From assembly GCA_020848545.1 (NCBI GenBank), contig JADLHZ010000031.1, positions 18,483-82,482 on the forward strand: a DNA stretch of 64,000 nt, read 5' to 3'. The translations under genes were made by a program, and so were the position numbers. The notes beneath the pieces were generated by a model that saw only the letters and a program-made list of their open reading frames with translations, made no database searches and was not told the origin of the DNA. The DNA comes from Deltaproteobacteria bacterium. Its GTDB lineage: Bacteria; Myxococcota; JADLHZ01. How positions within the stretch are numbered: the stretch's first letter is position 1; each line of letters opens with the position of its first letter. Positions 1 through 64,000 of this stretch are shown here, piece by piece.

Positions 1-1
1 T

Positions 2-1522
2 GCCGTGATCGTGCCGGCCGCCGGGACCACGAACGCGATGAGCGGCATCGGTGAGGCGTACCTCGACGGCATTCCGATGCTCGTCATCTCGGGCGGCATT
101 CGCCGCGACACCGGCAAGGCGTATCAACTGCACGACATCGATCAGAGGAAGCTCGTCGCGGCGGTGACGAAGGCAGCGTTCGTCGTCGATCGCCACGAGC
201 ACGTCGTCGACACGATCTACCGCGCTTACGACATCGCGACGGCCGGCGAGCCCGGTCCCGTGTTCGTCGAGATCGCGAGCGATGTGCTCTTGTTCGTCGA
301 AGACTGCGAGCCGGTGCGGCCGTACCAGCCGAGCGCGACGTCGCCGGATCCAGACCCGGAGCTCGTCGCGAAGGCCGCGGGGATGCTCGCCGCGGCGAAG
401 CGCCCGGGCCTCTACCTCGGGTGGGGCGCGCGCGGTGCGAGCGCGGAGCTGACAAAGATCGCCGAGCGCTTCTCGGCGCCGGTGGCGACGACGTTGCAAG
501 GTCTGAGCGTCTTCGATGCCGCGCATCCGCTGCACACCGGCATGGGCTTTGGACCGTCGGCGGTGCCGGCCGCGCGAAACGCGTTCAACGGCTGTGACTG
601 TTTGCTCGCCGTCGGCGTGCGCTTCTCCGAGCTCGGCACCGCGAGCTACGGCCTGCCGGTGCCGCAAGCGTTGATCCATGTCGACATCAACCGCGGCGTC
701 TTCGACAAGAACTATCCCGCCGCGCTCGCGATCGAAGCGGACGCGCAGCGCTTCAGTCGGGCCTTGCTCGACGCCGTCGGTGCCAGCGCCCTTTCGCCGC
801 GGAGCAGCGTCGTCACCGGCATCGCCGCCGACAAGCAAGCGTACAGGAAGCAGTGGACCGCGCGCACGCGCGACGACAAAGTGAGCCCCGGGATCTTCTT
901 TCGCGAGCTCTCACAAAAGCTCGGCGAGGACGCGTTCGTGGTCGCGGACGACGGCAACCACACCTTCCTCACCGCCGAGCTCTTGCCGATGCACCGGCCG
1001 GCGCACTTCATCTCGCCGACGGACTTCAACTGCATGGGCTACGCGGTGCCGGCGGCGATCGCGACGAAGCTCGCGAATCCCGACGAGCAAGTCGTGGCGA
1101 TCGTTGGCGACGGCGGCTTCTTGATGAGCGGCCTCGAGATCATCACGGCGAACAAGTACGGCATCGCGCCCGTGTTCTTCGTGTTCAACGACGGCGAGCT
1201 CGGGCAGATCGCGCAGTTTCAGGCGGTGCCCCTGAAGCACAAGACGTGCACCGTGCTCGGCGACGTGCGCTTCGAGGGCATCGCCAAGGCCACTGGCGCC
1301 GGCTACTTTCGCCTCGAAAACGACGCCGCCGTGCCGGACGTGCTCGGCGCCGCGCTCGACGAGGCGAAGCTCGGCAAGCCGATCATCGTCGACGTCAACA
1401 TCGACTACAGCAAGAAGAGCGCGTTCACCGAAGGCGTCATCAAGGTGAATTTCTCGCGCTTCCCGCTGCGACAGAAGGCGCGGCTCGTCGGCCGAGCTCT
1501 GAAGCGGCACACCATCGGTTGA
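2..1522 (+). CDS. Thiamine-pyrophosphate enzyme, acetolactate synthase/benzoylformate decarboxylase-like, 5'-truncated by window edge
   Basis: ORF 5..1522 lacks the N-terminal ~100 aa of the family. TPP-binding motif GDGGFLMSGLEIITANKYG...NDGELGQI is present. Confidence 0.85.
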   Translation, partial: AVIVPAAGTTNAMSGIGEAYLDGIPMLVISGGIRRDTGKAYQLHDIDQRKLVAAVTKAAFVVDRHEHVVDTIYRAYDIATAGEPGPVFVEIASDVLLFVEDCEPVRPYQPSATSPDPDPELVAKAAGMLAAAKRPGLYLGWGARGASAELTKIAERFSAPVATTLQGLSVFDAAHPLHTGMGFGPSAVPAARNAFNGCDCLLAVGVRFSELGTASYGLPVPQALIHVDINRGVFDKNYPAALAIEADAQRFSRALLDAVGASALSPRSSVVTGIAADKQAYRKQWTARTRDDKVSPGIFFRELSQKLGEDAFVVADDGNHTFLTAELLPMHRPAHFISPTDFNCMGYAVPAAIATKLANPDEQVVAIVGDGGFLMSGLEIITANKYGIAPVFFVFNDGELGQIAQFQAVPLKHKTCTVLGDVRFEGIAKATGAGYFRLENDAAVPDVLGAALDEAKLGKPIIVDVNIDYSKKSAFTEGVIKVNFSRFPLRQKARLVGRALKRHTIG

Positions 1523-1537
1523 AGTGGGGAGAATGCC

Positions 1538-2254
1538 ATGATCGACGCCAATCAATCGATCGCCAGCGTCGTGCTCGCCGAACCGGCGACCGGGAGTGTC
1601 TTTCAGCGCTACGCGATCGACTTCTGCACTTTTGGGACCGAGACCGTGGCGGAGCGCTGTCGCGCGCTTGGCCTCGATGTCGGCGGCTTGATCGCCGAGC
1701 TCGAGGAGGCGTGCGTTTACAGTGACACGGGCGAGCCGCTGTCGCCTAGGTCGATCATGGAGCTGATGTCGGAGATCGTGGCGACGCATCACGAGTGGAC
1801 GCGCCGCTCGCTGCGCGACCTCCTGCGCACCGCGATCAAGGTGGAGCAGCAACACCCGAGCCACGGTGCCAAGCTCGGGCTTTTGATCGGCGCCATCGAG
1901 CAGACCGATGAGCTCGTTCGCTGGCACCTCGCTCGCGAAGAACGCGAGCTCTTTCCTGCGCTCCTAGAGAAGGCGAGCCGGCGTCACGACATCGCCCACG
2001 AGCTGACGTGCATGCGCGACGAGCACTTCCTCCTGCTCGGCGGTTTGCGCCGGATTCGGGTCGCGGCAGACGGCTTCGTGGCGCCGCCGTGGGCGTGCCA
2101 TACGTATCGCGAGCTGCTCGCGTCCTTGCTCTCGCTCGAGATTCGCGCTCAGCGCGCGATTCACTTCGAGAGCTTCGCGCTGATGCCGCGGCTCATCGTT
2201 GCGCAAGGGGCGCAAGGGGCGCAAGGGGCGCGACCACCGCGGAGTCGACTGTGA
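1538..2254 (+). CDS. Iron-sulfur cluster repair di-iron protein (RIC/YtfE/ScdA family)
   Basis: N-terminus MIDANQSIASVV..FQRYAIDFC matches the ScdA_N/DUF542 motif. It is followed by a hemerythrin-like domain with H/E ligands. Tail has an AQGAQGAQGA 9-bp x3 in-frame repeat. Confidence 0.8.
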   Translation: MIDANQSIASVVLAEPATGSVFQRYAIDFCTFGTETVAERCRALGLDVGGLIAELEEACVYSDTGEPLSPRSIMELMSEIVATHHEWTRRSLRDLLRTAIKVEQQHPSHGAKLGLLIGAIEQTDELVRWHLAREERELFPALLEKASRRHDIAHELTCMRDEHFLLLGGLRRIRVAADGFVAPPWACHTYRELLASLLSLEIRAQRAIHFESFALMPRLIVAQGAQGAQGARPPRSRL

Positions 2255-2357
2255 GCGCTGACGCTGGCGATCCCTTCCGCCGAGAGGTGCGGCAGGGGGC
2301 TTGCATCATGTCCGGCGTGATGCAGCTTGGGATGCAAATGTTACCGCGCGGTGACGC

Positions 2358-3686
2358 TTGAGCTCGGCGGCGCTCCTTCGACGTTACGGCACGGCCACGG
2401 TGCCGCGCTACACGAGCTATCCGCCGGCGAACCTGTGGGGTCCGAGCGACGCAGACTTTGCTCGCACCACGCTGGCGCGCGCGGGTTCGAGGCCGCTGTC
2501 TTTGTATGTGCACGTCCCCTTCTGTCACAAGCTCTGCCTGTACTGCGGCTGCAACATGCTCGTGACGAAGAGCCAAGCGCTCGTCGAACGTTACCTCGCG
2601 GCGCTCGAAGTCGAGATCGAGCGGACGACGGCGTTGCTTGGCGCGAGGGCGCCGGTGGTCCAAGTGCACCTCGGCGGCGGTACCCCGACGTACTTGAACG
2701 AGGCTCAGCTCGCGCGCGTGATGGCGGCGATCGACCGATCCCTGTCGCGCGTGCGCGCGTGCGAGACCTCGATCGAGGTGCACCCGCCGGTCACCACGGT
2801 GGCGCAGCTGGCGACGCTGCGCGCGCTCGGCTTCTCGCGTTTGAGCATGGGGGTTCAGGACTTCGATCCAGATGTGCAAGCGCGCATTCGCCGGACGCAA
2901 CCGTTCGAGCAGACGCGCGATCTGTTCATCGCCGCCCGCCAGCTCGGCTTTCGGAGCATCAGCGTCGACTTGATGTACGGCCTGCCGCTGCAGACGCTCG
3001 CGAGCTTCGAGCGCACGCTCGATCTCGTGGCGGAGCTCCGGCCGGATCGCCTCGCGCTCTTCGGCTATGCGCACATGCCGGTCTTGAAGAAGCATCAAGC
3101 GGTGCTGACCCCGGACCTCCCCGGTCCCGCCTTGCGCCTGGCGCTCTTTCAGCTCGCGACAGAGCACCTCGCGGCACGCGGCTACGAGCACGTCGGGCTC
3201 GATCACTTCGCGCTGCCCGAGGACGAGCTCTGCCGCGCGCGCAAGGATCGCACGCTGCGCCGCAACTTCATGGGCTACACGACGTGCGCCGCCAGCGACG
3301 TGCTCGCGTTCGGGCCGTCGGCGATTGGCGAGATCGACGGCGACCTCCTGCAGAACGCGCGCGGCGTGCTCGAGTGGGCGCAGCGGATCGAGAGCAGCGC
3401 GCTGCCAGCGGTGCGCGGCTGGCGATCGAGCGCGGACGACGTCCGCCGCCGCGAGATCATTCATCGCCTCTTTTGCGAGCTCGAGGTCGATCGCGACTTC
3501 GCGATGCCGATGCTCGGCGACAACGCGCCGATGCTCGCCGCGCTGATCAGCGACGGCCTCGTCGAGCTCGATGACGTGAAGCTGCGGGTCACGCCGCTCG
3601 GCCGCTCGTACCTGCGCAATGTCGCCGTCGTCTTCGACGCCTACTTCGCAGCCGGACCGCCGCGGACGTATTCGGTAGCGGTGTAG
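2358..3686 (+). CDS. hemN: Oxygen-independent coproporphyrinogen III oxidase HemN (radical SAM)
   Basis: 442 aa with PRYTSYPP motif and radical SAM CxxxCxxC (CHKLCLYCGC). TTG start, immediately after an in-frame stop. Confidence 0.9.
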   Translation: MSSAALLRRYGTATVPRYTSYPPANLWGPSDADFARTTLARAGSRPLSLYVHVPFCHKLCLYCGCNMLVTKSQALVERYLAALEVEIERTTALLGARAPVVQVHLGGGTPTYLNEAQLARVMAAIDRSLSRVRACETSIEVHPPVTTVAQLATLRALGFSRLSMGVQDFDPDVQARIRRTQPFEQTRDLFIAARQLGFRSISVDLMYGLPLQTLASFERTLDLVAELRPDRLALFGYAHMPVLKKHQAVLTPDLPGPALRLALFQLATEHLAARGYEHVGLDHFALPEDELCRARKDRTLRRNFMGYTTCAASDVLAFGPSAIGEIDGDLLQNARGVLEWAQRIESSALPAVRGWRSSADDVRRREIIHRLFCELEVDRDFAMPMLGDNAPMLAALISDGLVELDDVKLRVTPLGRSYLRNVAVVFDAYFAAGPPRTYSVAV

Positions 3687-3687
3687 C

Positions 3688-4119
3688 GTGTATCTGTGGC
3701 TGAAGGCGGTTCACGTCATCGCGATCATCAGCTGGATGGCGGGGCTGCTCTACCTCTTCCGCCTCTTCGTCTACCACGCGATGGAGCGCGAGACCGTGGT
3801 CATGGAGCGGCTGCAGGTGATGGAGCGGCGGCTGCTCAACGCGATCACGACGCCAGCGGCGGTGCTTGCCCTGATCACCGGCGCGTCGATGCTCGTTCAG
3901 GCGCCGGATTTGCTGCGCGCGCCGTGGATGCTGTGCAAGCTTGGGTGCGTCGTTGGGCTCATGGCGCTGCACACCTATGCCGCGCTCGCTCGGCGGCGGC
4001 TGATCGCTTCGCCGAATGGCGTGCCGCACAGGACGTTCCGGGTGCTCAACGAGCTGCCCACGCTCTTGATGATCGTCATCGTCATCATGGTCATCGTGCG
4101 GCCGTTTACGGGCACGTGA
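3688..4119 (+). CDS. hemJ: Protoporphyrinogen IX oxidase HemJ (CopD-like, UPF0093)
   Basis: MYLWLKAVHVIAIISWMAGLLYLFRLFVYHA is the hallmark HemJ N-terminus. 4 TM helices. Adjacent to hemN. Confidence 0.85.
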   Translation: MYLWLKAVHVIAIISWMAGLLYLFRLFVYHAMERETVVMERLQVMERRLLNAITTPAAVLALITGASMLVQAPDLLRAPWMLCKLGCVVGLMALHTYAALARRRLIASPNGVPHRTFRVLNELPTLLMIVIVIMVIVRPFTGT

Positions 4120-4125
4120 CGTTCT

Positions 4126-5526
4126 CTAGCGATGGGTGTCTCCGTGCCCGATGACGTGCAGCATCCCCATCATGCCGAGCGCGGCGTGATCGAGGATGTG
4201 GCAGTGGAACATCCACATGCCGGGGCGGTCGTCGAAGTAGACGGCGAAGCGCAAGGTGCTTTTGCCGCGGACGTTCACGGTGTCCTTCCATTCTCGCGCG
4301 CGAAGGTTGTTCTTGGTGTCGAGCACCTGGAACGAGAACCCGTGCAGGTGAAATGGATGATCGTACGACGTCGTGTTGACGATCTCCCAGATCTCGGTGG
4401 TCCCCACATGCGCGTCGATCGGCAGCGCCTCCGAGTACGCTTGGCCGTTGATCGCAAGCACGGTGGTGCCGCCCGCCGCCTTCTCGCCGAGCTCGATGCG
4501 CCGCGTGCTCGCCGTGCTCACGTCGAGCGGGGAGAAGTCGCGCATGACGGCGTCGCTGCGCGCGGGCTCGCTCCACGGCGGCAGATCCGACTTCACGAGC
4601 ACGAAGAGGCGCTCCGGGTCGCGCGTGTAGCCAATGCCGTAGCGGTCCATGTCGTGCCACATGACCTCGGTCCGCGACGCGGCCTCGGGCTTCGGTGTGA
4701 CGACGACGTCCATGCGCTCGCCGGGCACGAGGCGGAGGCTGCCGATCGCGCGCGGCCGCTCGAGGAGCCCGCCGTCGCTCGCGACCTGCTCGAGCACGTG
4801 GTCCGGCACCGAGAGCTCGTAGAAGCGCGCGCGTGACGCGTTGATGATGCGCCACCGCTCGGGCGCGCCGGTTCGCGTCTTGATCTCGGGCAGCACGCGG
4901 CCGTTGACGAGCAGCACGTTGCCTTCGCGGCCGAAGTAGTCGCCAAACCAACCCGTGTCGTTGGGTGGGCGGAGGGTGCCATCGTCCTTGACGCTCGCGT
5001 CGCTGAGCACGAGCACCGCCTCGTCGCCGAGCGGCGGCTCGTCGTCTTCTACGATCAACGCGCCGTAGAGCCCTTGGCCGACTTGGCCGCTCGAGTCGTG
5101 ATGCGGGTGATACCAATAGGTGCCCGCATCGGGCGGCGTGAGCTCGTAGGTGAACGAGGCGCCGGGCTGGATCGGCGCCTGCGTCATCTCGCTGCCGTCC
5201 ATCGCCGCGTCGATGCGCAAGCCGTGCCAGTGGATCGTCGTCGGCGCTGGCAAGTGATTCGTGAAACGCACGCGAAGGACGTCGCCTCTGCGCACGCGCA
5301 GCGTCGGGCCGGGCACCTGGCCATCGTAGGTCCAGAGCTCCGTCACGACGCCGGGCCTGAGCTCTCGCGGCGCAACCCGGGCTTCGAGCGAGACGTCGAC
5401 GATGTGCGTATCAGGATCTTGGTCTTCAGCTTGGCCGAGGGCGATTCCGTCGGCCCAACCCTTTGCCTGGCGTTGCCCAGAGCCGCTGCTGCAGGCGACG
5501 AGGAGAATGAGGAGAGCGTTCTTCAT
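4126..5526 (-). CDS. Multicopper oxidase (CueO/CopA-like) lipoprotein
   Basis: Lipobox LLVACSSG. Copper sites HWHG, HPHHD and HCHILDHAALGMMG at the C-terminus. Confidence 0.85.
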   Translation of the reverse strand: MKNALLILLVACSSGSGQRQAKGWADGIALGQAEDQDPDTHIVDVSLEARVAPRELRPGVVTELWTYDGQVPGPTLRVRRGDVLRVRFTNHLPAPTTIHWHGLRIDAAMDGSEMTQAPIQPGASFTYELTPPDAGTYWYHPHHDSSGQVGQGLYGALIVEDDEPPLGDEAVLVLSDASVKDDGTLRPPNDTGWFGDYFGREGNVLLVNGRVLPEIKTRTGAPERWRIINASRARFYELSVPDHVLEQVASDGGLLERPRAIGSLRLVPGERMDVVVTPKPEAASRTEVMWHDMDRYGIGYTRDPERLFVLVKSDLPPWSEPARSDAVMRDFSPLDVSTASTRRIELGEKAAGGTTVLAINGQAYSEALPIDAHVGTTEIWEIVNTTSYDHPFHLHGFSFQVLDTKNNLRAREWKDTVNVRGKSTLRFAVYFDDRPGMWMFHCHILDHAALGMMGMLHVIGHGDTHR

Positions 5527-6140
5527 CTTGTCTCGCCCGGCAAGAGCAGCTCCTCGAGGAAGAACGCGGCGAGGTTGCTCCTGCCCGCGACGCCGGCTTT
5601 CTTGTAAACGGCCGTGGCCTGCTGGCGGGCGGTCGCTTCGCTGATCGCGCGGGCGCCGGCGATCTCCTTGTGGCTCAGGCCCTTCAGCAAGAGGAGCGCG
5701 ACCTCTTTTTCTGCGTTCGAGAGCCCCCAGCGTTCGAGCTGCTTGTCGATCGCGGCGCTGAGGCCTTGCAAGAGCAGACGAGTCTCCTCACGCCAACGGA
5801 CGGCCTCTGCTTCGGTCGCGGCCAGCCGGCCGGCCAACGCGGCGGCGTTCTTCCGTGCCTCGCGCGCCCGTTGTAGCAAGGAGCGCAGGCGGCGGCTCGC
5901 GACGATCGCCCCTGCGAGGCCGAGCCCGAACACGACGCTCTCGATGAAGACGTGGCGCAGCGTCGTGCCGGCGGCCACATCGACCATGATGTCGATGCCG
6001 GCGAGCAGGCCGACGAGAGCGAACGCCGTGAGCGCAGCGCCGAACAGGCGTCCATCGGAGATGGCTGTGTCGTGGTCCAAGTGTCCGAGATCCTTCATGA
6101 TCACATCTGTCGGATGGCGATCGGGGCGCTGGGCGCGCAC
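5523..6140 (-). CDS. LuxR-family HTH transcriptional regulator with N-terminal transmembrane region
   Basis: C-terminal LSNAEKEVALLLLKGLSHKEIA...AVYKK is a LuxR HTH. Two TM helices. Alternative start near 6098. Confidence 0.7.
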   Translation of the reverse strand: MRAQRPDRHPTDVIMKDLGHLDHDTAISDGRLFGAALTAFALVGLLAGIDIMVDVAAGTTLRHVFIESVVFGLGLAGAIVASRRLRSLLQRAREARKNAAALAGRLAATEAEAVRWREETRLLLQGLSAAIDKQLERWGLSNAEKEVALLLLKGLSHKEIAGARAISEATARQQATAVYKKAGVAGRSNLAAFFLEELLLPGETR

Positions 6141-6166
6141 TTTCTCGCCAACACGGAGGTCCTAAA

Positions 6167-6676
6167 ATGAGCTCGCTCTTCTTTCACCCGATGGTCGTTC
6201 ACTTGCCGATCGCGCTTGGAATCTTGATGCCCTTCGTCGCTGCGGGCGTGCTCGTGGCGATGTGGAAGAATTGGTTGCCGACGCGCGCGTGGCTGGGCGT
6301 CGTCTTGCTGCAAGCCTTGCTCGTCGGCACCGGCATCATCGCGATGCGCAGCGGCGAGGCCGAGGAGGAGCGTGTCGAGCGCGTGACCGGCGAGCCTGCG
6401 ATCGAAGCGCACGAAGAGGCGGCGGAGCAGTTCGTTTGGGCGAGCGGCGCGGTGCTCGGCGTGATGTTGGTCGCCGGTGCGCTGCGCCGATCGCGCTCCG
6501 GGCTGCCGCTCGCCGGCGCGGCCGCGCTCGGCACGTTGCTCGTGCTCGGCTTCGGCTACCGCACCGGAAAGGCCGGCGGGGCCCTCGTGTACGAGCACGG
6601 TGCGGCGCAGGCTTACGCGCACGCGGCAGCGGATGGGGCGAGAGCGAGCGGCGACGGCGACGACGACCATGACTAA
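6167..6676 (+). CDS. DUF2231-like membrane protein
   Basis: FFHPMVVHLPIALG is the HPxxxHxP motif. 4 TM helices with an acidic tail. Convergent with nnrS and overlaps it. Confidence 0.6.
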   Translation: MSSLFFHPMVVHLPIALGILMPFVAAGVLVAMWKNWLPTRAWLGVVLLQALLVGTGIIAMRSGEAEEERVERVTGEPAIEAHEEAAEQFVWASGAVLGVMLVAGALRRSRSGLPLAGAAALGTLLVLGFGYRTGKAGGALVYEHGAAQAYAHAAADGARASGDGDDDHD

Positions 6677-7827
6677 CCCGGCTTGCCGTCAGCGCGCGGG
6701 CTGACGAGCCACGGCGCGTAACGGGCGAGGTAGAGCGCGAAGCCGAGCGTCCAGGCGCCGCCCGCGATGGCGTACCAAACCATGGCAGACGCTGGCGCGA
6801 TGACCGGCAGAAACGCACGCACCGGCGTCGCGATCGCGAGCAGCACGAAGCCGACGACGACGCTCGCCGGCGCGATCATCGGCCGGCCCGTGTGGCCCAA
6901 CGCGACGCGCGACATCATGCCGAGGATCAACGTGCCGATCGCGCCGGTCGTCAACACATGGATCGCAGAGGGCTCGGGCAACGGCACGCCGAGCAAGCTC
7001 AGCCCGCGCAGCACCAGGCCGAGCGCGAGCCACGCGTAGCCTTTGTGCAGCACCCACAAGATCGGCGCGCGCGTCGTGCGGAAGGACGCCCAGCCAGCGA
7101 GCCGCATGGCCTGGACGAGACCCGCGAAGAGGCACGCGGCTCCGAGCGCGCGCGTGTCGCCAGCGATCTCGCAGCCGAGCACAAACGCCATGCTGGCCAC
7201 GCTCAGCGCTTCGATCACGCGATAGGATCGCAGTGGCGCACCAGCGATTGCGCTCCTCGTGAAGAACGGGATCACGCGGCCGCCGATGATCACGATGAGC
7301 GCGAGGACGAGATCGAGCGCCACGAGCCACGCGGTGCGCTTCGCGTCGGTGAAGTAGAACACGCCGTTCGCGACCGCGAGCAGAAAGAGCACGCCAAGGA
7401 TCGCGAGCTGGCGATGCTGCTTCGCTTGCAGGATCGGCCGCGCCACGAAGAAGCCGAGCGCCGGGAGGAAGCAGAGGTCGACGGCCCCGACGAGCGCGGG
7501 GGGTAACACAGCGGCGAGCGCCACCGCGATTCGTCCGGCGAGCCAAAGCGCGCACAAAAACGCGAGGCTCGGGCCGGACGCCGTGTCGCGGCCCGTCCAG
7601 TTGCGCGCCGCGGTCAGCAAGAAGCCCGCGATCACCGCCGTGACGAAGCCGAAGATCATCTCGTGGGCGTGCCAGGCGATGCCGCCGGTCGGAGCGATCT
7701 GCGCGAGGCCGAGGATCCACAGCGGCATCTGCAGCACCGTGAACGTCGCGGCGAGCAGAAAGAACGCGCGAAAGCCGTAGGCGAACAGCGTCATCCCGCG
7801 GCCCGCTTGCCCGCCCAAAGGTGCCAA
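6673..7827 (-). CDS. nnrS: NnrS family haem-copper membrane protein (NO response)
   Basis: MTLFAYGFRAFFLLAA... is the typical NnrS N-terminus. Polytopic membrane protein, 384 aa. Confidence 0.85.
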   Translation of the reverse strand: MAPLGGQAGRGMTLFAYGFRAFFLLAATFTVLQMPLWILGLAQIAPTGGIAWHAHEMIFGFVTAVIAGFLLTAARNWTGRDTASGPSLAFLCALWLAGRIAVALAAVLPPALVGAVDLCFLPALGFFVARPILQAKQHRQLAILGVLFLLAVANGVFYFTDAKRTAWLVALDLVLALIVIIGGRVIPFFTRSAIAGAPLRSYRVIEALSVASMAFVLGCEIAGDTRALGAACLFAGLVQAMRLAGWASFRTTRAPILWVLHKGYAWLALGLVLRGLSLLGVPLPEPSAIHVLTTGAIGTLILGMMSRVALGHTGRPMIAPASVVVGFVLLAIATPVRAFLPVIAPASAMVWYAIAGGAWTLGFALYLARYAPWLVSPRADGKPG

Positions 7828-8420
7828 ACGGTGACCGCACCGACGACGAGCGCGAACGCGCCCATCGCGAAGGTACCGCCGCCCGGCAGGCTCGTCGTCG
7901 TGAAGTTCGCGATCTGCTTCGAGCCGATGATCGCCGGAGTGAAGCCTTCGACCTTCACCGGCGCGTCCGGGCTCAGGTTGTGACCATATATATAGAGGCG
8001 ATAGACGAAGCGGGCCATCGAGAACGCCGAGAAGTAGCCGGTGATCACGATGAGATCGAGCAGCGCCCGCACGTTGCCGATCGCCGCGACGCGCAAGGTG
8101 AGGAGCGCCAAGACGCCGATCGCGAATGGGATCCAGTCGAGATCGCTCAGCTCGGCGCGGTCGAGCTTCCTCATGCCGATGTAGTGGTTCAGCACGTTGA
8201 TCTCGTTGATGTCGGCGCCGTCGTGGCCGCCTTTGATCGTGTGCGCGTAGATGTCGATGCTCAGGCCGTTCCTATACTGCGGGGCCACCATCTCGATGCG
8301 CCAGAGCGGCGAGAAGAACGCGACGCCCAAGAGGAGGCAACTCGCGACGAGCACCGGTCGGGCGCTGAGAAAGAGCGGCTGCTCCAAGAAGACGTAGAAC
8401 TTTTGCAGCGCGACGCGCAT
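7791..8420 (-). CDS. 4-TM membrane protein in nos cluster (possibly NosB-like)
   Basis: Real start MRVALQKF at 8420 with GGGAG RBS. The upstream part of ORF 7791..8810 overlaps nosY and is not coding. 4 predicted TM helices. Overlaps nnrS start. Confidence 0.5.
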   Translation of the reverse strand: MRVALQKFYVFLEQPLFLSARPVLVASCLLLGVAFFSPLWRIEMVAPQYRNGLSIDIYAHTIKGGHDGADINEINVLNHYIGMRKLDRAELSDLDWIPFAIGVLALLTLRVAAIGNVRALLDLIVITGYFSAFSMARFVYRLYIYGHNLSPDAPVKVEGFTPAIIGSKQIANFTTTSLPGGGTFAMGAFALVVGAVTVWHLWAGKRAAG

Positions 8421-8431
8421 AGAACTCCCTT

Positions 8432-9274
8432 TTAGACGAGATCGCGCCGCTCGAGCCGGCGCAGAGCTCGCCAAGTGAAGAAACCACCGAGCAGAACGGG
8501 CCACACGGCGCCGATGGCGAACGCCAAGCCAGCGCCGAGCTTGTTGGCGATCCAGAATCCGACGGGGCCGAGGATCGAGAGCTGCGCATCGACGTTGGCG
8601 AGCAAGGCGACGCGCGCGGCCTCGACCGGGTTCAGCGCGGCCAAGAAGAACACCGTCTGCGGTGGCAGGCTCGTGCGGAGCAAGAGGCCGATCAGTGCGA
8701 AGTCGTGTAGCGCGCTGGCGAAGAGCCACGCGAAGAGCGACCAGAGGATCGCTTTCTCCTCGCTCGGCGCAGCGGCGGAGATCCACAGGCCGAGGCCGAG
8801 GAAGGCGCACGTCAGAGACGCGACGATGATGAACGCGCGCACGACCTCGAGGCCGAGCGCGGCGCCGTTACCTTCGCTCACCGCGCCGAAGACGAGCGCG
8901 AGGGCGAGCATCAGAAAGAGCGGCGCCAGCAGCACGATCGCGCGCGAGGAGAGCAGGCCGAAGAACCAGTCCCGGCGCCGCGTTGGCTGGCTGAGCAGCA
9001 GCTCGAGCAGCCCAGTCGTGCGCGCGCGGACGATGCTCTGGCTGGTCGCGACCAAGACGACGATTGGGATCGCGAGCAGCGTGACGTTCACCACGTTGAG
9101 CACCACGCGCGAGACGCCCGTGAAGCCGAGGATCGCCGACTCGCGCAGGCCAAGCCAGACGAAGAGCAGGAAGAGCAAGGCATCGACGGCGGCCACTGAC
9201 AAGAGCCAGCGCGAGCGCAGCGCGCCCATGAGATCGAAGCGCAGGAAGGTGGCGGCGCGAGATTCAGCGATCAT
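8432..9274 (-). CDS. nosY: ABC-2 type permease NosY
   Basis: 6-TM ABC-2 permease. ATGA overlap with nosL stop. Confidence 0.8.
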   Translation of the reverse strand: MIAESRAATFLRFDLMGALRSRWLLSVAAVDALLFLLFVWLGLRESAILGFTGVSRVVLNVVNVTLLAIPIVVLVATSQSIVRARTTGLLELLLSQPTRRRDWFFGLLSSRAIVLLAPLFLMLALALVFGAVSEGNGAALGLEVVRAFIIVASLTCAFLGLGLWISAAAPSEEKAILWSLFAWLFASALHDFALIGLLLRTSLPPQTVFFLAALNPVEAARVALLANVDAQLSILGPVGFWIANKLGAGLAFAIGAVWPVLLGGFFTWRALRRLERRDLV

Positions 9275-9657
9275 TGCAGTGCTCCTCTGCGCGCCGCGAG
9301 CGCTTCTTTCAGCGCGCCGTAGCTGATGCCCGGTGGCTCAGCGTGCGCCGAGTAGCCGAAGTCCATCGGTGTCGCCGCGCCTTTGCGATAGTGCGCGGCT
9401 TCGGCGCTGATCCACTTGCCCGACGCTTCGTCGCGCACCCACCGCGCGCGCGCCGGCCGGCCCGCTTGGTCGAACTCGGCGAGGCAGCCGACGTCGTCGA
9501 AGTACCGGCGCTGGCCGCGATCGTCGAGGAGTGACGCCGCGTAGCGCTTGTCCGAGACGATCATCTTGCAGTGATCGCACGGCTGCTTGTTCCACACCGG
9601 ATCCTCCGGTGTGGGGGTGCTGCTGCACGCCACCAAAAGGAGCAGCAGCGCTCTCAT
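9271..9657 (-). CDS. nosL: Copper chaperone lipoprotein NosL
   Basis: Lipobox LLVACSS. CDHCKM metal motif typical of NosL. ATGA overlap with nosF stop. Confidence 0.8.
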   Translation of the reverse strand: MRALLLLLVACSSTPTPEDPVWNKQPCDHCKMIVSDKRYAASLLDDRGQRRYFDDVGCLAEFDQAGRPARARWVRDEASGKWISAEAAHYRKGAATPMDFGYSAHAEPPGISYGALKEALAARRGALQ

Positions 9658-10547
9658 GGGAGCACCCGCACCTTCGCGGTCGGGAGCGCGTCGACCTGCG
9701 ACATGCCGAGGTCACGGACGGCGCGGTCGTGGTGGCGCATCAAGCCTTCGATCGCCGACAGCTTGTCCCTCTGCGTGAGCAGCGCCGCGTAGCGATCCGG
9801 CCCGGCCGCAAGAAAGCCGCGCGCGACGAGGAACGCCGCCGCCGCCGCCGCGTCAGCCTGCAGCCATACCTCCACGCGATACGCGCGCCGGTCGTCGAGC
9901 AGCTCGCTCACCGAGCCGTCGTGGATGACAGCGCCGTCGCGCAGCTCGACCACGCGGTCGACCAACTGGCGCACTTCGTCGAGGCGATGCGAGCAGAGGA
10001 TCACCGACGCGTTCGCGGGCCGCGCGGCCACTTGCTGGAAGAAGCTGACGCGGGCCTGCGGATCCAGGTTCGCCGTTGGCTCGTCGCAGACGAGGACCGG
10101 CGCGGCGCTGGCCAAAGCGAACGCCGCGAGCAGCTTCTGCTTCATGCCGCCCGAGAAATCGGCGAAGCGCTTCCTGCGCTCGGCGAGGACGTCGAGGCCG
10201 AAGGCGCGCGAGCGATCGACGACTTCGCCCTCGCTCACGCCGCGCAGCCGCGACCAGGTGCGCATGAGCTCGTGCAACGGCACGTCGATCGGCGGCGCGA
10301 TCTGCGGCACGTAGGCCACTTGCGACAACGCTTCGACCGGCCGCGCCGCGACGTCGTGGCCGAAGATGCGAATCACGCCGTCGAAGCGCAGGACGCCGAG
10401 CACCGAGCGCATCAGCGTGGTCTTGCCGGAGCCGTTGCTGCCGATGAGCGCCACGCGTTCGCCGGCGCCGATGGTCAACGACACACCGTTCAGCGCGGTC
10501 ACCTTGCCGAAGCGCTTGGTCACATGTGCGATCTCGACGCTCATCGG
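9654..10547 (-). CDS. nosF: ABC transporter ATPase NosF
   Basis: Start MSVEIAHV with GGAGG RBS (ORF upstream extension rejected). Walker A GSNGSGKT. Signature FSGGMKQK. Walker B LVCDEP. Confidence 0.85.
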   Translation of the reverse strand, partial: PMSVEIAHVTKRFGKVTALNGVSLTIGAGERVALIGSNGSGKTTLMRSVLGVLRFDGVIRIFGHDVAARPVEALSQVAYVPQIAPPIDVPLHELMRTWSRLRGVSEGEVVDRSRAFGLDVLAERRKRFADFSGGMKQKLLAAFALASAAPVLVCDEPTANLDPQARVSFFQQVAARPANASVILCSHRLDEVRQLVDRVVELRDGAVIHDGSVSELLDDRRAYRVEVWLQADAAAAAAFLVARGFLAAGPDRYAALLTQRDKLSAIEGLMRHHDRAVRDLGMSQVDALPTAKVRVLP

Positions 10548-11734
10548 CGGACCTCCATCTTCGGCGCCGCGTCGCGCACGAGGAGCTTCGACGCGAAGAG
10601 CGGGAGCGACTGCGACACGACGTCGAGCGCGTGCATCGCCACACTCTCCTTGAAGAACGCGAGCGCCGGCTGCTCGTCTGTCCAAGCGCGCGACAACGCT
10701 TTCACCTCGAAGGCGACGTCGCCTTTGCCATCGCGATCGAGATCGAAGCCTTCGTAGTCGCTCCAGTGGTTGTCGTGCACGCTGAGGCCGAGCGCGTCGC
10801 CCCCTCCTTCGACCTCGATGGCGCTCGTGTTGTGGCGAAAGTCGTTCTCGGCGAGCTCGATGCCCTTCTGCGAGCTGTGCAGGCGCACGCCGACGCCGTT
10901 CAAGCCGATGAGCGACGCGCTGACGCGGACGGGCTCGGTCTCCACGCGCGGCGCCCGATCGAAGTAGAGGCCGGTCGTGTTCGCGACGATGCTCGCCCTA
11001 TCGAGCGTGATGTCTTCGCTCTCCTTGACGCCGAGGCCCATGCCGGCCGCTCCACGCGCGCCGGCGAGCACGCTGTCGCTGATGTGCACCCCGCTCGAGT
11101 ACATGACGAACACCCCGACCACGTTGTCGACGAGGGTTCCGTGGCTCACGTCGATGTCGTGCACGTACATGAAGTGCGTGCCGTAGCGGCTGCGACGCAC
11201 CTCGTTACCGAAGAGCCGCACGTGCCGCGAGTACCAGACGACGACGTCACGCGACGCTTCGACATAGGAGCGGGTGACCGCCGACCCGTGCGACTCCCAG
11301 AGCTTGATGCCGTCGCCTTGCACGGGATCGTCTGGGCTGCCGATCACCGTCGCGCGATCGATGACGCACGCCTTGCACTGCTCGAGCGTGATGCCGAAGA
11401 GCGTGTCGGTGACGACGACGTCGCTGATCTCGATGCGTGCGCCGCTCGCTTTGATACCGGCGTCTTCGCTCGTGTTCCTGCGGCCGCTGTGGCGCACGGC
11501 GAGGCGCTCGACGACGATGTCATCGCCGTTCAAGACGAGCACCGAGCCAACGCCGGTGCCCTCGAGGACGGTGCCTTCGCTGCCCGTGATGCGCACCGGG
11601 CGGTGCACGGTCCAATTTCCCGTGAACACGCCCGGTGCGATCGCGATTTCTGCCGCCCCTTCCTCGAGCGCCGTGTGAAGCTCGCGCGGCGACTCCACCA
11701 TCGTCACGCCGACGCAGAGGAAGAGGGGCAGCAT
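10541..11734 (-). CDS. nosD: Periplasmic copper-binding beta-helix protein NosD
   Basis: Right-handed beta-helix repeats (NosD/CASH domain). Position between cytochrome c and nosF. Confidence 0.85.
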   Translation of the reverse strand: MLPLFLCVGVTMVESPRELHTALEEGAAEIAIAPGVFTGNWTVHRPVRITGSEGTVLEGTGVGSVLVLNGDDIVVERLAVRHSGRRNTSEDAGIKASGARIEISDVVVTDTLFGITLEQCKACVIDRATVIGSPDDPVQGDGIKLWESHGSAVTRSYVEASRDVVVWYSRHVRLFGNEVRRSRYGTHFMYVHDIDVSHGTLVDNVVGVFVMYSSGVHISDSVLAGARGAAGMGLGVKESEDITLDRASIVANTTGLYFDRAPRVETEPVRVSASLIGLNGVGVRLHSSQKGIELAENDFRHNTSAIEVEGGGDALGLSVHDNHWSDYEGFDLDRDGKGDVAFEVKALSRAWTDEQPALAFFKESVAMHALDVVSQSLPLFASKLLVRDAAPKMEVRR

Positions 11735-11735
11735 C

Positions 11736-12179
11736 TCATTTCTCCAGTGACTTCAGATACGCGACGAGCAACGGCAGCTCGGTCTTCGGATCCACGCCTT
11801 GTGCTGGCATTGGCGTGAAGTGCGTCGCGAGGAGCTGCTTCGCCACCGGATCTTCCTTCACCATCACGTCGGGGCTGAGGACCATCCGCTGGATCCACGG
11901 CACGGTGCGGCGCGCGGTCACGCCTTTCAACCCCGGTCCGACGAGCTTCGTGTCGTCGGTCTTGTGACACGCCGGGCAGCCCTTCGCCGTGAAGATGCCC
12001 TTGCCCTTCTCGATGTCCGGAGCGGCCGTGCTCACGGTGATCGGGTCGATCTTGATCGACGCGGGTCCGTCTGGGCTCGCAGCGGCCGCTGCTGGTTCCT
12101 CGGCCTGAAGCTGCGGCTTCGCCGGAGCTTTTGTTTCGGTGCAGCCAAACAACGCGAGCGCAAAGAGTACGCGATACAT
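11736..12179 (-). CDS. Lipoprotein mono-haem c-type cytochrome (clade II nos-associated cytochrome c)
   Basis: Start MYRVLFALALFGC (lipobox). Single CPACH haem motif. Lies 14 bp downstream of nosZ. Confidence 0.75.
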   Translation of the reverse strand: MYRVLFALALFGCTETKAPAKPQLQAEEPAAAAASPDGPASIKIDPITVSTAAPDIEKGKGIFTAKGCPACHKTDDTKLVGPGLKGVTARRTVPWIQRMVLSPDVMVKEDPVAKQLLATHFTPMPAQGVDPKTELPLLVAYLKSLEK

Positions 12180-12193
12180 GGTGTGTTCCTTTC

Positions 12194-14167
12194 TCACTGT
12201 GCCGACGCGGTCTTCAGCCGCGGCTTGACCAAGAAGTAGCCCGCCATCTCGAGGTGCAGTGCCGAGCAAAATTCGGTGCAGTACATCGGATAGACGCCGG
12301 CCTTGTCGGCGACGAAGGTGATGTTCTCGTGCTTGCCTGGCTCGAGGCTGACGTTGATGTTGTACATGTTGAGCGCGAAGCCGTGCGTCTGATCGTCCGC
12401 CTGCTCGAGGCTCGTCAGGTGCAGGTTCACGGTGTCGCCTTCGTTCACCTCGATGCGATCCGGCGTGAAGTGGCTGCGGATGAGCGACATGTAGACGTCG
12501 ACGGTGGTGCCCTTGCGATCGATGCGTTCTTTGCCGGCCTCGGCGCGGAAGGGATCGAGCTTCTCCGTATACGGGTTCGTGCCGACGGCGTACTTCATGA
12601 CCGGCTTCAGCTTGTCCATCTTGATCATCTGCGAGTAGTGCGGCTCGCCGATGGCGATGGGCATGTCGTAGATGAGCTTCATCTTTGGGCCGCTCGCGTC
12701 GATGAGCTGGAAGTTCTGCGGCAACAGTGGGCCGACGCGGCTGAAGCGATCCATCGACATCTTGTTCATCGCGACGACGTACTTGCCGTCGGGGCTCACG
12801 GTGTCGCCCTCGGCCGCCATGATGTGGCCGATGTTGTAGTGGACTGGAAGCTTCTCGAGCAGCTTCATTTCCTTCAGTGACCACTTGGCGACGACGCTCT
12901 CGATGAAGACGGAGGTGTAGACGTTGCCCTTGTCGTCGAAGACCGAGTGCAGTGGTCCCAGGCCGATTTCGACTTGGCCGCGGATGCTGTCCTTGAACGC
13001 GAGGATCGGCACACCATAGGCGTCCTTGCCCTCGAACTTCTTCTCTTCGATCAGCGTCTTCAGCTTGCTGAACTCGTAGACCGTCGCGTGCGTGTCGAGC
13101 TTGCCGCCGACGACGACGGCGGTTCCGTCAGGCGTGACGTCGCAGCCGTGCGGGCTCTTCGGCTCGCCGACGAGCGTCAACACGCCCTCGGCGCCTGAGA
13201 CTTCGAGCGGCAACACTTTGAAGCCTTTGATCGTCTTCGCCTTGCCGGCTTTGACGAGCTGCTCGGCCTTTTTCCAGTTGATGATGTGCAAGTAGTCCAT
13301 GTCGTTCTGTGAGGCGCCGGACTCGATCGGGGGCTTGCCTTCCAGCACGCCACCGGTCGCCATCTCGGTGTTGAACGAGTTGATGAAGACGTAGCCGTCG
13401 GAGCCGAGCTTGCCGGCGTCGGCGAGATCCTGCGTGTAGGGCGGAAGCTCGACGGCCCAGCTGTTCTCGGGCTCGATGCGGCCGTGCTCCTTGTTGAACT
13501 TCCAGAACATCGCGAGCCCGCGGTACTTGTCCTTGTACTCGCCGATCGCAGCGTATTCGCGACCGAGCGGCGCCGGGTACTGGCTCGTCTCGACGATGTA
13601 GGTCGTGTTCGGATCGACGAAGGCGCCGCCGTGATCGCTCGAGATCAACGGATTGGCGACGATCTGCTTGGTCATGAAGTCGCTGAGATCGATGACCGCG
13701 ACGCGCGCGTTCGCCTTGTCGTTCACGAAGAGGTACTTGCCGTCGTAGTCGCCGTTCGTCTCGGAGAGGTTCGGGTGGTGCACGTCGGCCCAGGTGATCG
13801 ACTTGCCGTTCTGCTTGCCCTGATCGAACATCTCTTGGCCGCTTTTCGATCCGTAGCCGTAGCCTTGCCACGGCTCGGGGGCGAACACGCCGATCAGCTT
13901 CAGCATGCGCATCGACGGCACGCCGATCGCGAGCACTTGGCCGCCGTGACCGCCCGACGCGAAGATCATGTACTCATCGGCTTTACCGCCAGGTGTGTAC
14001 GTCTTCAGCGCGGCCTCGACGTCGGCCTCGGTGAGTTGGCGCGCGGTCATCAGCTCTTTGACTGACGAGCTGCCGGCGGGCTGGGTAGGTGCGCTGCCGC
14101 CTGTGCAACCGATGACGAGCGCGGCAGCGAGCGCCCATCCGAGAACGATGACGTGGTTTTGTTTCAT
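12194..14167 (-). CDS. nosZ: Nitrous-oxide reductase NosZ, clade II (Sec-type lipoprotein signal)
   Basis: CuA motif YPMYCTEFCSALHLEMAGY at the C-terminus. Beta-propeller CuZ domain histidines. Start MKQNHVIVLGWALAAALVIGCTGG is a lipobox, not Tat. ORF upstream extension rejected. Confidence 0.92.
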   Translation of the reverse strand: MKQNHVIVLGWALAAALVIGCTGGSAPTQPAGSSSVKELMTARQLTEADVEAALKTYTPGGKADEYMIFASGGHGGQVLAIGVPSMRMLKLIGVFAPEPWQGYGYGSKSGQEMFDQGKQNGKSITWADVHHPNLSETNGDYDGKYLFVNDKANARVAVIDLSDFMTKQIVANPLISSDHGGAFVDPNTTYIVETSQYPAPLGREYAAIGEYKDKYRGLAMFWKFNKEHGRIEPENSWAVELPPYTQDLADAGKLGSDGYVFINSFNTEMATGGVLEGKPPIESGASQNDMDYLHIINWKKAEQLVKAGKAKTIKGFKVLPLEVSGAEGVLTLVGEPKSPHGCDVTPDGTAVVVGGKLDTHATVYEFSKLKTLIEEKKFEGKDAYGVPILAFKDSIRGQVEIGLGPLHSVFDDKGNVYTSVFIESVVAKWSLKEMKLLEKLPVHYNIGHIMAAEGDTVSPDGKYVVAMNKMSMDRFSRVGPLLPQNFQLIDASGPKMKLIYDMPIAIGEPHYSQMIKMDKLKPVMKYAVGTNPYTEKLDPFRAEAGKERIDRKGTTVDVYMSLIRSHFTPDRIEVNEGDTVNLHLTSLEQADDQTHGFALNMYNINVSLEPGKHENITFVADKAGVYPMYCTEFCSALHLEMAGYFLVKPRLKTASAQ

Positions 14168-14182
14168 GATCGACGCAGTGAG

Positions 14183-14197
14183 CAAAAGAGGTGCCAC
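14183..14197 (-). promoter_or_regulatory. Sigma-54 promoter (perfect TGGCAC-N5-TTGC) for nosZ
   Basis: Minus strand reads TGGCACctcttTTGC. The -12 GC lies about 16 nt upstream of the nosZ ATG, so the transcript would be leaderless. Confidence 0.7.
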
Positions 14198-14248
14198 CGA
14201 CGAAAAGCGCGTAGCTTCGTGTTCTTGTGCGCGAGTGTTTCCCTCTCG

Positions 14249-14287
14249 TAACGAAGTCATCCCCGCCGTAGCGAAGCGGTAACGAAG
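14249..14287. promoter_or_regulatory. Three direct repeats GTARCGAAG between the divergent nosZ and FixH-like promoters (UAS candidate)
   Basis: gtaacgaag at 14249, gtagcgaag at 14268, gtaacgaag at 14279. The last two form CGAAGCGGTAACGAAG. Confidence 0.45.
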
Positions 14288-14313
14288 CGCATGGTTCCTC
14301 GGGCTGAGCGCCT

Positions 14314-14331
14314 TGGTTCGGAAGCTGCAAC
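14314..14331 (+). promoter_or_regulatory. Sigma-54-like promoter (TGGttcg-gaag-cTGCA) for the FixH-like/OMP genes
   Basis: GG/GC spacing is exactly 10. Predicted TSS coincides with ATG 14342 (leaderless). Divergent from the nosZ promoter. Confidence 0.5.
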
Positions 14332-14341
14332 CTCTCGGCGC

Positions 14342-14722
14342 ATGAAACTCGCGTATGCTTTTTGGGGGCTCGCGTTCTTGGCGGCGTGCGGCCCATCGCC
14401 GACCCCTGCGTCCAGCGACGGCCTCCGCGTCGAGCTCGCGTTCGAGAGCGGAGAGGCTGCTCTCGGCGACAACACGCTGCTCGTGCGCGTCTACGACCAA
14501 GGCGATCGGCCGATGGACGCCGAGGTCACGATGCACCTGCACATGCCGGCGCACGGACACGACCACGGCGATGCCAAGCCACCCGAGCTCACGCGGCGTG
14601 ACACCGGCGTGTACGCGCTCTCACCCGTGCGCTTCTCGATGGCAGGCGAGTGGAGGGTACACGTCAAGTGCAACTGCCCGATGGGCAACGGCGAGGCCGA
14701 GCAGATGGTCATGGTGCGCTGA
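14342..14722 (+). CDS. FixH/YtkA-like periplasmic lipoprotein (putative Cu-binding)
   Basis: Start MKLAYAFWGLAFLAACG (lipobox). Contains HLHMPAHGHDHG His/Met-rich segment and a VRFSMAGEWRVHVKC beta-sandwich. Divergent from nosZ. Confidence 0.5.
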   Translation: MKLAYAFWGLAFLAACGPSPTPASSDGLRVELAFESGEAALGDNTLLVRVYDQGDRPMDAEVTMHLHMPAHGHDHGDAKPPELTRRDTGVYALSPVRFSMAGEWRVHVKCNCPMGNGEAEQMVMVR

Positions 14723-14735
14723 GCGGCGGTGGTCG

Positions 14736-15623
14736 ATGTTCACGCGCAGCCTGATCCTCTTTGCGTTCGCGATCGTTGCGGGAGTTCCGGCGCGCGTTGA
14801 AGCAGGCTGCTGCTTCTCGACCACGGCGACGACGACCGCGCGCCTCGCGACTTGGGAGAAGGGCGTCGCTGGCTTGTCGGCGTCGTACGTGCGCGAGCTC
14901 GGCTACTTCAGCTCCGCAGCGCGCGCGGTGCCGCTCGGCGCCGGCACCGCGGATCAACAGCTTCGCTTCGATCTCTTCGGCCTCGTGCGTGTCACCGACG
15001 CCCTGACGCTCTCGCTGCTCATGCCGCTGTCGATGAACGCACGCTCGGCCTCGGGCGTCTTTGCGCTCGGCGGTGGCCTCGGCGACATCGCCGTCGGCGC
15101 TCGCTACGACTTGCTCCAGTTCGATCACTCGAATCGTCCCGGCCTCGCGCTCATCGCCGGCATCGCGATCCCGACCGGTCGCGCGATCGGCGCGGCGGAG
15201 CGCGCGCTCGCCGTCGACGCGACGGGCCGCGGCACGGCCATCCTCAACCTCGGCGTGAGCACCGAGTGGGCGTCGGAGCCGTGGTTCGTGCGCGGCGATC
15301 TCGTGGGCGGCATTCCGATGCCGACGGCGCAGGACGGAACCTGGGCGTGGCTCTCGCCGACCCTCGATCTCACGCTGATGGGCGGTGTGCGCGCGCATCG
15401 TTACTTGTTCTTCGGCGCCATCGCGCGCTTCGGGGTGCAGCTGCCGACGCGATCGCAAGCGTTCGGATACGATATGGCGCTCGGCGGCGGCGTCGCGTTG
15501 AAGCCGGATCCGCAGTGGGCCGTGCTCGTGAACGTCAGCGTCAGTCTGTTTGCGCCCGGCGCCGGCATGAACCGGAATGCGCCGCTCACCGCGAGCCTGG
15601 CGCTCCGCTATGCAGCCTGGTGA
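14736..15623 (+). CDS. Secreted outer-membrane beta-barrel protein (MetA-pathway/transporter-like family)
   Basis: Signal peptide MFTRSLILFAFAIVAGVPARVEA. Alternating amphipathic beta-strands. C-terminal aromatic residue W. Confidence 0.5.
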   Translation: MFTRSLILFAFAIVAGVPARVEAGCCFSTTATTTARLATWEKGVAGLSASYVRELGYFSSAARAVPLGAGTADQQLRFDLFGLVRVTDALTLSLLMPLSMNARSASGVFALGGGLGDIAVGARYDLLQFDHSNRPGLALIAGIAIPTGRAIGAAERALAVDATGRGTAILNLGVSTEWASEPWFVRGDLVGGIPMPTAQDGTWAWLSPTLDLTLMGGVRAHRYLFFGAIARFGVQLPTRSQAFGYDMALGGGVALKPDPQWAVLVNVSVSLFAPGAGMNRNAPLTASLALRYAAW

Positions 15624-15745
15624 AGCCGGTGGTCGCCCTAGGCTGCGCTGATGTTACGCAGCAGTAACTAGGATCCCACCGTTCGGTAACCCGCGGGGGC
15701 TGCGCCGGCTTGCAAGTGTGCACGGCGTTTGCAAAAGCGAGCGGG

Positions 15746-16207
15746 ATGATCACCCGAATCCTCCTGATGCTCGCGCTCGGCAGTGTCGTTCAAGATGGAC
15801 CGAAGAAGCTGCCGCTCCCGGGCTACATCTCACCACAGTTGCGCAAGGTGCTCGACAAACGCATGGAGCATCACGGCCGCGGGGCGATCGGCCTTTCGAT
15901 CGCGGTCGTCCTCCTCGCGCACGACGACGTCGCGGAGCTCGCGCTCGGGCTCGCGGAGCAGCCAGGCCTCGCGCGCCCCCGTCTCGGCGAAGAAGGCACC
16001 CTCAACGCGACGCTGCCGGCGCAGTTCTTTTCGTTTCAAGACCAGCTGCGCGAGCGCGCCAAGGAGCTCGCGGCGGCGGCGAAGCAGAAGAACAACGCGA
16101 AGATGCACGCGGCGCTCGGGCGCGTCACCGAGACGTGCATGACTTGCCACGCTGTTTACTTGAACGGCCCAGGCAGCGAAGAGAAGTGGTGGCCTCGAGA
16201 CGAATGA
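15746..16207 (+). CDS. Cytochrome c'-like (class II c-type cytochrome) protein
   Basis: Signal peptide. Helical ~150 aa. Single CMTCH haem motif near the C-terminus, as in cytochrome c'. Confidence 0.6.
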   Translation: MITRILLMLALGSVVQDGPKKLPLPGYISPQLRKVLDKRMEHHGRGAIGLSIAVVLLAHDDVAELALGLAEQPGLARPRLGEEGTLNATLPAQFFSFQDQLRERAKELAAAAKQKNNAKMHAALGRVTETCMTCHAVYLNGPGSEEKWWPRDE

Positions 16208-17064
16208 ACGCTTCAGAGCGCGATCGCCAGGTCGTGCGCGTGTCGGCGGCGATCCTGGTCGCGAACATCCTGGTCGCGGCCGGGAAGCTCATTTACGGCA
16301 CCGCGCTCGGCTCGATCGCGATCCGCGCCGACGGCTTCCACTCGCTGCTCGACGGCATCAACAACGTGGTCATCATCGTGGCGATGAGCGTCGCGGGCCG
16401 TCCGGCGGACGACGATCATCCTTATGGACATCGCAAGTTCGAGGTGCTCGCGAGCCTGGGCATCGGCGCGCTCTTCGCCGTGTTGATCTATCGGACCGCG
16501 ACGGATGCGTTCCTCGCGCTCGACGCCCCGCCCCGGACGCTCTCCAGTGACGCCTATGCCGTCGTGCTCGTCACGCTCGTCATCAACATCACGGTCGCCG
16601 CGGTGGAGCACGTCCTCGGCCGCCGCTTGCGGAGCGATTTGCTCATCGCCGACGCTCGCCACACCCTCTCGGACGTCTTCGTGTCTTTGACGGTGCTGGC
16701 CGGAGTCGTGCTGAATCGGCGTGGCGTGCCGGCCGCGGACGCGCTCTCCGCGCTCGTCGTGGTCTTGGTGATTGCGTGGGTGGGCTACGGTGTCGTGCGT
16801 CAGGCGATCGCAGGTCTCGCCGACGAAGTGGGCGTTCCGCCTGAAGAGCTGAGCGCGACGGCCGCATCAGTCGCCGGCGTGCGGGCGGTGTCACGCGTGC
16901 GTTCGCGCCAGTACGGCGGCGAGATCAAGATCGACGTCGTCATCACTGTCGACGGCGCGATCAGCGTGGCGGAGGCACATACGATCGCCGACGCGGTCGA
17001 GGCGGCGATCGAGCAGCGTTGGGCGCACGCGAGCGACGTCGTCGTCCACGTCGAGCCCGCGTGA
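16204..17064 (+). CDS. Cation diffusion facilitator (CzcD/FieF family) transporter
   Basis: 6 TM helices plus C-terminal cytoplasmic domain. HSLLDGINN and HxxxD-like motifs. ATGA overlap with upstream stop. Confidence 0.85.
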   Translation: MNASERDRQVVRVSAAILVANILVAAGKLIYGTALGSIAIRADGFHSLLDGINNVVIIVAMSVAGRPADDDHPYGHRKFEVLASLGIGALFAVLIYRTATDAFLALDAPPRTLSSDAYAVVLVTLVINITVAAVEHVLGRRLRSDLLIADARHTLSDVFVSLTVLAGVVLNRRGVPAADALSALVVVLVIAWVGYGVVRQAIAGLADEVGVPPEELSATAASVAGVRAVSRVRSRQYGGEIKIDVVITVDGAISVAEAHTIADAVEAAIEQRWAHASDVVVHVEPA

Positions 17065-17888
17065 GAGCGCTTGGCACCGCGCTTGCGAGAGCACTCGCCA
17101 TGCTCGGCGCTGCTCTGCCTTCGATCGCCTTTGACGACGCTGGTCACGGCTACGATCGCTTCGGGCTGTCTCCGTCCGCCTTGCGCGTCGCGTTCGCCGC
17201 CGCGTGGCCGCTCTATCGCTACTACTTTCGCGTCGCGAGCGTTGGCGCCGAGCACGTGCCAAAGGCCGGCGCGGCGATCGTCGTCGCGAACCATTCGGGC
17301 ATGCTGCCCTTTGACGGAATGATGTTGTGCATGGACGTGGCGCAGCAGCGGCAGCGCGCGCTGCGGCCGCTCGCCGATCATGCGGTCGGCGCGCTGCCGT
17401 TCATCGGCGTCGCCATGCAGCGCATCGGCGCGGTGTCCGGCACCAGCACGAACGCGCGCGCGCTGCTCGAGGCCGGCGAGATCTTGCTGGTGTTCCCTGA
17501 GGGCGTGCCAGGGATCAGTAAGCCCGCGCGACGAAAGTATCGCCTCACGCACTGGCGGCCGGGCCACGCAGAGCTCGCGCTGCGGCACAAGGCGCCGATC
17601 ATCCCGGCGGCAGTCGTCGGCGCCGAGGAGCAATTCCCGATCGTACACAACAGCAAGCGCCTCGGCCGGCTGGTCGGCGCGCCGCACGTGCCGCTGCCGT
17701 TTCTGCCGGTGCCGTTCGTGCCGGTGCCGCTGCCGGTGAAGTACCGCATCTATTATGGCGAGCCGATTGTTCCCGAGGGTGACGCCAACGATCCGAGCGC
17801 CGTCGAGCACGCGGCGTGGCAGACGCAGAACGCGGTGCAGGCGTTGATCGCGCGTGGGCTGCGCGAACGACGCGGGAGCTTCTGGTGA
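17061..17888 (+). CDS. Lysophospholipid (1-acyl-glycerol-3-phosphate) acyltransferase, PlsC family
   Basis: NHSGMLPFD (HX4D) and FPEG motifs. GTGA start-stop overlap. Alternative ATG at 17100. Confidence 0.75.
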   Translation: MRALGTALARALAMLGAALPSIAFDDAGHGYDRFGLSPSALRVAFAAAWPLYRYYFRVASVGAEHVPKAGAAIVVANHSGMLPFDGMMLCMDVAQQRQRALRPLADHAVGALPFIGVAMQRIGAVSGTSTNARALLEAGEILLVFPEGVPGISKPARRKYRLTHWRPGHAELALRHKAPIIPAAVVGAEEQFPIVHNSKRLGRLVGAPHVPLPFLPVPFVPVPLPVKYRIYYGEPIVPEGDANDPSAVEHAAWQTQNAVQALIARGLRERRGSFW

Positions 17889-18823
17889 GCCGCCTGAAGA
17901 GCGCACTCGTCACCGGCGCGACGACGCCGCTCGGCCGCAGCTTGTGTGCGCGGCTGTTGGCGAGTGGCTGCGAAGTGCTGGCGGTGGGGCTCGAGGCCGA
18001 GAGCGCTGCGCGCTTTCTGATCCCCGAGGCCGCGGCGTATGCAGCCGCCGATCTCGCCAAGCCGCGCGAGCTGCACGATCTCGTGTTTGGGCCGGCGAAG
18101 GCGCGATCGATCGACACCGTGTTTCACTTGGCGACGCATCGCAGCCTCGGCGTCGAAGGCGAGCGTGTGCACGCGCTGAACGTCGAGGCGTTGCGCCAGC
18201 TCATCGCGCACTGCGAAGCGCATCCGACGATCGCGCGCCTCGTCTACCGCTCGTACGCCGAGGTGTACCGCGTGGATCAGCGGCTGCCGAACGTCATCGA
18301 CGAGGAGCACCCGCTCGATCATGGCGCCGGACGCCCGCAGTGGCTGCGCGACCGCGTGGAGGCCGACGGCGTGGCGTGCGCGCGCATGGGCATGACGAAG
18401 CTCGAGATCGCGGTCCTGCGCTGCGCCGACGTCTTCGCCTCGGGCACCGGATCGCAGATCTACGACTACGTGCGTTCGCGGGTGTGCTTCAAGCCGCTCG
18501 GCTTCGATCCCATGATCAACCTGTTGTCGCTCGAAGACGCGGCAGAGGCCCTGTTTCTCGCCGGCGCCGCCGAGCGGGGCCAGGGCGTCTTCAACGTGCC
18601 GGGCGCCGACACGATGCCGCTCGGTTTGTGCATTCGCTCTGCGAAGCGCATCGCCGTGCCGCTGCCGGGACCGCTGCTCTTGCCGCTCTATGCGCTGAGG
18701 CGGCGGATCATTCGCACCGAGTTCTCGTACGGGCTCTATAAAGGACGCATGCACTTTCCCGGCATCCTCGACGGCCGTCGTGCGCGTGAGGTGCTCGGCT
18801 TCCAGCCGGCCGGGGTCAGCTGA
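17885..18823 (+). CDS. NAD-dependent epimerase/dehydratase (SDR family)
   Basis: N-terminal Rossmann motif ALVTGATTPLGRSL. GTGA overlap with upstream stop. Confidence 0.75.
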   Translation: MSRLKSALVTGATTPLGRSLCARLLASGCEVLAVGLEAESAARFLIPEAAAYAAADLAKPRELHDLVFGPAKARSIDTVFHLATHRSLGVEGERVHALNVEALRQLIAHCEAHPTIARLVYRSYAEVYRVDQRLPNVIDEEHPLDHGAGRPQWLRDRVEADGVACARMGMTKLEIAVLRCADVFASGTGSQIYDYVRSRVCFKPLGFDPMINLLSLEDAAEALFLAGAAERGQGVFNVPGADTMPLGLCIRSAKRIAVPLPGPLLLPLYALRRRIIRTEFSYGLYKGRMHFPGILDGRRAREVLGFQPAGVS

Positions 18824-19721
18824 CCAGCCCGTCTCCGCGCACGATGAGCACGCTGCGATCGGCGTTGTTCGCGATCCGCCCGGCGGTCGTTCCGAGCACG
18901 CGGTCGATCGGATCGTAGCCGTGTGAGCCGATGACGATGAGGCCGGCGTCTTTACCGCGTGCGATGTCGAGGACGACGTCAGCGGGCGTGCCGATGCGCG
19001 CTTCCGTCTCGGCGGCGATGGCGTCCGGCAGGGCGCCGCGGACTTGCTCGAGCTGCGTCTTCTCACGTTGCACGAGCATCGCCATGAGCTCATCCGGCCG
19101 CGCACCCCACACCGCCGAGGTGATGTCGGCGGGCGGCTGCACCGCGCGGATCAGCGTGAGGCGCCCGCGGCTCGGCCGCGCGAGGGCTTCGGCGGCCGCG
19201 AGCACGCGCTGCGAACGCTCGGAGCCGTCATGCGCGACGGCGATGCGCTCGAAGCCGACCGCCGCCTTCGCGCCCTTTGCTTGCCGCGCGATCAGCACCG
19301 AGCAGTCGGCGCGGTTCGCGATCTTCGCCGCGGTGGTGCCGAGCAAACGCTCGACCGGCCGGTACGTGTGCGCGCCGATGACGATGATCGCGGCGTGGTG
19401 CGCGATCGCCGCGTCCTTGATCACGCGCCACGCCGGGCCGGCCTCGACCTTCTCGTCGATCACCGTCCCTTGGCGAAAGCTCGACGCTGCCGTAGCGACC
19501 GCTTTGCGCGCGGCCGCGTCCATCTCGTTCCAGATCGTCGAGTCGTTGAAGGCAGCGAGCTCGGGCGGAACGAGCGCCTGCAGCTCCATGCCTTCGACGG
19601 CGGAGATCAGCGCGACCTTTGCGTCGAGCCGATCGGCCATCAGGCGCGCCGCTTCAACGACGAGCGCCGCGCGCGGAGACGGGTCGACGGCGACGACGAT
19701 GACTCTGTTCTTCGTGCTCAT
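18816..19721 (-). CDS. Tandem universal stress protein (2x UspA domains)
   Basis: Start MSTKNRVIVVAVD. Two USP domains with VIGSHG/VIGAHT motifs. Confidence 0.8.
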   Translation of the reverse strand: MSTKNRVIVVAVDPSPRAALVVEAARLMADRLDAKVALISAVEGMELQALVPPELAAFNDSTIWNEMDAAARKAVATAASSFRQGTVIDEKVEAGPAWRVIKDAAIAHHAAIIVIGAHTYRPVERLLGTTAAKIANRADCSVLIARQAKGAKAAVGFERIAVAHDGSERSQRVLAAAEALARPSRGRLTLIRAVQPPADITSAVWGARPDELMAMLVQREKTQLEQVRGALPDAIAAETEARIGTPADVVLDIARGKDAGLIVIGSHGYDPIDRVLGTTAGRIANNADRSVLIVRGDGLVS

Positions 19722-19895
19722 GCTCTGCCGCGGTTTCACGCCTCGTGCCATGCGCCAGGAACGAGGACTGGGGGCTCTTTGTGTCACCGAACGGTAGCAC
19801 GAGTGGTGGTCGAGATTTCCGAACGGTAACTCTCACCCTGTAATCGCACGTCGTCGGCGCGCACGCACTTTGCATTCTTCCTCGCGGAGGTGCCG

Positions 19896-20678
19896 ATGAA
19901 AGGCACGATCAGGTCGTTTTACGAGCGCTACCCGCGGCGGTGGAGTTACCCGGTTGCGGGGCTCGTGCTCGCGCTCGGCGCGCCGATCGGCTTCTTCGTC
20001 GTGCGCGCGCTCTTCGCCGGTCACATTCCGTCGCCGATGTGGATCGAGGTCGAGCTGCGGGAGCGCTTCGATGCTTACGTCTACCTCACCTTCGCCACGG
20101 CGATCGTCTTCTCCTGGGCCGGCCGCGTCGTCGGTGTCGAGCAAGATCGCGTGCGCGCGGACTCGCTGACCGATCCGCTCACCAGCCTGCCGAACCGGCG
20201 CTTCGCGCAAGAACGCGCCGAGGCGCTGCTCTTGCGCGGGGATCCGCGCGTCTCGGTGTTGCTCATCGATCTCGACGGCTTGAAGCAGATCAACGAGAAG
20301 CACGGCCATGACGGCGGCGATCGTGCGCTCTGCGCCGTCGCGGCGACGCTGCGTAAAGTCTGCCGGCGTGAAGACGTGTTCGCGCGCTACGGCGGCGACG
20401 AGTTCATCGTGCTCTTGCCGAAGATGGTCGCCGCCGACGCGATGCGTGTCGCCGAACGCGTGTGCGCGACGATGACGAAGACGGCGCAGACGAACGGCCT
20501 TGGTCCACTCTCGGTGTCCATCGGGGTCGCCGATACCGAGACGGCCGCGACGAACACGCTGCTCGGGCTGGTGCAGGCGGCCGATGCGGCGCTGCAAGCC
20601 GCGAAGCACGAAGGCAAGAACCGTGCGAAGCTGGCCCGCTCGTTGCACAAAGCCGCCGGCAAGGGAGCCGTCTCATGA
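19896..20678 (+). CDS. GGDEF-domain diguanylate cyclase with N-terminal TM region
   Basis: RYGGDEF active site. GGAGG RBS 6 bp upstream of ATG 19896. Confidence 0.85.
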   Translation: MKGTIRSFYERYPRRWSYPVAGLVLALGAPIGFFVVRALFAGHIPSPMWIEVELRERFDAYVYLTFATAIVFSWAGRVVGVEQDRVRADSLTDPLTSLPNRRFAQERAEALLLRGDPRVSVLLIDLDGLKQINEKHGHDGGDRALCAVAATLRKVCRREDVFARYGGDEFIVLLPKMVAADAMRVAERVCATMTKTAQTNGLGPLSVSIGVADTETAATNTLLGLVQAADAALQAAKHEGKNRAKLARSLHKAAGKGAVS

Positions 20679-21127
20679 CCACGAAGAAGATCCTTGCCGC
20701 CCTCGACTTCTCCAAGTTCTCGCAGGAGGTCGTCAACTTCGCCGCTGACTTCGCGCGCCGTTACGATGCGTCGCTCACGCTCCTGCACGTCGCGGATGAG
20801 CCGAACCGCGTCTTCCCCGAGGGCTTCGTCGCGATCATGCCGGCGCGGACCACCGAGTTGCTGAATCTGCTCGAGATGGCGCTGGCCGACGCAAAGAAGG
20901 AGGCGATCGCGGCTGGCGCAACGAACGTGAGCACGATGCTCGTGAAGGGCGTGCCCTTCGCCGAGATCGCGCAGATCGCGCAGGACAAAGCGTACGACAC
21001 GATCATCGTCGGCACCCACGGCCGCACTGGGCTCATGCACGCGCTGCTCGGCTCCGTCGCCGAGAAGGTGGTGCGCAGCGCGCCATGCACCGTGATCACC
21101 GTGCGCGATCGCGCCGCGGCGAAGTGA
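20675..21127 (+). CDS. Universal stress protein UspA
   Basis: Start MTTKKILAALD. ATGA overlap with GGDEF stop. AAGGGAG RBS. Confidence 0.8.
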   Translation: MTTKKILAALDFSKFSQEVVNFAADFARRYDASLTLLHVADEPNRVFPEGFVAIMPARTTELLNLLEMALADAKKEAIAAGATNVSTMLVKGVPFAEIAQIAQDKAYDTIIVGTHGRTGLMHALLGSVAEKVVRSAPCTVITVRDRAAAK

Positions 21128-21129
21128 CG

Positions 21130-22455
21130 ATGCGCGCCACCGGGCGAGCGCTGAACGGGCTGCCTTCCAATCACATCTACGACGCCGTCATCGTCGGCGG
21201 GAGCGTCGCCGGGTCGGCCGTGGCGATGGCGCTCGCCAAGCGCGGGATGGACGTCTTGCTCTGCGAGCCTGGCCTTGCGAGCCACAAGCTTCTCGCCGGC
21301 GAGCTCTTGCAGGCACCGGCGGCAAAAGCGTTGATCGACCTCGGCTTCATGGATGCCGCCTGGTCCGCCGGCGCGGTCGCCTCGTGCGGGATCGTGGTCG
21401 TCGCGCCGGATCTCAAAGCGCCGGTCGTGCTGCCGTATGCGACGGTGCCGGGTCTGCATCCGAGCGGCGTCGCGATCGAGCACGCCACGCTCGCGGCGGT
21501 GATGCTCGCCCGCACGTCTCGCCGGCGTGGCGTCACCTTCGTTGCCGCGCGCGCGCAGGCGTTGCAAGACTTGCACGGCGAGCAAGCCGCGTCGGTCGAG
21601 CTCTGTGACGACGCGGGCTCGCGCCGCGTGCAGGGTCGCGTCATCATCGCGGCTGACGGCAAGCAATCGCGCATGCGTCAGGCCGCCGGGATCTCGATCG
21701 ACAAGGGCCCGAACGTGCGGATGTGTGGGCTGAAGATCGCCGGCACCTTGCCCTGCGAGGGCTTCGGGCACGTCTTTCTCGGCGGGCGCCGGCCGGTGCT
21801 CGCGTACCGCATCTCTGGCGACGAGATCCACGTCGTCTTCGAGCTCGCAGGCGACACCGGCGGCGTCGACCCGCGCGATCTCGACATGCTGCCACTCGAA
21901 GTCCGCCGCCGCGTCTGCGACGTCATCGCGCGCGGTGAGCTCAGCACCGCTGTCATCAACGCCATGACGCCGCACGCGCGCGCGAAGGGACGGCTTGCGC
22001 TCATCGGCGACGCCGGCGGCACCGTGCATCCGATCAGCGCGTCCGGTGTGTCGTTCGCACTGACCGACGCGCTGTGCCTCGCCGGCGCCATGACTGCGCA
22101 CTACGGTGACCATCAGTGCGCCCTCGACGTGTACGCGCGCGAGCGGGAGCAGCCGATGCGCACCCGCAGCGTGCTCGGCGAAGCGCTGGCCGAAACGCTC
22201 GCCGGTGAATCCGAAGCGATGCACGCGCTGCGCGAAGGGCTCTTACACTATTGGATCGACGATCCCGCCAACCGCGCTGCGTCGATCGGGCTCTTGTCGA
22301 CGCACGACGGCCGGCCAGCGGCCCTGGCGAAGGAGTACGGCAAGGTGGCGCTGAAGACGATCGGGCAGTTGCGCGGGCGCGGCGCTTCTTGGAGCGACAC
22401 CGCGCGCGTCGGTCTCGCGCTCGGCAAGAAGGCGCTCGCTATCGCGCGGCGTTGA
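21130..22455 (+). CDS. FAD-dependent monooxygenase/oxidoreductase (UbiH/geranylgeranyl reductase-like)
   Basis: GxGxxG motif DAVIVGGSVAGSAVAMALA. GDAGG second FAD motif. Confidence 0.75.
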   Translation: MRATGRALNGLPSNHIYDAVIVGGSVAGSAVAMALAKRGMDVLLCEPGLASHKLLAGELLQAPAAKALIDLGFMDAAWSAGAVASCGIVVVAPDLKAPVVLPYATVPGLHPSGVAIEHATLAAVMLARTSRRRGVTFVAARAQALQDLHGEQAASVELCDDAGSRRVQGRVIIAADGKQSRMRQAAGISIDKGPNVRMCGLKIAGTLPCEGFGHVFLGGRRPVLAYRISGDEIHVVFELAGDTGGVDPRDLDMLPLEVRRRVCDVIARGELSTAVINAMTPHARAKGRLALIGDAGGTVHPISASGVSFALTDALCLAGAMTAHYGDHQCALDVYAREREQPMRTRSVLGEALAETLAGESEAMHALREGLLHYWIDDPANRAASIGLLSTHDGRPAALAKEYGKVALKTIGQLRGRGASWSDTARVGLALGKKALAIARR

Positions 22456-22975
22456 GCGTCGCTGCGACGACGACGCAGAGCTCGGGCTTCACTTGCAGCG
22501 CGCCGAACATCGCGGAGTACGGACGGATGCCGAACGCCGGTTGATCGATGCGCACCTCGGCGCGCCAAGCACCGTCAAGCTCCGCAACGACGAAGGCCAC
22601 GCGGCCATCGCGCCCGTGCAGGGACAACGTGCCCTCGACGTCGTAGCCGGCGCCCCTCTGCTCGATGCGCGACGACACGAAGCGAATCTCTGGATACCGC
22701 GTGACGTCGAGGATGTCGTCCGCGATCGTGCGCTCGATCTTGCGCTTGTCCCGATCCGAGAGCGCGCTCGTCGCCCGACCGTCCGCGACGGCGTGTAGGA
22801 CGCGCAGGCTCGACGGATCGAATTTCGCCTCGATGCGCGAGCGGTCGTCGGCGATGCTCAGGGTGAAGCGCTCGACGGCGATCTCGAGATCGTGCGCCAT
22901 CGCGCTCAGCGCCCCGTGCTTGAACGTCAGCACACGACAGCTCACCTGCGAGGCCGGCAGCACGAGCATCTTCAT
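22439..22975 (-). CDS. YceI-family periplasmic polyisoprenoid-binding-like protein
   Basis: YceI-like beta-barrel sequence. Start MKMLVLPASQ. Confidence 0.7.
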   Translation of the reverse strand: MKMLVLPASQVSCRVLTFKHGALSAMAHDLEIAVERFTLSIADDRSRIEAKFDPSSLRVLHAVADGRATSALSDRDKRKIERTIADDILDVTRYPEIRFVSSRIEQRGAGYDVEGTLSLHGRDGRVAFVVAELDGAWRAEVRIDQPAFGIRPYSAMFGALQVKPELCVVVAATLNAAR

Positions 22976-23009
22976 ACCGTGACCGCCCCGCCGTCGGCGA
23001 ACAAGGCCC

Positions 23010-24329
23010 TCATACGAGCCGCATTTTCTTCGCCGCGTCGAGCAGCTCGTCGCGAAATCGCGGCGAAGCGATGGCGATGAGCCCGAGCGCTCGTTCGCGC
23101 ACGGATTTGCCTTTGAGATCGAAGACGCCGTGCTCGGTGACCGCAAAATGCGTGTCGGTCCGGGGTGTCGTGACCGGCCCGCTCAGCTTTGGCACGATGC
23201 GCGACACGCTGCCGTTCTGGGCGGTCGATTGGAACGCAATGATCGACTTGCCGCCGCGCGAGGCGTAGGCGCCGCGCACGAAGTCGACCTGGCCGCCGGC
23301 GCCGCTGTACTGCTGGCCAGCGACGAACTCCGAGTTACAGGCGCCGAAGAGATCCATCTCGAGCGTCGCGTTTACCGACACCACGTTGTCGAGCTGCGCG
23401 ACGATGGCCGGATCGTTCACGTAGCTCACCGGGTAGCTCTCGACGCCCGGGTTGTCGTTGATGAAGTCGTAGAGCCGCGCGTCGCCCATCGCGAAGGTGA
23501 AGACGGTCTTGCGCCGGTTGAGCGCCTTCAGCCGGTTGGTCACGACGCCCCGCTCGATGAGATCGACGAGCCCGGGCGTCAACAGCTCGGTGTGGATGCC
23601 GAGATCTTGGTGGTTGACCAGCGCTCGGCACACCGCGTTCGGCACCGCGCCGATCCCCATCTGGAGCACGGCGCCGTTCGGCACGAGCTCGGCGATGCGC
23701 CGGCCGATGAGGTCGTCCACCGGGCGCACCGGCGCCGGCGCACACTCGAGCAGCGGCGCGTCGTGCTCGACGATCGCATCGACCTCGGCAACGTGCAGCA
23801 ACGAGTCGCCGAACACCCGCGGCATCCGCGGGTTCACTTCGACGATTAAGCGCTTCGCGGAGCGCGCGACTTGCGAGCCGTAGTCGTTGTTGGTGCCGAA
23901 GGTGAAGTAGCCGTGCTCGTCCATGGGCGACACCGTCACCACGAAGGTATCGATGGCGACGTGCTCGGAGAGGAAGCGCGCCGATTGGCTGAAGTGGTTT
24001 GGCACGAAATGGATGACCGTGCGTTCCTCTGCGCGGCGCATGAGCTCCCGCTCGATCGCCGACAAGAACATGCAGTGTGGGGCGATGCGATCGAGCAGAT
24101 CGAAGGCGAGGATCGTGCTCTTCGCGTGCTCCTTCGACTCGAAGTAATAGACGCGCAGGTCGCGGAGCGCATCGTGACGGACGCGGTCGGCGATCGCCGC
24201 GAGCAGCGCCGGCGGCTCCGACACGCCCATGCCCATCGAGAGCTTGGAACCGCTGGCGATCGAAGACACCGCCGCCGCGGGCGTCGCCAGCTTCGCTGCG
24301 TATTCGCCGCGAGCGTTCACTTCGGCCAT
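23010..24329 (-). CDS. Acetyl-CoA hydrolase/transferase family protein (4-hydroxybutyrate CoA-transferase-like)
   Basis: 439 aa with N- and C-terminal AcetylCoA_hydro domains. Conserved GIG and EMDLFGACNSE regions. Confidence 0.8.
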   Translation of the reverse strand: MAEVNARGEYAAKLATPAAAVSSIASGSKLSMGMGVSEPPALLAAIADRVRHDALRDLRVYYFESKEHAKSTILAFDLLDRIAPHCMFLSAIERELMRRAEERTVIHFVPNHFSQSARFLSEHVAIDTFVVTVSPMDEHGYFTFGTNNDYGSQVARSAKRLIVEVNPRMPRVFGDSLLHVAEVDAIVEHDAPLLECAPAPVRPVDDLIGRRIAELVPNGAVLQMGIGAVPNAVCRALVNHQDLGIHTELLTPGLVDLIERGVVTNRLKALNRRKTVFTFAMGDARLYDFINDNPGVESYPVSYVNDPAIVAQLDNVVSVNATLEMDLFGACNSEFVAGQQYSGAGGQVDFVRGAYASRGGKSIIAFQSTAQNGSVSRIVPKLSGPVTTPRTDTHFAVTEHGVFDLKGKSVRERALGLIAIASPRFRDELLDAAKKMRLV

Positions 24330-24475
24330 ACGAACCTCTGACGCGTCACCCGATCACTTTTCGTGCCACTTTCGCATACTTGTGGCGAAGCGGAAGATGT
24401 TTCGGCTTGGTAACGCCGCCGATGGGATCGTCACCGACAGGTGCGTTTCCCTCGGTGTCTTCGCGGTGAACTCCT

Positions 24476-24491
24476 TGGTGTGCGCTTTGCA
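24476..24491 (+). promoter_or_regulatory. Sigma-54 promoter (TGGtgtg-cgct-TTGCA) for Host_attach-EBP-kinase operon
   Basis: Correct GG-N10-GC spacing. TTGCA -12 element. About 15-nt leader with GAGGTG SD before ATG 24517. Confidence 0.6.
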
Positions 24492-24516
24492 TAAAAGCCG
24501 CCTTCGAGGTGAAACG

Positions 24517-24879
24517 ATGGAGACGATCTGGGTCCTGGTCTGCAACCAAAAGAGCGCTGTGATCCTGAGCGCCAAAGCGCGGACCGCAGCTCCTCAGATC
24601 GTGGAGACCATCGGCAATCCCGACGAGAGCGACCCTCTGGTCTTTGCGCGGCGCTTGGCGGCGATGCTCGAGAGCGCGGCCGATATGGGCGGCTTCGATC
24701 GCCTCGTCGTCATGGCGCCGGCGCCGTTTCTCGCCAGCCTCGAGGACGTGTTCCATGCCCCGGTGCGAGGGCGCATTGCCCTCACCATCCAGGAAGACAT
24801 CGCCGAATGGCCGATGCCGGAGATCGTTGCGTCGGTACGCAAAATCATCGATGAGCAGGTGCGTGTAGCCGGCGCCTAG
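24517..24879 (+). CDS. Host_attach (baeRF1-like) family small protein
   Basis: IWVLVCNQKSAVIL ... GFDRLVVMAPAPFLASL ... DIAEWPMPEI matches the Host_attachment signature. GAGGTG RBS. Sits downstream of a sigma-54 promoter. Confidence 0.55.
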   Translation: METIWVLVCNQKSAVILSAKARTAAPQIVETIGNPDESDPLVFARRLAAMLESAADMGGFDRLVVMAPAPFLASLEDVFHAPVRGRIALTIQEDIAEWPMPEIVASVRKIIDEQVRVAGA

Positions 24880-24903
24880 GCGCAAACGGCGAGGGGAAGG
24901 TAG

Positions 24904-26268
24904 ATGCTTTCGATCTTGCTCGTAGACGATGAGCCTTCGATCCGGTTGGCGGTCGGCGATGCCCTCGCCGGCAACGGGCACAAGGTGACGCGCGCCAGTG
25001 ACGGCGGCGAGGCACTCGCGCTGCTCGATGCACAGGTCTTCGACCTCGTGGTCACGGACATCAGCATGCCCAAGGTCGACGGGCTGACGCTCTTTCGTAA
25101 GTTGCGCGAAGCGAGCCCGTCGACCGACGTCATCTTGATGACCGCGTACGGCAAGGTGACCGACGCCGTCGAGGCGCTCAAGCAGGGTGCTGAAGACTAC
25201 CTGACGAAGCCTTTTTCTACGGAAGAGATGCTCGTGCGCGTGCAGCGGATCGACGATCGCCGCGCGTTGAAGCGCGAGCTGCAAGCGGCCAAGTCCGAGC
25301 TGACGGGGGGTGGCATCATCGGCCAATCGCCGGTGATGGTGCGCCTGCTCGATCGCATCGATACGATCGCAGCGAGCGATGCCAGCGTCTTGATCCTCGG
25401 CGAGAGCGGCACGGGCAAGGAGCTCGTCGCCAGGCGCTTGCACGATCAGAGCGCGCGCAAGGCGAAGCCCTTCGTCGCCGTCAACTGCGCCGCGTTTCCC
25501 GAGACGCTGATCGAGGCTGAGCTCTTCGGCCATGAGCGCGGTGCGTTCACTGGCGCGGCGCAGCGGCGCGAAGGCAGGTTCAAGGCGGCCGACGGCGGCA
25601 CGCTCTTTCTCGACGAGGTGGCCGAGATCCCGTTGCCGGTTCAGGCGAAGCTCCTGCGCGTGCTGCAAGAAGGGGTGTTCGAGCCGATCGGAACGAACAC
25701 GCCGATCAAGGTGAACGTCCGCGTCATCTCGGCCACACACAGAGATCTGCGCGCGCGAATCAAAGAGCACGCGTTCCGCGAGGATTTGTTCTATCGCTTG
25801 AACGTGCTCGACGTGCACCTGCCGCCCCTGCGCGAGCGTCGTGGCGACTTGCCGCTGCTCGTGGAGGCGTTCTTGAAGCGCGCAGTCGGTCGCGGCGGTG
25901 CGCAGCCGGCGGGGATCTCGCCGCGCGCGTGGGCAGCGCTCTCGGACTACTTGTTTCCGGGCAACGTGCGCGAGCTTCAGCACGCGATAGAGCACGCCGT
26001 CGTGCTCGCCCGCGGCGGCGAGATCGATCTGCACCACCTGCCGCGCGATATCGTCGGCATCGCCGAGGCCAAGAAGGATCAAGCGACGACTGCCGTACGG
26101 ACGCTGGCGGTGGCGGCCAAGGAGTTCGAGCGCGAATACCTCTTGCGCGCGCTGCACCAGGCCGACGGCAAGAAAGGACGCGCGGCGGACCTGCTCGGCA
26201 TCTCGCGCAAGAACCTCTGGGAGAAGCTCAAGGGTCATGACATCGCAGACAGCGACGACGACGCATGA
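24904..26268 (+). CDS. Sigma-54-dependent Fis-family response regulator (NtrC-like EBP)
   Basis: REC domain (D54 region VVTDISMP). AAA+ sigma-54 activation domain with GESGTGKE and GAFTGA. C-terminal Fis HTH. Confidence 0.9.
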   Translation: MLSILLVDDEPSIRLAVGDALAGNGHKVTRASDGGEALALLDAQVFDLVVTDISMPKVDGLTLFRKLREASPSTDVILMTAYGKVTDAVEALKQGAEDYLTKPFSTEEMLVRVQRIDDRRALKRELQAAKSELTGGGIIGQSPVMVRLLDRIDTIAASDASVLILGESGTGKELVARRLHDQSARKAKPFVAVNCAAFPETLIEAELFGHERGAFTGAAQRREGRFKAADGGTLFLDEVAEIPLPVQAKLLRVLQEGVFEPIGTNTPIKVNVRVISATHRDLRARIKEHAFREDLFYRLNVLDVHLPPLRERRGDLPLLVEAFLKRAVGRGGAQPAGISPRAWAALSDYLFPGNVRELQHAIEHAVVLARGGEIDLHHLPRDIVGIAEAKKDQATTAVRTLAVAAKEFEREYLLRALHQADGKKGRAADLLGISRKNLWEKLKGHDIADSDDDA

Positions 26269-26338
26269 GCGACGCGATGCAGACGCTCGGCAAGCGCGGG
26301 TTTGACGTCGTGCCGCTCCTGCGCGAACCCACGCCGCG

Positions 26339-27418
26339 ATGATCCGGGTCTTTCTCGTGGACGACGACGAGGACGACTACGTCCTCACGCGTGGCCTCCT
26401 CGGCGACATTCCCGGGAGCTTCGAGCTCGCGTGGATGCCGTCGATCGACAAGGCGCGCGCCGCGTTGCGCGACACAGTGCCCGACCTCATCCTGCTCGAC
26501 TATCTCCTTGGTGCCGAGAGCGGCCTCGATTTCCTGAAGGAGCTGCGCAGAGCCGGGCTCGGGCTGCCAGTGATTATCCTCACTGGGCAAGGCGATCGCG
26601 AGATCGACATGGCGGCCATGGCGGCCGGGGCCACGGACTACTTGGTGAAGAGCGAGCTCTCGGCCGCGATCTTGGACCGGGCGATCCGCTACGCGATGTC
26701 GGTGAGCGAGCTGCACCGAAAGCTGCTCGAGGATCACGAGCGCTTGCAGCAGATGGAGAAGCTTTCTGTCGTCGGGCTGATCGCCGCGGGGATCGTGCAC
26801 GAGGTGAGCAACCCGCTGACCGGCGTCATGAGTCTCGTGCAAGCGCTGCACGACGGCAAGGCGGGCGACTCGCGCGACGAGTACTTCAAGGCGGTCAAAG
26901 ACGGGCTCGAGCGGATGCGCGTCACCCTGCGATCGTTGCTCGATCTCGCGCGCGAGCAGCCGTTGACGCTCGCTGAGGTGGACGTCGCAGAGCTCGTGGC
27001 GGCCTGCTTTCGCCTGATGGCGGCCACGCTGCGCTCGCGCGGCATCACGCCGGTGCAGGACGTTCCCGCTGGCTTGCGCGCGCGCGCCGATCGATCGCGG
27101 GTGATTCAGGCGATCCTGAACCTGATGATGAACGCCGCCGACGCGACCCCCTCCGGCGGCAGCATCACGGTCAGCGTCACGAAGAAGCCCGGCAGCATCG
27201 GCATCGTCGTCACCGACACCGGCGCCGGCATTGCGCCCGCGATCGCCGAGCGGATCCTCGAGCCCTTCTTCACGACGAAGTCGGTGGGGAAGGGCACGGG
27301 CCTCGGCCTACCCTTCGTCGTCCAGACGGCGAAGCTCCACGGCGGCGACCTGACCATCGCCAGTCAGGTGGGCAAGGGGACGACGATGACGATGTGGCTA
27401 CGCGATGACGCGCGGTGA
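26339..27418 (+). CDS. Hybrid histidine kinase with N-terminal receiver (REC-HisKA-HATPase), cytoplasmic
   Basis: N-terminal REC (LLDYLLGAESG). H-box IVHEVSNPLTG. N, G1 and G2 boxes. No TM segment. Confidence 0.85.
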   Translation: MIRVFLVDDDEDDYVLTRGLLGDIPGSFELAWMPSIDKARAALRDTVPDLILLDYLLGAESGLDFLKELRRAGLGLPVIILTGQGDREIDMAAMAAGATDYLVKSELSAAILDRAIRYAMSVSELHRKLLEDHERLQQMEKLSVVGLIAAGIVHEVSNPLTGVMSLVQALHDGKAGDSRDEYFKAVKDGLERMRVTLRSLLDLAREQPLTLAEVDVAELVAACFRLMAATLRSRGITPVQDVPAGLRARADRSRVIQAILNLMMNAADATPSGGSITVSVTKKPGSIGIVVTDTGAGIAPAIAERILEPFFTTKSVGKGTGLGLPFVVQTAKLHGGDLTIASQVGKGTTMTMWLRDDAR

Positions 27419-27787
27419 GCGGCGACGGCGGCGCTCCTCGATGGTGCCGATGCGCGTGAGCAGCTCCTCCTCGGTGAACGGCTTCGTCAAGTACTCGTCG
27501 GCGCCGAGCTTGAACGCTTGCACCACGTTCGGAACGCTGCTGAACGCGGTCATGACCACGACGTCGGTCGTCGGGCTCAGCGTGCGGACTTCGCGCAAGA
27601 GCGTCATGCCATCCATCTCGGGCATGCTCACGTCGGTGATCACGAGATCGAAGACCTGCTTCGTGCACTTCTCGGTCGCCTCGACGCCGTCGTTGGCTCG
27701 CACCACGCGGTGACCGGCGCGCGTGAGAGCGTCGCCGATCGCCAGGCGGATCGACGGTTCGTCGTCGACGAGGAGGATGGAGAGCAT
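27398..27787 (-). CDS. Single-domain CheY-like response regulator, paralog of the EBP receiver
   Basis: MLSILLVDDEPSIRLAIGDAL is nearly identical to the EBP N-terminus MLSILLVDDEPSIRLAVGDAL. Codon usage differs, so the duplication is old. Confidence 0.85.
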   Translation of the reverse strand: MLSILLVDDEPSIRLAIGDALTRAGHRVVRANDGVEATEKCTKQVFDLVITDVSMPEMDGMTLLREVRTLSPTTDVVVMTAFSSVPNVVQAFKLGADEYLTKPFTEEELLTRIGTIEERRRRRSPRVIA

Positions 27788-27792
27788 GCGCT

Positions 27793-28044
27793 TTAGATCT
27801 TCTTCTTCGTCGTCTTCTGGAATTCGATCAGCGCTTGGATCGCGCCGCCGAGCGCTGCCGCGGAGACCTCCGTCACTTCGAGCGCGGCCTCCTCGGCCTT
27901 CAGCACGCGCGGTTCGAGCGCCGCCCACGCTTGCTTCAGCTCCATGCCGAACAAGTGCGCCTGCACGCGGATCTCGTCGCGCAGCGTGCGCAGCTTGCTC
28001 AGGCTCTCGTCGATCTGCTTCTGTAGCTCCTTCTTCTTTTCCAT
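27793..28044 (-). CDS. Small all-helical protein (83 aa), possible Hpt-like or coiled-coil connector
   Basis: Start MEKKKELQKQ. Coiled-coil heptads. AHLFGMELK is weakly Hpt-like. Lies between CBS and CheY genes in the same operon. Confidence 0.4.
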   Translation of the reverse strand: MEKKKELQKQIDESLSKLRTLRDEIRVQAHLFGMELKQAWAALEPRVLKAEEAALEVTEVSAAALGGAIQALIEFQKTTKKKI

Positions 28045-28070
28045 CGCCTGCTCCTCGTCCGTTTGTGAAA

Positions 28071-28520
28071 TTAGTCTTCGTCCAAGAGATCGAGCACCCA
28101 AGCGAGCGCCGCTAGCGCGTCGACGGCGGTGAAGATGCCGACGACGCGTCCCTTGTCTGCGACGACGGCCGAGCCGAACTTCTTGCGCGCCATCACCCGC
28201 ACCGTCTCGTCCAGCTTCGCCAGCGGCGCCACCACGTAGGGCTCCGACGTCATCGCCTCTTCGACCGCGATCGCGCCCGGATCGACACCGTCGAGGGTCT
28301 CGACCATCTCGAGATCGCGCTGCGACACGATGCCGACCAGCTTGCCGCCGTCGAGCACGGGCAAGTGGCGGATGCCGTGCTCGCGCATCAGCTCGTGCGC
28401 TTTCTGCAGTGTTTGCTTCCTACCAATCGTATGCGGCGTGGCGGTCATGTACTTGTCGACCGTCTCGGCGACGTGCTTGCCCCTGATCGAGATCGTCTGT
28501 GCTCGTGGCCTAGGCGACAT
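28071..28520 (-). CDS. CBS-domain pair protein
   Basis: Two CBS motifs (HLPVLDGGKLVGIVSQRDL and AVVADKGRVVGIFTAVD). GGAGGA RBS. Sigma-54 promoter upstream. Confidence 0.8.
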   Translation of the reverse strand: MSPRPRAQTISIRGKHVAETVDKYMTATPHTIGRKQTLQKAHELMREHGIRHLPVLDGGKLVGIVSQRDLEMVETLDGVDPGAIAVEEAMTSEPYVVAPLAKLDETVRVMARKKFGSAVVADKGRVVGIFTAVDALAALAWVLDLLDED

Positions 28521-28545
28521 GTTCGAATCCTCCGGCGACAGGAAT

Positions 28546-28561
28546 TGCAAAGTAGGGACCA
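28546..28561 (-). promoter_or_regulatory. Sigma-54 promoter (TGGtccc-tact-TTGCA) for CBS - small protein - CheY operon
   Basis: Minus-strand sequence TGGTCCCTACTTTGCA. About 17-nt leader with GGAGGA SD before ATG 28520. Confidence 0.6.
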
Positions 28562-28600
28562 AGGTCGAATGCCTGGGCTCATCGGTGGAATGGTTTCGAA

Positions 28601-28630
28601 TCGGTAACGCCCGCCCGTTGGTGCGTTACC
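28601..28630. promoter_or_regulatory. Palindrome CGGTAACGC-N12-GCGTTACCG upstream of CBS-operon sigma-54 promoter (UAS candidate)
   Basis: Perfect 9-bp inverted repeat, 45-75 bp upstream of the -24 element. Confidence 0.5.
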
Positions 28631-28636
28631 GCCGGG

Positions 28637-29044
28637 TCAGCGGCTGTTGTGGCAGCTCGTGCAGGATCCGGTCAGCGCGCCAGCGAGATAGTAGTTCGGA
28701 GGGTCGGCCTCGGCTGCCAGCTTCGCGGCCGTTACCGCGCGCCGAAAGTCATCGAGGTGCTCGTCGATCTTCGGGTGATTCGTCGGCTTGCCGTCGAGCG
28801 TCGCCGCGTGTGCTTGCATGAGCGAGAGCCGGTCGACCACGTCTTTTCCCACGACGAGCGGCGCCGGTCGCTGCAGCAGGTTTTCGAGCTCGACGACGTC
28901 CCCCGCGAGGAGCCACATCGTCGTCCTCAACTCCGCGCGCGGAATGTAGTGGAAAGTCGGCGCGTAGGTCACGGCGCGAATGCTTCCGGTCAGCGGTGCG
29001 CAGGCGAGAAAAAGCGCGGCGAACGGGAGGAGCTTGCGGGTCAT
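28637..29044 (-). CDS. Cytochrome c'-like lipoprotein (second copy)
   Basis: Lipobox LFLACAP. Helical. C-terminal CTSCH haem motif. Confidence 0.55.
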   Translation of the reverse strand: MTRKLLPFAALFLACAPLTGSIRAVTYAPTFHYIPRAELRTTMWLLAGDVVELENLLQRPAPLVVGKDVVDRLSLMQAHAATLDGKPTNHPKIDEHLDDFRRAVTAAKLAAEADPPNYYLAGALTGSCTSCHNSR

Positions 29045-29087
29045 GCGCCGCGGAGTTGCACGAGTCGGACCAAGCACGGCTGACGCT

Positions 29088-29951
29088 TCAGGCAAAAACG
29101 AAGCGATCGGCGTACCCGGCGGCGGCGGTATCGACTTCTCCGCGCGCCGCCGTTTGCATCAGGCGATCGCGGCCGCAGAGCAGCGCGAGCTCCGGAATGT
29201 CGCGCATGACGCCCCAGACGACGACGGGCAGCACGCGCTTCGCCACCGCCAAGCGCACAGGGCCGAGGCGGCTGCGCACGAAGTGAACGTGGCCCACCTC
29301 GTCGACCATGATCTGCGCGAAGAGCGTCTCGATGCGCGCGAGCACGGCGGGCTGATCGGCGAAGAGCACGCGCGCCTTTTCGAGCAGCAATGTGAAGATC
29401 GCGACGCCCACGATCTCTCCGCAGAGCACGAAGACGTCGGACATCTGGCTCGGCAGGCGCACCATGGCGTTGACCATGGCGCGGGTCACGGCGGTCGGCC
29501 GGCCGATCTCGACCGTGAGGCCGATCGTCGCGAGCGCGTCGCGCAGGATCCGCGTGTGATAGAGCTCTTCGATCATGATGTACGCGTGCGGGTCGTTTGC
29601 GGCGTCGGGCGGCTTGCCGTTGTGGGCGATCTCGAAGTCGACGCCGAAGCGCTCGGCGCGGTTGGTCTTAGCCGTGGCGAGCGCCCACAGCGTGCGTTCG
29701 TCGAGGCCGCGCTCGGGGACCCGGCGTTCATGATTGCGATCGAACACGCGTTGATCGACCGGCGGCCGCCCGCACCAGCACTGCGGCTGCGCATCGACGC
29801 CGGCGAAGAAGCGCTCGCGGATGTCGAAGCGCTGGGCGTCGAGATCGGGCGTGCCATCACGGGCGTGCAAATAGGCGAGGTAGGCGCTGCGGAAGCGACT
29901 TTGGTCGGCGGCGCTCATCGGATCGAAGGCGGTGCTCACCTGCTGCTCCAT
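29088..29951 (-). CDS. Ferritin-like di-iron carboxylate protein (AurF/DUF-type oxygenase-like)
   Basis: Two ExxH motifs (EELYH, DEVGHVHF) with upstream E residues. Start MEQQVSTAF. Confidence 0.5.
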   Translation of the reverse strand: MEQQVSTAFDPMSAADQSRFRSAYLAYLHARDGTPDLDAQRFDIRERFFAGVDAQPQCWCGRPPVDQRVFDRNHERRVPERGLDERTLWALATAKTNRAERFGVDFEIAHNGKPPDAANDPHAYIMIEELYHTRILRDALATIGLTVEIGRPTAVTRAMVNAMVRLPSQMSDVFVLCGEIVGVAIFTLLLEKARVLFADQPAVLARIETLFAQIMVDEVGHVHFVRSRLGPVRLAVAKRVLPVVVWGVMRDIPELALLCGRDRLMQTAARGEVDTAAAGYADRFVFA

Positions 29952-30036
29952 CCGCTGATGATACCAAACGCTGCGTTCCAATCGGCAAAAGGTTCGCGCA
30001 ACCGGTCGCGGCCGTTGTCGATAATCCTGCCCCGCT

Positions 30037-31080
30037 ATGCCTACCCGCGTGACACTTCCCACTTTCGTTCCTGTTCAGCCCTCGTTCCTCGCCAGCTCGG
30101 CGCCCGTGGCGATCGCTTCGAGCACGAACCCGTATGGCACCGTGCAGCAGCGCGCCGACAAGATCACGGCGCTCCAAAAGGGCTGGACCACGCACTCGGA
30201 CGAGAAGAAGATCCGTGACATCATCCTGTCGACGCACGGCGCCGAGCTGAGCACCTTGAAGCGCCTCATCGATCTCGGCGGCGAGAGCCACGATCTCGTG
30301 AACCTGCTGAACGATGACATCGACGACGCGGCGATCAAGAAGCAGATCGTCGCGCACTTCTACAACGAAGCCGTCGCCACCGGGCAGGTGAAGGTCTACA
30401 GCGACATCGACGACACCTTCTATTCGAACCTGAAAGACGCGCGCTTCCCGAAGGGCACGATCTATCCCGGCGTGCGGACGTTCTACCGCGCGCTCGATCT
30501 CGGCAAGGGCGGCAATGACGCGACGGGCGACATGCTCTTCCTCACCGCGCGGCCGGGCATCGTCGAAGACAGCACGCTCGACATGCTGAAGCAGAAGGGC
30601 GTCGCGCAGGCCAGCGTGCTCGAAGGCAACCTCCTCGACAACCTGCGCCTGACCGAAGCCGATCGGAACAGCGCGATCGCGGCGACCAAGGTCACGAACT
30701 TCATGACCCACCGCGCGCTCTATCCGGAGTACGGCTCGGTGTTCATCGGCGACAGCGGTCAAGGTGATGCGATCGCCGGCGCCGAGATGCTGCGCCGCGC
30801 GCCCGGCTCGACGAAGGCGGTCTACATTCACAACGTCACTGGCTTGGACGCTGCGGCGCGCGCGAAGCTTCTGAGTCAAGGCATCGTCGTCTTCGACAGC
30901 TACCTCGACGCGGCGATCGACGCCTTCGGCCGCGGCCTCATCTCGCGCGCGAGCCTCACGAACGTTGCCAAGGCGGCGCGCGCGGAGCTGAACGCGCTGC
31001 CGAACCTCGGCGCCGCCCAACGCGTGGCCGCGACGGCGACGCTCGCGGCGGCCGAAGCGCGGCTCGCGCTCGTGCCCTGA
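30037..31080 (+). CDS. App1-like/DUF2183 HAD-type phosphatase
   Basis: YSDIDDTFY (DxDxT) and GDSGQGD motifs, typical of the App1 catalytic domain. Confidence 0.6.
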   Translation: MPTRVTLPTFVPVQPSFLASSAPVAIASSTNPYGTVQQRADKITALQKGWTTHSDEKKIRDIILSTHGAELSTLKRLIDLGGESHDLVNLLNDDIDDAAIKKQIVAHFYNEAVATGQVKVYSDIDDTFYSNLKDARFPKGTIYPGVRTFYRALDLGKGGNDATGDMLFLTARPGIVEDSTLDMLKQKGVAQASVLEGNLLDNLRLTEADRNSAIAATKVTNFMTHRALYPEYGSVFIGDSGQGDAIAGAEMLRRAPGSTKAVYIHNVTGLDAAARAKLLSQGIVVFDSYLDAAIDAFGRGLISRASLTNVAKAARAELNALPNLGAAQRVAATATLAAAEARLALVP

Positions 31081-31091
31081 GTTTGTTCACA

Positions 31092-31433
31092 CTAGTCGAC
31101 GACGATGCGCGCGTTGATCATCTTGTTCATCCCGCAGCCGTACTTCAGCGTGCCGCTCTTCTTCGGCGTGAAGCTCACGGTCACCGCCTGATTCAGCGGC
31201 AGCGCTTGCTTGATGTTGTGCTCGTCGATCACGATCTCGGTGGCGCAGGTCTCGTCGGTCTTGCGGGTGATCACGAGGTTCAGCTGCTCGCCAAGCTTCA
31301 CGCGGATCTCTTTTGGCTCGAAGCCTTTCGCCGTGACGCTGACCTCGTAGGTCTTTCCCGGCAGCGGCTTCTTCTCTTCGGCGTTGGCGGCAGCGACGAA
31401 GATCAACAGGGCGGCGAGGGTGAGGCGAATCAT
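31092..31433 (-). CDS. Small periplasmic cupredoxin-like protein
   Basis: Signal peptide. Ligand-like C..H..C..M residues (TCATE, HN, GCGMNKM). Immediately downstream of the multicopper oxidase. Confidence 0.6.
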   Translation of the reverse strand: MIRLTLAALLIFVAAANAEEKKPLPGKTYEVSVTAKGFEPKEIRVKLGEQLNLVITRKTDETCATEIVIDEHNIKQALPLNQAVTVSFTPKKSGTLKYGCGMNKMINARIVVD

Positions 31434-31459
31434 CGAAGGCTCCATTCAGTGTCGAGACA

Positions 31460-32761
31460 CTAACTGTCGAAACGAATCCCGTCTTTCTGCATCTGCTCGG
31501 GCGTCGCGGCGCTCGCCGTCGTGCCCGGCGGATGTTTGTACCATCCTTGCGCGTCCGGCGCCGACGGATCGTCGCGCACCTTCAACACCGTGAACATGCC
31601 GCCCATGTCGATGTAGCCGAACGGCCCGTTGCCGCCGCGCATCGGCGCGCTGTTCTCCGGGATCGGCATGATCATCTCGCCCATCCCGCCCATGCCCGTC
31701 GTGCCCATCGTCATGTACTCGGGCAGCAAGCGCTCCATCCGCTGCTCGAGCTTCGTCATGTCGGCGCCGACCATCGGCACGATGCCGTGGCCCATCTGCA
31801 TCATCACGTGGTGGGTCATGTGGCAGTGCATCGCCCAGTCGCCTGATTCAGGCGGCGTGAACTCGATCGTGCGCGTGCTGCCGACCGGCACGAGCACCGT
31901 CGTCTCGGCATGCTGCGCGCTCGCGGGCGTGTCGCCGCCGTCGGTCGCGGTGACGGCGAAGTTGAGGCCGTGGATGTGGATCGGGTGGTGATCCATCGGG
32001 CTCAAGTTGCCGAAGCGCATGCGCACGCGCTCGCCTTTGCCGACGAGCATCGGCTGCGTGGCCGGGAACGCCTTGCCGTTGAACGTGAGCACGTTGAAGT
32101 CGCTCATCGCGTTCGGATCTGGGCGCTTGGTGCCGGCGGCGATCTTCCACTCGTGCGTCATCAAGGCGAAGTCGCGATCGACCTTCTTCGCCTGCTTCGG
32201 ATGGACGACGAACATGCCGTGCATGCCGAGCGCGATCTGCGTCATCTCGTCGAAGTGCGGGTGATACATGAAGGTGCCGTGCTGCCTCAGCGTGAATTCG
32301 TAGACGAAGGTTTGCCCCGGCGCGATCGGCGGCTGGTTGAGCCCGGAGACGCCGTCCATTCCGTTGGCCAAGATGATGCCGTGCCAGTGCACGGTGGTCG
32401 GCTCGCGCAGGCGGTTCGTCACGTAGAGGCGCAGGCGATCGCCTTCCATGCACTCGATCGTCGGCCCGGGCGTGCCGCCGTTGTAGCCCCAGACGCGCAC
32501 CTTCAAGCCCGGCGCGAAGTCGTGCTCGAATTCCTCGGCGACGAGGTGGCCGACCTTGACGTTGCCGACGGTGCGCAAAGGCAAGGTCGATCCGTTCGGC
32601 GTGACGACGGCGAGCGGCCCGCCTGGTGTGACGGCCGCGCTCTTCGCTGACGGCGTGTCGGTCGCGTTGGCAGCCGCGGCGGGCGCCGCGTCCGCGTGGC
32701 GCGTCAAGATCGCCGCGCTCGCGGCGGCGCCCGTCAATTGTAGGAACTTGCGTCGGTGCAT
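31460..32761 (-). CDS. Multicopper oxidase with Tat signal and Met-rich region (CopA-like)
   Basis: Tat motif RRKFLQL. HWHG, HPHFD and HCHMTHH sites. MTMGTTGMGGMGEM Met-rich segment. Confidence 0.85.
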   Translation of the reverse strand: MHRRKFLQLTGAAASAAILTRHADAAPAAAANATDTPSAKSAAVTPGGPLAVVTPNGSTLPLRTVGNVKVGHLVAEEFEHDFAPGLKVRVWGYNGGTPGPTIECMEGDRLRLYVTNRLREPTTVHWHGIILANGMDGVSGLNQPPIAPGQTFVYEFTLRQHGTFMYHPHFDEMTQIALGMHGMFVVHPKQAKKVDRDFALMTHEWKIAAGTKRPDPNAMSDFNVLTFNGKAFPATQPMLVGKGERVRMRFGNLSPMDHHPIHIHGLNFAVTATDGGDTPASAQHAETTVLVPVGSTRTIEFTPPESGDWAMHCHMTHHVMMQMGHGIVPMVGADMTKLEQRMERLLPEYMTMGTTGMGGMGEMIMPIPENSAPMRGGNGPFGYIDMGGMFTVLKVRDDPSAPDAQGWYKHPPGTTASAATPEQMQKDGIRFDS

Positions 32762-32773
32762 CGCCTCGACTCC

Positions 32774-33150
32774 TTAGCCGATCCAGCGCCGCGCGGCGAC
32801 CAGGCCGAGAAAGCCGGCGGCGAGGCAGCCGCCCGCGGTCACCGTAAAGTTGAGCGCCGCCGATCCGAGCGCGCCGTCGCGTGCGAGCATCGTCGTCTCG
32901 TAGTTGAAGCTCGAATAAGTGGTGAGGCCGCCGAGAAAGCCCGAGACCAGCGCGAGGCGCAGCGTGGGCGAGAAGCCGGCGACGTTCGTGGCCAGGTGCA
33001 TGATCGCCGAGATCAGAAAGCACCCGACGACGTTGACGATGAGCGTGCCGACCGGAAACGCCGGGAAGCGCTCGGCCGCCCACAGCGTGATCAAATAGCG
33101 GACGCCGGTGCCGCACGCGCCGCCGAGGCAGACCCAGAGGAAACGCTCCA
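32774..33150 (-). CDS. crcB: Fluoride channel CrcB/FluC
   Basis: 125 aa, 4 TM. GGLTTYSSF signature. GGAGG RBS. Confidence 0.85.
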
Positions 33151-33217
33151 TCGTCTCAGGACCTCCGTGATTCTCAAATGAATACCGTGTAACGGCGAAA
33201 GGACAGGGGAACAACAA

Positions 33218-33649
33218 ATGAGAATCGCTTTCGCCGCCTTGCTCTCGACCGCCGCGCTCTTCGTCACCGCCACCGCCTTCGCCGAGATCGAGGTTCGCAA
33301 GAACGGATCGAGCTGGGCGAAGATCGAGAACGACGGCACCATCCGCATCAACGGCAGCTCGGTCGGCAAGTTCGAGTCCGACGGCACGGTGCGCAAGAAC
33401 GGCAGCAGCATCGGCAAGGTGGAGAGCGACGGCACCATCCGCAGCAACGGCAGCTCGGTCGGCACCATCGAGAGCGGCGGCACGCTGCGCAAGAACGGCA
33501 GCAGCATCGGCACGATCGAGTCCGGCGGCACGATCAGGAAGAACGGCAGCAGCTGGGGCACGGCGTCGAACTGCTGCGGCGATCACGGCGGCAAGCGCGC
33601 GGTCGCGGCGGTCATCGTGTTCTTCTCGAGCGACTTCTTCAACCTCTGA
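33218..33649 (+). CDS. Secreted protein with 5.5 tandem 16-aa repeats (RKNGSSxGxxESDGTx)
   Basis: Signal peptide MRIAFAALLSTAALFVTATAFA. 48-bp DNA periodicity from 33293 to 33560. Cys-rich C-terminus NCCGDHGG plus a hydrophobic tail. Confidence 0.6.
   Translation: MRIAFAALLSTAALFVTATAFAEIEVRKNGSSWAKIENDGTIRINGSSVGKFESDGTVRKNGSSIGKVESDGTIRSNGSSVGTIESGGTLRKNGSSIGTIESGGTIRKNGSSWGTASNCCGDHGGKRAVAAVIVFFSSDFFNL
33293..33560 (+). repeat. 5.5 x 48-bp tandem coding repeats
   Basis: cgcaagaacggcagcagcatcggcaag...gacggcaccatc units. Synonymous differences between units. Confidence 0.85.
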
Positions 33650-33760
33650 TCAGTGGTCGCAGCCGCGCGGCGCGGGCGGAAAGCCTTCGAGCACGAGCGC
33701 CTCGCCGCATTTTTGGGCGGCGGGTGGCGCGGCGCTCGCTTTTCCGCCTACGCTCCTCCC

Positions 33761-34177
33761 ATGGCCGTCTTTCGCTCCGTCCAGCGCGTTTACTTCGACG
33801 ATCTCGACGCTCTGAACATCCTGCACAACGTGCGCTATTTGTTGTTCATCGAGCGCGCGCGCGGCGAGCTCTTTCAGTCGGCCGGCTTTCGCTGGAACGA
33901 CGACCTCCAGCAGAACCCGGACAAGTGGCATGTGATCGCCGCGCACGAGATTCACTACCTGCGGCCGGTGACGGGCGAGCAGGAGATCGCCGTCCTCACG
34001 AACGTGACCAAGATCGGCACGACGAGCCTGCTCCTCGACGCGCGTGTGACCAGCACGAACGGCGACGTCGTCTACGCCACGAACGCGACGCGGCTGGTGC
34101 GCCTCGATCCGGCGACCAACAAGCCCTGCCCCTGGAGCGATCGTTTTCGCAGCGCGATGCAGCCGTACATGAAGTAG
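33761..34177 (+). CDS. Acyl-CoA thioesterase (hotdog fold, YbgC/4HBT-like)
   Basis: N-terminal Y-F-D-D-L-D-A-L-N-I-L-H-N catalytic region typical of 4HBT thioesterases. Confidence 0.7.
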   Translation: MAVFRSVQRVYFDDLDALNILHNVRYLLFIERARGELFQSAGFRWNDDLQQNPDKWHVIAAHEIHYLRPVTGEQEIAVLTNVTKIGTTSLLLDARVTSTNGDVVYATNATRLVRLDPATNKPCPWSDRFRSAMQPYMK

Positions 34178-34204
34178 GCGGATCGATAGGCTACAATCTG
34201 ACGC

Positions 34205-34645
34205 ATGAGCGAACGGCCTGAAGTCGAGCGCTTCAAGACGCTGTCCACCTTGTTCTCGACGCTCGACACGAAGGGCGTCGAGCGCCTCGCCTCCATCGCG
34301 CAGACCAAGACATTCAAGCCGAACGACACGATCGTCCGTGTGGGCGAGCCGGCCGAGACCTTTTACGTCATCGTCCGCGGCGGCGTGCGCGTCATCGCCA
34401 AGGGCAAAGACGAAGGCAAGGAGGTGGCGCGCCTCGCCGCCGGCCAGTTCTTCGGCGAAATGGGCATCCTGAACGACGAGCCACGCACCGCCGACGTGCG
34501 CGCCATCGGCGACGTCGTTTGCCTGATCTTCACGAAGGACGACCTCTTGAAGGTGCTCGAGGACTATCCGCAGATCATGCACACGCTCGGCGCCGTCGGA
34601 GTCGAGCGGGCAGGCAAGCTCGTCGACGCGCTCGAAGAATCCTAG
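34205..34645 (+). CDS. Cyclic nucleotide-binding domain protein
   Basis: FGEMGIL...PRTADVRA is the cNMP-binding signature. No HTH. Confidence 0.8.
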   Translation: MSERPEVERFKTLSTLFSTLDTKGVERLASIAQTKTFKPNDTIVRVGEPAETFYVIVRGGVRVIAKGKDEGKEVARLAAGQFFGEMGILNDEPRTADVRAIGDVVCLIFTKDDLLKVLEDYPQIMHTLGAVGVERAGKLVDALEES

Positions 34646-34657
34646 TATGCGGGGCGC

Positions 34658-35164
34658 ATGAAAACGTGCACCAGCTCCGTCGTGCTTCCGTGCAGTCCCG
34701 AGCGCTTTTGGCAGATCTATCTAGATGATGCGTTCCTGCGCGCGTTGTACCTGGACGCCCTGCAGTACAAGGCGTTCTCGATCATCGAGGGCGGCACCGA
34801 GAGCAAGAAGCTGCACATCGTGCCGAAGCTGAACCTGCCGGGGCCGATCGCCAAGCTGATGGGCGACAGCTTCGCCTACGAGCAGCACGGCCGCTTGGAT
34901 CGCGCGAAGAGCCTGTGGACCTGGCAGATGCTGCCGCCGGCCGCGCACGCGTCGAAGAAGCAGCTCGTCTCCACGCACGGCTCCATCCGCATCGAGGCCG
35001 CCGGCGACGGGCGCTGCCGCCGCCACGACGAGGTGGTGATCGACGCAAAGGTGTTCGGCCTCGGCGGCATGATCGAAGCGGCCGCCGAGAAAGAGACCCT
35101 CGCGGCACAAGCGAAGGAAGTCGCCTTGATCGAGCAGTGGGCGGCGAAGTCGCACGCAGCGTAG
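34658..35164 (+). CDS. SRPBCC/DUF2505-like protein
   Basis: Family-level resemblance only. Confidence 0.45.
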   Translation: MKTCTSSVVLPCSPERFWQIYLDDAFLRALYLDALQYKAFSIIEGGTESKKLHIVPKLNLPGPIAKLMGDSFAYEQHGRLDRAKSLWTWQMLPPAAHASKKQLVSTHGSIRIEAAGDGRCRRHDEVVIDAKVFGLGGMIEAAAEKETLAAQAKEVALIEQWAAKSHAA

Positions 35165-35174
35165 CGATGGATCC

Positions 35175-35765
35175 ATGAGCGACCTGAAAGCGCGCTTCTC
35201 CGAAGTCTTCGAGCAGAACCACTGGGCCGACGGTGAGTCGCTGTCGGGGCCGGGCTCGCGGCGCGACTCGGATGACGTGCGCTTGACGATCGCGGCGCTG
35301 CATCGCGCGGTGGCCGACCACGGCGTGCGTTCGGTGAACGACATTCCGTGCGGTGACTTCAACTGGATGCCGCACTTCCTGGAGCAAGCGCCGCAGGTCC
35401 GCTATCACGGCTTCGACATCGTCGACGTGCTTGTCGAGCGGCACCGGCGCATTTACCCGTCACTTGCTTTCAGCGTCATCGACATCACGTGCGAGGTGCC
35501 GCCGCAGGCGGATCTCGTGCTCTGCAAGGATCTGCTGAATCACTTGGTCGAGGCCGACATTCGCCGCGCGCTCGCGAACATGAAGGCGTCGAGCGCGACC
35601 TTCCTCTTGGCGACCAACAACTTCGGGTTCGAAAACCGCGAGTTGCGCGATCCCATCGGCGGCGCGTCGCGGCACTATGACCTGTTGGCGCCGCCCTACG
35701 GCTTTCCTATGCCGCTCTGGCACGACCAATACCTCGGGCTCTGGCCGTTCGCTGCGCTTCCTTGA
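35175..35765 (+). CDS. Putative SAM-dependent methyltransferase
   Basis: Acidic-residue motifs after beta-strands (VNDIPCGDFNWMP, VIDIT, LVLCKDLLNHL), consistent with a class I methyltransferase fold. Confidence 0.5.
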   Translation: MSDLKARFSEVFEQNHWADGESLSGPGSRRDSDDVRLTIAALHRAVADHGVRSVNDIPCGDFNWMPHFLEQAPQVRYHGFDIVDVLVERHRRIYPSLAFSVIDITCEVPPQADLVLCKDLLNHLVEADIRRALANMKASSATFLLATNNFGFENRELRDPIGGASRHYDLLAPPYGFPMPLWHDQYLGLWPFAALP

Positions 35766-35809
35766 GGCCGCGCGCGATTTCGGGCAGGAGGGCGACTGGA
35801 GGGCAACCC

Positions 35810-36253
35810 ATGCCAAAGAACGTCATTCAACACATCGAGTGGACGACCCGCGACACCAAACGCCTGCAGGACTTCTACGGCCGCATTTTCGATTGGAAGT
35901 TCCGCCAAGCCATGCCTGATTACACGATGATCGACGGCGTCGGCGGGCTCTTCACGGCGCCGGATCAGCAAATGCCGACCGGCATCACTTGCTACGTCAA
36001 CGTGAAGGATCTCGCCGCGACCGAGGCAAAGATCGTGGCTGCCGGCGGGCAGATCTACAAGTCGAAGCAGGAAGTGCCGGGCATGGGTTGGTTCACGATC
36101 TTCGGCGATCCAGACGGCAACACGATCGCCGCGTGGCAACCGAACCTGAAGGCGATGGCCGCGAACCAGCGCGCTGCCGCGGCGAGGACAGCCGCGCGGA
36201 CTGCCACGAAGAAGAAGAAGGCAGGCAAAGCCAAGGCGAAGAAGAAGAAGTGA
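35810..36253 (+). CDS. VOC (glyoxalase/bleomycin-resistance fold) protein with lysine-rich C-terminal tail
   Basis: IQHIEWTTRD...FGDPDGNTIAAWQ VOC core. Tail [17 protein letters not shown]. Confidence 0.6.
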   Translation: MPKNVIQHIEWTTRDTKRLQDFYGRIFDWKFRQAMPDYTMIDGVGGLFTAPDQQMPTGITCYVNVKDLAATEAKIVAAGGQIYKSKQEVPGMGWFTIFGDPDGNTIAAWQPNLKAMAANQRAAAARTAARTATKKKKAGKAKAKKKK

Positions 36254-36927
36254 TCGTCGAGCTCCCGGATCTCTTGCCTCGCGACACCGTTCAGACGATC
36301 GTCGCCGATCTCGCGAGCGCGCCCTTCGAGGACGGCAAGGCGACGGCGCGCGGCAAGACGAAGGATCTGAAGAACAACTTGCAGCTGACCTACGATCATC
36401 CGGTGGCAAAGCGGTGGAGCGCGCACCTCTTGAAGACGCTCTCGGAGCATCGCACGGTGAAGGACGCGGCGCTGCCGAAGACCTTCTTGCCGATGCGCTT
36501 TTGCAAGTACAGCGTCGGCATGGAGTACGGCGAGCACATCGACGCGCCAGTGATGCGCTTGGATCCCACGGCGCCCGTACGCACCGACCTCGCGCTCACG
36601 GTCTGGCTCACCGACAAGCAGAGCTACGACGGTGGAGAGCTGATCGTGCGGGGACCGTTGGGCGAGCGCGCGCTGAAGGGCGACGCCGGCTCGGCAGTGA
36701 TCTACCCGGCGTCGACGCAGCATCGCGTGGCGCCCGTGACCCGCGGCGAGCGGATCGTCGCAATCTCTTGGGTGCAGAGCATGATTCGTTTGAACGAGCA
36801 GCGCGCGATCCTCTTCGACTTGGCTCTGGCGATCGGCGGTGCGTCGGCGCATCCGGACCTCGCGAGCGACGTGAAGGCGCTGCGCCGCGCGAAGAACGAG
36901 CTCGTGCGCATGTGGGCTGAGTGCTGA
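36250..36927 (+). CDS. PKHD-type Fe(II)/2-oxoglutarate hydroxylase (YbiX/PiuC-like)
   Basis: [14 protein letters not shown]...DGGELIV...[26 protein letters not shown] matches YbiX including the HxD...H facial triad. GTG start with GTGA overlap. Confidence 0.8.
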
Positions 36928-36928
36928 G

Positions 36929-38902
36929 ATGGCGGTGAAGAAGAAGAAGGTCGCCGCGAAGAAGAAGGCGCCGGCGAAGAAGAAGGTCGCGGCACCGAAG
37001 AAGAAGGTTGCAGCGAAGAAGAAGCCGGCGCCGAAGAAGAAGGTCGCGGCGAAGAAGAAGCCCGCGCCAGAACCCGTGGCCGTGAACGTGGCCGTGGCGG
37101 TGGCCGAGCGGATGCACGGGCTCGAGGAAGAGGAGATCATCGAGGCGGAGCCGCATCCGGTGGCCGCTGCGCCGCTTGGGTCCGGCGACGACGACGGCGA
37201 CGTCAACGGCGACGTCAGCGATGAGGACTTTGAGCCGGAACCCGCTGGTCAGGCGCAGCCGGGGCTCGCACAGCAGCCACAGCAACCGGGACAAGGCCGC
37301 CGCCGCCGGCGAAGACGCCGCCGAAGACGCGGGCGTGGAGGCGGCGCAGAGCAGCATCACGATCCGCGCATTCCGCAGCCGCAGCACGGACACCGCGACA
37401 ACCAAGCGCACCCCCCCCGCGACCCGAACGCGCCGCCGCCGCCGCCGCCGCCCGCACCGCTCTCGCCGATCGACGACGTCGCCAAGCGTGTCTTCGGCAT
37501 CGAGCGCGTGCAGTCGGAGCAACGGGAAGCGATCGAAGCCGTGCTCGCCGGTCGCGACACCTTCGTGGTGCTGCCGACGGGCTACGGCAAGTCGCTCATC
37601 TATCAAATCGCGGCGATGCTCTCGAACCGCCCGACGGTCGTCATCTCGCCGCTCATTGCCTTGATGCGCGATCAAGAACGCAGCTTGCGCGAGAAGCACG
37701 TGCCGGTCGTTCGCCTGGACAGTACGCTGCACGCCGAGACGCGCCGGCAAGTGCTCGCGCGCATTCGCAAGGGCGGCCGTGTGATCGTGCTGACGACGCC
37801 GGAGACGCTTCAATCGGAGAAAGTTCGGCCGTTCTTCGTCGAGGCGAAGCCGGGCCTGCTCTGCGTCGACGAGGCGCATTGCATCTCGGAGTGGGGCCAC
37901 GACTTTCGGCCGGCGTACTTGCGCTTGGGATCCGAACGCGACGCGCTCGGCATTCCGACGACGCTCGCGTTGACCGCGACGGCGACGCCGGACGTCCGCG
38001 AGGACATCGCCAAGAAGCTGCACATGAAGGATCCGGCGTTGATCTTCGCGCCGCCTCATCGGCCGAACCTGCGCCTCGCCGTGTATCAAGTCGAAGGCAA
38101 CACGAAGATCGAGCTCGCCGGCCGCCTGATCCGCCGTTTGCCGCGCCCGGGCATCCTTTATTGCGCGACGACGAAGGCGGTCGACGAAGTGTTCGCCGCC
38201 ATGAGCCGCGCGCAGATCCCCTGCGCTCGCTACCACGGCGGCATGGGCACCGATGAGCGAACGGCGGCGCAGCGCCGCTTCATGCGTGACAAGCCGCTGA
38301 TCATGGTGGCGACGAGCGCGTTCGGCATGGGCATCGACAAGGCCGATATCCGCTCGATCGTGCATTACCAAGTGACCGGCTCGCTCGAGCAGTACGTGCA
38401 AGAGTCCGGGCGCGCGGGTCGCGATTGGCGACCGGCGAACTGCATCTTGCTCTTCGATCCGCAGGACCAAGAGATCCACCGCTTCTTGCAGCGTACCGGC
38501 CGGCCGAACGGCGCGCAGCTCGCCCGCGTGGGCGATGCGCTCGCGGCGTGGGCCAAGGACGGCAAGCCGGTGAACGTGCAGGATCTCGCGCTGTCGGCAG
38601 CGGCGCCGGCCACGACCGTACGCGCGCTGTGCGGTGAGCTCGAGCAGCTCGGCGTCATCGAGCTCGACGAAGAACGGCGCTTCGTCTCCCTCGTCCCGGC
38701 CGATGACCTGCGTGAAGCGGCGCACGATCTCGCGGCGCGCTTCGACCGGCAGAAGATCGAGGATGAGCGGCGGCTCCACGGCATCGCCGAGTATGCGCGC
38801 ACCGAGGGCTGCCGTAGCGTGTTCATCAGGAAGTGGTTCGGCGAGACCGATCCCCCGAAGTGCGAGAAGTGCGATCGCTGCAGACCGGAGAAGACCCCGT
38901 GA
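36929..38902 (+). CDS. recQ: RecQ-family DNA helicase with N-terminal lysine-rich histone-H1-like tail
   Basis: N-terminal [11 protein letters not shown] repeats plus an acidic and poly-Pro linker. Helicase motifs [31 protein letters not shown] and [12 protein letters not shown]-like C-terminus with 4 Cys. Confidence 0.9.
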
Positions 38903-39750
38903 GCGACGTCGTCGTCATCCCGGCGTGGCGGCGAGCGGATTTCTTGGCCCTGACGCTCGAGCGGATCGCGGCGGCGCGCCACAGCGACGAGCATCACTAC
39001 TTCATCACCTTGGATCGCGGCTTCGACCCCGAAGTGCTCGCGGTGGCGCAGGCGTGGAAGCAAAAGGACGTCGCTGTGCTCGCGCGGACGAGCGACCACG
39101 GTTACTACGGCAACAGCTTCAACGTGCTCGAAGGTTTTCGTTACGCGCTCGGGCAAGCGGCGCGGCTCGGGTCGCGCTTGATCTACACGATTGAAGAGGA
39201 CGTCTGGGTGGCGAAGGACTTCTTCGCGTTCAGCCGGCAAGTGCACGACGCGTTTTCACCGTTCGCGTTCTCGGCGTCGGTGAACCAGCCGTCGACCGGC
39301 ACGGCGACCGAGACGATCCGAAAGCCGCGCGAGCCCGAGAAGGTCTACGGGCATCCGTTCTTCCAGAGCTACGGCGCGAGCTTTGCGCCTTCTGCGGTCG
39401 TCGAGATCCTGAAGCACGCGACGCACGACTACTACCGCGACATGGGCCGCTACGTGGTGAAAAGCTTTCCCGGCACGGGTGAGCGGCGCTGGGAGCAAGA
39501 CGGACTCATCACGCGGGTGATCGGCGCGGCCGGCGGCGAGACGTTGTACCCGTACGTGCCGCGCGCGATGCACGCCGGTTTTCACGGGTACAACCGCGCC
39601 GGGACGCCGTTGAAGGGCACGCTCGATGAGCGCATCGCGAAGCTGCGGGAAATGGATCAGGCGGCGATGAACCGGGCCGCGAGCGCGATCTTCGACATCG
39701 AATTCTGCGACTTCGAGGGCTTCGAAATCGACGCTGTCACTAGATCGTAG
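38899..39750 (+). CDS. GT-A-fold (GT2-like) protein, putative glycosyltransferase
   Basis: N-terminal VVIPAWRR resembles GT2 VVIPAYNE. EED replaces the canonical DxD. GTGA overlap with recQ stop. Confidence 0.45.
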
Positions 39751-39824
39751 CCGTGAAAGATGGCCGTGGCCGAAATCGCAAGATCCGGAGTGTTCCGCCT
39801 CGACGCTGGGGCTACGTTCGCGGC

Positions 39825-40706
39825 ATGATCCACGCCCCGATGAACGCCTCGCTGATCACCGAGCTCTGCCGCCACATCGAACGCGCCGAGGAGGAACCGT
39901 CGCTCACGGACCTCGCGGCGCGCGCGCACTTGAGCCCGTCGCACCTGCAGCGGATCTTCAAAGCAGCGACCGGTGTCTCGCCGAAGGAATACGCGAAGGC
40001 GCATCGGGCGAAGCGCGTGCGCCAACAGCTCGCTGAAGGCACCAGCGTCACGCGAGCGATCTACGACGCCGGCTACAACTCGAACGGCCGCTTCTACGAA
40101 GAGTCGCGGGCGATCCTCGGCATGACGGCGCGCGACTTTCGCAAAGGCGGGCAGGGCGCGAGGATCCGCTTCGCCGTCGGCGAGTGCTCGCTTGGCGCGA
40201 TCCTGGTCGCGGCGAGCGATCGCGGCATCTGCGCGATCGCGCTCGGCGACGATCCGAATCGCCTCGTGCGCGAGCTGCAGGATCGCTTCCCAAAGGGCGA
40301 GCTCGTCGGCGGCGATCGCGGCTTCGAGCGCACGGTGGCGGCGGTCGTTGGCCTCGTCGAAGAGCCGCGGCTCGGCCTCACTCTGCCGCTCGACGTCCGC
40401 GGCACCGCGTTTCAACACCGTGTGTGGCGAGCGCTGCGCGAAATCCCGGCGGGAAGCGCGCTGAGCTATGCCCAGATCGCTGCCACGATCGGCCGGCCGA
40501 AATCTGTCCGTGCCGTGGCACGCGCGTGCGCGAGCAACGTCATCGCCGTCGCGATTCCCTGCCACCGAGTGGTCCGGACCGACGGCGCAATCAGCGGCTA
40601 TCGTTGGGGCGTCGAGCGCAAGCGCGCGCTCCTCGATCGCGAGCGGGAAGCTGAGGTAAGGGCGAAGCGTGTTTCGAGTCATCGAGCTGCAGAACGGCAA
40701 GATTGA
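39825..40706 (+). CDS. Ada-like bifunctional AraC-HTH / O6-methylguanine-DNA methyltransferase
   Basis: AraC-type HTH (LSPSHLQRIFK). C-terminal MGMT domain with active-site IPCHRVV. Confidence 0.85.
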   Translation: MIHAPMNASLITELCRHIERAEEEPSLTDLAARAHLSPSHLQRIFKAATGVSPKEYAKAHRAKRVRQQLAEGTSVTRAIYDAGYNSNGRFYEESRAILGMTARDFRKGGQGARIRFAVGECSLGAILVAASDRGICAIALGDDPNRLVRELQDRFPKGELVGGDRGFERTVAAVVGLVEEPRLGLTLPLDVRGTAFQHRVWRALREIPAGSALSYAQIAATIGRPKSVRAVARACASNVIAVAIPCHRVVRTDGAISGYRWGVERKRALLDREREAEVRAKRVSSHRAAERQD

Positions 40707-41643
40707 GGTCCACGAGGGGAGCGAGCGCGTGGGGCCGCCGCCGCCGGGCGTCACCCGCTGGATCGACCTGCGCGATCAAGACGACGCGCAGCTCGAGCTC
40801 CTGCGCTCGCGCTTCGACTTGCACCCGCTGGCGATCGAAGACTGCGCGCACTTGGATCAGCGGCCGAAGCTCGAGGAGTACCGCGATCACATCTTCCTCG
40901 TGACCCAAGGCTTCTCGTGCCCCGGCGAAAGAGTGCGCGAGCTCAACATGCACGAGCTCCACACCTTCCTCGGCGAGCGCTGCATGATCACCGTGCACAC
41001 AGGCGACATCGCCGCCCTCGACCGCGCCTGGCGGCGGGTGAGCGGCGACGCCCGGCCGCTCGAGCGTGGGGTCGACTTCGTCTACTACCTGATCGCCGAC
41101 GGCATCGTCGATGACATCTTCCCGCTGCTCGATCGCATCGCCGATGAGCTCGAGGAGATCGAAGACGCCGTCCTCGCGTCGCCGAAGCACAAAGACCTCG
41201 GGCGGATCTTCGAGCTGAAGCACCACTTGGTGCAGATGCGCAAGGTGCTCTCGCCGCAGCGCGACGTGCTCGGCGTGCTCGCCAAGCGCGGCGATGCGCG
41301 GGTCAGTGAGCGGACGGCGCTCTATCTGCGCGACGTCTACGATCACCTGGTGCGCATCAACGAGTCGATCGAATCGAACCGCGATCTGCTCGGCAACGCG
41401 CTCGAAGCATACTTGTCGGCCGTCGCGCAGCGCACGAACGAGATCATGAAGCACCTGACGATCATGAGCGCGGTGTTCTTGCCGCTCGCGTTCATCGTCG
41501 GCTTCTTCGGGCAGAACTTCGACAACTTGCCGGGCGCGAAGGACTGGATCCACTCGGACACGCTGATGTGGACGATGATCGTGCTCTGCGCGGCGTTGCC
41601 GATTGGGATGTTCAGCTGGTTCTTTCGAAAGGGATGGCTATGA
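40669..41643 (+). CDS. corA: CorA-family divalent cation transporter
   Basis: Cytoplasmic domain plus two C-terminal TM helices. GQN variant of the GMN motif (FFGQNF). Its 5' end overlaps the Ada-like gene. Confidence 0.85.
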   Translation: MFRVIELQNGKIEVHEGSERVGPPPPGVTRWIDLRDQDDAQLELLRSRFDLHPLAIEDCAHLDQRPKLEEYRDHIFLVTQGFSCPGERVRELNMHELHTFLGERCMITVHTGDIAALDRAWRRVSGDARPLERGVDFVYYLIADGIVDDIFPLLDRIADELEEIEDAVLASPKHKDLGRIFELKHHLVQMRKVLSPQRDVLGVLAKRGDARVSERTALYLRDVYDHLVRINESIESNRDLLGNALEAYLSAVAQRTNEIMKHLTIMSAVFLPLAFIVGFFGQNFDNLPGAKDWIHSDTLMWTMIVLCAALPIGMFSWFFRKGWL

Positions 41644-42164
41644 GCGCTGCAAAGAAGAAGACACCGGCGAAGAAGAAGGCCGAGAAGCTGCCCGAGCCCG
41701 CGATGCGTCCGCCGCCGAAGGAAGGCGCTGCCGCCCCCGCCTTCTCGCTCCCCGCGGACGATGGCAGCACGGTGCAGTTGGCCGATCTGCGCGGCAAGAA
41801 GGTCGTCCTCTACTTCTATCCGAAGGACGACACGCCCGGTTGCACCATCGAAGCGTGCGCGTTTCGCGACGCCTACAAAGAGATCCAGAAGAAGGGCGCC
41901 GTCGTCTTCGGCGTCTCGCGCGACACTATCGAGAAGCACCAGAAGTTCAAGGCGAAGTACAAGCTCTCGTTCCCGCTGCTCTCGGATCCCGCGGGCGACG
42001 TCGTTTCGGCGTACGGGAGCTGGGGGCCGAAGCAGTTCATGGGTCGCAAGTTCAACGGCATCTTGCGCACGACCGTGATCATCGACGAGCAGGGCAAGAT
42101 CCAAAAGCTCTACCCAAAGGTGTCGCCGAAGACCCACGCTGACGAGATTCTTGCGGCGCTGTGA
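41640..42164 (+). CDS. bcp: Thiol peroxidase Bcp (peroxiredoxin Q) with lysine-rich N-terminal extension
   Basis: PKDDTPGCTIEAC peroxidatic and resolving Cys motif. N-terminus MSAAKKKTPAKKKAEK. ATGA overlap with corA stop. Confidence 0.85.
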   Translation: MSAAKKKTPAKKKAEKLPEPAMRPPPKEGAAAPAFSLPADDGSTVQLADLRGKKVVLYFYPKDDTPGCTIEACAFRDAYKEIQKKGAVVFGVSRDTIEKHQKFKAKYKLSFPLLSDPAGDVVSAYGSWGPKQFMGRKFNGILRTTVIIDEQGKIQKLYPKVSPKTHADEILAAL

Positions 42165-43231
42165 CCTTCGCGTGTCTCGCTTGCCGGAGCGCGCTCGCGA
42201 AGCGTGACGATGCGCTCGCCTGCGAAGCGTGCGGCCGCCGGTGGCCCGTCGTCGGCGGCCTGCCGATCCTCGTGGCTGATCCGGCGGCGTATCTACACGC
42301 GACGAGCGAGCGCGCAGAGGACAAGAAGCGGGTGGCGTTTGCGCCCTACGCGTTCGCAGGCGCCACCGCCGTCGAGCGCATCGACGTGGATCCGACACAG
42401 CTCGCCTCGATCACGGCGGCGGCACAGGCAACGCAGGAGAACTTCCGCGCCGTTGACGCTTGGCTCGCGCCGTTGCGAGAGGCGCTGCCGCGCTTCGAAC
42501 GGCGCTCCGATGTGCTCGCCGAGGCCGACCTCGATCGTCTGTGCGGCTACGGCCCGTTCGGCACCTTCGATCACCTCTTGCGCGATTGGCGGTCGGACTC
42601 GGACGACGCCGAGAAGATCGCGCGCGCGACCGCGATCGACGGGCGCGCTGGCGTGGCGCTCGTGCTCGGCAGCGGCGGCGGCCGTTTGCTCACGGAGATC
42701 GCGCCGCAGTGCAACGAGGTCATCGCCGTCGAGCTCTCGTACCTCCTGGCCACGGCCTCGCGCGCGATCGTCGAGGAAGGCGCCGTGATCGATCTCTTCG
42801 AGGTGCGCATGCGCAGCGTGAAAGCGATCGCCGATCGGGTGACGCGTCAAGCGCTGAAGGGGCGCGCGCGTCGCGAGAACGTGCGCCACGTCGTCGCCGA
42901 CGCGCATGCAGTGCCGCTCAAAGATGGGGCGGCCGATTGGGTGATCGCGGCCTTCCTCTTCGACGTCGTCCCCGACGGCCGCCGCTTGATCGACGAGATG
43001 CGCCGCCTCGTGCGTGCGGGCGGCCGCATCGTCGTGACGACCTTGTTCGGTTACGAGAACGACGACTTGTGGACCTACTATGCGCCCGAGCAACTCATCG
43101 CGATGATCGAGGCGCATGGGTTCACGCTGGAAGAGGCGACTTGGTCGGAGCACCCGTTGCTCGCATCGCCCGGCGCGACGCGGCGCTACGTGGGGCAGAT
43201 GTTGAAGGTCGTCGCCCGGCGGTCGATGTGA
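42161..43231 (+). CDS. Trm112-like zinc-ribbon fused to SAM-dependent methyltransferase
   Basis: CLACRS...CEACGRRW is a Trm112-type C4 ribbon. ALVLGSGGG is methyltransferase motif I. GTGA overlap. Confidence 0.7.
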   Translation: MTFACLACRSALAKRDDALACEACGRRWPVVGGLPILVADPAAYLHATSERAEDKKRVAFAPYAFAGATAVERIDVDPTQLASITAAAQATQENFRAVDAWLAPLREALPRFERRSDVLAEADLDRLCGYGPFGTFDHLLRDWRSDSDDAEKIARATAIDGRAGVALVLGSGGGRLLTEIAPQCNEVIAVELSYLLATASRAIVEEGAVIDLFEVRMRSVKAIADRVTRQALKGRARRENVRHVVADAHAVPLKDGAADWVIAAFLFDVVPDGRRLIDEMRRLVRAGGRIVVTTLFGYENDDLWTYYAPEQLIAMIEAHGFTLEEATWSEHPLLASPGATRRYVGQMLKVVARRSM

Positions 43232-43238
43232 TCCCGGG

Positions 43239-44222
43239 CTACGGAGCGATCTTCGCGTGCAGAGCGTCGACGATGGGCGCTGTGCGATCGAAGACTTCGA
43301 TTTCGCGCAGGCGCTCTTCGACCGGCTTCGGGCGCTTCTTCGCCTTCTTCTTCGCCGCAGCTTCCGCGCGTGCGGTCTCGAGCTGCAGGCGCTCGTAGAG
43401 GGCGAGGGCGCCGTCGGTCTCTTTGAGCACCATGGGATTCGCGGCGATGCGGCGCTCGATCTCGGCGCGCTTCTCACGGAAGACTTCGTAGGGCGAGCGA
43501 GGCGGCGTGGCCACGGGCGGCGTCGGCGCGACGACGGTCGGAGCCGAGGTGGGAGCGACGGCTTCGACGGGCTTTGGCGGCGGCGGTTTTGACGATGGCG
43601 GCGCGGGGGCGAAGATGCCGACGGCGATGATGGCGCCGACGATGAAGACGCCGCTCCCGCCGCCGAGGATCAGCGGGAGGAGACTCGCTTGGCGGGCCGC
43701 GTCCGATGGCACCGCTTCGACGGCCGGCTCTGGCGGCGGATCGCGCGGCGGCGGACTGGTGAGCGGCGGCAGGTTGAGGGCGTGCGCCGCGGGCGATGGC
43801 GATGGCGATGGCGATGGCGATGGCGATGGCGATGGCGATGGCGATGGCGATGGCGATGGCGATGGCGATGGCGATGGCGATGGCGCGGGTGTCACCACAG
43901 GCGCCGGCGGTTTTTGCGGCACGCTCGTCGACACCGCGATCGGTAGGACGACTTCGAGCTTGTAGTCGGCGATGACGATGCGCATGCCGGCGCGGAGCTC
44001 GTGCGCCGCCGTGATCTTCTGACTGTGGATCCAGGTGCCGCTCTCGGACTTCAGATCCTCGACGTACCAGCGGCCCTGCTGCGTATAGATGCGCGCGTGA
44101 CGCTCGGCCACCCGTGGGTCGTCGATGACGACGTCGGCGCTTTTGTCGCGGCCGATGGTGACGCCTTGGTCGCCGACTGGGATGCTCTTCGCCGTCTGCA
44201 GGTCTTTGAGCGTCAGTTGCAT
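43239..44222 (-). CDS. FHA-domain membrane protein with (PS)15 linker
   Basis: N-terminal FHA (GRDKSADVVIDDPRVAERHARI). (SP)15 is encoded by (GGCGAT)15 on the plus strand. TM helix. C-terminal coiled coil with KKKAKKRPK. Confidence 0.8.
   Translation of the reverse strand: MQLTLKDLQTAKSIPVGDQGVTIGRDKSADVVIDDPRVAERHARIYTQQGRWYVEDLKSESGTWIHSQKITAAHELRAGMRIVIADYKLEVVLPIAVSTSVPQKPPAPVVTPAPSPSPSPSPSPSPSPSPSPSPSPSPSPSPSPAAHALNLPPLTSPPPRDPPPEPAVEAVPSDAARQASLLPLILGGGSGVFIVGAIIAVGIFAPAPPSSKPPPPKPVEAVAPTSAPTVVAPTPPVATPPRSPYEVFREKRAEIERRIAANPMVLKETDGALALYERLQLETARAEAAAKKKAKKRPKPVEERLREIEVFDRTAPIVDALHAKIAP
43795..43884. repeat. (GGCGAT)15 hexanucleotide microsatellite inside FHA gene, encoding (SP)15
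   Basis: Perfect 15 units, in frame. Confidence 0.9.
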
Positions 44223-44324
44223 GCCTTCATTTTCCGCCGCCTTGGGCATTTGTCCAAAAAAGGCCTCACTTTCCGGCGGCAAACGACGACGGCAACGCGA
44301 TGAAGAACGGGCTAAGCTTCGTTC

Positions 44325-45332
44325 ATGCCCTTCCTTCTGCTCACCGCCAGCGCGATCATGCCGGCGCTCCTCCTCTTCTGGTACTTCTGGGCCAAGGACA
44401 AGAACCCCGAGCCGCGCGGCGCCTTACTGAAGACGTTCTTCGGCGGCGTGCTCATCTGCTTCCCGGTCGTCTTCGTCGTCCATGGCCTCGAGGGCTATTG
44501 GGCGGGCGCCGAAGGGATGTGGCCAAAGGCGTTCACCAAGGCGTTCTTCGGCGCCGGCATCCCCGAAGAGAGCTTCAAGCTGCTCGTGCTCTTGACGGTC
44601 GTCTGGAGGAACGCGGCGTTCGACGAGAAGATTGACGGCATGATCTACGGGGTGACCGCGTCGCTCGGCTTCGCCACGCTCGAGAACGTGCTCTACGTCT
44701 CGACCGGCGGCCTCGGCACAGCGGTGATGCGCGCGGTGACTGCGGTGCCGTGCCACGCGTTTCTCGGCGTGATCATGGGCGCATTTCTGACCAAGGCGAA
44801 GTTCGGCCCGAAGGAGCAGGCACTCGGGTTCATCGCCACAGGGCTCGTCGCCGCGATCGTGCTTCACGGTCTTTACGACATGTTCCTCTTCACGCAGAGC
44901 GGGTGGGCCGTGTGCGCGCTCGTCGTCCTCGCCGTGATGGTGCGCTGGGGCCGCACGATGTTCTTGCGCGAGCGCGACGCGCAGCTCACGCAGGTGACGG
45001 CGACGACGGCGCAGGTCGTGGTCGCGATGGCGTCGGCTGACGGCGTGGTGAGCGCTGCGAGCGTGAGGGCGCAATCGGTGCGCACCACCGTGGCGCCGCC
45101 GCCCGCTCGGTCGTGGGGCGCGCGCTTCAAGATCTTCTTCGGCGGCGTCGGGCTCACGGCGTGCTCTTTGGTCGCCGTCGCGCTCGTCGCCGTCGCGTTC
45201 GATGGGAAGACCGAGATGCTCGGGATCATCATCCTCGGCTTCATGACCTTCGTGCCTGGCGCGATCTCGTTTTGGCTCTTCCGCGCCGGCCTGCGCGCGC
45301 CGATGCTGACACCGATGTCGCAGCCGGCTTGA
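44325..45332 (+). CDS. PrsW-family intramembrane metalloprotease
   Basis: Polytopic. EESFKLLVLL (EExxK) and FATLENVLY motifs. Confidence 0.7.
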   Translation: MPFLLLTASAIMPALLLFWYFWAKDKNPEPRGALLKTFFGGVLICFPVVFVVHGLEGYWAGAEGMWPKAFTKAFFGAGIPEESFKLLVLLTVVWRNAAFDEKIDGMIYGVTASLGFATLENVLYVSTGGLGTAVMRAVTAVPCHAFLGVIMGAFLTKAKFGPKEQALGFIATGLVAAIVLHGLYDMFLFTQSGWAVCALVVLAVMVRWGRTMFLRERDAQLTQVTATTAQVVVAMASADGVVSAASVRAQSVRTTVAPPPARSWGARFKIFFGGVGLTACSLVAVALVAVAFDGKTEMLGIIILGFMTFVPGAISFWLFRAGLRAPMLTPMSQPA

Positions 45333-45392
45333 GGCATGGCGCCGCGAATGCTGCGTTTTTGCCGCGGCCCGAGATTTGCTCGGCGCCGCCGC

Positions 45393-46535
45393 ATGCGCTT
45401 TTACCTTTGCCTCCTGTTCGTGGGCTGCGCTGCGCCAGAGGATCCCAGCTTCGTTCCCAAGACCTTTGATCTTCCTGTGCTGCGGATCACCAGTGACGCG
45501 GCCGTGACGTCGAAAGAGATCGAGGTGCCCGGTGTCTTCACCTTGGCCGGCCCCGCGGGCAGCGAAGCGGGCGGGGCGCTGACGATCAAAGGGCGCGGCA
45601 ACACGACGTGGAATTATCCGAAGAAGCCGTACGCGATCGATCTCGAAGAAAAGACGGAGCTGCTCGGTATGCCTGCCGGCAAGGACTTCGTGCTGCTCGC
45701 GAACTACGCCGACAAGACACTGCTGCGCACGGCCCTCGCCTTCGAGCTGAGCGAACGTCTCGGCATGGCGTACACAACGCGCTCGCGCTTCGTCGAGCTG
45801 TTCTTGAACGACGCGTATCTCGGCGTCTATCAGCTCACCGAGAAGATCAAATTCGGCAAGAAGCGGATCGACGTCTCGGATGAAGCATTTCTCCTCGAGA
45901 TCGAGCCGCACACGGACGCGCACATCTACATCGCGACGACGAGCGGCGTCGAAGCCGCGATCCGCGAGCCGGACGAACCGAGCGCAGAGCAGACGGCGAG
46001 CATCAGCGCGTCATTTCAAGGCGTCGAGGATGCGATCGCGGCCGGAGACGCGAGCGCCGTGCTCGACGAAGACTCGGCGATCGCGTGGTATTGGACGAAC
46101 GAGCTCTTGAAGAATCCGGACGCCGCGCTCGATCGCAGCGTCTACTTGTACAAAGACACGGGCGCGCCGCTCGTCTTCGGGCCGGTTTGGGACTTCGATC
46201 TCTCCGGCGGCAACAATGTGACGGCGGCGAGCGGCCCGGAAGGCTACTGGGTGCGTCGAGCGAAGTGGTTCGAGCAGCTCTTCGCGCAGGATGCGTTTAC
46301 GTCGAAGGCGTGGGCAGCGTGGCGCGCGCTCGACAAGAATGCGTTGACGGCCTTCATCGACAGTGAGTCGGCGCGCCTCGCGCTCGGTCAAGAGCACAAC
46401 TTCCGTCGTTGGCCGATCCTCTCCTTTCGTGTGCAGCACAATCCGGTCGCCCGCGGTTCCTACGCGGCCGAAGTCGCCGCCCACCGCGAGTGGTTGACCG
46501 CGCGCATCGCGTGGCTCGACGCGCAGGCGCCGTGA
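45393..46535 (+). CDS. CotH-family (spore-coat protein H-like kinase fold) lipoprotein
   Basis: Start MRFYLCLLFVGCA (lipobox). CotH-like central region (KKPYAIDL, FLLEIE, WDFDLS). Confidence 0.65.
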   Translation: MRFYLCLLFVGCAAPEDPSFVPKTFDLPVLRITSDAAVTSKEIEVPGVFTLAGPAGSEAGGALTIKGRGNTTWNYPKKPYAIDLEEKTELLGMPAGKDFVLLANYADKTLLRTALAFELSERLGMAYTTRSRFVELFLNDAYLGVYQLTEKIKFGKKRIDVSDEAFLLEIEPHTDAHIYIATTSGVEAAIREPDEPSAEQTASISASFQGVEDAIAAGDASAVLDEDSAIAWYWTNELLKNPDAALDRSVYLYKDTGAPLVFGPVWDFDLSGGNNVTAASGPEGYWVRRAKWFEQLFAQDAFTSKAWAAWRALDKNALTAFIDSESARLALGQEHNFRRWPILSFRVQHNPVARGSYAAEVAAHREWLTARIAWLDAQAP

Positions 46536-46577
46536 CGCTCGTTCGGCGTCGACGTCGTGCGCGATGTGCTGAAGGCT

Positions 46578-47156
46578 CTAGCACTTCGCGCCGGGCGGCA
46601 GCTTGTGCGGGTTCTCCATGTGCGCTGCGAGGAAGCGCCGCAGGGACAGGCGCCCGTTCTCCTCGACGAGGATGACGCTCACGTCGAGCCACCGGCCGTT
46701 TTGATCGGCGCCATAGAGATGCACGGCGAACTCGCCGGGCTCGAGCGGGATCATGCCGTGGTCCCAGGGCGGCGGCTCGTCGGCCTTGGCTCCGTGTTTG
46801 TGCGCGGCGGCGGCGGCCTGCGGCACCACGTGAAAGTGCTTGATCGCCGTCAACTGACCGAACTGGGCATAGAAGGTGGAGAGGTCGCCGAGGAAGTGCG
46901 CGTCATTGGCGTAACACGCGGCGCTTTTCAGGCACGCGTCGTCCTTGCTCCGGTAGCTGCCTGTGGTCGCCGAGCCTTTGGTGTCGACGTGCGCCTGCAG
47001 GAAGATCTTCACGGCTTGCTCAGCGAAGGCGACGCGGCTGCGCTCCTCGGCGGTCGTAGGCGGATGCGGGTTTTCGTCCGGGGGGCGCGGCGGGGCTTGC
47101 TTCGCGTAGGCGTTCGTCGCGAGGAGGCAAAAGAGGAGCGTGGCGCGCAGGATCAT
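46578..47156 (-). CDS. Secreted hypothetical protein (192 aa)
   Basis: Signal peptide MILRATLLFCLLATNAYA. Balanced composition. The opposite-strand ORF 46557..47243 is RG-rich and judged spurious. Confidence 0.5.
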   Translation of the reverse strand: MILRATLLFCLLATNAYAKQAPPRPPDENPHPPTTAEERSRVAFAEQAVKIFLQAHVDTKGSATTGSYRSKDDACLKSAACYANDAHFLGDLSTFYAQFGQLTAIKHFHVVPQAAAAAHKHGAKADEPPPWDHGMIPLEPGEFAVHLYGADQNGRWLDVSVILVEENGRLSLRRFLAAHMENPHKLPPGAKC

Positions 47157-47255
47157 CCGGCGAGAATAGCACCGGCGTTTGGGCCCGCCATTCTGCGCAA
47201 CGACGGGTCGATTGCCCGTGACAAGAGCGCGCGGCTCCACTAGTGCGCGTGCCCC

Positions 47256-47963
47256 ATGTGCCCCTACGACACCTGGCCGGCCGCCACCGTTTCGTTTTGC
47301 GAAGCGCGGCTCTGCGATGCGGTGCGTGAGCCTTCGAACGCGTGGTCGAGCGCGGCGTACGTCGTCGCCGGGATCTTGCTCTTGCTGCGGCCGCACGGTC
47401 CGGCGCGCGATCAGGCCCGGGCGATCGGCCTGACGACCTTCTTCGTCGGCTTCGGCTCGTTCTTCTTTCACATGACGGCGAGCTTCGTCGGCGAGGTGGT
47501 CGATCTGTCGACGATGTACCTCGTCAGCGGCCTCATGCTCTCGCTCGAGCTGAACCGCTTCTTGAAGCTCGAGCGGCGGCGCTTCATTTGGCTTTACTGC
47601 GCGCTCGTCGTGCTGCCGATCGGGCTCGTCGTGTGGCTGCGCAGCGTGGGCATCGCGCTCTTTGCGGCTCAGATTGGCACGACGGTCGTGCTGCTCCACC
47701 TCGAGCCGCGCTTGCTGCCCGGAACGGACTACCGGCCGATGTATTGGCTACAGGGGACGTACGCGTTCGCGTCGCTCATCTGGCTCGGGGATCAAACCGG
47801 CCGCCTGTGCGCGCCCGCGAACCACGTCTTCACCGGCCACGCGATGTGGCACGTGCTCGGCGCGACCTGCATGGTGATCTTCGCCGCGCACCGGCACGCG
47901 TGCGAAGCGACGGTGCCAGCGCGGGCTTCGGTCGACCCCGGTGGCGCCGCCGAGTTGTCGTAA
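47256..47963 (+). CDS. Alkaline ceramidase-like membrane hydrolase
   Basis: N-terminal C..WP..FCE...C...EP.N..S motif. 7 TM. Conserved His and Asp residues. Confidence 0.6.
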   Translation: MCPYDTWPAATVSFCEARLCDAVREPSNAWSSAAYVVAGILLLLRPHGPARDQARAIGLTTFFVGFGSFFFHMTASFVGEVVDLSTMYLVSGLMLSLELNRFLKLERRRFIWLYCALVVLPIGLVVWLRSVGIALFAAQIGTTVVLLHLEPRLLPGTDYRPMYWLQGTYAFASLIWLGDQTGRLCAPANHVFTGHAMWHVLGATCMVIFAAHRHACEATVPARASVDPGGAAELS

Positions 47964-48172
47964 ACCGATTCGGCGTGGGCGCGTGCGAGCCCTTGGCGCG
48001 GTTGGTCATTGGCACGTCCGACTTTTCGCGCCGGCAGGGCTTGGTTGCTTCTGCGGCTTCCGAGCGAGACTCCTGCGTGCTGCGGCCGAAGTTGAGCTTA
48101 GCGGCTGCGCATGTGTTTTCGGTTGCGGCCTTTATGCGTGGCAGCGGTTCGATCGTTCTGTGCTCGGCGCCG

Positions 48173-49009
48173 TCAGCGCGTGGCCCACGGGTGCATCGCG
48201 AGCACGCGTTCGAGGCGGCGTCCGCGCGCCCGTGAAATCGGCGGATCGGCGCTCGTATGTAGCTCGGCGAACGAAGTGAAGCTATCGACCTCGATGTAGC
48301 GCGTACGCGTGTTCGACGCTGCGATCTTGCACCGCACGACGTTCATCGCGCCGAAGTGCTTCGCCGCGTTCCTGAACAGGTACTCGAGGCAATTCGCGAT
48401 TTCGGTCGGTGTTTGGAGGGCATGCAGATGGTAGCGTTCGAGGAACACTGGGCCAATCCAGCCGGGCCTCACGCTCATTGCGCCGTCGCGCGGATCGAGC
48501 GACCCACCGGCCTCGCGCACGCTCGCGGCGTTGAGCGAACGCGCGAGGCTGATCGCGATCTTCTGCACCCCGCGCGCGAGCCACTTTGACGAGTCGACCT
48601 CGCACAACATGTGCACGTGGTCACCGAGCACCGCGTAGTGGACGAGGCGAAAGCCATCGCCATCGCGCGCAGCGTCCTGCCGCTCGACAACCCGCGGCAG
48701 ACCCCGCGACACGAGGCGAAAACGCGAAAACGCTCGCTTCACGAGCGCATACGTCTTGCGCTTGCGCAGACTGGGCACGTTGCGACGCAACTTCAACGTC
48801 ACGTGCACCGCGCTCTGGATTCCAAGAGTCGGGCGCGGGATGTGCGGCGCCACCTTCTTTGCCCCCGCAGGTTTTGGCGGCCGCCCCGGACCTCGCTTGA
48901 TGTCGCGCGCTTTCTTCCCATCCAAGCGCTCCGCGATTTGCCGATTCACCGAACGCTCGGAGCGTCCGAACGGCAGCATGGCTTGGCGCGGAATGCGTTT
49001 CATGTTCAT
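48173..49009 (-). mobile_element. IS200/IS605-superfamily Y1 (RAYT-like, COG1943) transposase gene, solitary
   Basis: HxH motif LGDHVHMLCEV. C-terminal catalytic Tyr region FLERYHLHALQTP...YLFRNAAKH. Lower-GC, AT-rich flank at 49010..49080. Confidence 0.7.
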
Positions 49010-49349
49010 AATTATATGCAGATCTATTGATTTGTCAATGACAGTGAGGTAGATTGTTGAAGATAGGGTGGCGAATCCTTGGGCGGTGCGAACCGAGGAC
49101 ATTCCTGACGGGGTGAGCCTGCGCTGCAGCGGCGTTGCTGAACCAACCGCGTCAGCGCAGATCCATCGCACCGGCTGCTCCGCATATAGGCGGCCGCGGA
49201 GGTGGTTCGAAGCACGGAGTCATGCCCGCCGGCGCATGCAGGAGGTCATTCGAAGGGACACGCAAGAGATGGACGCAGCAACGCCTCATGCGCACCACGA
49301 AGGCTGCGACGAATGAACCAAGCTCGCGCTAAGTGCTGTATTGAAGATC

Positions 49350-49400
49350 GCGCGCGTGACAGAGGGCGCGCGTGACAGATCGCGCGCAAGGACAGAGGAC
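49350..49400. repeat. Three tandem about 16-bp GC-rich repeats (GCGCGCGTGACAGAG-like), REP-like, beside the RAYT gene and the 3' end of the M36 gene
   Basis: gcgcgcgtgacagag / ggcgcgcgtgacagat / cgcgcgcaaggacagagg. Confidence 0.5.
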
Positions 49401-49404
49401 GCGC

Positions 49405-52400
49405 CTACGAACGCCGCCGCCGCCGCCCGGCGATCACCAGCGCCGCGAGCGCCAGCACGATCGCATCGCCCGGGTTCGCCCCTTGCCGGCAACCGCAGCC
49501 CGTCGTCTCCGCGATCGGTCCGGCCGCGGCAGGAGCCGCCGGTGTATTCGGCGTCGCCGGCGTCTTCCCTGCGACTTCTTCCTCTTCCGCGGCGCCCGGC
49601 ACCTTGCAGGAGCCATCGTCCACGACGATCGTCGAGAAGGGCTTGTTCTTGATCCCCGAGAACTTCAAGTCGTCGATGTTCCAGCCGACCGATCCCGCCG
49701 CGTCGTCGGTGCCGATGCGGAAGCGGATCTGCACCGTCTGCCCCTGGTACGCGTCGCCGAGCTCGAGCGTGACGTCCTTCATCTCGGGATAGCCTTCGCT
49801 GGTGCCGCCGTACGCCTTCTTGCCCTTCAGCGGGTTCGCGCTCATCTGCGCCTCGATTGTCCCGGTGTACCGGGGCGTCGCGTGGGCGCCGATGTCTTCC
49901 CATGTCTTGCCGCCGTCGCTCGACAGCTCGATGACGCCGCCGTCGTAGTAGCGCTGGTGCCGCGCTTCGAAGCGATGGCTGTGCTTGAAGGTGATCGTCA
50001 GATCGCCCGTGTCGGCGACCTCGAGCACCGGCGACGTGAGGTACATGTCCGCCGGCTCGGTCGCGTTGACGCCGAACCAGTGATGATTCTCGGCGTCCTT
50101 CTGCACGCGGGCGAAGTCGAAGTTGCCGAGCTTCGGATCGTGCGTCGCGGTCCAGGCGCTCACGTCGGCCTCGACGTCGTCGTCGGCCGAGGTCTTGGGC
50201 GCGACGTTGTAGTTGGCGCGCACTTGCAGCGTGCCGTCGACGGTGCCGGCGACCGCGAGCGAAGGATCGCTGACGGCGATCGAGAACGCGATCGCCGTGA
50301 TGTCCTTGGCGCCGCTCAACGACACGCCGATGATCCCCTTCTGCGTGGCGAAGGGCTGCATGGGCGCGAAGGTGATGACGCCGCCGTTGTCGAGCGTGAC
50401 GCCCGGGGTCGTGGTCGTCACCGTTGCTTTGGTCGCCTTCAATTGACCGATGCCGGTGTTCTTCACCGTCACTTCGATCTCGGCCGTGTCGTCGTTGTCC
50501 AAGACCTCGTCCGGCGCGCACTTCGGCGACGCTTCGAAGAGGGCGGCCGACGCCATCGCGACGTCGTTGCCGAAAGCGAAGCTCTCGACCACCGGCTTGT
50601 TGTCGCGCGAGAAGCGATCCGGTCCCGTGGCGCGCAGGCCGGCACCGCGCTTGGCGAAGGCTTTCGCAAAGGTGGCGAAGTCGGTCGCGTCCTTGGCGGC
50701 GGCGGCTGCGAGCACGGCGTCGCGCGCTTCGAGCAAGGTCGGGCTCATCGGCGTCAGCTTCAGCGATGCGACGAGGTAGGAGCGCATGCGCTTCTGTGCT
50801 TCGGTGAAAGAGTGGCGCGGATCGTTGAGCAGCCCGACGTAGCACTCCCACAGCATGTTCGCCCACACTTCGCCGGCGGCGTGCGCTTCGTTGTTGTCGC
50901 CGCCGTCGTCACCGTATGCGTACGGCGCCGGTGGCAGCGCCACGTCGGCTTGGATGTGTTTGAAGGTCAGCGGGTTCTTCGCCATGTTCGTCGAGTACGG
51001 CACGCGGCGGATGCCGAAGTACATGCCCTGGTTGGCGCCGCCGCTCGAGGTGTATTGCGCGAGCGCGTAGACGCCGGAGTAGTTGGCGTTGTTCGGCTTC
51101 GTCTTGTCAGCCTCGCGCGCGGTCATGAGCAGCGCGCCAAAGTCCGACCAACCTTCGCCGAGCGCGCCCGAGAAGAAGCTGTTCAGGCCGTTGCCGTTGC
51201 CGACGAGGCGCCCCGACAAATAATGCGTCCACTCGTGCGCGACGATCAGGTTGTCGATCGTGCCGTCGCGTTCGGGCACGGCGCCGCGGTCGAGCTTCGC
51301 CGTCACGGTTTGGCCGGCGATGAGCGCTCCCGCGATCGTCGCGCCGTCCGCCTGGGAGATCATGAGCGACGGGCAGCTGACGCTCACTTCGAGCGGGTTG
51401 TTCGAGCGCGGCATCTCCACCGGATCGCCCGGCACGTTGTTGACGACGATGACGCCGATGGCGCCTGCGGCCTGCGCGTTGTTCACCTTGTCGACGAAGC
51501 GACAGGTGCCGCGATCGAGCAGCGCGATCTTGCCGGAGAGCGCCGCTGCGTTGGCGAAGGGCGTCTGGCACGCGTCACTGAGGACGCCGGTGCCGTCGTT
51601 CACGCGCACGACCTCGGCCGTCACGGAGAAGCTCGACGGACCGAAGCCAGCGGCGGCGGCGGTCTTGGTCCCGGCGATGCCGGCGGGCGCGGTGACTTGC
51701 ACGGTGCCGCCGCTGATCGGGCTGAACACGTACATCTGCATGATCGGGCTCTCGCCGTCGCCCGGGGTCTGCATGTTCGCGTTGTTCTTACCGGAGTAGT
51801 CCTGCGCCTCGGCGAGCATGCGGTCGCCGCCCGTGCCGCCGCGGCCGAAGTTGTCGTGCTGCGCGTTGCCAGCGGCCTCGTTGAAGCCGAGATCATAGTA
51901 GACGTCGTGCAGGTAGTTCGTGACATAGAAGAGCGAGGTCGTCGCCGCCATGATCTGTGCTTCGTTCAGGTTCGGCGCCTTCGTCGTGTCGTAGGTGCGG
52001 TCGAACACGCCTGGCGCGGTCGTCGTCGGCACGAGGTCGCCCGCGCCGAGGCCGTCCGGGCTCTTGAGGTCGGCGTAGGCGCTCACGTTGTTACCGGCGG
52101 TCGTCGTCGCGCCGGCCGGGAGCCAAGGATCGTTCGTGCTGATCGGCCCGTGATCGATCGAGCGCAGCACCGGCGCGATGAACGGCGCTTGATACCCGTC
52201 CGGCATGCCCGTCGGGTGCGGCGTCACCTTGCCCATCGGACCGTCGTCCGGGATGCCGTTCTGGTCGGCCCAGACGCGGTAGCTGAAGGCGTGCGACGTG
52301 AGGTTGTTGCGGAAGAGCAAGCGGCCGTCCGCCGCCGACACGACATAAGAATAGTAGTCCGAGTCGAGGCGCTCCTCGAGGCCGACGTTGAGCTCCACGT

Positions 52401-53085
52401 ACCACGCGGCTTCGACGCCGTCCGGCAACGCGAACCACACCCGCTTCGCGCGCGCGGGCCGCACGAGGTGCACGTTCGGCGCCGCCGCATCGAGCGCGTA
52501 GGTCGCGCCGTCGCCTTTCGTTTCGCCGGTGGCCGAAAACGCCGCGTCGTCGCCTGTGAGATCGAGGAACGCGAAGGCCAACGCGTCTTCGGCGCCGAGC
52601 CTGAACGTCGCGCGGCCGCCGAGCGGAAGCTGCGGCGACAGGTGACCGCTGATCGCCACGAGCGCGTGCGCGCGGTTCATCGCGACCTTGAGCTCGTGGC
52701 GGAACACGTCGATGCCGGCGATGCGCTGCTTGAACGCGACGATGATCGCGCCATCGCCGGTGTCATGCACTTCGCGCACCGCCGCGGTCGCGAGCACGGC
52801 CGGGCTCACGCGATAGCGATCGGCGTAGGCACCAAGATACGTCCACGCCGCCGTCTCGGTATCGAGGCCGTCGGCGAGCGCCGCATCTTCCGGCGCGGCC
52901 CAGGTGATCGTCGGCAAGGCGGTTCGCGCGTCGATCGCATCGCCCGGCGCTCCCGGCAGCGACACTTTCGGGGCGCTCTCATTGGCGTCGAAGTTCGCTG
53001 GTGTGCGGATCGGGTCGAGTCGACCATCCGCCTGGCATGCAGCCGCGGCGACCAGGGAAAGCGCGAGGAGTCTCCGAACGACCAT
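49405..53085 (-). CDS. M36 (fungalysin) family metallopeptidase with PA domain and MYXO-CTERM sorting tail
   Basis: HEWTHYLSGRL zincin motif. FTP/PepSY-like N-terminal region. PA domain. C-terminal GCGC...IVLALAALVIAGRRRRRS. GGAGG RBS at start 53085. Confidence 0.9.
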   Translation of the reverse strand: MVVRRLLALSLVAAAACQADGRLDPIRTPANFDANESAPKVSLPGAPGDAIDARTALPTITWAAPEDAALADGLDTETAAWTYLGAYADRYRVSPAVLATAAVREVHDTGDGAIIVAFKQRIAGIDVFRHELKVAMNRAHALVAISGHLSPQLPLGGRATFRLGAEDALAFAFLDLTGDDAAFSATGETKGDGATYALDAAAPNVHLVRPARAKRVWFALPDGVEAAWYVELNVGLEERLDSDYYSYVVSAADGRLLFRNNLTSHAFSYRVWADQNGIPDDGPMGKVTPHPTGMPDGYQAPFIAPVLRSIDHGPISTNDPWLPAGATTTAGNNVSAYADLKSPDGLGAGDLVPTTTAPGVFDRTYDTTKAPNLNEAQIMAATTSLFYVTNYLHDVYYDLGFNEAAGNAQHDNFGRGGTGGDRMLAEAQDYSGKNNANMQTPGDGESPIMQMYVFSPISGGTVQVTAPAGIAGTKTAAAAGFGPSSFSVTAEVVRVNDGTGVLSDACQTPFANAAALSGKIALLDRGTCRFVDKVNNAQAAGAIGVIVVNNVPGDPVEMPRSNNPLEVSVSCPSLMISQADGATIAGALIAGQTVTAKLDRGAVPERDGTIDNLIVAHEWTHYLSGRLVGNGNGLNSFFSGALGEGWSDFGALLMTAREADKTKPNNANYSGVYALAQYTSSGGANQGMYFGIRRVPYSTNMAKNPLTFKHIQADVALPPAPYAYGDDGGDNNEAHAAGEVWANMLWECYVGLLNDPRHSFTEAQKRMRSYLVASLKLTPMSPTLLEARDAVLAAAAAKDATDFATFAKAFAKRGAGLRATGPDRFSRDNKPVVESFAFGNDVAMASAALFEASPKCAPDEVLDNDDTAEIEVTVKNTGIGQLKATKATVTTTTPGVTLDNGGVITFAPMQPFATQKGIIGVSLSGAKDITAIAFSIAVSDPSLAVAGTVDGTLQVRANYNVAPKTSADDDVEADVSAWTATHDPKLGNFDFARVQKDAENHHWFGVNATEPADMYLTSPVLEVADTGDLTITFKHSHRFEARHQRYYDGGVIELSSDGGKTWEDIGAHATPRYTGTIEAQMSANPLKGKKAYGGTSEGYPEMKDVTLELGDAYQGQTVQIRFRIGTDDAAGSVGWNIDDLKFSGIKNKPFSTIVVDDGSCKVPGAAEEEEVAGKTPATPNTPAAPAAAGPIAETTGCGCRQGANPGDAIVLALAALVIAGRRRRRS

Positions 53086-53270
53086 GAGGTGCCTCCAACG
53101 AGGCGGAGCGGATAGCAGGATGGGCGGGAAAATGAAGCGAAATTTAGTGCGATAATCGTTCAGTTTTTTTTCACGATTGCCGGCGCCGAAAAGCGTGGGC
53201 GAAGCGCAGCGCGCAGCCGCAGGTGAGCTGACCCTGGCCATCGACCTTGGATCGCGCGTAGAGGGGCGCC

Positions 53271-53666
53271 ATGCGTCGTGCGTCCCTGCTCGCCTTGTTC
53301 CTCTTCGCCGCCTGCGGACCGAAGCCCTTCGTGCCGACCGACAAGATCGCCACGCTCGATCGCTTGGACGACGTGATGCACGTGCAAGCGCGCGACGCCG
53401 ATCCGTGGTTCAAGAAGATTGGCCAAGCGCAGTACGCCGACGCCGATTGGGAAGCGCTCGCCACCGTCGCGCTGCGCATGCAAACGACGGCGGCCAAGAG
53501 CAAGTCGTTCTCGCGCGGGCAGAGCTTCGACGTCCTCGCCGATCGGCTCGCCAAAGACGGCGCCGACCTTGCGGCGGCGGTAAGCACCAAGGAAGCGCCG
53601 GCGGTGAACGCAGCGCTCGAGAAGATGCGCGGCACCTGCCGGGCGTGCCACAAAGAATTCAAGTGA
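53271..53666 (+). CDS. Cytochrome c'-like lipoprotein (third copy)
   Basis: Lipobox LFLFAACG. Helical. C-terminal CRACHKEF. Confidence 0.55.
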   Translation: MRRASLLALFLFAACGPKPFVPTDKIATLDRLDDVMHVQARDADPWFKKIGQAQYADADWEALATVALRMQTTAAKSKSFSRGQSFDVLADRLAKDGADLAAAVSTKEAPAVNAALEKMRGTCRACHKEFK

Positions 53667-53743
53667 GTCCGGGCTCCAACGTAAGTCCTTCAGCCGAGTC
53701 GGGGCCCTTTGACGCTCGCGCCGCGTGCCGCTAGAAGCGCGCC

Positions 53744-54784
53744 GTGCCGTCCCTCAAACGCAGGCTGCTTTTCGCCGCGGCCTTTTTTCTCTCGCTCAAC
53801 GCGATCGGAGTGATCGGATACTGGAGGCTCGCCGAGGGCGACGCTTCGCTCGTCGACGCGCTTTATATGACCGTGACGACGATCGCTTCGGTCGGGTTCG
53901 GCGAAATCACGAAGAATTCGAACAGCGCCGTCGGGCGAATGTTCACCATCGGCCTCATCTACACGAACATGATCACGCTCGTCTTCGTCACCACGGCGCT
54001 CACCGCGGTCCTGGTCGAAGGTGAGCTCACGCGCATGTTGGAGAAACGTCGCATGTCCAAGCGCATTCATTCGCTTCACGACCACTTCATCGTTTGCGGA
54101 GTCGGTTCGACGGGCATTCACGTCGTGCGCGAGCTCTGCCTCACGGAACGGCCTGTACTGTTCATCGAGCACGGCGAGGAGCGTGCGCGGCACGTGATCT
54201 CGGAGATCGAGCCGATCGTCAAGAAGAAGGAGCAGCTCGCGTACATCGTCGGCGACGCCACCGACGATCTCTTGCTCGAAGAGGCTGGCATCAAGCGCGC
54301 GCGCGGGATCGTGGCGTCGTTGCCAAACGACAAAGACAACCTGTTCATCGTCGTCACGGCCAAGCAGCTCAATCCCGACCTGCGCATCATCGCACGCGTG
54401 AGCGACTCCGCCTCTATCGACAAGCTCAGGCGGGCCGGCGCTCATTCGGTGATCTCTCCAAACATGATCGGCGGCATGCGCATGGTGAGCGAGCTCGTTC
54501 GCCCGAGCGTCGTGAGCTTTCTCGACATCATGCTTCGTGACAAGGACGCTGCCATGCGTATCGAGGAGGTTGTCGTCGGGCCCAGGGCGCCCTTCGCGAA
54601 CAAGCGCTTGCGCGAGGCGCCGCTGCGCAGCGAATTCGAGTGCCAAGTCCTTGCCGTGCGCCCGAGCCCCGATTCGCCCTTTGACTACAACCCGAAAGCG
54701 GACACTCCGATGACGCCCGGCGTGACGCTCATCGTCCTCGGCAGCGCCGCGAACGTCAACCGCCTCCGCAGCGCCGCGGCGTGA
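53744..54784 (+). CDS. RCK/TrkA-gated 2-TM potassium channel (MthK-like)
   Basis: Pore helix and filter TIASVGFGE. RCK N-domain FIVCGVGSTG. TrkA-C domain. Confidence 0.85.
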   Translation: MPSLKRRLLFAAAFFLSLNAIGVIGYWRLAEGDASLVDALYMTVTTIASVGFGEITKNSNSAVGRMFTIGLIYTNMITLVFVTTALTAVLVEGELTRMLEKRRMSKRIHSLHDHFIVCGVGSTGIHVVRELCLTERPVLFIEHGEERARHVISEIEPIVKKKEQLAYIVGDATDDLLLEEAGIKRARGIVASLPNDKDNLFIVVTAKQLNPDLRIIARVSDSASIDKLRRAGAHSVISPNMIGGMRMVSELVRPSVVSFLDIMLRDKDAAMRIEEVVVGPRAPFANKRLREAPLRSEFECQVLAVRPSPDSPFDYNPKADTPMTPGVTLIVLGSAANVNRLRSAAA

Positions 54785-54979
54785 GCATCGTCACGCTCGT
54801 GGCTGTAATCTAGCCTTCCGCATGCCGGCTATCGATACTGGAATGTCGCTTTCGTACGAGAATTTTCGAGGAAATGCCTAGCTTCGCACTCGCAAATCAG
54901 CATATGAGCAGCGCTCTGTTTGACCTGGGCTGCGTTTGCAGCCGAGAAATTGCGGGTAAAAACCTCAAGGAGAGATGAA

Positions 54980-55291
54980 ATGGCGAAGGGTAAAGTGGCA
55001 ACCAAGAGCGAGATCATCGGCAACATTTCGAGCGCGACCGAGCTGTCGAAGAAGCAGGTTTCGGCCGTGCTCGAAGCGCTCGCTGGTGAGATCAAGAAGG
55101 GCTTGAAGGGTCCGGGCGTGTTCGCGATCCCGGGCCTCGTCAAGATCGAGAAGAAGAAGGTGCCGGCCCGTCCGGCGCGCAAGAACGTTCCGAACCCCTT
55201 CAAGCCGGGCGAGCTCATGAACGTCGCGGCGAAGCCGGCCAGCACGAAGATCAAGGTGCGTCCGCTCAAGAGCCTGAAAGACATGATCTAA
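54980..55291 (+). CDS. HU-family nucleoid-associated DNA-binding protein with extended basic C-terminus
   Basis: MAKGKVATKSEIIGNIS...GFGTF-like arm RPARKNVPNPFKPGE. AAGGAGAG RBS. Confidence 0.9.
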   Translation: MAKGKVATKSEIIGNISSATELSKKQVSAVLEALAGEIKKGLKGPGVFAIPGLVKIEKKKVPARPARKNVPNPFKPGELMNVAAKPASTKIKVRPLKSLKDMI

Positions 55292-55295
55292 GTTT

Positions 55296-55375
55296 CCCAC
55301 GTGGCCGTCGCCGTGGTCGTGGCCGTCGCCGATCACAATCGGCGACGTTCACGGCCACGGCCACGGCCACGAGAT
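55296..55375. repeat. Long imperfect palindrome built from GTGGCC/GTCGCC hexamers downstream of HU gene
   Basis: cacgtggccgtcgccgtggtcgtggccgtcgccgat / atcggcgacgttcacggccacggccacggccacg with loop cacaa. Precedes the canonical terminator. Confidence 0.6.
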
Positions 55376-55382
55376 TCGAATC

Positions 55383-55415
55383 AAACGCCGAGTGACCCTC
55401 GGCGTTTTTTTTTGC
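55383..55415 (+). terminator. Rho-independent terminator after HU gene
   Basis: Stem ACGCCGAG/CTCGGCGT with loop TGACC, followed by T9. Confidence 0.8.
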
Positions 55416-55445
55416 CCTCGGCCCGCGCGGCGGTACACACAGGAC

Positions 55446-56825
55446 GTGGCCGCCGAGGGATCTCCGCCGTTTTATCGTTCGACCGCGTTCAAGGTCGGCG
55501 TCGCGGCGCTGATCTTGGCCGGCATCGGCACGCTCGTCTCGCGCATCGACACCAGCAAGAACCTGAAGAAGCTGCAGGCGCGGATGCTCTCGGGCGCGCC
55601 CGAGGGCAACTACTACGCGCTCGTCACGCGGATGGCGGCGCTCGCCGAGAAGCAGCAGGGCAAGATCGAGAACGTCTCGAGCGCTGGCTCGGTCGACAAC
55701 TTGAAGCGGCTCGTCGCCGCGCGCGAAGGAGCGTGCGACGCCCACTTCGGCTTGATCCAAGAGGGTCAAGACTGGCCGGAGAAGCCGAAGCTCGAGACGC
55801 TCGGCCGTTTGCCGCGCGCCGAGTCGGTGTTCTTCCTCGGCAAAGACGCGAACCAGCTGAAGGAGCTCGCGTCGATCGCCAAGATGAGGATCGGCATCGG
55901 TCCGCCGGCGAGCGGCACCGAGAAGATCGCGCGCCAGATCTTCGAGTCGCGCGATCTGGCGCCGCTCGCGCTCGTGCTCTCGAACCATACGCTCGCCGAG
56001 CAGCTCGACCTGTTGAGCAAAGGCCAGCTCGATCTCGGCGTGTTCGTGATGGATCGCGACGGCCCGTTGATCGATCGCGCCATTCGCGAGCACGGCCTGC
56101 AGATCGCCGGCTTCGCCCACGCCGAGGTCCTCGCCGGCAAGGTGCCGCACTTGAGCCTCGGGCGCATCGAGGCGGGCCACTACGATCCGGTGAAGGTATT
56201 GCCGCCTGAAGACAAGCCGGTCTTGCAGATCAGCACGCTCGTCGTCGGCAACGGCTGCGCGTCGCGCTCGGCGACGGTGGGCATGTTGAGCGTGCTCGAC
56301 GCGACCTTCCCCGATTTTTTGCGCTTCAACAAGGCGACGGCGAACACCAGCGGCCTCGAGCTCGCCGGCGCCGCCAAGAGCTTCTACGAGAACGAAGGGC
56401 CGGATCCCTTCGACGAGTACGCGCCGTGGCTGGTCGACATCATGCCGCCCGGCAAGTGGGTGTACTTGGTGACGGCGCTGTCCATCCTGTTCAACATCAT
56501 GGGCTTCGGTAACCGCTTCCAGCTCTGGCGCATCGACGCGAGCCGGGTGAAGACCGACGCACAGCTGATGGCGGTGTTTGGCCAGAGCGTCACGATCGGC
56601 GACATCGCGCGCATGGAGCCTCCGAAAGAGCGGCGGGCGGAGATCGTGCAAGGCGTCAGGGACGTCATGAAGGAGCTCGAGGTGCTCGCGGCGAAGTCGC
56701 GCAAGCAGTCGCTCTCGATCCTCGTGCCGATGGGCGGTGAGCTCGCCTATCGCTATCAAGAGAGCTTGATGTTCGAGTCGATGACGGTGCTGCGCGCGTT
56801 TCTCGAGCGTTGTGGTGCGGCGTGA
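55446..56825 (+). CDS. TAXI-family (TRAP-associated) solute-binding domain fused to membrane anchors
   Basis: GNYYALVTRMAALAEKQ and SAGSVDNLKRLVAAREGACDAHFGLIQ TAXI motifs. N-terminal TM and a C-terminal TM segment. Start uncertain: GTG 55446 proposed because ORF start 55392 lies inside the terminator. Confidence 0.55.
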   Translation: MAAEGSPPFYRSTAFKVGVAALILAGIGTLVSRIDTSKNLKKLQARMLSGAPEGNYYALVTRMAALAEKQQGKIENVSSAGSVDNLKRLVAAREGACDAHFGLIQEGQDWPEKPKLETLGRLPRAESVFFLGKDANQLKELASIAKMRIGIGPPASGTEKIARQIFESRDLAPLALVLSNHTLAEQLDLLSKGQLDLGVFVMDRDGPLIDRAIREHGLQIAGFAHAEVLAGKVPHLSLGRIEAGHYDPVKVLPPEDKPVLQISTLVVGNGCASRSATVGMLSVLDATFPDFLRFNKATANTSGLELAGAAKSFYENEGPDPFDEYAPWLVDIMPPGKWVYLVTALSILFNIMGFGNRFQLWRIDASRVKTDAQLMAVFGQSVTIGDIARMEPPKERRAEIVQGVRDVMKELEVLAAKSRKQSLSILVPMGGELAYRYQESLMFESMTVLRAFLERCGAA

Positions 56826-56842
56826 AGGAGGTCGGAGGAAGC

Positions 56843-57058
56843 ATGAGCGACGAGGCGAAAACCCAGGTACCGAAGCAGCCGAAAGCCGCGGAGACAGCGG
56901 CCAGCTTGATCAACGATTGGCGCGTCCTGCTCACCCAGGCGACTGAGGAGACCGAGCGCTTCACTAAAGAAAAACCCCTCATCGCCCTCGCCGCGTCGTT
57001 CACGGCCGGCATGGTGTTCAACGAGATCATGAGCGCGCTGTTCCGGCGGCGGCGCTGA
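56843..57058 (+). CDS. DUF883 (YqjD/ElaB-like) small membrane-anchored stress protein
   Basis: GGAGG RBS. C-terminal KPLIALAASFTAGMVFNEIMSALFRRRR tail typical of ElaB/YqjD. Confidence 0.5.
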   Translation: MSDEAKTQVPKQPKAAETAASLINDWRVLLTQATEETERFTKEKPLIALAASFTAGMVFNEIMSALFRRRR

Positions 57059-57060
57059 CG

Positions 57061-57363
57061 GTGGGACCCTCTGCCTCTGACGAGAAGGCGTCGCCACGCG
57101 TCGACGAGCTGATCGAGCGCACGAGCCAGTTCGTGACGCGCACCTTGACCGACACCATCGAGCGCCCGGTGCGGCGCGTCGGCCGGAGGCTCGGCGGGCG
57201 ACTCGTTCGCTTCGCGCTCGGCGCCACCTTGCTCATCTGCGCCGCGGGCTTCTTGCTCTTCGGCTTCATGTCGCTCTTGACCCTGTGGCTGCCGCTCTTT
57301 GGGGCCTGCTTGCTGGTCGGCGGTTTTGCTCTTCTCCTTGGGCTCCTCTTCCTCAAGGTGTAG
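57061..57363 (+). CDS. YqjE/DUF1469-like inner-membrane protein
   Basis: Two TM helices. Conserved partner of DUF883 genes. Confidence 0.45.
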   Translation: MGPSASDEKASPRVDELIERTSQFVTRTLTDTIERPVRRVGRRLGGRLVRFALGATLLICAAGFLLFGFMSLLTLWLPLFGACLLVGGFALLLGLLFLKV

Positions 57364-57374
57364 ACTAGGGTGAG

Positions 57375-58199
57375 ATGCGCTCGCTGATTATCGCGCTGGC
57401 CCTGACCTTTGCTCTTAGTACGCTCACGGCACCGGGGTCGGCGGCCGCCGCGAAGGCAAAGAAGAAGGATACGAAGAAGCCGCCGAAGAACAAGCACCTC
57501 GGCAAGATGAAGCTCGATCCCGACGAACCGGCGAGCCTGCCGACGTCGGCGACGCACGTACAGGCCGAGCCCACGTCGCAGCCGATCGAAGCGACCCCGG
57601 CGGAGACGCCCGGGCAGACCCCTCAGCAGATCGAGACGGTCGAGCCGACACCCGCCTCCGATGGAAAGCGATCGCCGGCCGGCTTCGGCTTCAACGCGAA
57701 GGTCGGTGTGCTCGTGCCGTTCAAGGGCTTCGGTCCGACGATCGTCGCCGGCGGCGAGCTGCGCGAACGCTTCCCGTTCTTGAAGCGGATGTTCGGGCTC
57801 GCGCTCGAGTTCGACTACTTCGAGCCGCGCGCGCGCGGGACCGCCGCTGCACCAGGCATCACCGGAGACTTCGCCTACTCAGCGTCGCTGCGTGGCTTTC
57901 AGATGTCGGCGGACGTGCTCTTCTTTCTGCCGCTCGCGATCCCGATCGATATCTATGTCGGCGCCGGTTATTCGGCGTTCCTCTACACGGTGAGTCTGAC
58001 CGCGTTCCTCTTGACGCAGACCGAAACGCAGCTGCGGCACGGCGTCCGCGCGCGGCTCGGCGTGCAATGGCAGTTCTGGGGTCCGCTCTACATCGCCCTC
58101 GAAGGCACCTATCACTGGGTGCAGTACGACTTCCTGATCACCGGCACCTCGAACATCGGGTCGTTCATCGGCGTCTTTGCCGCGGGGTTCGAAATTTGA
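57375..58199 (+). CDS. Outer-membrane beta-barrel protein (OmpA-like barrel family) with basic N-terminal region
   Basis: Signal peptide. KKKDTKKPPKNK and Pro/Thr-rich linker. Alternating beta-strands. C-terminal F. Confidence 0.6.
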   Translation: MRSLIIALALTFALSTLTAPGSAAAAKAKKKDTKKPPKNKHLGKMKLDPDEPASLPTSATHVQAEPTSQPIEATPAETPGQTPQQIETVEPTPASDGKRSPAGFGFNAKVGVLVPFKGFGPTIVAGGELRERFPFLKRMFGLALEFDYFEPRARGTAAAPGITGDFAYSASLRGFQMSADVLFFLPLAIPIDIYVGAGYSAFLYTVSLTAFLLTQTETQLRHGVRARLGVQWQFWGPLYIALEGTYHWVQYDFLITGTSNIGSFIGVFAAGFEI

Positions 58200-60613
58200 G
58201 CCGACATCACCTCACCGCGTGCGCGGCCCTCGCCCTTTTCGCGTGCGATCACACGATCACCTCGCGCGTGCCCGAGCTCTTCTTGATCACGCCCCCTCGA
58301 ATCTGCGGCGGCGGCGATCGGGTGGTCCGGCTGGTCGGTGCCAACTTCGATCCGCTGATCGAGTCGCTCGAGGACGGCCTCGGCAGTGGGCAATTCAAGG
58401 TCGTGCTCCCTGACGTCAGCGCGACGCAGCAAGGCGCGTTCCTCGACCTCATCAACGAGGTTTGGATCGACGATCGCACGCTCGACGTGACGGTGCCGGC
58501 CACGGTGCCGACCGGGCTCTACACGATTGCCGTGCAGAGCCCCTTTGGCGAGGTCGCGGTGCGCACCGTCAAGCTCGAGGTGCTGCCGGCGGCAGGTACG
58601 GTGACGGTCACCGGCGTGGATCCGGGGCGCGCGTTCAACGGCGACGACACGCGCATCGCGATCAGCGGCACCGGCTTCTCGGCCACCGCAGCGCCATCGC
58701 TCTTACAGTCAGGCGCTGCGAGCCCGACGTTGCTGACGAACGTCGTCGTCGAGAGCGCGACGCGAATCTTGGCGACGGTGCCGAAGGGATTCACCGCCGG
58801 CCTGGCGACGCTCAGCGTGGTCGACGCGTCGGGCTGCGGCGGGCAGCTGCCGCCGACCTCGTTTCGCATCACCGAGACGAAGGTGCCGCAGATCGCGTTC
58901 GTCGCCGGCGACGGGTTCACCGACGGCCAGCCGCTGAGCACCGTCGTGTGTGGCGCCAACTTCGCGGCGACGAGCGCCTTGCTCGTCGCCGATCCTAGCG
59001 GCGCCGCGACGGCGATGAGCATCTCGGCGGCGCCCGTGGGCGCATGTCCGTCGACGCTCGAAGGGATCACGGTGACGACGGCAAACGCCGTCAGCACCGG
59101 CACCTATCGCATCCGCATCAGCTCGACGGCAGACACCGTCGCGCTCTCCGAGAAGTCCGGGATCATGGTCACCTCGCCCTCGCCGACGCTGTCGATGTTC
59201 ACGACGCTGACCGGCGCGCTGACGCAACCGCGCCGCGGCGCCGCCGTGGTCGCGGCCCAGAGCGACGGCGGTTCTCGCTTCGTCTACGCGATCGGTGGTG
59301 ACGCGCCGACGCTCGACGGCGAAGGCAAGTCATACGCAGGCACCTCGACGGTGCGCGCGAGCGTCGAGATGGCGCAGGTCGTCTTCGACGACGCCACCCG
59401 CAGCTACGGCCTCGGACCGTTCGTCGCCAATCGAACGGCGCTGCCCGAGGGCCGCTTCGGCGCGCGCGCCATCTTCGTCGAGGTGACCGACAAGCGCTTC
59501 ATCTATGTGCTCGGTGGCAACAGCGGAAGCTCGAATGCGACGCCGAACGTCGTGCGCGCGCTCGTCTTGCCGGTGAGCCAAAAGCCGAGGTTGTCGCCAG
59601 CGAGCGTCGCCGCGGGGGTGCTCCCTGCTGGCACTTACCTTTATTCAGTCGCCGCGATCATGGACGCCGCCGACGCCGACAACCCGGGTGGCGAAGCGCT
59701 GCCGAGCGATCGCGCGGCAGCCACGTTCGCCGATCCTAGCAACGTGACGCTGTCGTTTGCGCCGGTGACTGGCGCGGTCGCGTACCGCATCTATCGCACG
59801 CCGGCGCCGCCCGATCCGGACGCTGGGATCGCCGGCAAGGAGCGGCTGCTCGTCGAGCTCACGGCGGCCGTCGCGTGTCCGGCGACCCCGTGTACGCACA
59901 CCGACAGCGTCGAAGCGCTCGGGGCCGGCACGCCGCTCGTCCCAGGAAGCCTCGGCAGCTGGCACACCGTGGCGGCGAACGCCAATGGCGGCACCTTCGC
60001 GATGTGGGGAATGAGCGCCGACTTCTACAAGACGAGCGCGACGCCCGGGCGCGCGGGTTACATCTACCTCGCCGGCGGTACCGCCAACGGCGCCTCGGGC
60101 TCGGCGCAGATGGTCACGCTCCCGGTCCGCACCGACGGCGCGTTCGATCCCGGCGACGCGTCGCTCTTGCCGGGCCCGACGTTCTGGCACGCGAGCACCT
60201 TGATGTTCGGCGTCGGCACGCCGGCGCGCGATCGTTTGTACGTGCTCTTCGGGCGGCCCGACCCTTACTATCACACCGCATCGATCACCGCGGCGAACGG
60301 CGGTTTGTCCGCGTTCGGCACCGACACCTCAGCGGGTCTGCCGGCGATCGTCGGCAGCGCCGCAGTGAGCATCGGCAAGAAAGCGTTTCTCTTCGGCGGG
60401 CTCGGCCATGCGAGCCAGGTCATTCAGAACACCGTCCTGGAAGGCTCGACGGTGATCTCCGGAAACTTCTCCGGCTTCCTGCCGGCGAGCCAAAGCCTGC
60501 AACAGCCGCGCTTCCTCGCCGGCGCTGTGCGCGTCGGTGGCTTCATCTTCGTCATCGGCGGCTTCGCCAACGGTTTGACGCTCGGCTCGATCGAGCGCGT
60601 CCAAGCCCAGTGA
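58196..60613 (+). CDS. Lipoprotein with three IPT/TIG domains and Kelch-type beta-propeller repeats
   Basis: TTG start overlapping upstream stop. Lipobox ALALFAC. Kelch-like YAIGG, YVLGGNS, YLAGG, FLFGG and FVIGG motifs. Confidence 0.7.
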   Translation: MSRHHLTACAALALFACDHTITSRVPELFLITPPRICGGGDRVVRLVGANFDPLIESLEDGLGSGQFKVVLPDVSATQQGAFLDLINEVWIDDRTLDVTVPATVPTGLYTIAVQSPFGEVAVRTVKLEVLPAAGTVTVTGVDPGRAFNGDDTRIAISGTGFSATAAPSLLQSGAASPTLLTNVVVESATRILATVPKGFTAGLATLSVVDASGCGGQLPPTSFRITETKVPQIAFVAGDGFTDGQPLSTVVCGANFAATSALLVADPSGAATAMSISAAPVGACPSTLEGITVTTANAVSTGTYRIRISSTADTVALSEKSGIMVTSPSPTLSMFTTLTGALTQPRRGAAVVAAQSDGGSRFVYAIGGDAPTLDGEGKSYAGTSTVRASVEMAQVVFDDATRSYGLGPFVANRTALPEGRFGARAIFVEVTDKRFIYVLGGNSGSSNATPNVVRALVLPVSQKPRLSPASVAAGVLPAGTYLYSVAAIMDAADADNPGGEALPSDRAAATFADPSNVTLSFAPVTGAVAYRIYRTPAPPDPDAGIAGKERLLVELTAAVACPATPCTHTDSVEALGAGTPLVPGSLGSWHTVAANANGGTFAMWGMSADFYKTSATPGRAGYIYLAGGTANGASGSAQMVTLPVRTDGAFDPGDASLLPGPTFWHASTLMFGVGTPARDRLYVLFGRPDPYYHTASITAANGGLSAFGTDTSAGLPAIVGSAAVSIGKKAFLFGGLGHASQVIQNTVLEGSTVISGNFSGFLPASQSLQQPRFLAGAVRVGGFIFVIGGFANGLTLGSIERVQAQ

Positions 60614-60624
60614 GTGCACTGCGT

Positions 60625-61275
60625 CTATTTGTAGCGGCCGTAGGGTTGGCCGTCTTTGTTCAGGTGGCTCGTCGCCTCGTCGCGCGCTTTCAACGCGAAG
60701 TCGGCGGTCGCCGGCTTGTCGGCCTTCACTTCGATCTTCTTCTTCTCCGGCGTGTGGTGCGGCGTCCAGGCGACGAGCGTGTAGTTGCCGTAGGGCACGT
60801 TCGGGAGCACGTAGGTGCCGTCGTCGTTTACTTTGGTGAAGAGCTCGTTTTGCAAGACGAGGACCTTCGCGGCCATGTCCGGATGGATGTTGCAGTAGAT
60901 ATCGACCTCGCCCGGCGCCTTCATCTGCATCGCCTTGCTGACGCCGCCGCGGTACAAGCCGAGATCGAACTCGTTGCCGTCGCTCGCCGAAAAGACGTTG
61001 TGATAGAACTTGTCCTCATTCGGGAAGTCGATCGTCTGGCCTTGGAGCACGACGAGCACGGTCGGGAGAAACTGCGTGTTCTTCTGCGTCAGCTTCGGGC
61101 GCTCGACCAAGTTGATCGACGGACCCGCGAGCTTCTCGATGTAGACGACGGCCGGCTTCCAGTTGCCGTCGGCTTTCACCTTGCCGGTGACCGTCGCCTT
61201 GTTGGCGTAGGCGACGCTCGCGGGAAACAACGCGAGACCGACGAGGAGCGTGAGGGTCGTGCGACTCGAGACCAT
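60625..61275 (-). CDS. Secreted cupredoxin-like protein
   Basis: Signal peptide. YCNIHPDM gives type-1 copper ligand-like C, H and M residues. Confidence 0.55.
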   Translation of the reverse strand: MVSSRTTLTLLVGLALFPASVAYANKATVTGKVKADGNWKPAVVYIEKLAGPSINLVERPKLTQKNTQFLPTVLVVLQGQTIDFPNEDKFYHNVFSASDGNEFDLGLYRGGVSKAMQMKAPGEVDIYCNIHPDMAAKVLVLQNELFTKVNDDGTYVLPNVPYGNYTLVAWTPHHTPEKKKIEVKADKPATADFALKARDEATSHLNKDGQPYGRYK

Positions 61276-61306
61276 GGTTGGCAGGTTCGTCCAGACTCAT
61301 CAGTGC

Positions 61307-61350
61307 GTCAAAAATTTCATGCAGGAGGCGCGGCTCTCGAAATTTTTGAC
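61307..61350. promoter_or_regulatory. AT-rich perfect 12-bp inverted repeat GTCAAAAATTTC-N20-GAAATTTTTGAC in the divergent promoter region of the cupredoxin-like gene and cytochrome c peroxidase
   Basis: Stands out against the 70% GC background. Lies between divergent starts 61275 (-) and 61391 (+). Confidence 0.6.
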
Positions 61351-61390
61351 ACACCCGTGGCGCCGGCTTCTCATTCGAGGATTGAACCTG

Positions 61391-62824
61391 GTGCATCGCT
61401 ACGTCTTCGCCGCGTCGATCGCGCTCGGCCTCACGGTCGGGCTCGCCTGCGATCGATTTACGGCCGAGCGCTGCGCCGGTGACGCGTGTTTCTTCTCGAA
61501 GCGGGAATGGCTCTTGCTCGGCTCGTTGACAGGTGTGCCTGAAGCACCGCCGGATCCGTCGAACAAATACGCGCTCGATCCGGCGGCGGCGGCGCTCGGG
61601 CACGCGTTCTTCTTCGATCCGAAGTTCTCGGGCTTCGCGTCGCAGGTCGATCGCTTGGATCGGCCGAAGCCCTACGCGCGCGCGCCCAAGGGTCAAGCGA
61701 TCAACATCTCGTGCGCGAGCTGCCACAACCCGGCGCGCGCAGCCATCGACGACACATCTACGCCTCGCCACGTCGCCATCGGCGCCGGCTGGCACTACTT
61801 GAACGCGACCTCGCTGATGAACACCGCGCACTGGCAGGTCTACTCGCTGACCGGCCGCGCCGACTCGCTCTGGGATCTCGGCATGGCTGTCATCACGGGG
61901 GTGGCGATGGGCTCGAACCGCATCCACGTCGCGCGGCGGGTGATGGACGCCTACCGCGCGGAGTACGAGGCGCTCTTCCCAGAGTACCCTTTGCCGCTGT
62001 CGATCACCGCGACTGACGGCGATCCCGGCAAGAAACCAGGCTGCCAAGCGGGCGACGTGACCGAGCCCTTCGGCGACGCCTTCGATTGCCTTCAGCCGGC
62101 CGAGCAAGAAGCCGTCACGCGCACGTGCGTGAACTGGGCGAAGGCGATCGCCGCGTACGAGTATCTCCTGCGCAGCGACCACTCGCGCTTCGATCTCTTC
62201 ATGGCCGAGGGGCCCGACTCGCCGCGCTTGTCCGCCGCCGAGAAGCGCGGCGCGAAGCTCTTCGTCGGCAAGGCCAACTGCGTCGACTGCCACTCCGGGC
62301 CGCTGCTCACCGACCAAGGCTTTCACAACATCGGCGTGCCGCAGCTCGGCGACGCGGTGCCGACCGAGGCCGAGTGCGTCGCCGGCAGCGTCTGCGACTG
62401 CGTCAACGGCACGAGCTGCTTGCCGTGGGGCGAGTACGAAGGATTGCAGCGCTTGCAGAACGCCGATCGCTTTCGCCGCGACTCGAAGTGGAGCGACGAT
62501 CCCGGCGACGCCTCGCGCGCGGCGATCTACGAGAAGCCGCTCGACGACACGATGAAGGGTCGCTGGCGGACGCCGAGCCTGCGCGACATCGCGTTGACGG
62601 CGCCATACATGCACGACGGGATCTACGAGACGCTCGACGACGTCGTCTGGCACTACCACTTAGGGGGTGCGCCGAGCGGCCCCTTCGCCGGTGAGATCGA
62701 TCCGTTGATCGCGCCGCTGCACTTGTCGGCGCAGGAACAAGCGGATCTCGTGGCGTTCTTGCAGACGCTCACCGGCGAGCCGTTGCCGAAAGAGATCGCG
62801 CAAGAGCCGGTGCTGCCGCCATGA
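61391..62824 (+). CDS. Di-haem cytochrome c peroxidase (CCP/MauG family) lipoprotein
   Basis: Two CxxCH motifs (CASCHN, CVDCHSGP). GTG start with GAGG RBS and lipobox LTVGLAC. Upstream in-frame ATG lies inside a palindrome. Confidence 0.9.
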   Translation: MHRYVFAASIALGLTVGLACDRFTAERCAGDACFFSKREWLLLGSLTGVPEAPPDPSNKYALDPAAAALGHAFFFDPKFSGFASQVDRLDRPKPYARAPKGQAINISCASCHNPARAAIDDTSTPRHVAIGAGWHYLNATSLMNTAHWQVYSLTGRADSLWDLGMAVITGVAMGSNRIHVARRVMDAYRAEYEALFPEYPLPLSITATDGDPGKKPGCQAGDVTEPFGDAFDCLQPAEQEAVTRTCVNWAKAIAAYEYLLRSDHSRFDLFMAEGPDSPRLSAAEKRGAKLFVGKANCVDCHSGPLLTDQGFHNIGVPQLGDAVPTEAECVAGSVCDCVNGTSCLPWGEYEGLQRLQNADRFRRDSKWSDDPGDASRAAIYEKPLDDTMKGRWRTPSLRDIALTAPYMHDGIYETLDDVVWHYHLGGAPSGPFAGEIDPLIAPLHLSAQEQADLVAFLQTLTGEPLPKEIAQEPVLPP

Positions 62825-64000
62825 GACTCTTTGTCTTGCTCATGGTGCTCCTGCCGAGCACGGCGTTCGCCGCGGCGTCGCAGCCGGTCGATCCGGACGT
62901 CATCAAGGACATTCAGCAGCGGCTCGACGATCTCGAGGCCGAGAACAAAGCGCTCAAGAAGGATCTGCTGCAGCGGCTCAAGAAGATCACGGTGCCGACG
63001 ATCCACGTGATGGACGGCGTCAACCTGCGCTTCTCGGCGTACATGGACGTCGGCTTCTTCAAGGCGTTCGGCGACGGCGTGGCGTATGTGCGCGACGTCG
63101 GCAACGCGAGCGCGCCGAACGAAGAGGCGCCGTGGGTGTTCCGCGGCGATCCGTGGGCGAACGCCGTCAACTCGCAGGGTGACTCGGCGGATCTCGGCCT
63201 CGATCGCACGACGATCCCGCGCGCCGATCCCATTCGCTCGCGCGGGCGGCCGACGTTCATCTTGAACATGGTGAACATCGGCATCGTCGCCACGGTGGGC
63301 GAGAGCCTGCTCTTCGAGACCACGCTCAACTTCGAGCCGCGCCAAGGCACGCTCGGCAGCCCCGGCGATTGGTTCGAGGTCGCGCTGGCGTACGTCGAGT
63401 GGATCCCGTTCAAGACGGTCGATCTGCACATCTTCGCGGGCAAGTTCGAGTCGGTGTTCGGCATCGAGTACCGGACGCGTACCGCGCCGGATCGCTTCAA
63501 CGTCACGCCCTCGCTCGCCGGCCGCTACACGATGGGCACGCCGCTCGGCCTCAAGATCCGCGGCAGCCTGGGCAAGGGCGTCTTCAGCTACGCCGCGGCG
63601 TTGACGAACGGGAGCATGTTCACCGAGCGCTTCGGCCACTTCTTCGACGAGATCGACAGCAACGTGCCGAAGACCGGCACCATGCGCCTCGCGTGCAAGC
63701 TGCCGATCCCGTTCTTCTTGGAGTTTGGCGCGTCGGGCTCGATCGGCGCGCAAGATCACCAGCCGTCGAACACGGCGAAGCAGTGGGCCGTCGGCGCCGA
63801 CCTCAAGATCAGCGTCGAGGGCTTCACCTTCCGTGGTGAGTACATGCACGTCGTCACCGAGGGCGGCGGCGCAACCGAGGCGGCGGCCCTTCGCGCGGAT
63901 GCGTGGTACGCCGAGGCGAGCTACCAGATCCTCGAGTGGCTCGGCGTCTTTGCGCGCCTCGATCACCGCCGCGCGCGCTTGTTCACGCCGCCGAACCTGT
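62821..64000 (+). CDS. Secreted coiled-coil + beta-barrel (porin-like) protein, 3'-truncated at window end
   Basis: Not in ORF track because no stop is reached. ATGA overlap with CCP stop. Signal peptide MRLFVLLMVLLPSTAFAAAS. LDDLEAENKALKKDL coiled coil, then amphipathic beta-strands. Confidence 0.5.
   Translation, partial: MRLFVLLMVLLPSTAFAAASQPVDPDVIKDIQQRLDDLEAENKALKKDLLQRLKKITVPTIHVMDGVNLRFSAYMDVGFFKAFGDGVAYVRDVGNASAPNEEAPWVFRGDPWANAVNSQGDSADLGLDRTTIPRADPIRSRGRPTFILNMVNIGIVATVGESLLFETTLNFEPRQGTLGSPGDWFEVALAYVEWIPFKTVDLHIFAGKFESVFGIEYRTRTAPDRFNVTPSLAGRYTMGTPLGLKIRGSLGKGVFSYAAALTNGSMFTERFGHFFDEIDSNVPKTGTMRLACKLPIPFFLEFGASGSIGAQDHQPSNTAKQWAVGADLKISVEGFTFRGEYMHVVTEGGGATEAAALRADAWYAEASYQILEWLGVFARLDHRRARLFTPPNL

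Follow-up and report, generated by a model that had tools for sequence, protein, structure and literature searches.

Judged from its sequence, the interval 28521-28632 of the window (the whole 64-kb stretch of DNA analysed here) is a sigma-54 promoter together with its predicted activator site. It precedes a minus-strand operon for a CBS-pair protein, an 83-aa protein (H83) and a single-domain receiver, which converges on a plus-strand operon (operon A) for a baeRF12/Host_attach protein, an NtrC-type EBP and a REC-HisKA-HATPase kinase (Table 1). Based on these features and on analogy with the NmpRSTU system of Myxococcus xanthus, we consider it moderately probable that the locus encodes a circuit in which the EBP binds paired dyads, signalling runs through an Nmp-like kinase, the lone receiver provides feedback, and the CBS and 83-aa proteins are the cargo.

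Table 1. Features of the two convergent operons and their predicted control regions (positions refer to the window).
Feature	Position	Strand	Remarks
CBS-pair protein, 149 aa	28071..28520	minus	Pfam CBS E=3.8e-25; PDB Rv2626c E=2.5e-10
83-aa ORF (H83)	27793..28044	minus	no Pfam match; GAGGAG 6 nt before ATG
Single-domain receiver, 129 aa	27398..27787	minus	Pfam Response_reg E=1.3e-32
REC-HisKA-HATPase kinase	26339..27418	plus	last gene of operon A (Pfam)
NtrC-type EBP (REC-AAA+-HTH_8)	24904..26268	plus	only EBP in the window
baeRF12/Host_attach protein	24517..24879	plus	first gene of operon A (Pfam)
Secreted protein, C-terminal CxxCH (cytochrome c'-like)	28637..29044	minus	upstream of the CBS promoter
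Predicted sigma-54 -24/-12 element TGGTCCCTACTTTGCA	28546..28561	minus	GG/GC spacing as in TGGCACG-N4-TTGCW, 10 nt apart
Perfect inverted repeat CGGTAACGC-N12-GCGTTACCG	28602-28610 and 28623-28631	strandless	inner half-sites of S1 and S2
Distal dyad S1, CTGACC-cggc-GGTAAC	28625..28640	minus	10/12 match to GTTWCC-N4-GGWAAC
Proximal dyad S2, GTTACC-gatt-CGAAAC	28593..28608	minus	-24 TGG 31 nt downstream of its end
Operon A control region	24399..24491	plus	S1 GTTTCG-gctt-GGTAAC 24399-24414; S2 GTCACC-gaca-GGTGCG 24430-24445; predicted sigma-54 element TGGTGTGCGCTTTGCA 24476-24491

The start codon of the CBS gene (ATG, 28520) lies 25 nt downstream of the end of TGGTCCCTACTTTGCA, with a Shine-Dalgarno sequence (GGAGGA) in between. 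With transcription predicted to start near position 28535, the leader would be some 15 nt long and still include the GGAGGA. Across the 64-kb window, the pattern TGG-N8-TTGCW was found seven times compared to 1.6 expected occurrences, and none of 100 shuffled sequences reached seven or more; four of the seven matches have a start codon 13-28 nt downstream. On an orthologous contig carrying the CBS-H83 gene pair (L073), TGGTCTTCACCTTGCA is present in the equivalent position. Using a graded score, we detected a sigma-54-like element within 200 nt upstream of 20 of 65 CBS homologs, where about 4.5 would be expected; the strict sigma-54 pattern is present in 5/65 only. The promoter scan of positions 27000-29200 returned no sigma-70-like promoter. 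The spacing of the element, its enrichment over chance and its conservation in L073 thus support the preliminary description in its assignment of a minus-strand sigma-54 promoter driving the genes for the CBS protein, the 83-aa protein and the receiver. An internal promoter at this place is not universal, since in one relative (L086) the cytochrome c'-like gene overlaps the CBS gene (ATGA) without an intergenic promoter, and the CBS and 83-aa genes follow downstream. The label "cytochrome c'-like" is based on the CxxCH motif and a weak Cytochrom_C_2 match in an ortholog; searches with the window protein gave no Pfam or PDB sequence match.

Upstream of this promoter, a perfect 9-bp inverted repeat had been described at a distance of 45-75 bp and taken for the enhancer of an EBP. 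The repeat is indeed perfect, with a 12-nt gap, and it is located 41-70 nt upstream of the promoter TGG. Alone it is weak evidence, because perfect 9-bp inverted repeats with a gap of 3-30 nt are not rare in this DNA (62 seeds in the window compared to about 35 in Markov simulations). The pattern GGTAACG-N10-18-CGTTACC, allowing up to two mismatches, has just two copies in the 64 kb, one for each of the convergent sigma-54 promoters, at upstream distances of 67 and 69 nt. For a relaxed version of the pattern 0.055 copies per window are expected, and two or more occurred in 0/200 simulations.

Most likely, the perfect palindrome represents the inner half-sites of two adjacent dyads, S1 and S2, and not a single binding unit; the earlier enhancer assignment is retained as an upstream activator site for sigma-54, with the palindrome refined to two dyads. 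The dyads are spaced by 16 nt, with centres at distances of about 39 and 71 nt from the TGG on its upstream side, and the left half of S1 includes part of the TGA with which the preceding cytochrome c'-like gene ends. As a pair they score 21/24 (null mean 12.4, 99th percentile 16) with a dyad model that was derived from the very promoters scored with it. EBP activator sites usually comprise two or more dyads within about 150 bp upstream of the -24/-12 element; in line with this, two dyads are located here, and the motif recurs, including at the EBP's own promoter.

In total, the two-dyad unit (GTTWCC-N4-GGWAAC, dyads 15-16 bp apart) was identified at seven promoters with scores of 19-23/24 (null 99th percentile 16). 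Within the window these precede the CBS operon, the EBP-encoding operon A, nosZ and a tandem USP gene, and in relatives hemN (L065), a CBS gene (L082) and an EBP gene (L088). The proximal dyad is separated from the sigma-54 element by 29-32 nt, and by 40 nt in the case of nosZ. Only four strong dyad pairs exist in the 64 kb, each with a -24/-12 element 29-40 nt downstream that is followed by a gene, and at five independent promoters from four genomes the inner palindrome begins 66-69 nt before the TGG. The outer half-sites are weak (3/6) in S2 of both operon A and hemN, and the tandem-USP promoter shows GTGAA instead of TTGC as its -12 element. In L080, all GGTAAC/GTTACC hexamers (5/5) fall into intergenic regions with its sigma-54-like promoters. 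From the dyad-preceded genes, we infer a low-oxygen/N-oxide stress regulon.

A plus-strand sigma-54 promoter for the GGDEF gene (19896) was considered and discarded, as its GG/GC spacing is wrong and the dyads at this site serve the divergent tandem-USP gene. CBS loci of Bdellovibrionota feature a different palindrome of the GAGAC/GTCTC type, which supports the theme, not this particular motif.

The palindrome starts 5 nt after the stop codon of the cytochrome c'-like gene, on the same strand, and as RNA it folds into a stem of at least 9 bp (-21.3 kcal/mol). It might thus act at the RNA level, as a 3'-terminal hairpin of this gene with a terminator, attenuator or processing function, and the co-transcription of the cytochrome c'-like and CBS genes in L086 makes read-through plausible. 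We nevertheless regard such a role as quite unlikely: the fold z-score is -1.4, with 21 of 200 shuffled sequences folding equally well, and a U tract is lacking. As the terminator scan of 27000-29200 remained empty and shuffled sequences match the hairpin in stability, the terminator reading was rejected. Furthermore, the half-sites occur at the same distance from sigma-54 elements in the divergent intergenic regions of operon A, L088 and L065, where they are not preceded by a co-directional gene, and it is the hexamers that are conserved, not their pairing, with GTCACC opposite GGTAAC at operon A and hemN. A DNA-binding protein other than the EBP, for example an oxygen or NO regulator of the CRP/FNR type, might also recognise the dyads. 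GTTWCC-N4-GGWAAC resembles FNR-type boxes (5-N4-5 geometry), and nosZ, hemN and USP genes are typical members of FNR/DNR regulons. This possibility appears unlikely, given that all seven sites (7/7) lie 29-40 nt from a -24/-12 element and not from a sigma-70 -35/-10 promoter. In addition, two genomes have the dyad site ahead of the EBP gene itself (operon A and L088), as in the autoregulation of NmpR, and two dyads 15-16 bp apart match the NmpR layout.

Among the encoded proteins, the CBS protein is without other domains and resembles Rv2626c/Hrp1 and AcuB. The kinase gene overlaps the receiver gene tail-to-tail by 21 nt. A convergent kinase with an N-terminal receiver had been noted before, and Pfam confirmed the REC-HisKA-HATPase domain order on the opposite strand. 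Apart from its N-terminal receiver this kinase has no sensor domain, neither globin nor PAS, and thereby shows the NmpS/LvrB architecture; no second histidine kinase is encoded in the 64-kb window. Within their shared operon, 70 nt separate the EBP gene from the kinase gene, and according to the gene table the baeRF12-EBP pairing is also present on the 26-kb contig of a relative (P0161).

Sequence comparison supports the lone receiver as a genuine paralog of the EBP receiver, its similarity apparently kept by selection. Residues 1-21 are identical at 20 of 21 positions, compared to about 50% identity in the remainder (74/129 aa overall). The first 21 codons share 50 of 63 nucleotides, which bears out the earlier observation of nearly identical N-termini encoded by different codons; because 13/63 nucleotides differ, recent gene conversion was ruled out as their origin. 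According to the alignment, the phospho-acceptor pocket of the lone receiver is complete (D8, D9, D52, T80, K102). At the predicted kinase-docking positions of helix alpha-1, which we take to correspond to Spo0F 14, 15, 18, 21 and 22 from the Spo0F/Spo0B and Laub-lab specificity work, the lone receiver and the EBP alike have S, I, A, D and A; the kinase's own receiver has D, D, L, G and L, all different. The receiver-only lineage is stable: its stand-alone orthologs measure 124-132 aa and are 58-81% identical. The identical docking positions provide in silico support for the proposed competition between the lone receiver and the EBP for one kinase, and a decoy or feedback role is plausible.

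With the promoter and activator site as described, the lone receiver might instead be an output or adaptor regulator or an anti-activator, and not a sink. An adaptor would, once phosphorylated, contact a target such as the CBS protein or the 83-aa protein, whereas an anti-activator would form a heterodimer with the EBP receiver via the alpha4-beta5-alpha5 face. We consider this rather doubtful, though a serious candidate. Only 5 nt separate the H83 stop codon from the receiver gene, which is co-transcribed and probably translationally coupled with the CBS and 83-aa genes, and the gene order CBS-83aa-REC is kept in L069 and L075. The alpha4-beta5 region differs systematically between receiver-only proteins (MTAF..V..V..FKLGA) and EBP receivers (MTAYG.V.DAV.ALK.GA), and in L008-type loci the single receiver that follows the EBP is not a close EBP paralog. 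Single-domain receivers often work by protein contacts, and FixT inhibits in its unphosphorylated form (PMC7078487). However, the conservation with the EBP is strongest in beta1-alpha1, the kinase-docking surface, which fits shared kinase recognition, and no partner is predicted.

The preliminary description proposed a phosphorelay, which would be a His-Asp-His-Asp relay made up of the kinase, H83 as an Hpt-like phosphotransfer element, the lone receiver and the EBP. A nearly invariant histidine (H30) in the 83-aa family and the clustering of three receivers with one kinase would fit such a relay, and like Hpt domain proteins (PF01627; YPD1, ArcB Hpt), H83 is small and all-helical. Instead of the anticipated four-helix Hpt fold, however, structure prediction gave a three-helix bundle (residues 2-31, 34-56 and 59-82) at a pLDDT of 88 (87.7 and 88.3 with shallow and deep alignments, respectively). 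The best Foldseek matches are generic three-helix bundles (E at least 0.7); no Hpt was among the significant matches, the best one ranking 42nd (probability 0.08) for the first model and being absent from the top 50 for the second. A profile search of H83 against the PDB returned no Hpt at E<10, and Pfam scans of H83 and 72 relatives listed no Hpt family. The AHLFG motif places its histidine at the end of helix 1 and follows HL(F/A)G, not the HxxKG of Hpt proteins; its Gly is replaced by Asn in a close homolog (L080) and its His by Glu in a distant one (L077). Moreover, the homologs in L065 and L080 are stand-alone, sigma-54-driven stress genes remote from any two-component gene. The receiver of the neighbouring kinase is N-terminal, not C-terminal as in hybrid kinases of Hpt relays, and NmpS, of the same architecture, transfers directly to its EBP without an Hpt. 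On the predicted structure and these sequence comparisons, the 83-aa protein is not an Hpt, and the phosphorelay is highly improbable. The relay part of the earlier proposal was accordingly dropped, and its alternative, a phosphate sink, is kept in view of the docking residues shared by the lone receiver and the EBP.

The family of H83 lacks annotation; it comprises 671 representatives at 50% identity and has the signature TLRDEIRVxxHLAGMxAKxxWxxLEP. Scanning metagenomes with the 83-aa alignment yielded two distant loci only. For the sll1863 family NF052504 (cut-off 35 bits), H83 gave no match, and the scores of three relatives (18-21 bits) are a hint only.

In the model that we prefer, the neighbouring NtrC-type EBP would bind the dyads, and it is expected to be autoregulated since its own operon carries a two-dyad site. 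By analogy with NmpRSTU, the REC-HisKA-HATPase kinase would phosphorylate the EBP, and its N-terminal receiver would serve as the input for an upstream sensor kinase encoded outside the window. The lone receiver, expressed from an EBP-dependent promoter, would accumulate once the pathway is on and would then either divert the kinase's phosphoryl groups to itself or keep the kinase occupied, resulting in negative feedback. Most likely, the lone receiver damps the circuit that induces it; as FixT of S. meliloti is not phosphorylated, a sink and a kinase inhibitor are not separable here. Neither of the other two products would be a phosphotransfer component: the CBS protein may be regulon cargo serving as an adenylate or energy-state sensor, and the 83-aa protein may be cargo in the form of a small stress protein.

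A bolder version, which we put forward tentatively as a possibility, is that the EBP induces a near-copy of its own receiver as a self-built phosphoryl decoy, possibly with the kinase and decoy messages interfering with each other as antisense RNAs, and that the 83-aa protein represents a new, widespread sigma-54-linked stress family whose near-invariant R-D-E-x-R-x3-H face would be a ligand or partner site. The pathway would build its own decoy because the induced receiver copy is adapted to the kinase that serves the EBP, with which it is encoded tail-to-tail.

If true, the preferred model would mean that the Nmp-type oxygen-responsive sigma-54 circuit also operates in uncultured Polyangia-like bacteria, where it uses another DNA code (GTTWCC-N4-GGWAAC), and would tie it to the expression of nosZ, which bears on the control of N2O consumption in soil Myxococcota. 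The output regulator would induce a decoy of its own receiver, placing the sink at the output tier compared to the sensor tier of NmpT. Under the decoy reading, the hypoxia/N-oxide response, nosZ included, would be self-limiting or pulse-like. Furthermore, an unannotated small-protein family found repeatedly behind sigma-54 promoters is in need of a function. The current view of two-component signalling is not overturned, the unusual Hpt idea being unsupported.

Comparing our results to known systems, FixT of the FixLJ pathway (Sinorhizobium, Caulobacter) is a receiver-only feedback inhibitor induced by an oxygen-sensing pathway; its effect is to block the autophosphorylation of FixL, and in S. 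meliloti no phosphorylation of FixT itself is detectable (PMC7078487). The likeness lies in a single-domain receiver that is induced by a low-oxygen two-component pathway and then damps that pathway. Unlike the window receiver, FixT is not a close paralog of the output receiver, that of FixJ, and depends on sigma-70/FixK, whereas sigma-54 dependence is predicted here; Caulobacter FixT also carries an Fe-S 4-Cys motif that the window receiver lacks. The DosR regulon of Mycobacterium similarly combines a CBS-pair-only protein (Rv2626c/Hrp1) with USPs as a hypoxia/NO stress set. It belongs to another phylum and is governed by a LuxR-type regulator in contrast to a sigma-54 EBP, and the window regulon adds N-oxide respiration genes.

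By kinase architecture, site spacing and regulon content, the locus most closely resembles NmpRSTU of Myxococcus xanthus, an experimental example of the kind of multi-component circuit that had been proposed for this locus (PMC6211767, PMC11841059). There, NmpS (REC-HisKA-CA) transfers phosphate to NmpR alone, its own receiver being no target. NmpR in turn recognises a pair of dyads that are spaced by 14-15 bp and lie ahead of sigma-54 sites; it switches on a USP gene, hemN and its own operon, in which a CBS protein gene comes first. NmpT, the proposed sink, has two receiver domains and resembles the receiver of the intermediate kinase rather than that of the output regulator (PMC6211767, PMC11841059). 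Both loci encode an NtrC-type EBP together with a REC-HisKA-CA kinase and an extra receiver-only protein, without an Hpt, and both show two dyads before sigma-54 promoters, that of the EBP's own operon included, with CBS, USP and (in L065) hemN genes as targets.

The half-sites differ, being GTTWCC-N4-GGWAAC here and GCGCA-N5-TGCGC in the Nmp system; with at most one mismatch, the NmpR box occurs 17 times in the window compared to 24 expected, and none of these is near the promoters. Here, the EBP operon opens with the baeRF12/Host_attach gene, the CBS gene is part of the opposite, convergent operon, and the regulon, unlike that of Nmp, reaches nosZ. While NmpT has two REC domains and matches the kinase receiver, the window receiver has one domain and EBP-like docking residues, and it would act one tier below NmpT because these residues match the output EBP. 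A protoglobin kinase corresponding to NmpU was not detected in the 64 kb analysed of the 110.7-kb contig; related loci carry protoglobin-PAS or PAS kinases. In a Polyangiaceae locus (L003), true NmpR boxes and TGGCACGGGGGGTGCA are found before a CBS homolog, and the gene of this homolog converges on a REC-HisKA-HATPase gene.

On the minus strand of 28521-28632, upstream of operon B (genes for a CBS-pair protein, an 83-aa protein and a single-domain receiver, here the lone receiver), CGGTAACGC-accaacgggcgg-GCGTTACCG is followed by 40 nt, the sigma-54 element TGGTCCCTACTTTGCA with canonical spacing between the -24 GG and the -12 GC, 25 nt including GGAGGA, and the ATG. The convergent operon A, encoding a baeRF12/Host_attach protein, an NtrC-type enhancer-binding protein (EBP) and a REC-HisKA-HATPase kinase, has its own upstream sigma-54 element (TGGTGTGCGCTTTGCA at 24476). 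Across the window, TGG-N8-TTGCW occurred seven times versus 1.6 expected, a count reached in 0/100 shuffles, and 4/7 matches sit 13-28 nt ahead of start codons. Taken alone, a perfect 9-bp inverted repeat (gap 3-30 nt) is barely above chance, with 62 seeds in the window versus ~35 in Markov simulations. The motif GGTAACG-N10-18-CGTTACC (≤2 mismatches) has exactly two copies in the 64 kb, one for each of the two convergent sigma-54 promoters at distances of 67 and 69 nt ahead of the TGG (-24), and 0.055 copies of its relaxed form are expected per window. Among relatives, the palindrome starts 66-68 nt ahead of a sigma-54 element at hemN (L065), at a 68%-identical CBS gene (L082/L083) and at the EBP ortholog (L088). 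The promoter and inverted repeat reported in the preliminary description are confirmed.

Aligning the promoters on TGG revealed further half-sites exactly 4 nt outside each palindrome arm (GTTACC-gtcg-CGAAAC, N15, GTTTCC-ggca-GGTAAC in L088; GCTTCC-gaac-GGAAAC, N15, GTTTCC-gagc-GGTAAC in L082). Each of these promoters is therefore taken to carry a pair of 16-bp dyads (GTTWCC-N4-GGWAAC), a distal S1 and a proximal S2, separated by 15-16 bp. The earlier assignment of the palindrome as an EBP enhancer can be retained with one refinement, namely that the perfect repeat would represent the inner half of S1 plus the inner half of S2. At operon B, the left half of S1 overlaps the stop codon (TGA) of the preceding gene, which constrains its sequence. 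The four-half-site score, whose model was derived from the very promoters it scores, reached 19-23 of 24 at seven promoters; in random 110-nt windows it averaged 12.4, with 16 as the 99th percentile. By our estimate, the random windows scoring at least 19 (~0.4%) may be about as many as expected to overlap real sites by chance. In six cases, S2 ends 29-32 nt before TGG; at nosZ, the distance is 40 nt, one helical turn more. Such fixed phasing across four genomes, two of which have the site ahead of the EBP gene, would be hard to obtain by chance.

It could also be considered that the palindrome is a terminator or hairpin RNA element. This explanation is weak, given a fold z-score of -1.4, no U tract, no called terminator, and the presence of the motif also in divergent intergenic regions, which are untranscribed from upstream. 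Recognition of the dyads by a regulator other than the EBP is disfavoured by their strict phasing with the -24/-12 elements. In one relative (L086, 1-200), however, the genes for a cytochrome c'-like protein and the CBS protein share an ATGA overlap, with an 85-aa gene next in line; the three appear to form one transcription unit, which contains neither an internal promoter nor the palindrome. This arrangement makes read-through into operon B possible, and the internal promoter is lineage-specific.

Only four strong dyad pairs are present in the window, at operon B, operon A, nosZ (nitrous-oxide reductase) and a tandem-USP gene. The nosZ gene carries a near-consensus sigma-54 element (TGGCACCTCTTTTGCT, 14196-14181) ending only 13 nt from the ATG, as well as the upstream dyads GTTACC-gctt-CGCTAC and GTTACG-agag-GGAAAC, and appears to share the regulon of operons A and B; NosD and an ABC-2 permease are encoded downstream. 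At the tandem-USP gene, two good dyads (19783-19798, 19815-19830) are spaced as elsewhere from a perfect -24 element (TGGCACG), while the -12 is GTGAA, not TTGC. No dyads were seen upstream of the single-domain USP gene, and its promoter element falls inside the preceding GGDEF gene (19890-20678), at the 3' end. The two-domain multicopper oxidase and its cupredoxin could be a nirK-like pair.

Features of the two operons, the presumed regulon and neighbouring genes (window coordinates)
Feature	Coordinates	Strand	Remarks
Operon B, S1	28640-28625	minus	CTGACC-cggc-GGTAAC
Operon B, S2	28608-28593	minus	GTTACC-gatt-CGAAAC
CBS-pair protein	28520-28071	minus	Pfam
83-aa ORF	28044-27793	minus	no Pfam match; GAGGAG 6 nt before ATG
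Single receiver	27787-27398	minus	Pfam; start 5 nt past 83-aa stop codon
baeRF12/Host_attach	24517-24879	plus	Pfam; first gene of operon A
NtrC-type EBP	24904-26268	plus	Pfam; middle gene of operon A
REC-HisKA-HATPase kinase	26339-27418	plus	Pfam; last gene of operon A
nosZ, 657 aa	12194-14290	minus	Pfam nos_propeller + cupredoxin; lipoprotein-type signal peptide; includes control region
Tandem-USP gene, 302 aa	18816-19830	minus	Pfam; includes control region; ATG near 19724
Single-domain USP gene with upstream element	20632-21127	plus	TGGCCCGCTCGTTGCA 27 nt before ATG
NnrS	6673-7827	minus	N-oxide/copper gene
Three-domain multicopper oxidase	4126-5526	minus	N-oxide/copper gene
Two-domain multicopper oxidase	31460-32761	minus	adjoins cupredoxin
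Cupredoxin	31092-31445	minus	adjoins two-domain multicopper oxidase

The window encodes one kinase and one EBP. The receiver and kinase genes overlap tail-to-tail by 21 nt (27398-27418), and no terminator-like site was found at this convergent overlap. Since both operons are predicted targets of one activator, antisense or transcriptional interference between the two genes is possible. The baeRF12/Host_attach protein is release-factor-like, and its gene adjoins the EBP gene in a relative's contig too; the nearest relatives of the source MAG are Polyangia/Myxococcales MAGs.

The lone receiver had been described as a paralog of the EBP receiver with a nearly identical start in different codons, and this is correct: 20/21 of the first residues are the same, with 50/63 identical nucleotides. 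Overall, 74/129 residues are identical, 28/74 of them encoded by different codons, which points to purifying selection rather than recent conversion. In the alignment, the phospho-acceptor pocket is intact (D8, D9, D52, T80, K102). At the equivalents of the Spo0F alpha-1 contacts, a mapping that we take from Spo0F/Spo0B and from specificity-residue work cited in PMC6211767, the lone receiver and the EBP alike carry S, I, A, D, A, and the kinase's own receiver D, D, L, G, L. This pattern, combined with the experimental logic of the Nmp system, predicts that the EBP and the lone receiver should both be partners of the kinase core and that the kinase's own receiver should belong to another, upstream kinase. 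Competition between lone receiver and EBP, as proposed before, is therefore plausible, with the shared contact residues as added support. Receiver-only forms constitute a stable lineage (124-132 aa, 58-81% identity). As the lone receiver is transcribed from an EBP-type promoter, it could exert negative feedback as a decoy or inhibitor; in silico analysis does not separate a plain sink from an inhibitor of the kinase like FixT or from an adaptor. FixT (PMC7078487), part of the oxygen-sensing FixLJ system, comes closest as a functional precedent. In L088 (823-1332), the EBP ortholog is called as 169 aa, tracking the EBP into the AAA+ start before diverging and stopping. Either a frameshift or misassembly accounts for this, or the truncation is natural, in which case it could show how receiver-only paralogs originate.

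The 83-aa ORF is a real, conserved gene, with close homologs at 62-99% identity and a family of 671 representatives at 50% clustering in a profile search, mostly of 80-100 aa. Its signature is TLRDEIRVxxHLAGMxAKxxWxxLEP, with H30 at least 90% conserved among the best matches. The protein had been suggested to be an Hpt-like relay component based on a weak AHLFG motif. AlphaFold returned the same three-helix bundle from alignments of 4 and 73 sequences (pLDDT 87.7 and 88.3). Foldseek against the PDB gave generic three-helix matches only (E≥0.7), with the Hpt protein ZmHP2 appearing once at rank 42 (probability 0.08) and absent with the second model. No Hpt was found at E<10 in a profile search of PDB sequences, and no Hpt family was among those that Pfam listed for the protein or for 72 relatives; in NCBIfam, three relatives showed only sub-threshold matches to sll1863 'stress response'. 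The motif itself is AHLFN in L080 and AELGK in L077. Homologs also occur as single genes with their own sigma-54-like promoters (L065, TGGCCCACAATCTGCA; L080, TGGTCCGAGACCTGCA; L077, TGGCATGTCGGATGCA). From these results, we conclude that the 83-aa protein is regulon cargo and not a relay component.

In L080 (1-4673; the same as L081), nearly every gene of a stress island (CBS, sigma-70-family factor, CBS, USP, an 82-aa homolog of the 83-aa protein and an incomplete gene at the contig end aligning with a USP gene of a longer, 26-kb contig from a relative) is preceded by a separate sigma-54-like element, 28-104 nt ahead of the start codon. All GGTAAC/GTTACC hexamers (5/5) lie in these promoter-bearing intergenic regions; among them are two direct repeats of CGTTACCAAACG, spaced 21 bp apart on the downstream side of one promoter. 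In Bdellovibrionota (L028, L030, L031, L037, L038, L041), CBS genes that have an EBP gene next to them, and then a convergent PAS kinase, show a different recurring inverted motif, TGAGAC...GTCTCA or TGGGACA/TGTCCCA, ~100-140 nt upstream of sigma-54 elements. This suggests that phyla share a conserved CBS-EBP-kinase module and use different DNA codes for it.

In Myxococcus xanthus, phosphoryl groups pass from the protoglobin kinase NmpU to the N-terminal receiver of the REC-HisKA-CA kinase NmpS and also to NmpT, which consists of receiver domains only and is a proposed sink. In its unphosphorylated state, NmpS phosphorylates a sole target, the NtrC-like NmpR, and there is no Hpt (PMC11841059, PMC6211767). 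NmpR binds pairs of GCGCA-N5-TGCGC dyads ahead of sigma-54 promoters, with 14-15 bp as the usual distance between the two, and switches on its own operon (first gene, a CBS protein), USP, cbb3 oxidase genes, hemN-hemerythrin and nmpUTS (PMC11841059, PMC6211767). A link to this system is strengthened by several relatives. A Polyangiaceae MAG (L003, 5736-5952) has three GCGCA-N5-TGCGC boxes and TGGCACGGGGGGTGCA ahead of a CBS homolog, which is convergent with a REC-HisKA-HATPase gene and flanked by USP and hemerythrin; the locus resembles a genuine Nmp locus. L008-type loci have the order protoglobin-PAS kinase, EBP, single receiver, USP, CBS, and the 26-kb contig combines five USP, two CBS, an 82-aa gene similar to the 83-aa one, cytochrome c', EBP and baeRF12 with the same acetyl-CoA hydrolase neighbour as in the window. 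Furthermore, in 20/65 CBS homologs the first 200 nt upstream include a sigma-54-like element (~4.5 expected). The window shares with Nmp the kinase architecture, the two-dyad-plus-sigma-54 layout, predicted autoregulation and the CBS/USP/hemN cargo. However, its half-site sequence differs, with no NmpR boxes near its promoters, its extra receiver is single-domain, and the 64 kb contain no protoglobin or other sensor kinase. Of the initial interpretation, the enhancer stands in refined form and a competing paralogous receiver is plausible, while the Hpt relay is not supported. Overall, our analysis favours an Nmp-like hypoxia/N-oxide sigma-54 circuit that has a new DNA motif and a plausible output-tier decoy receiver.
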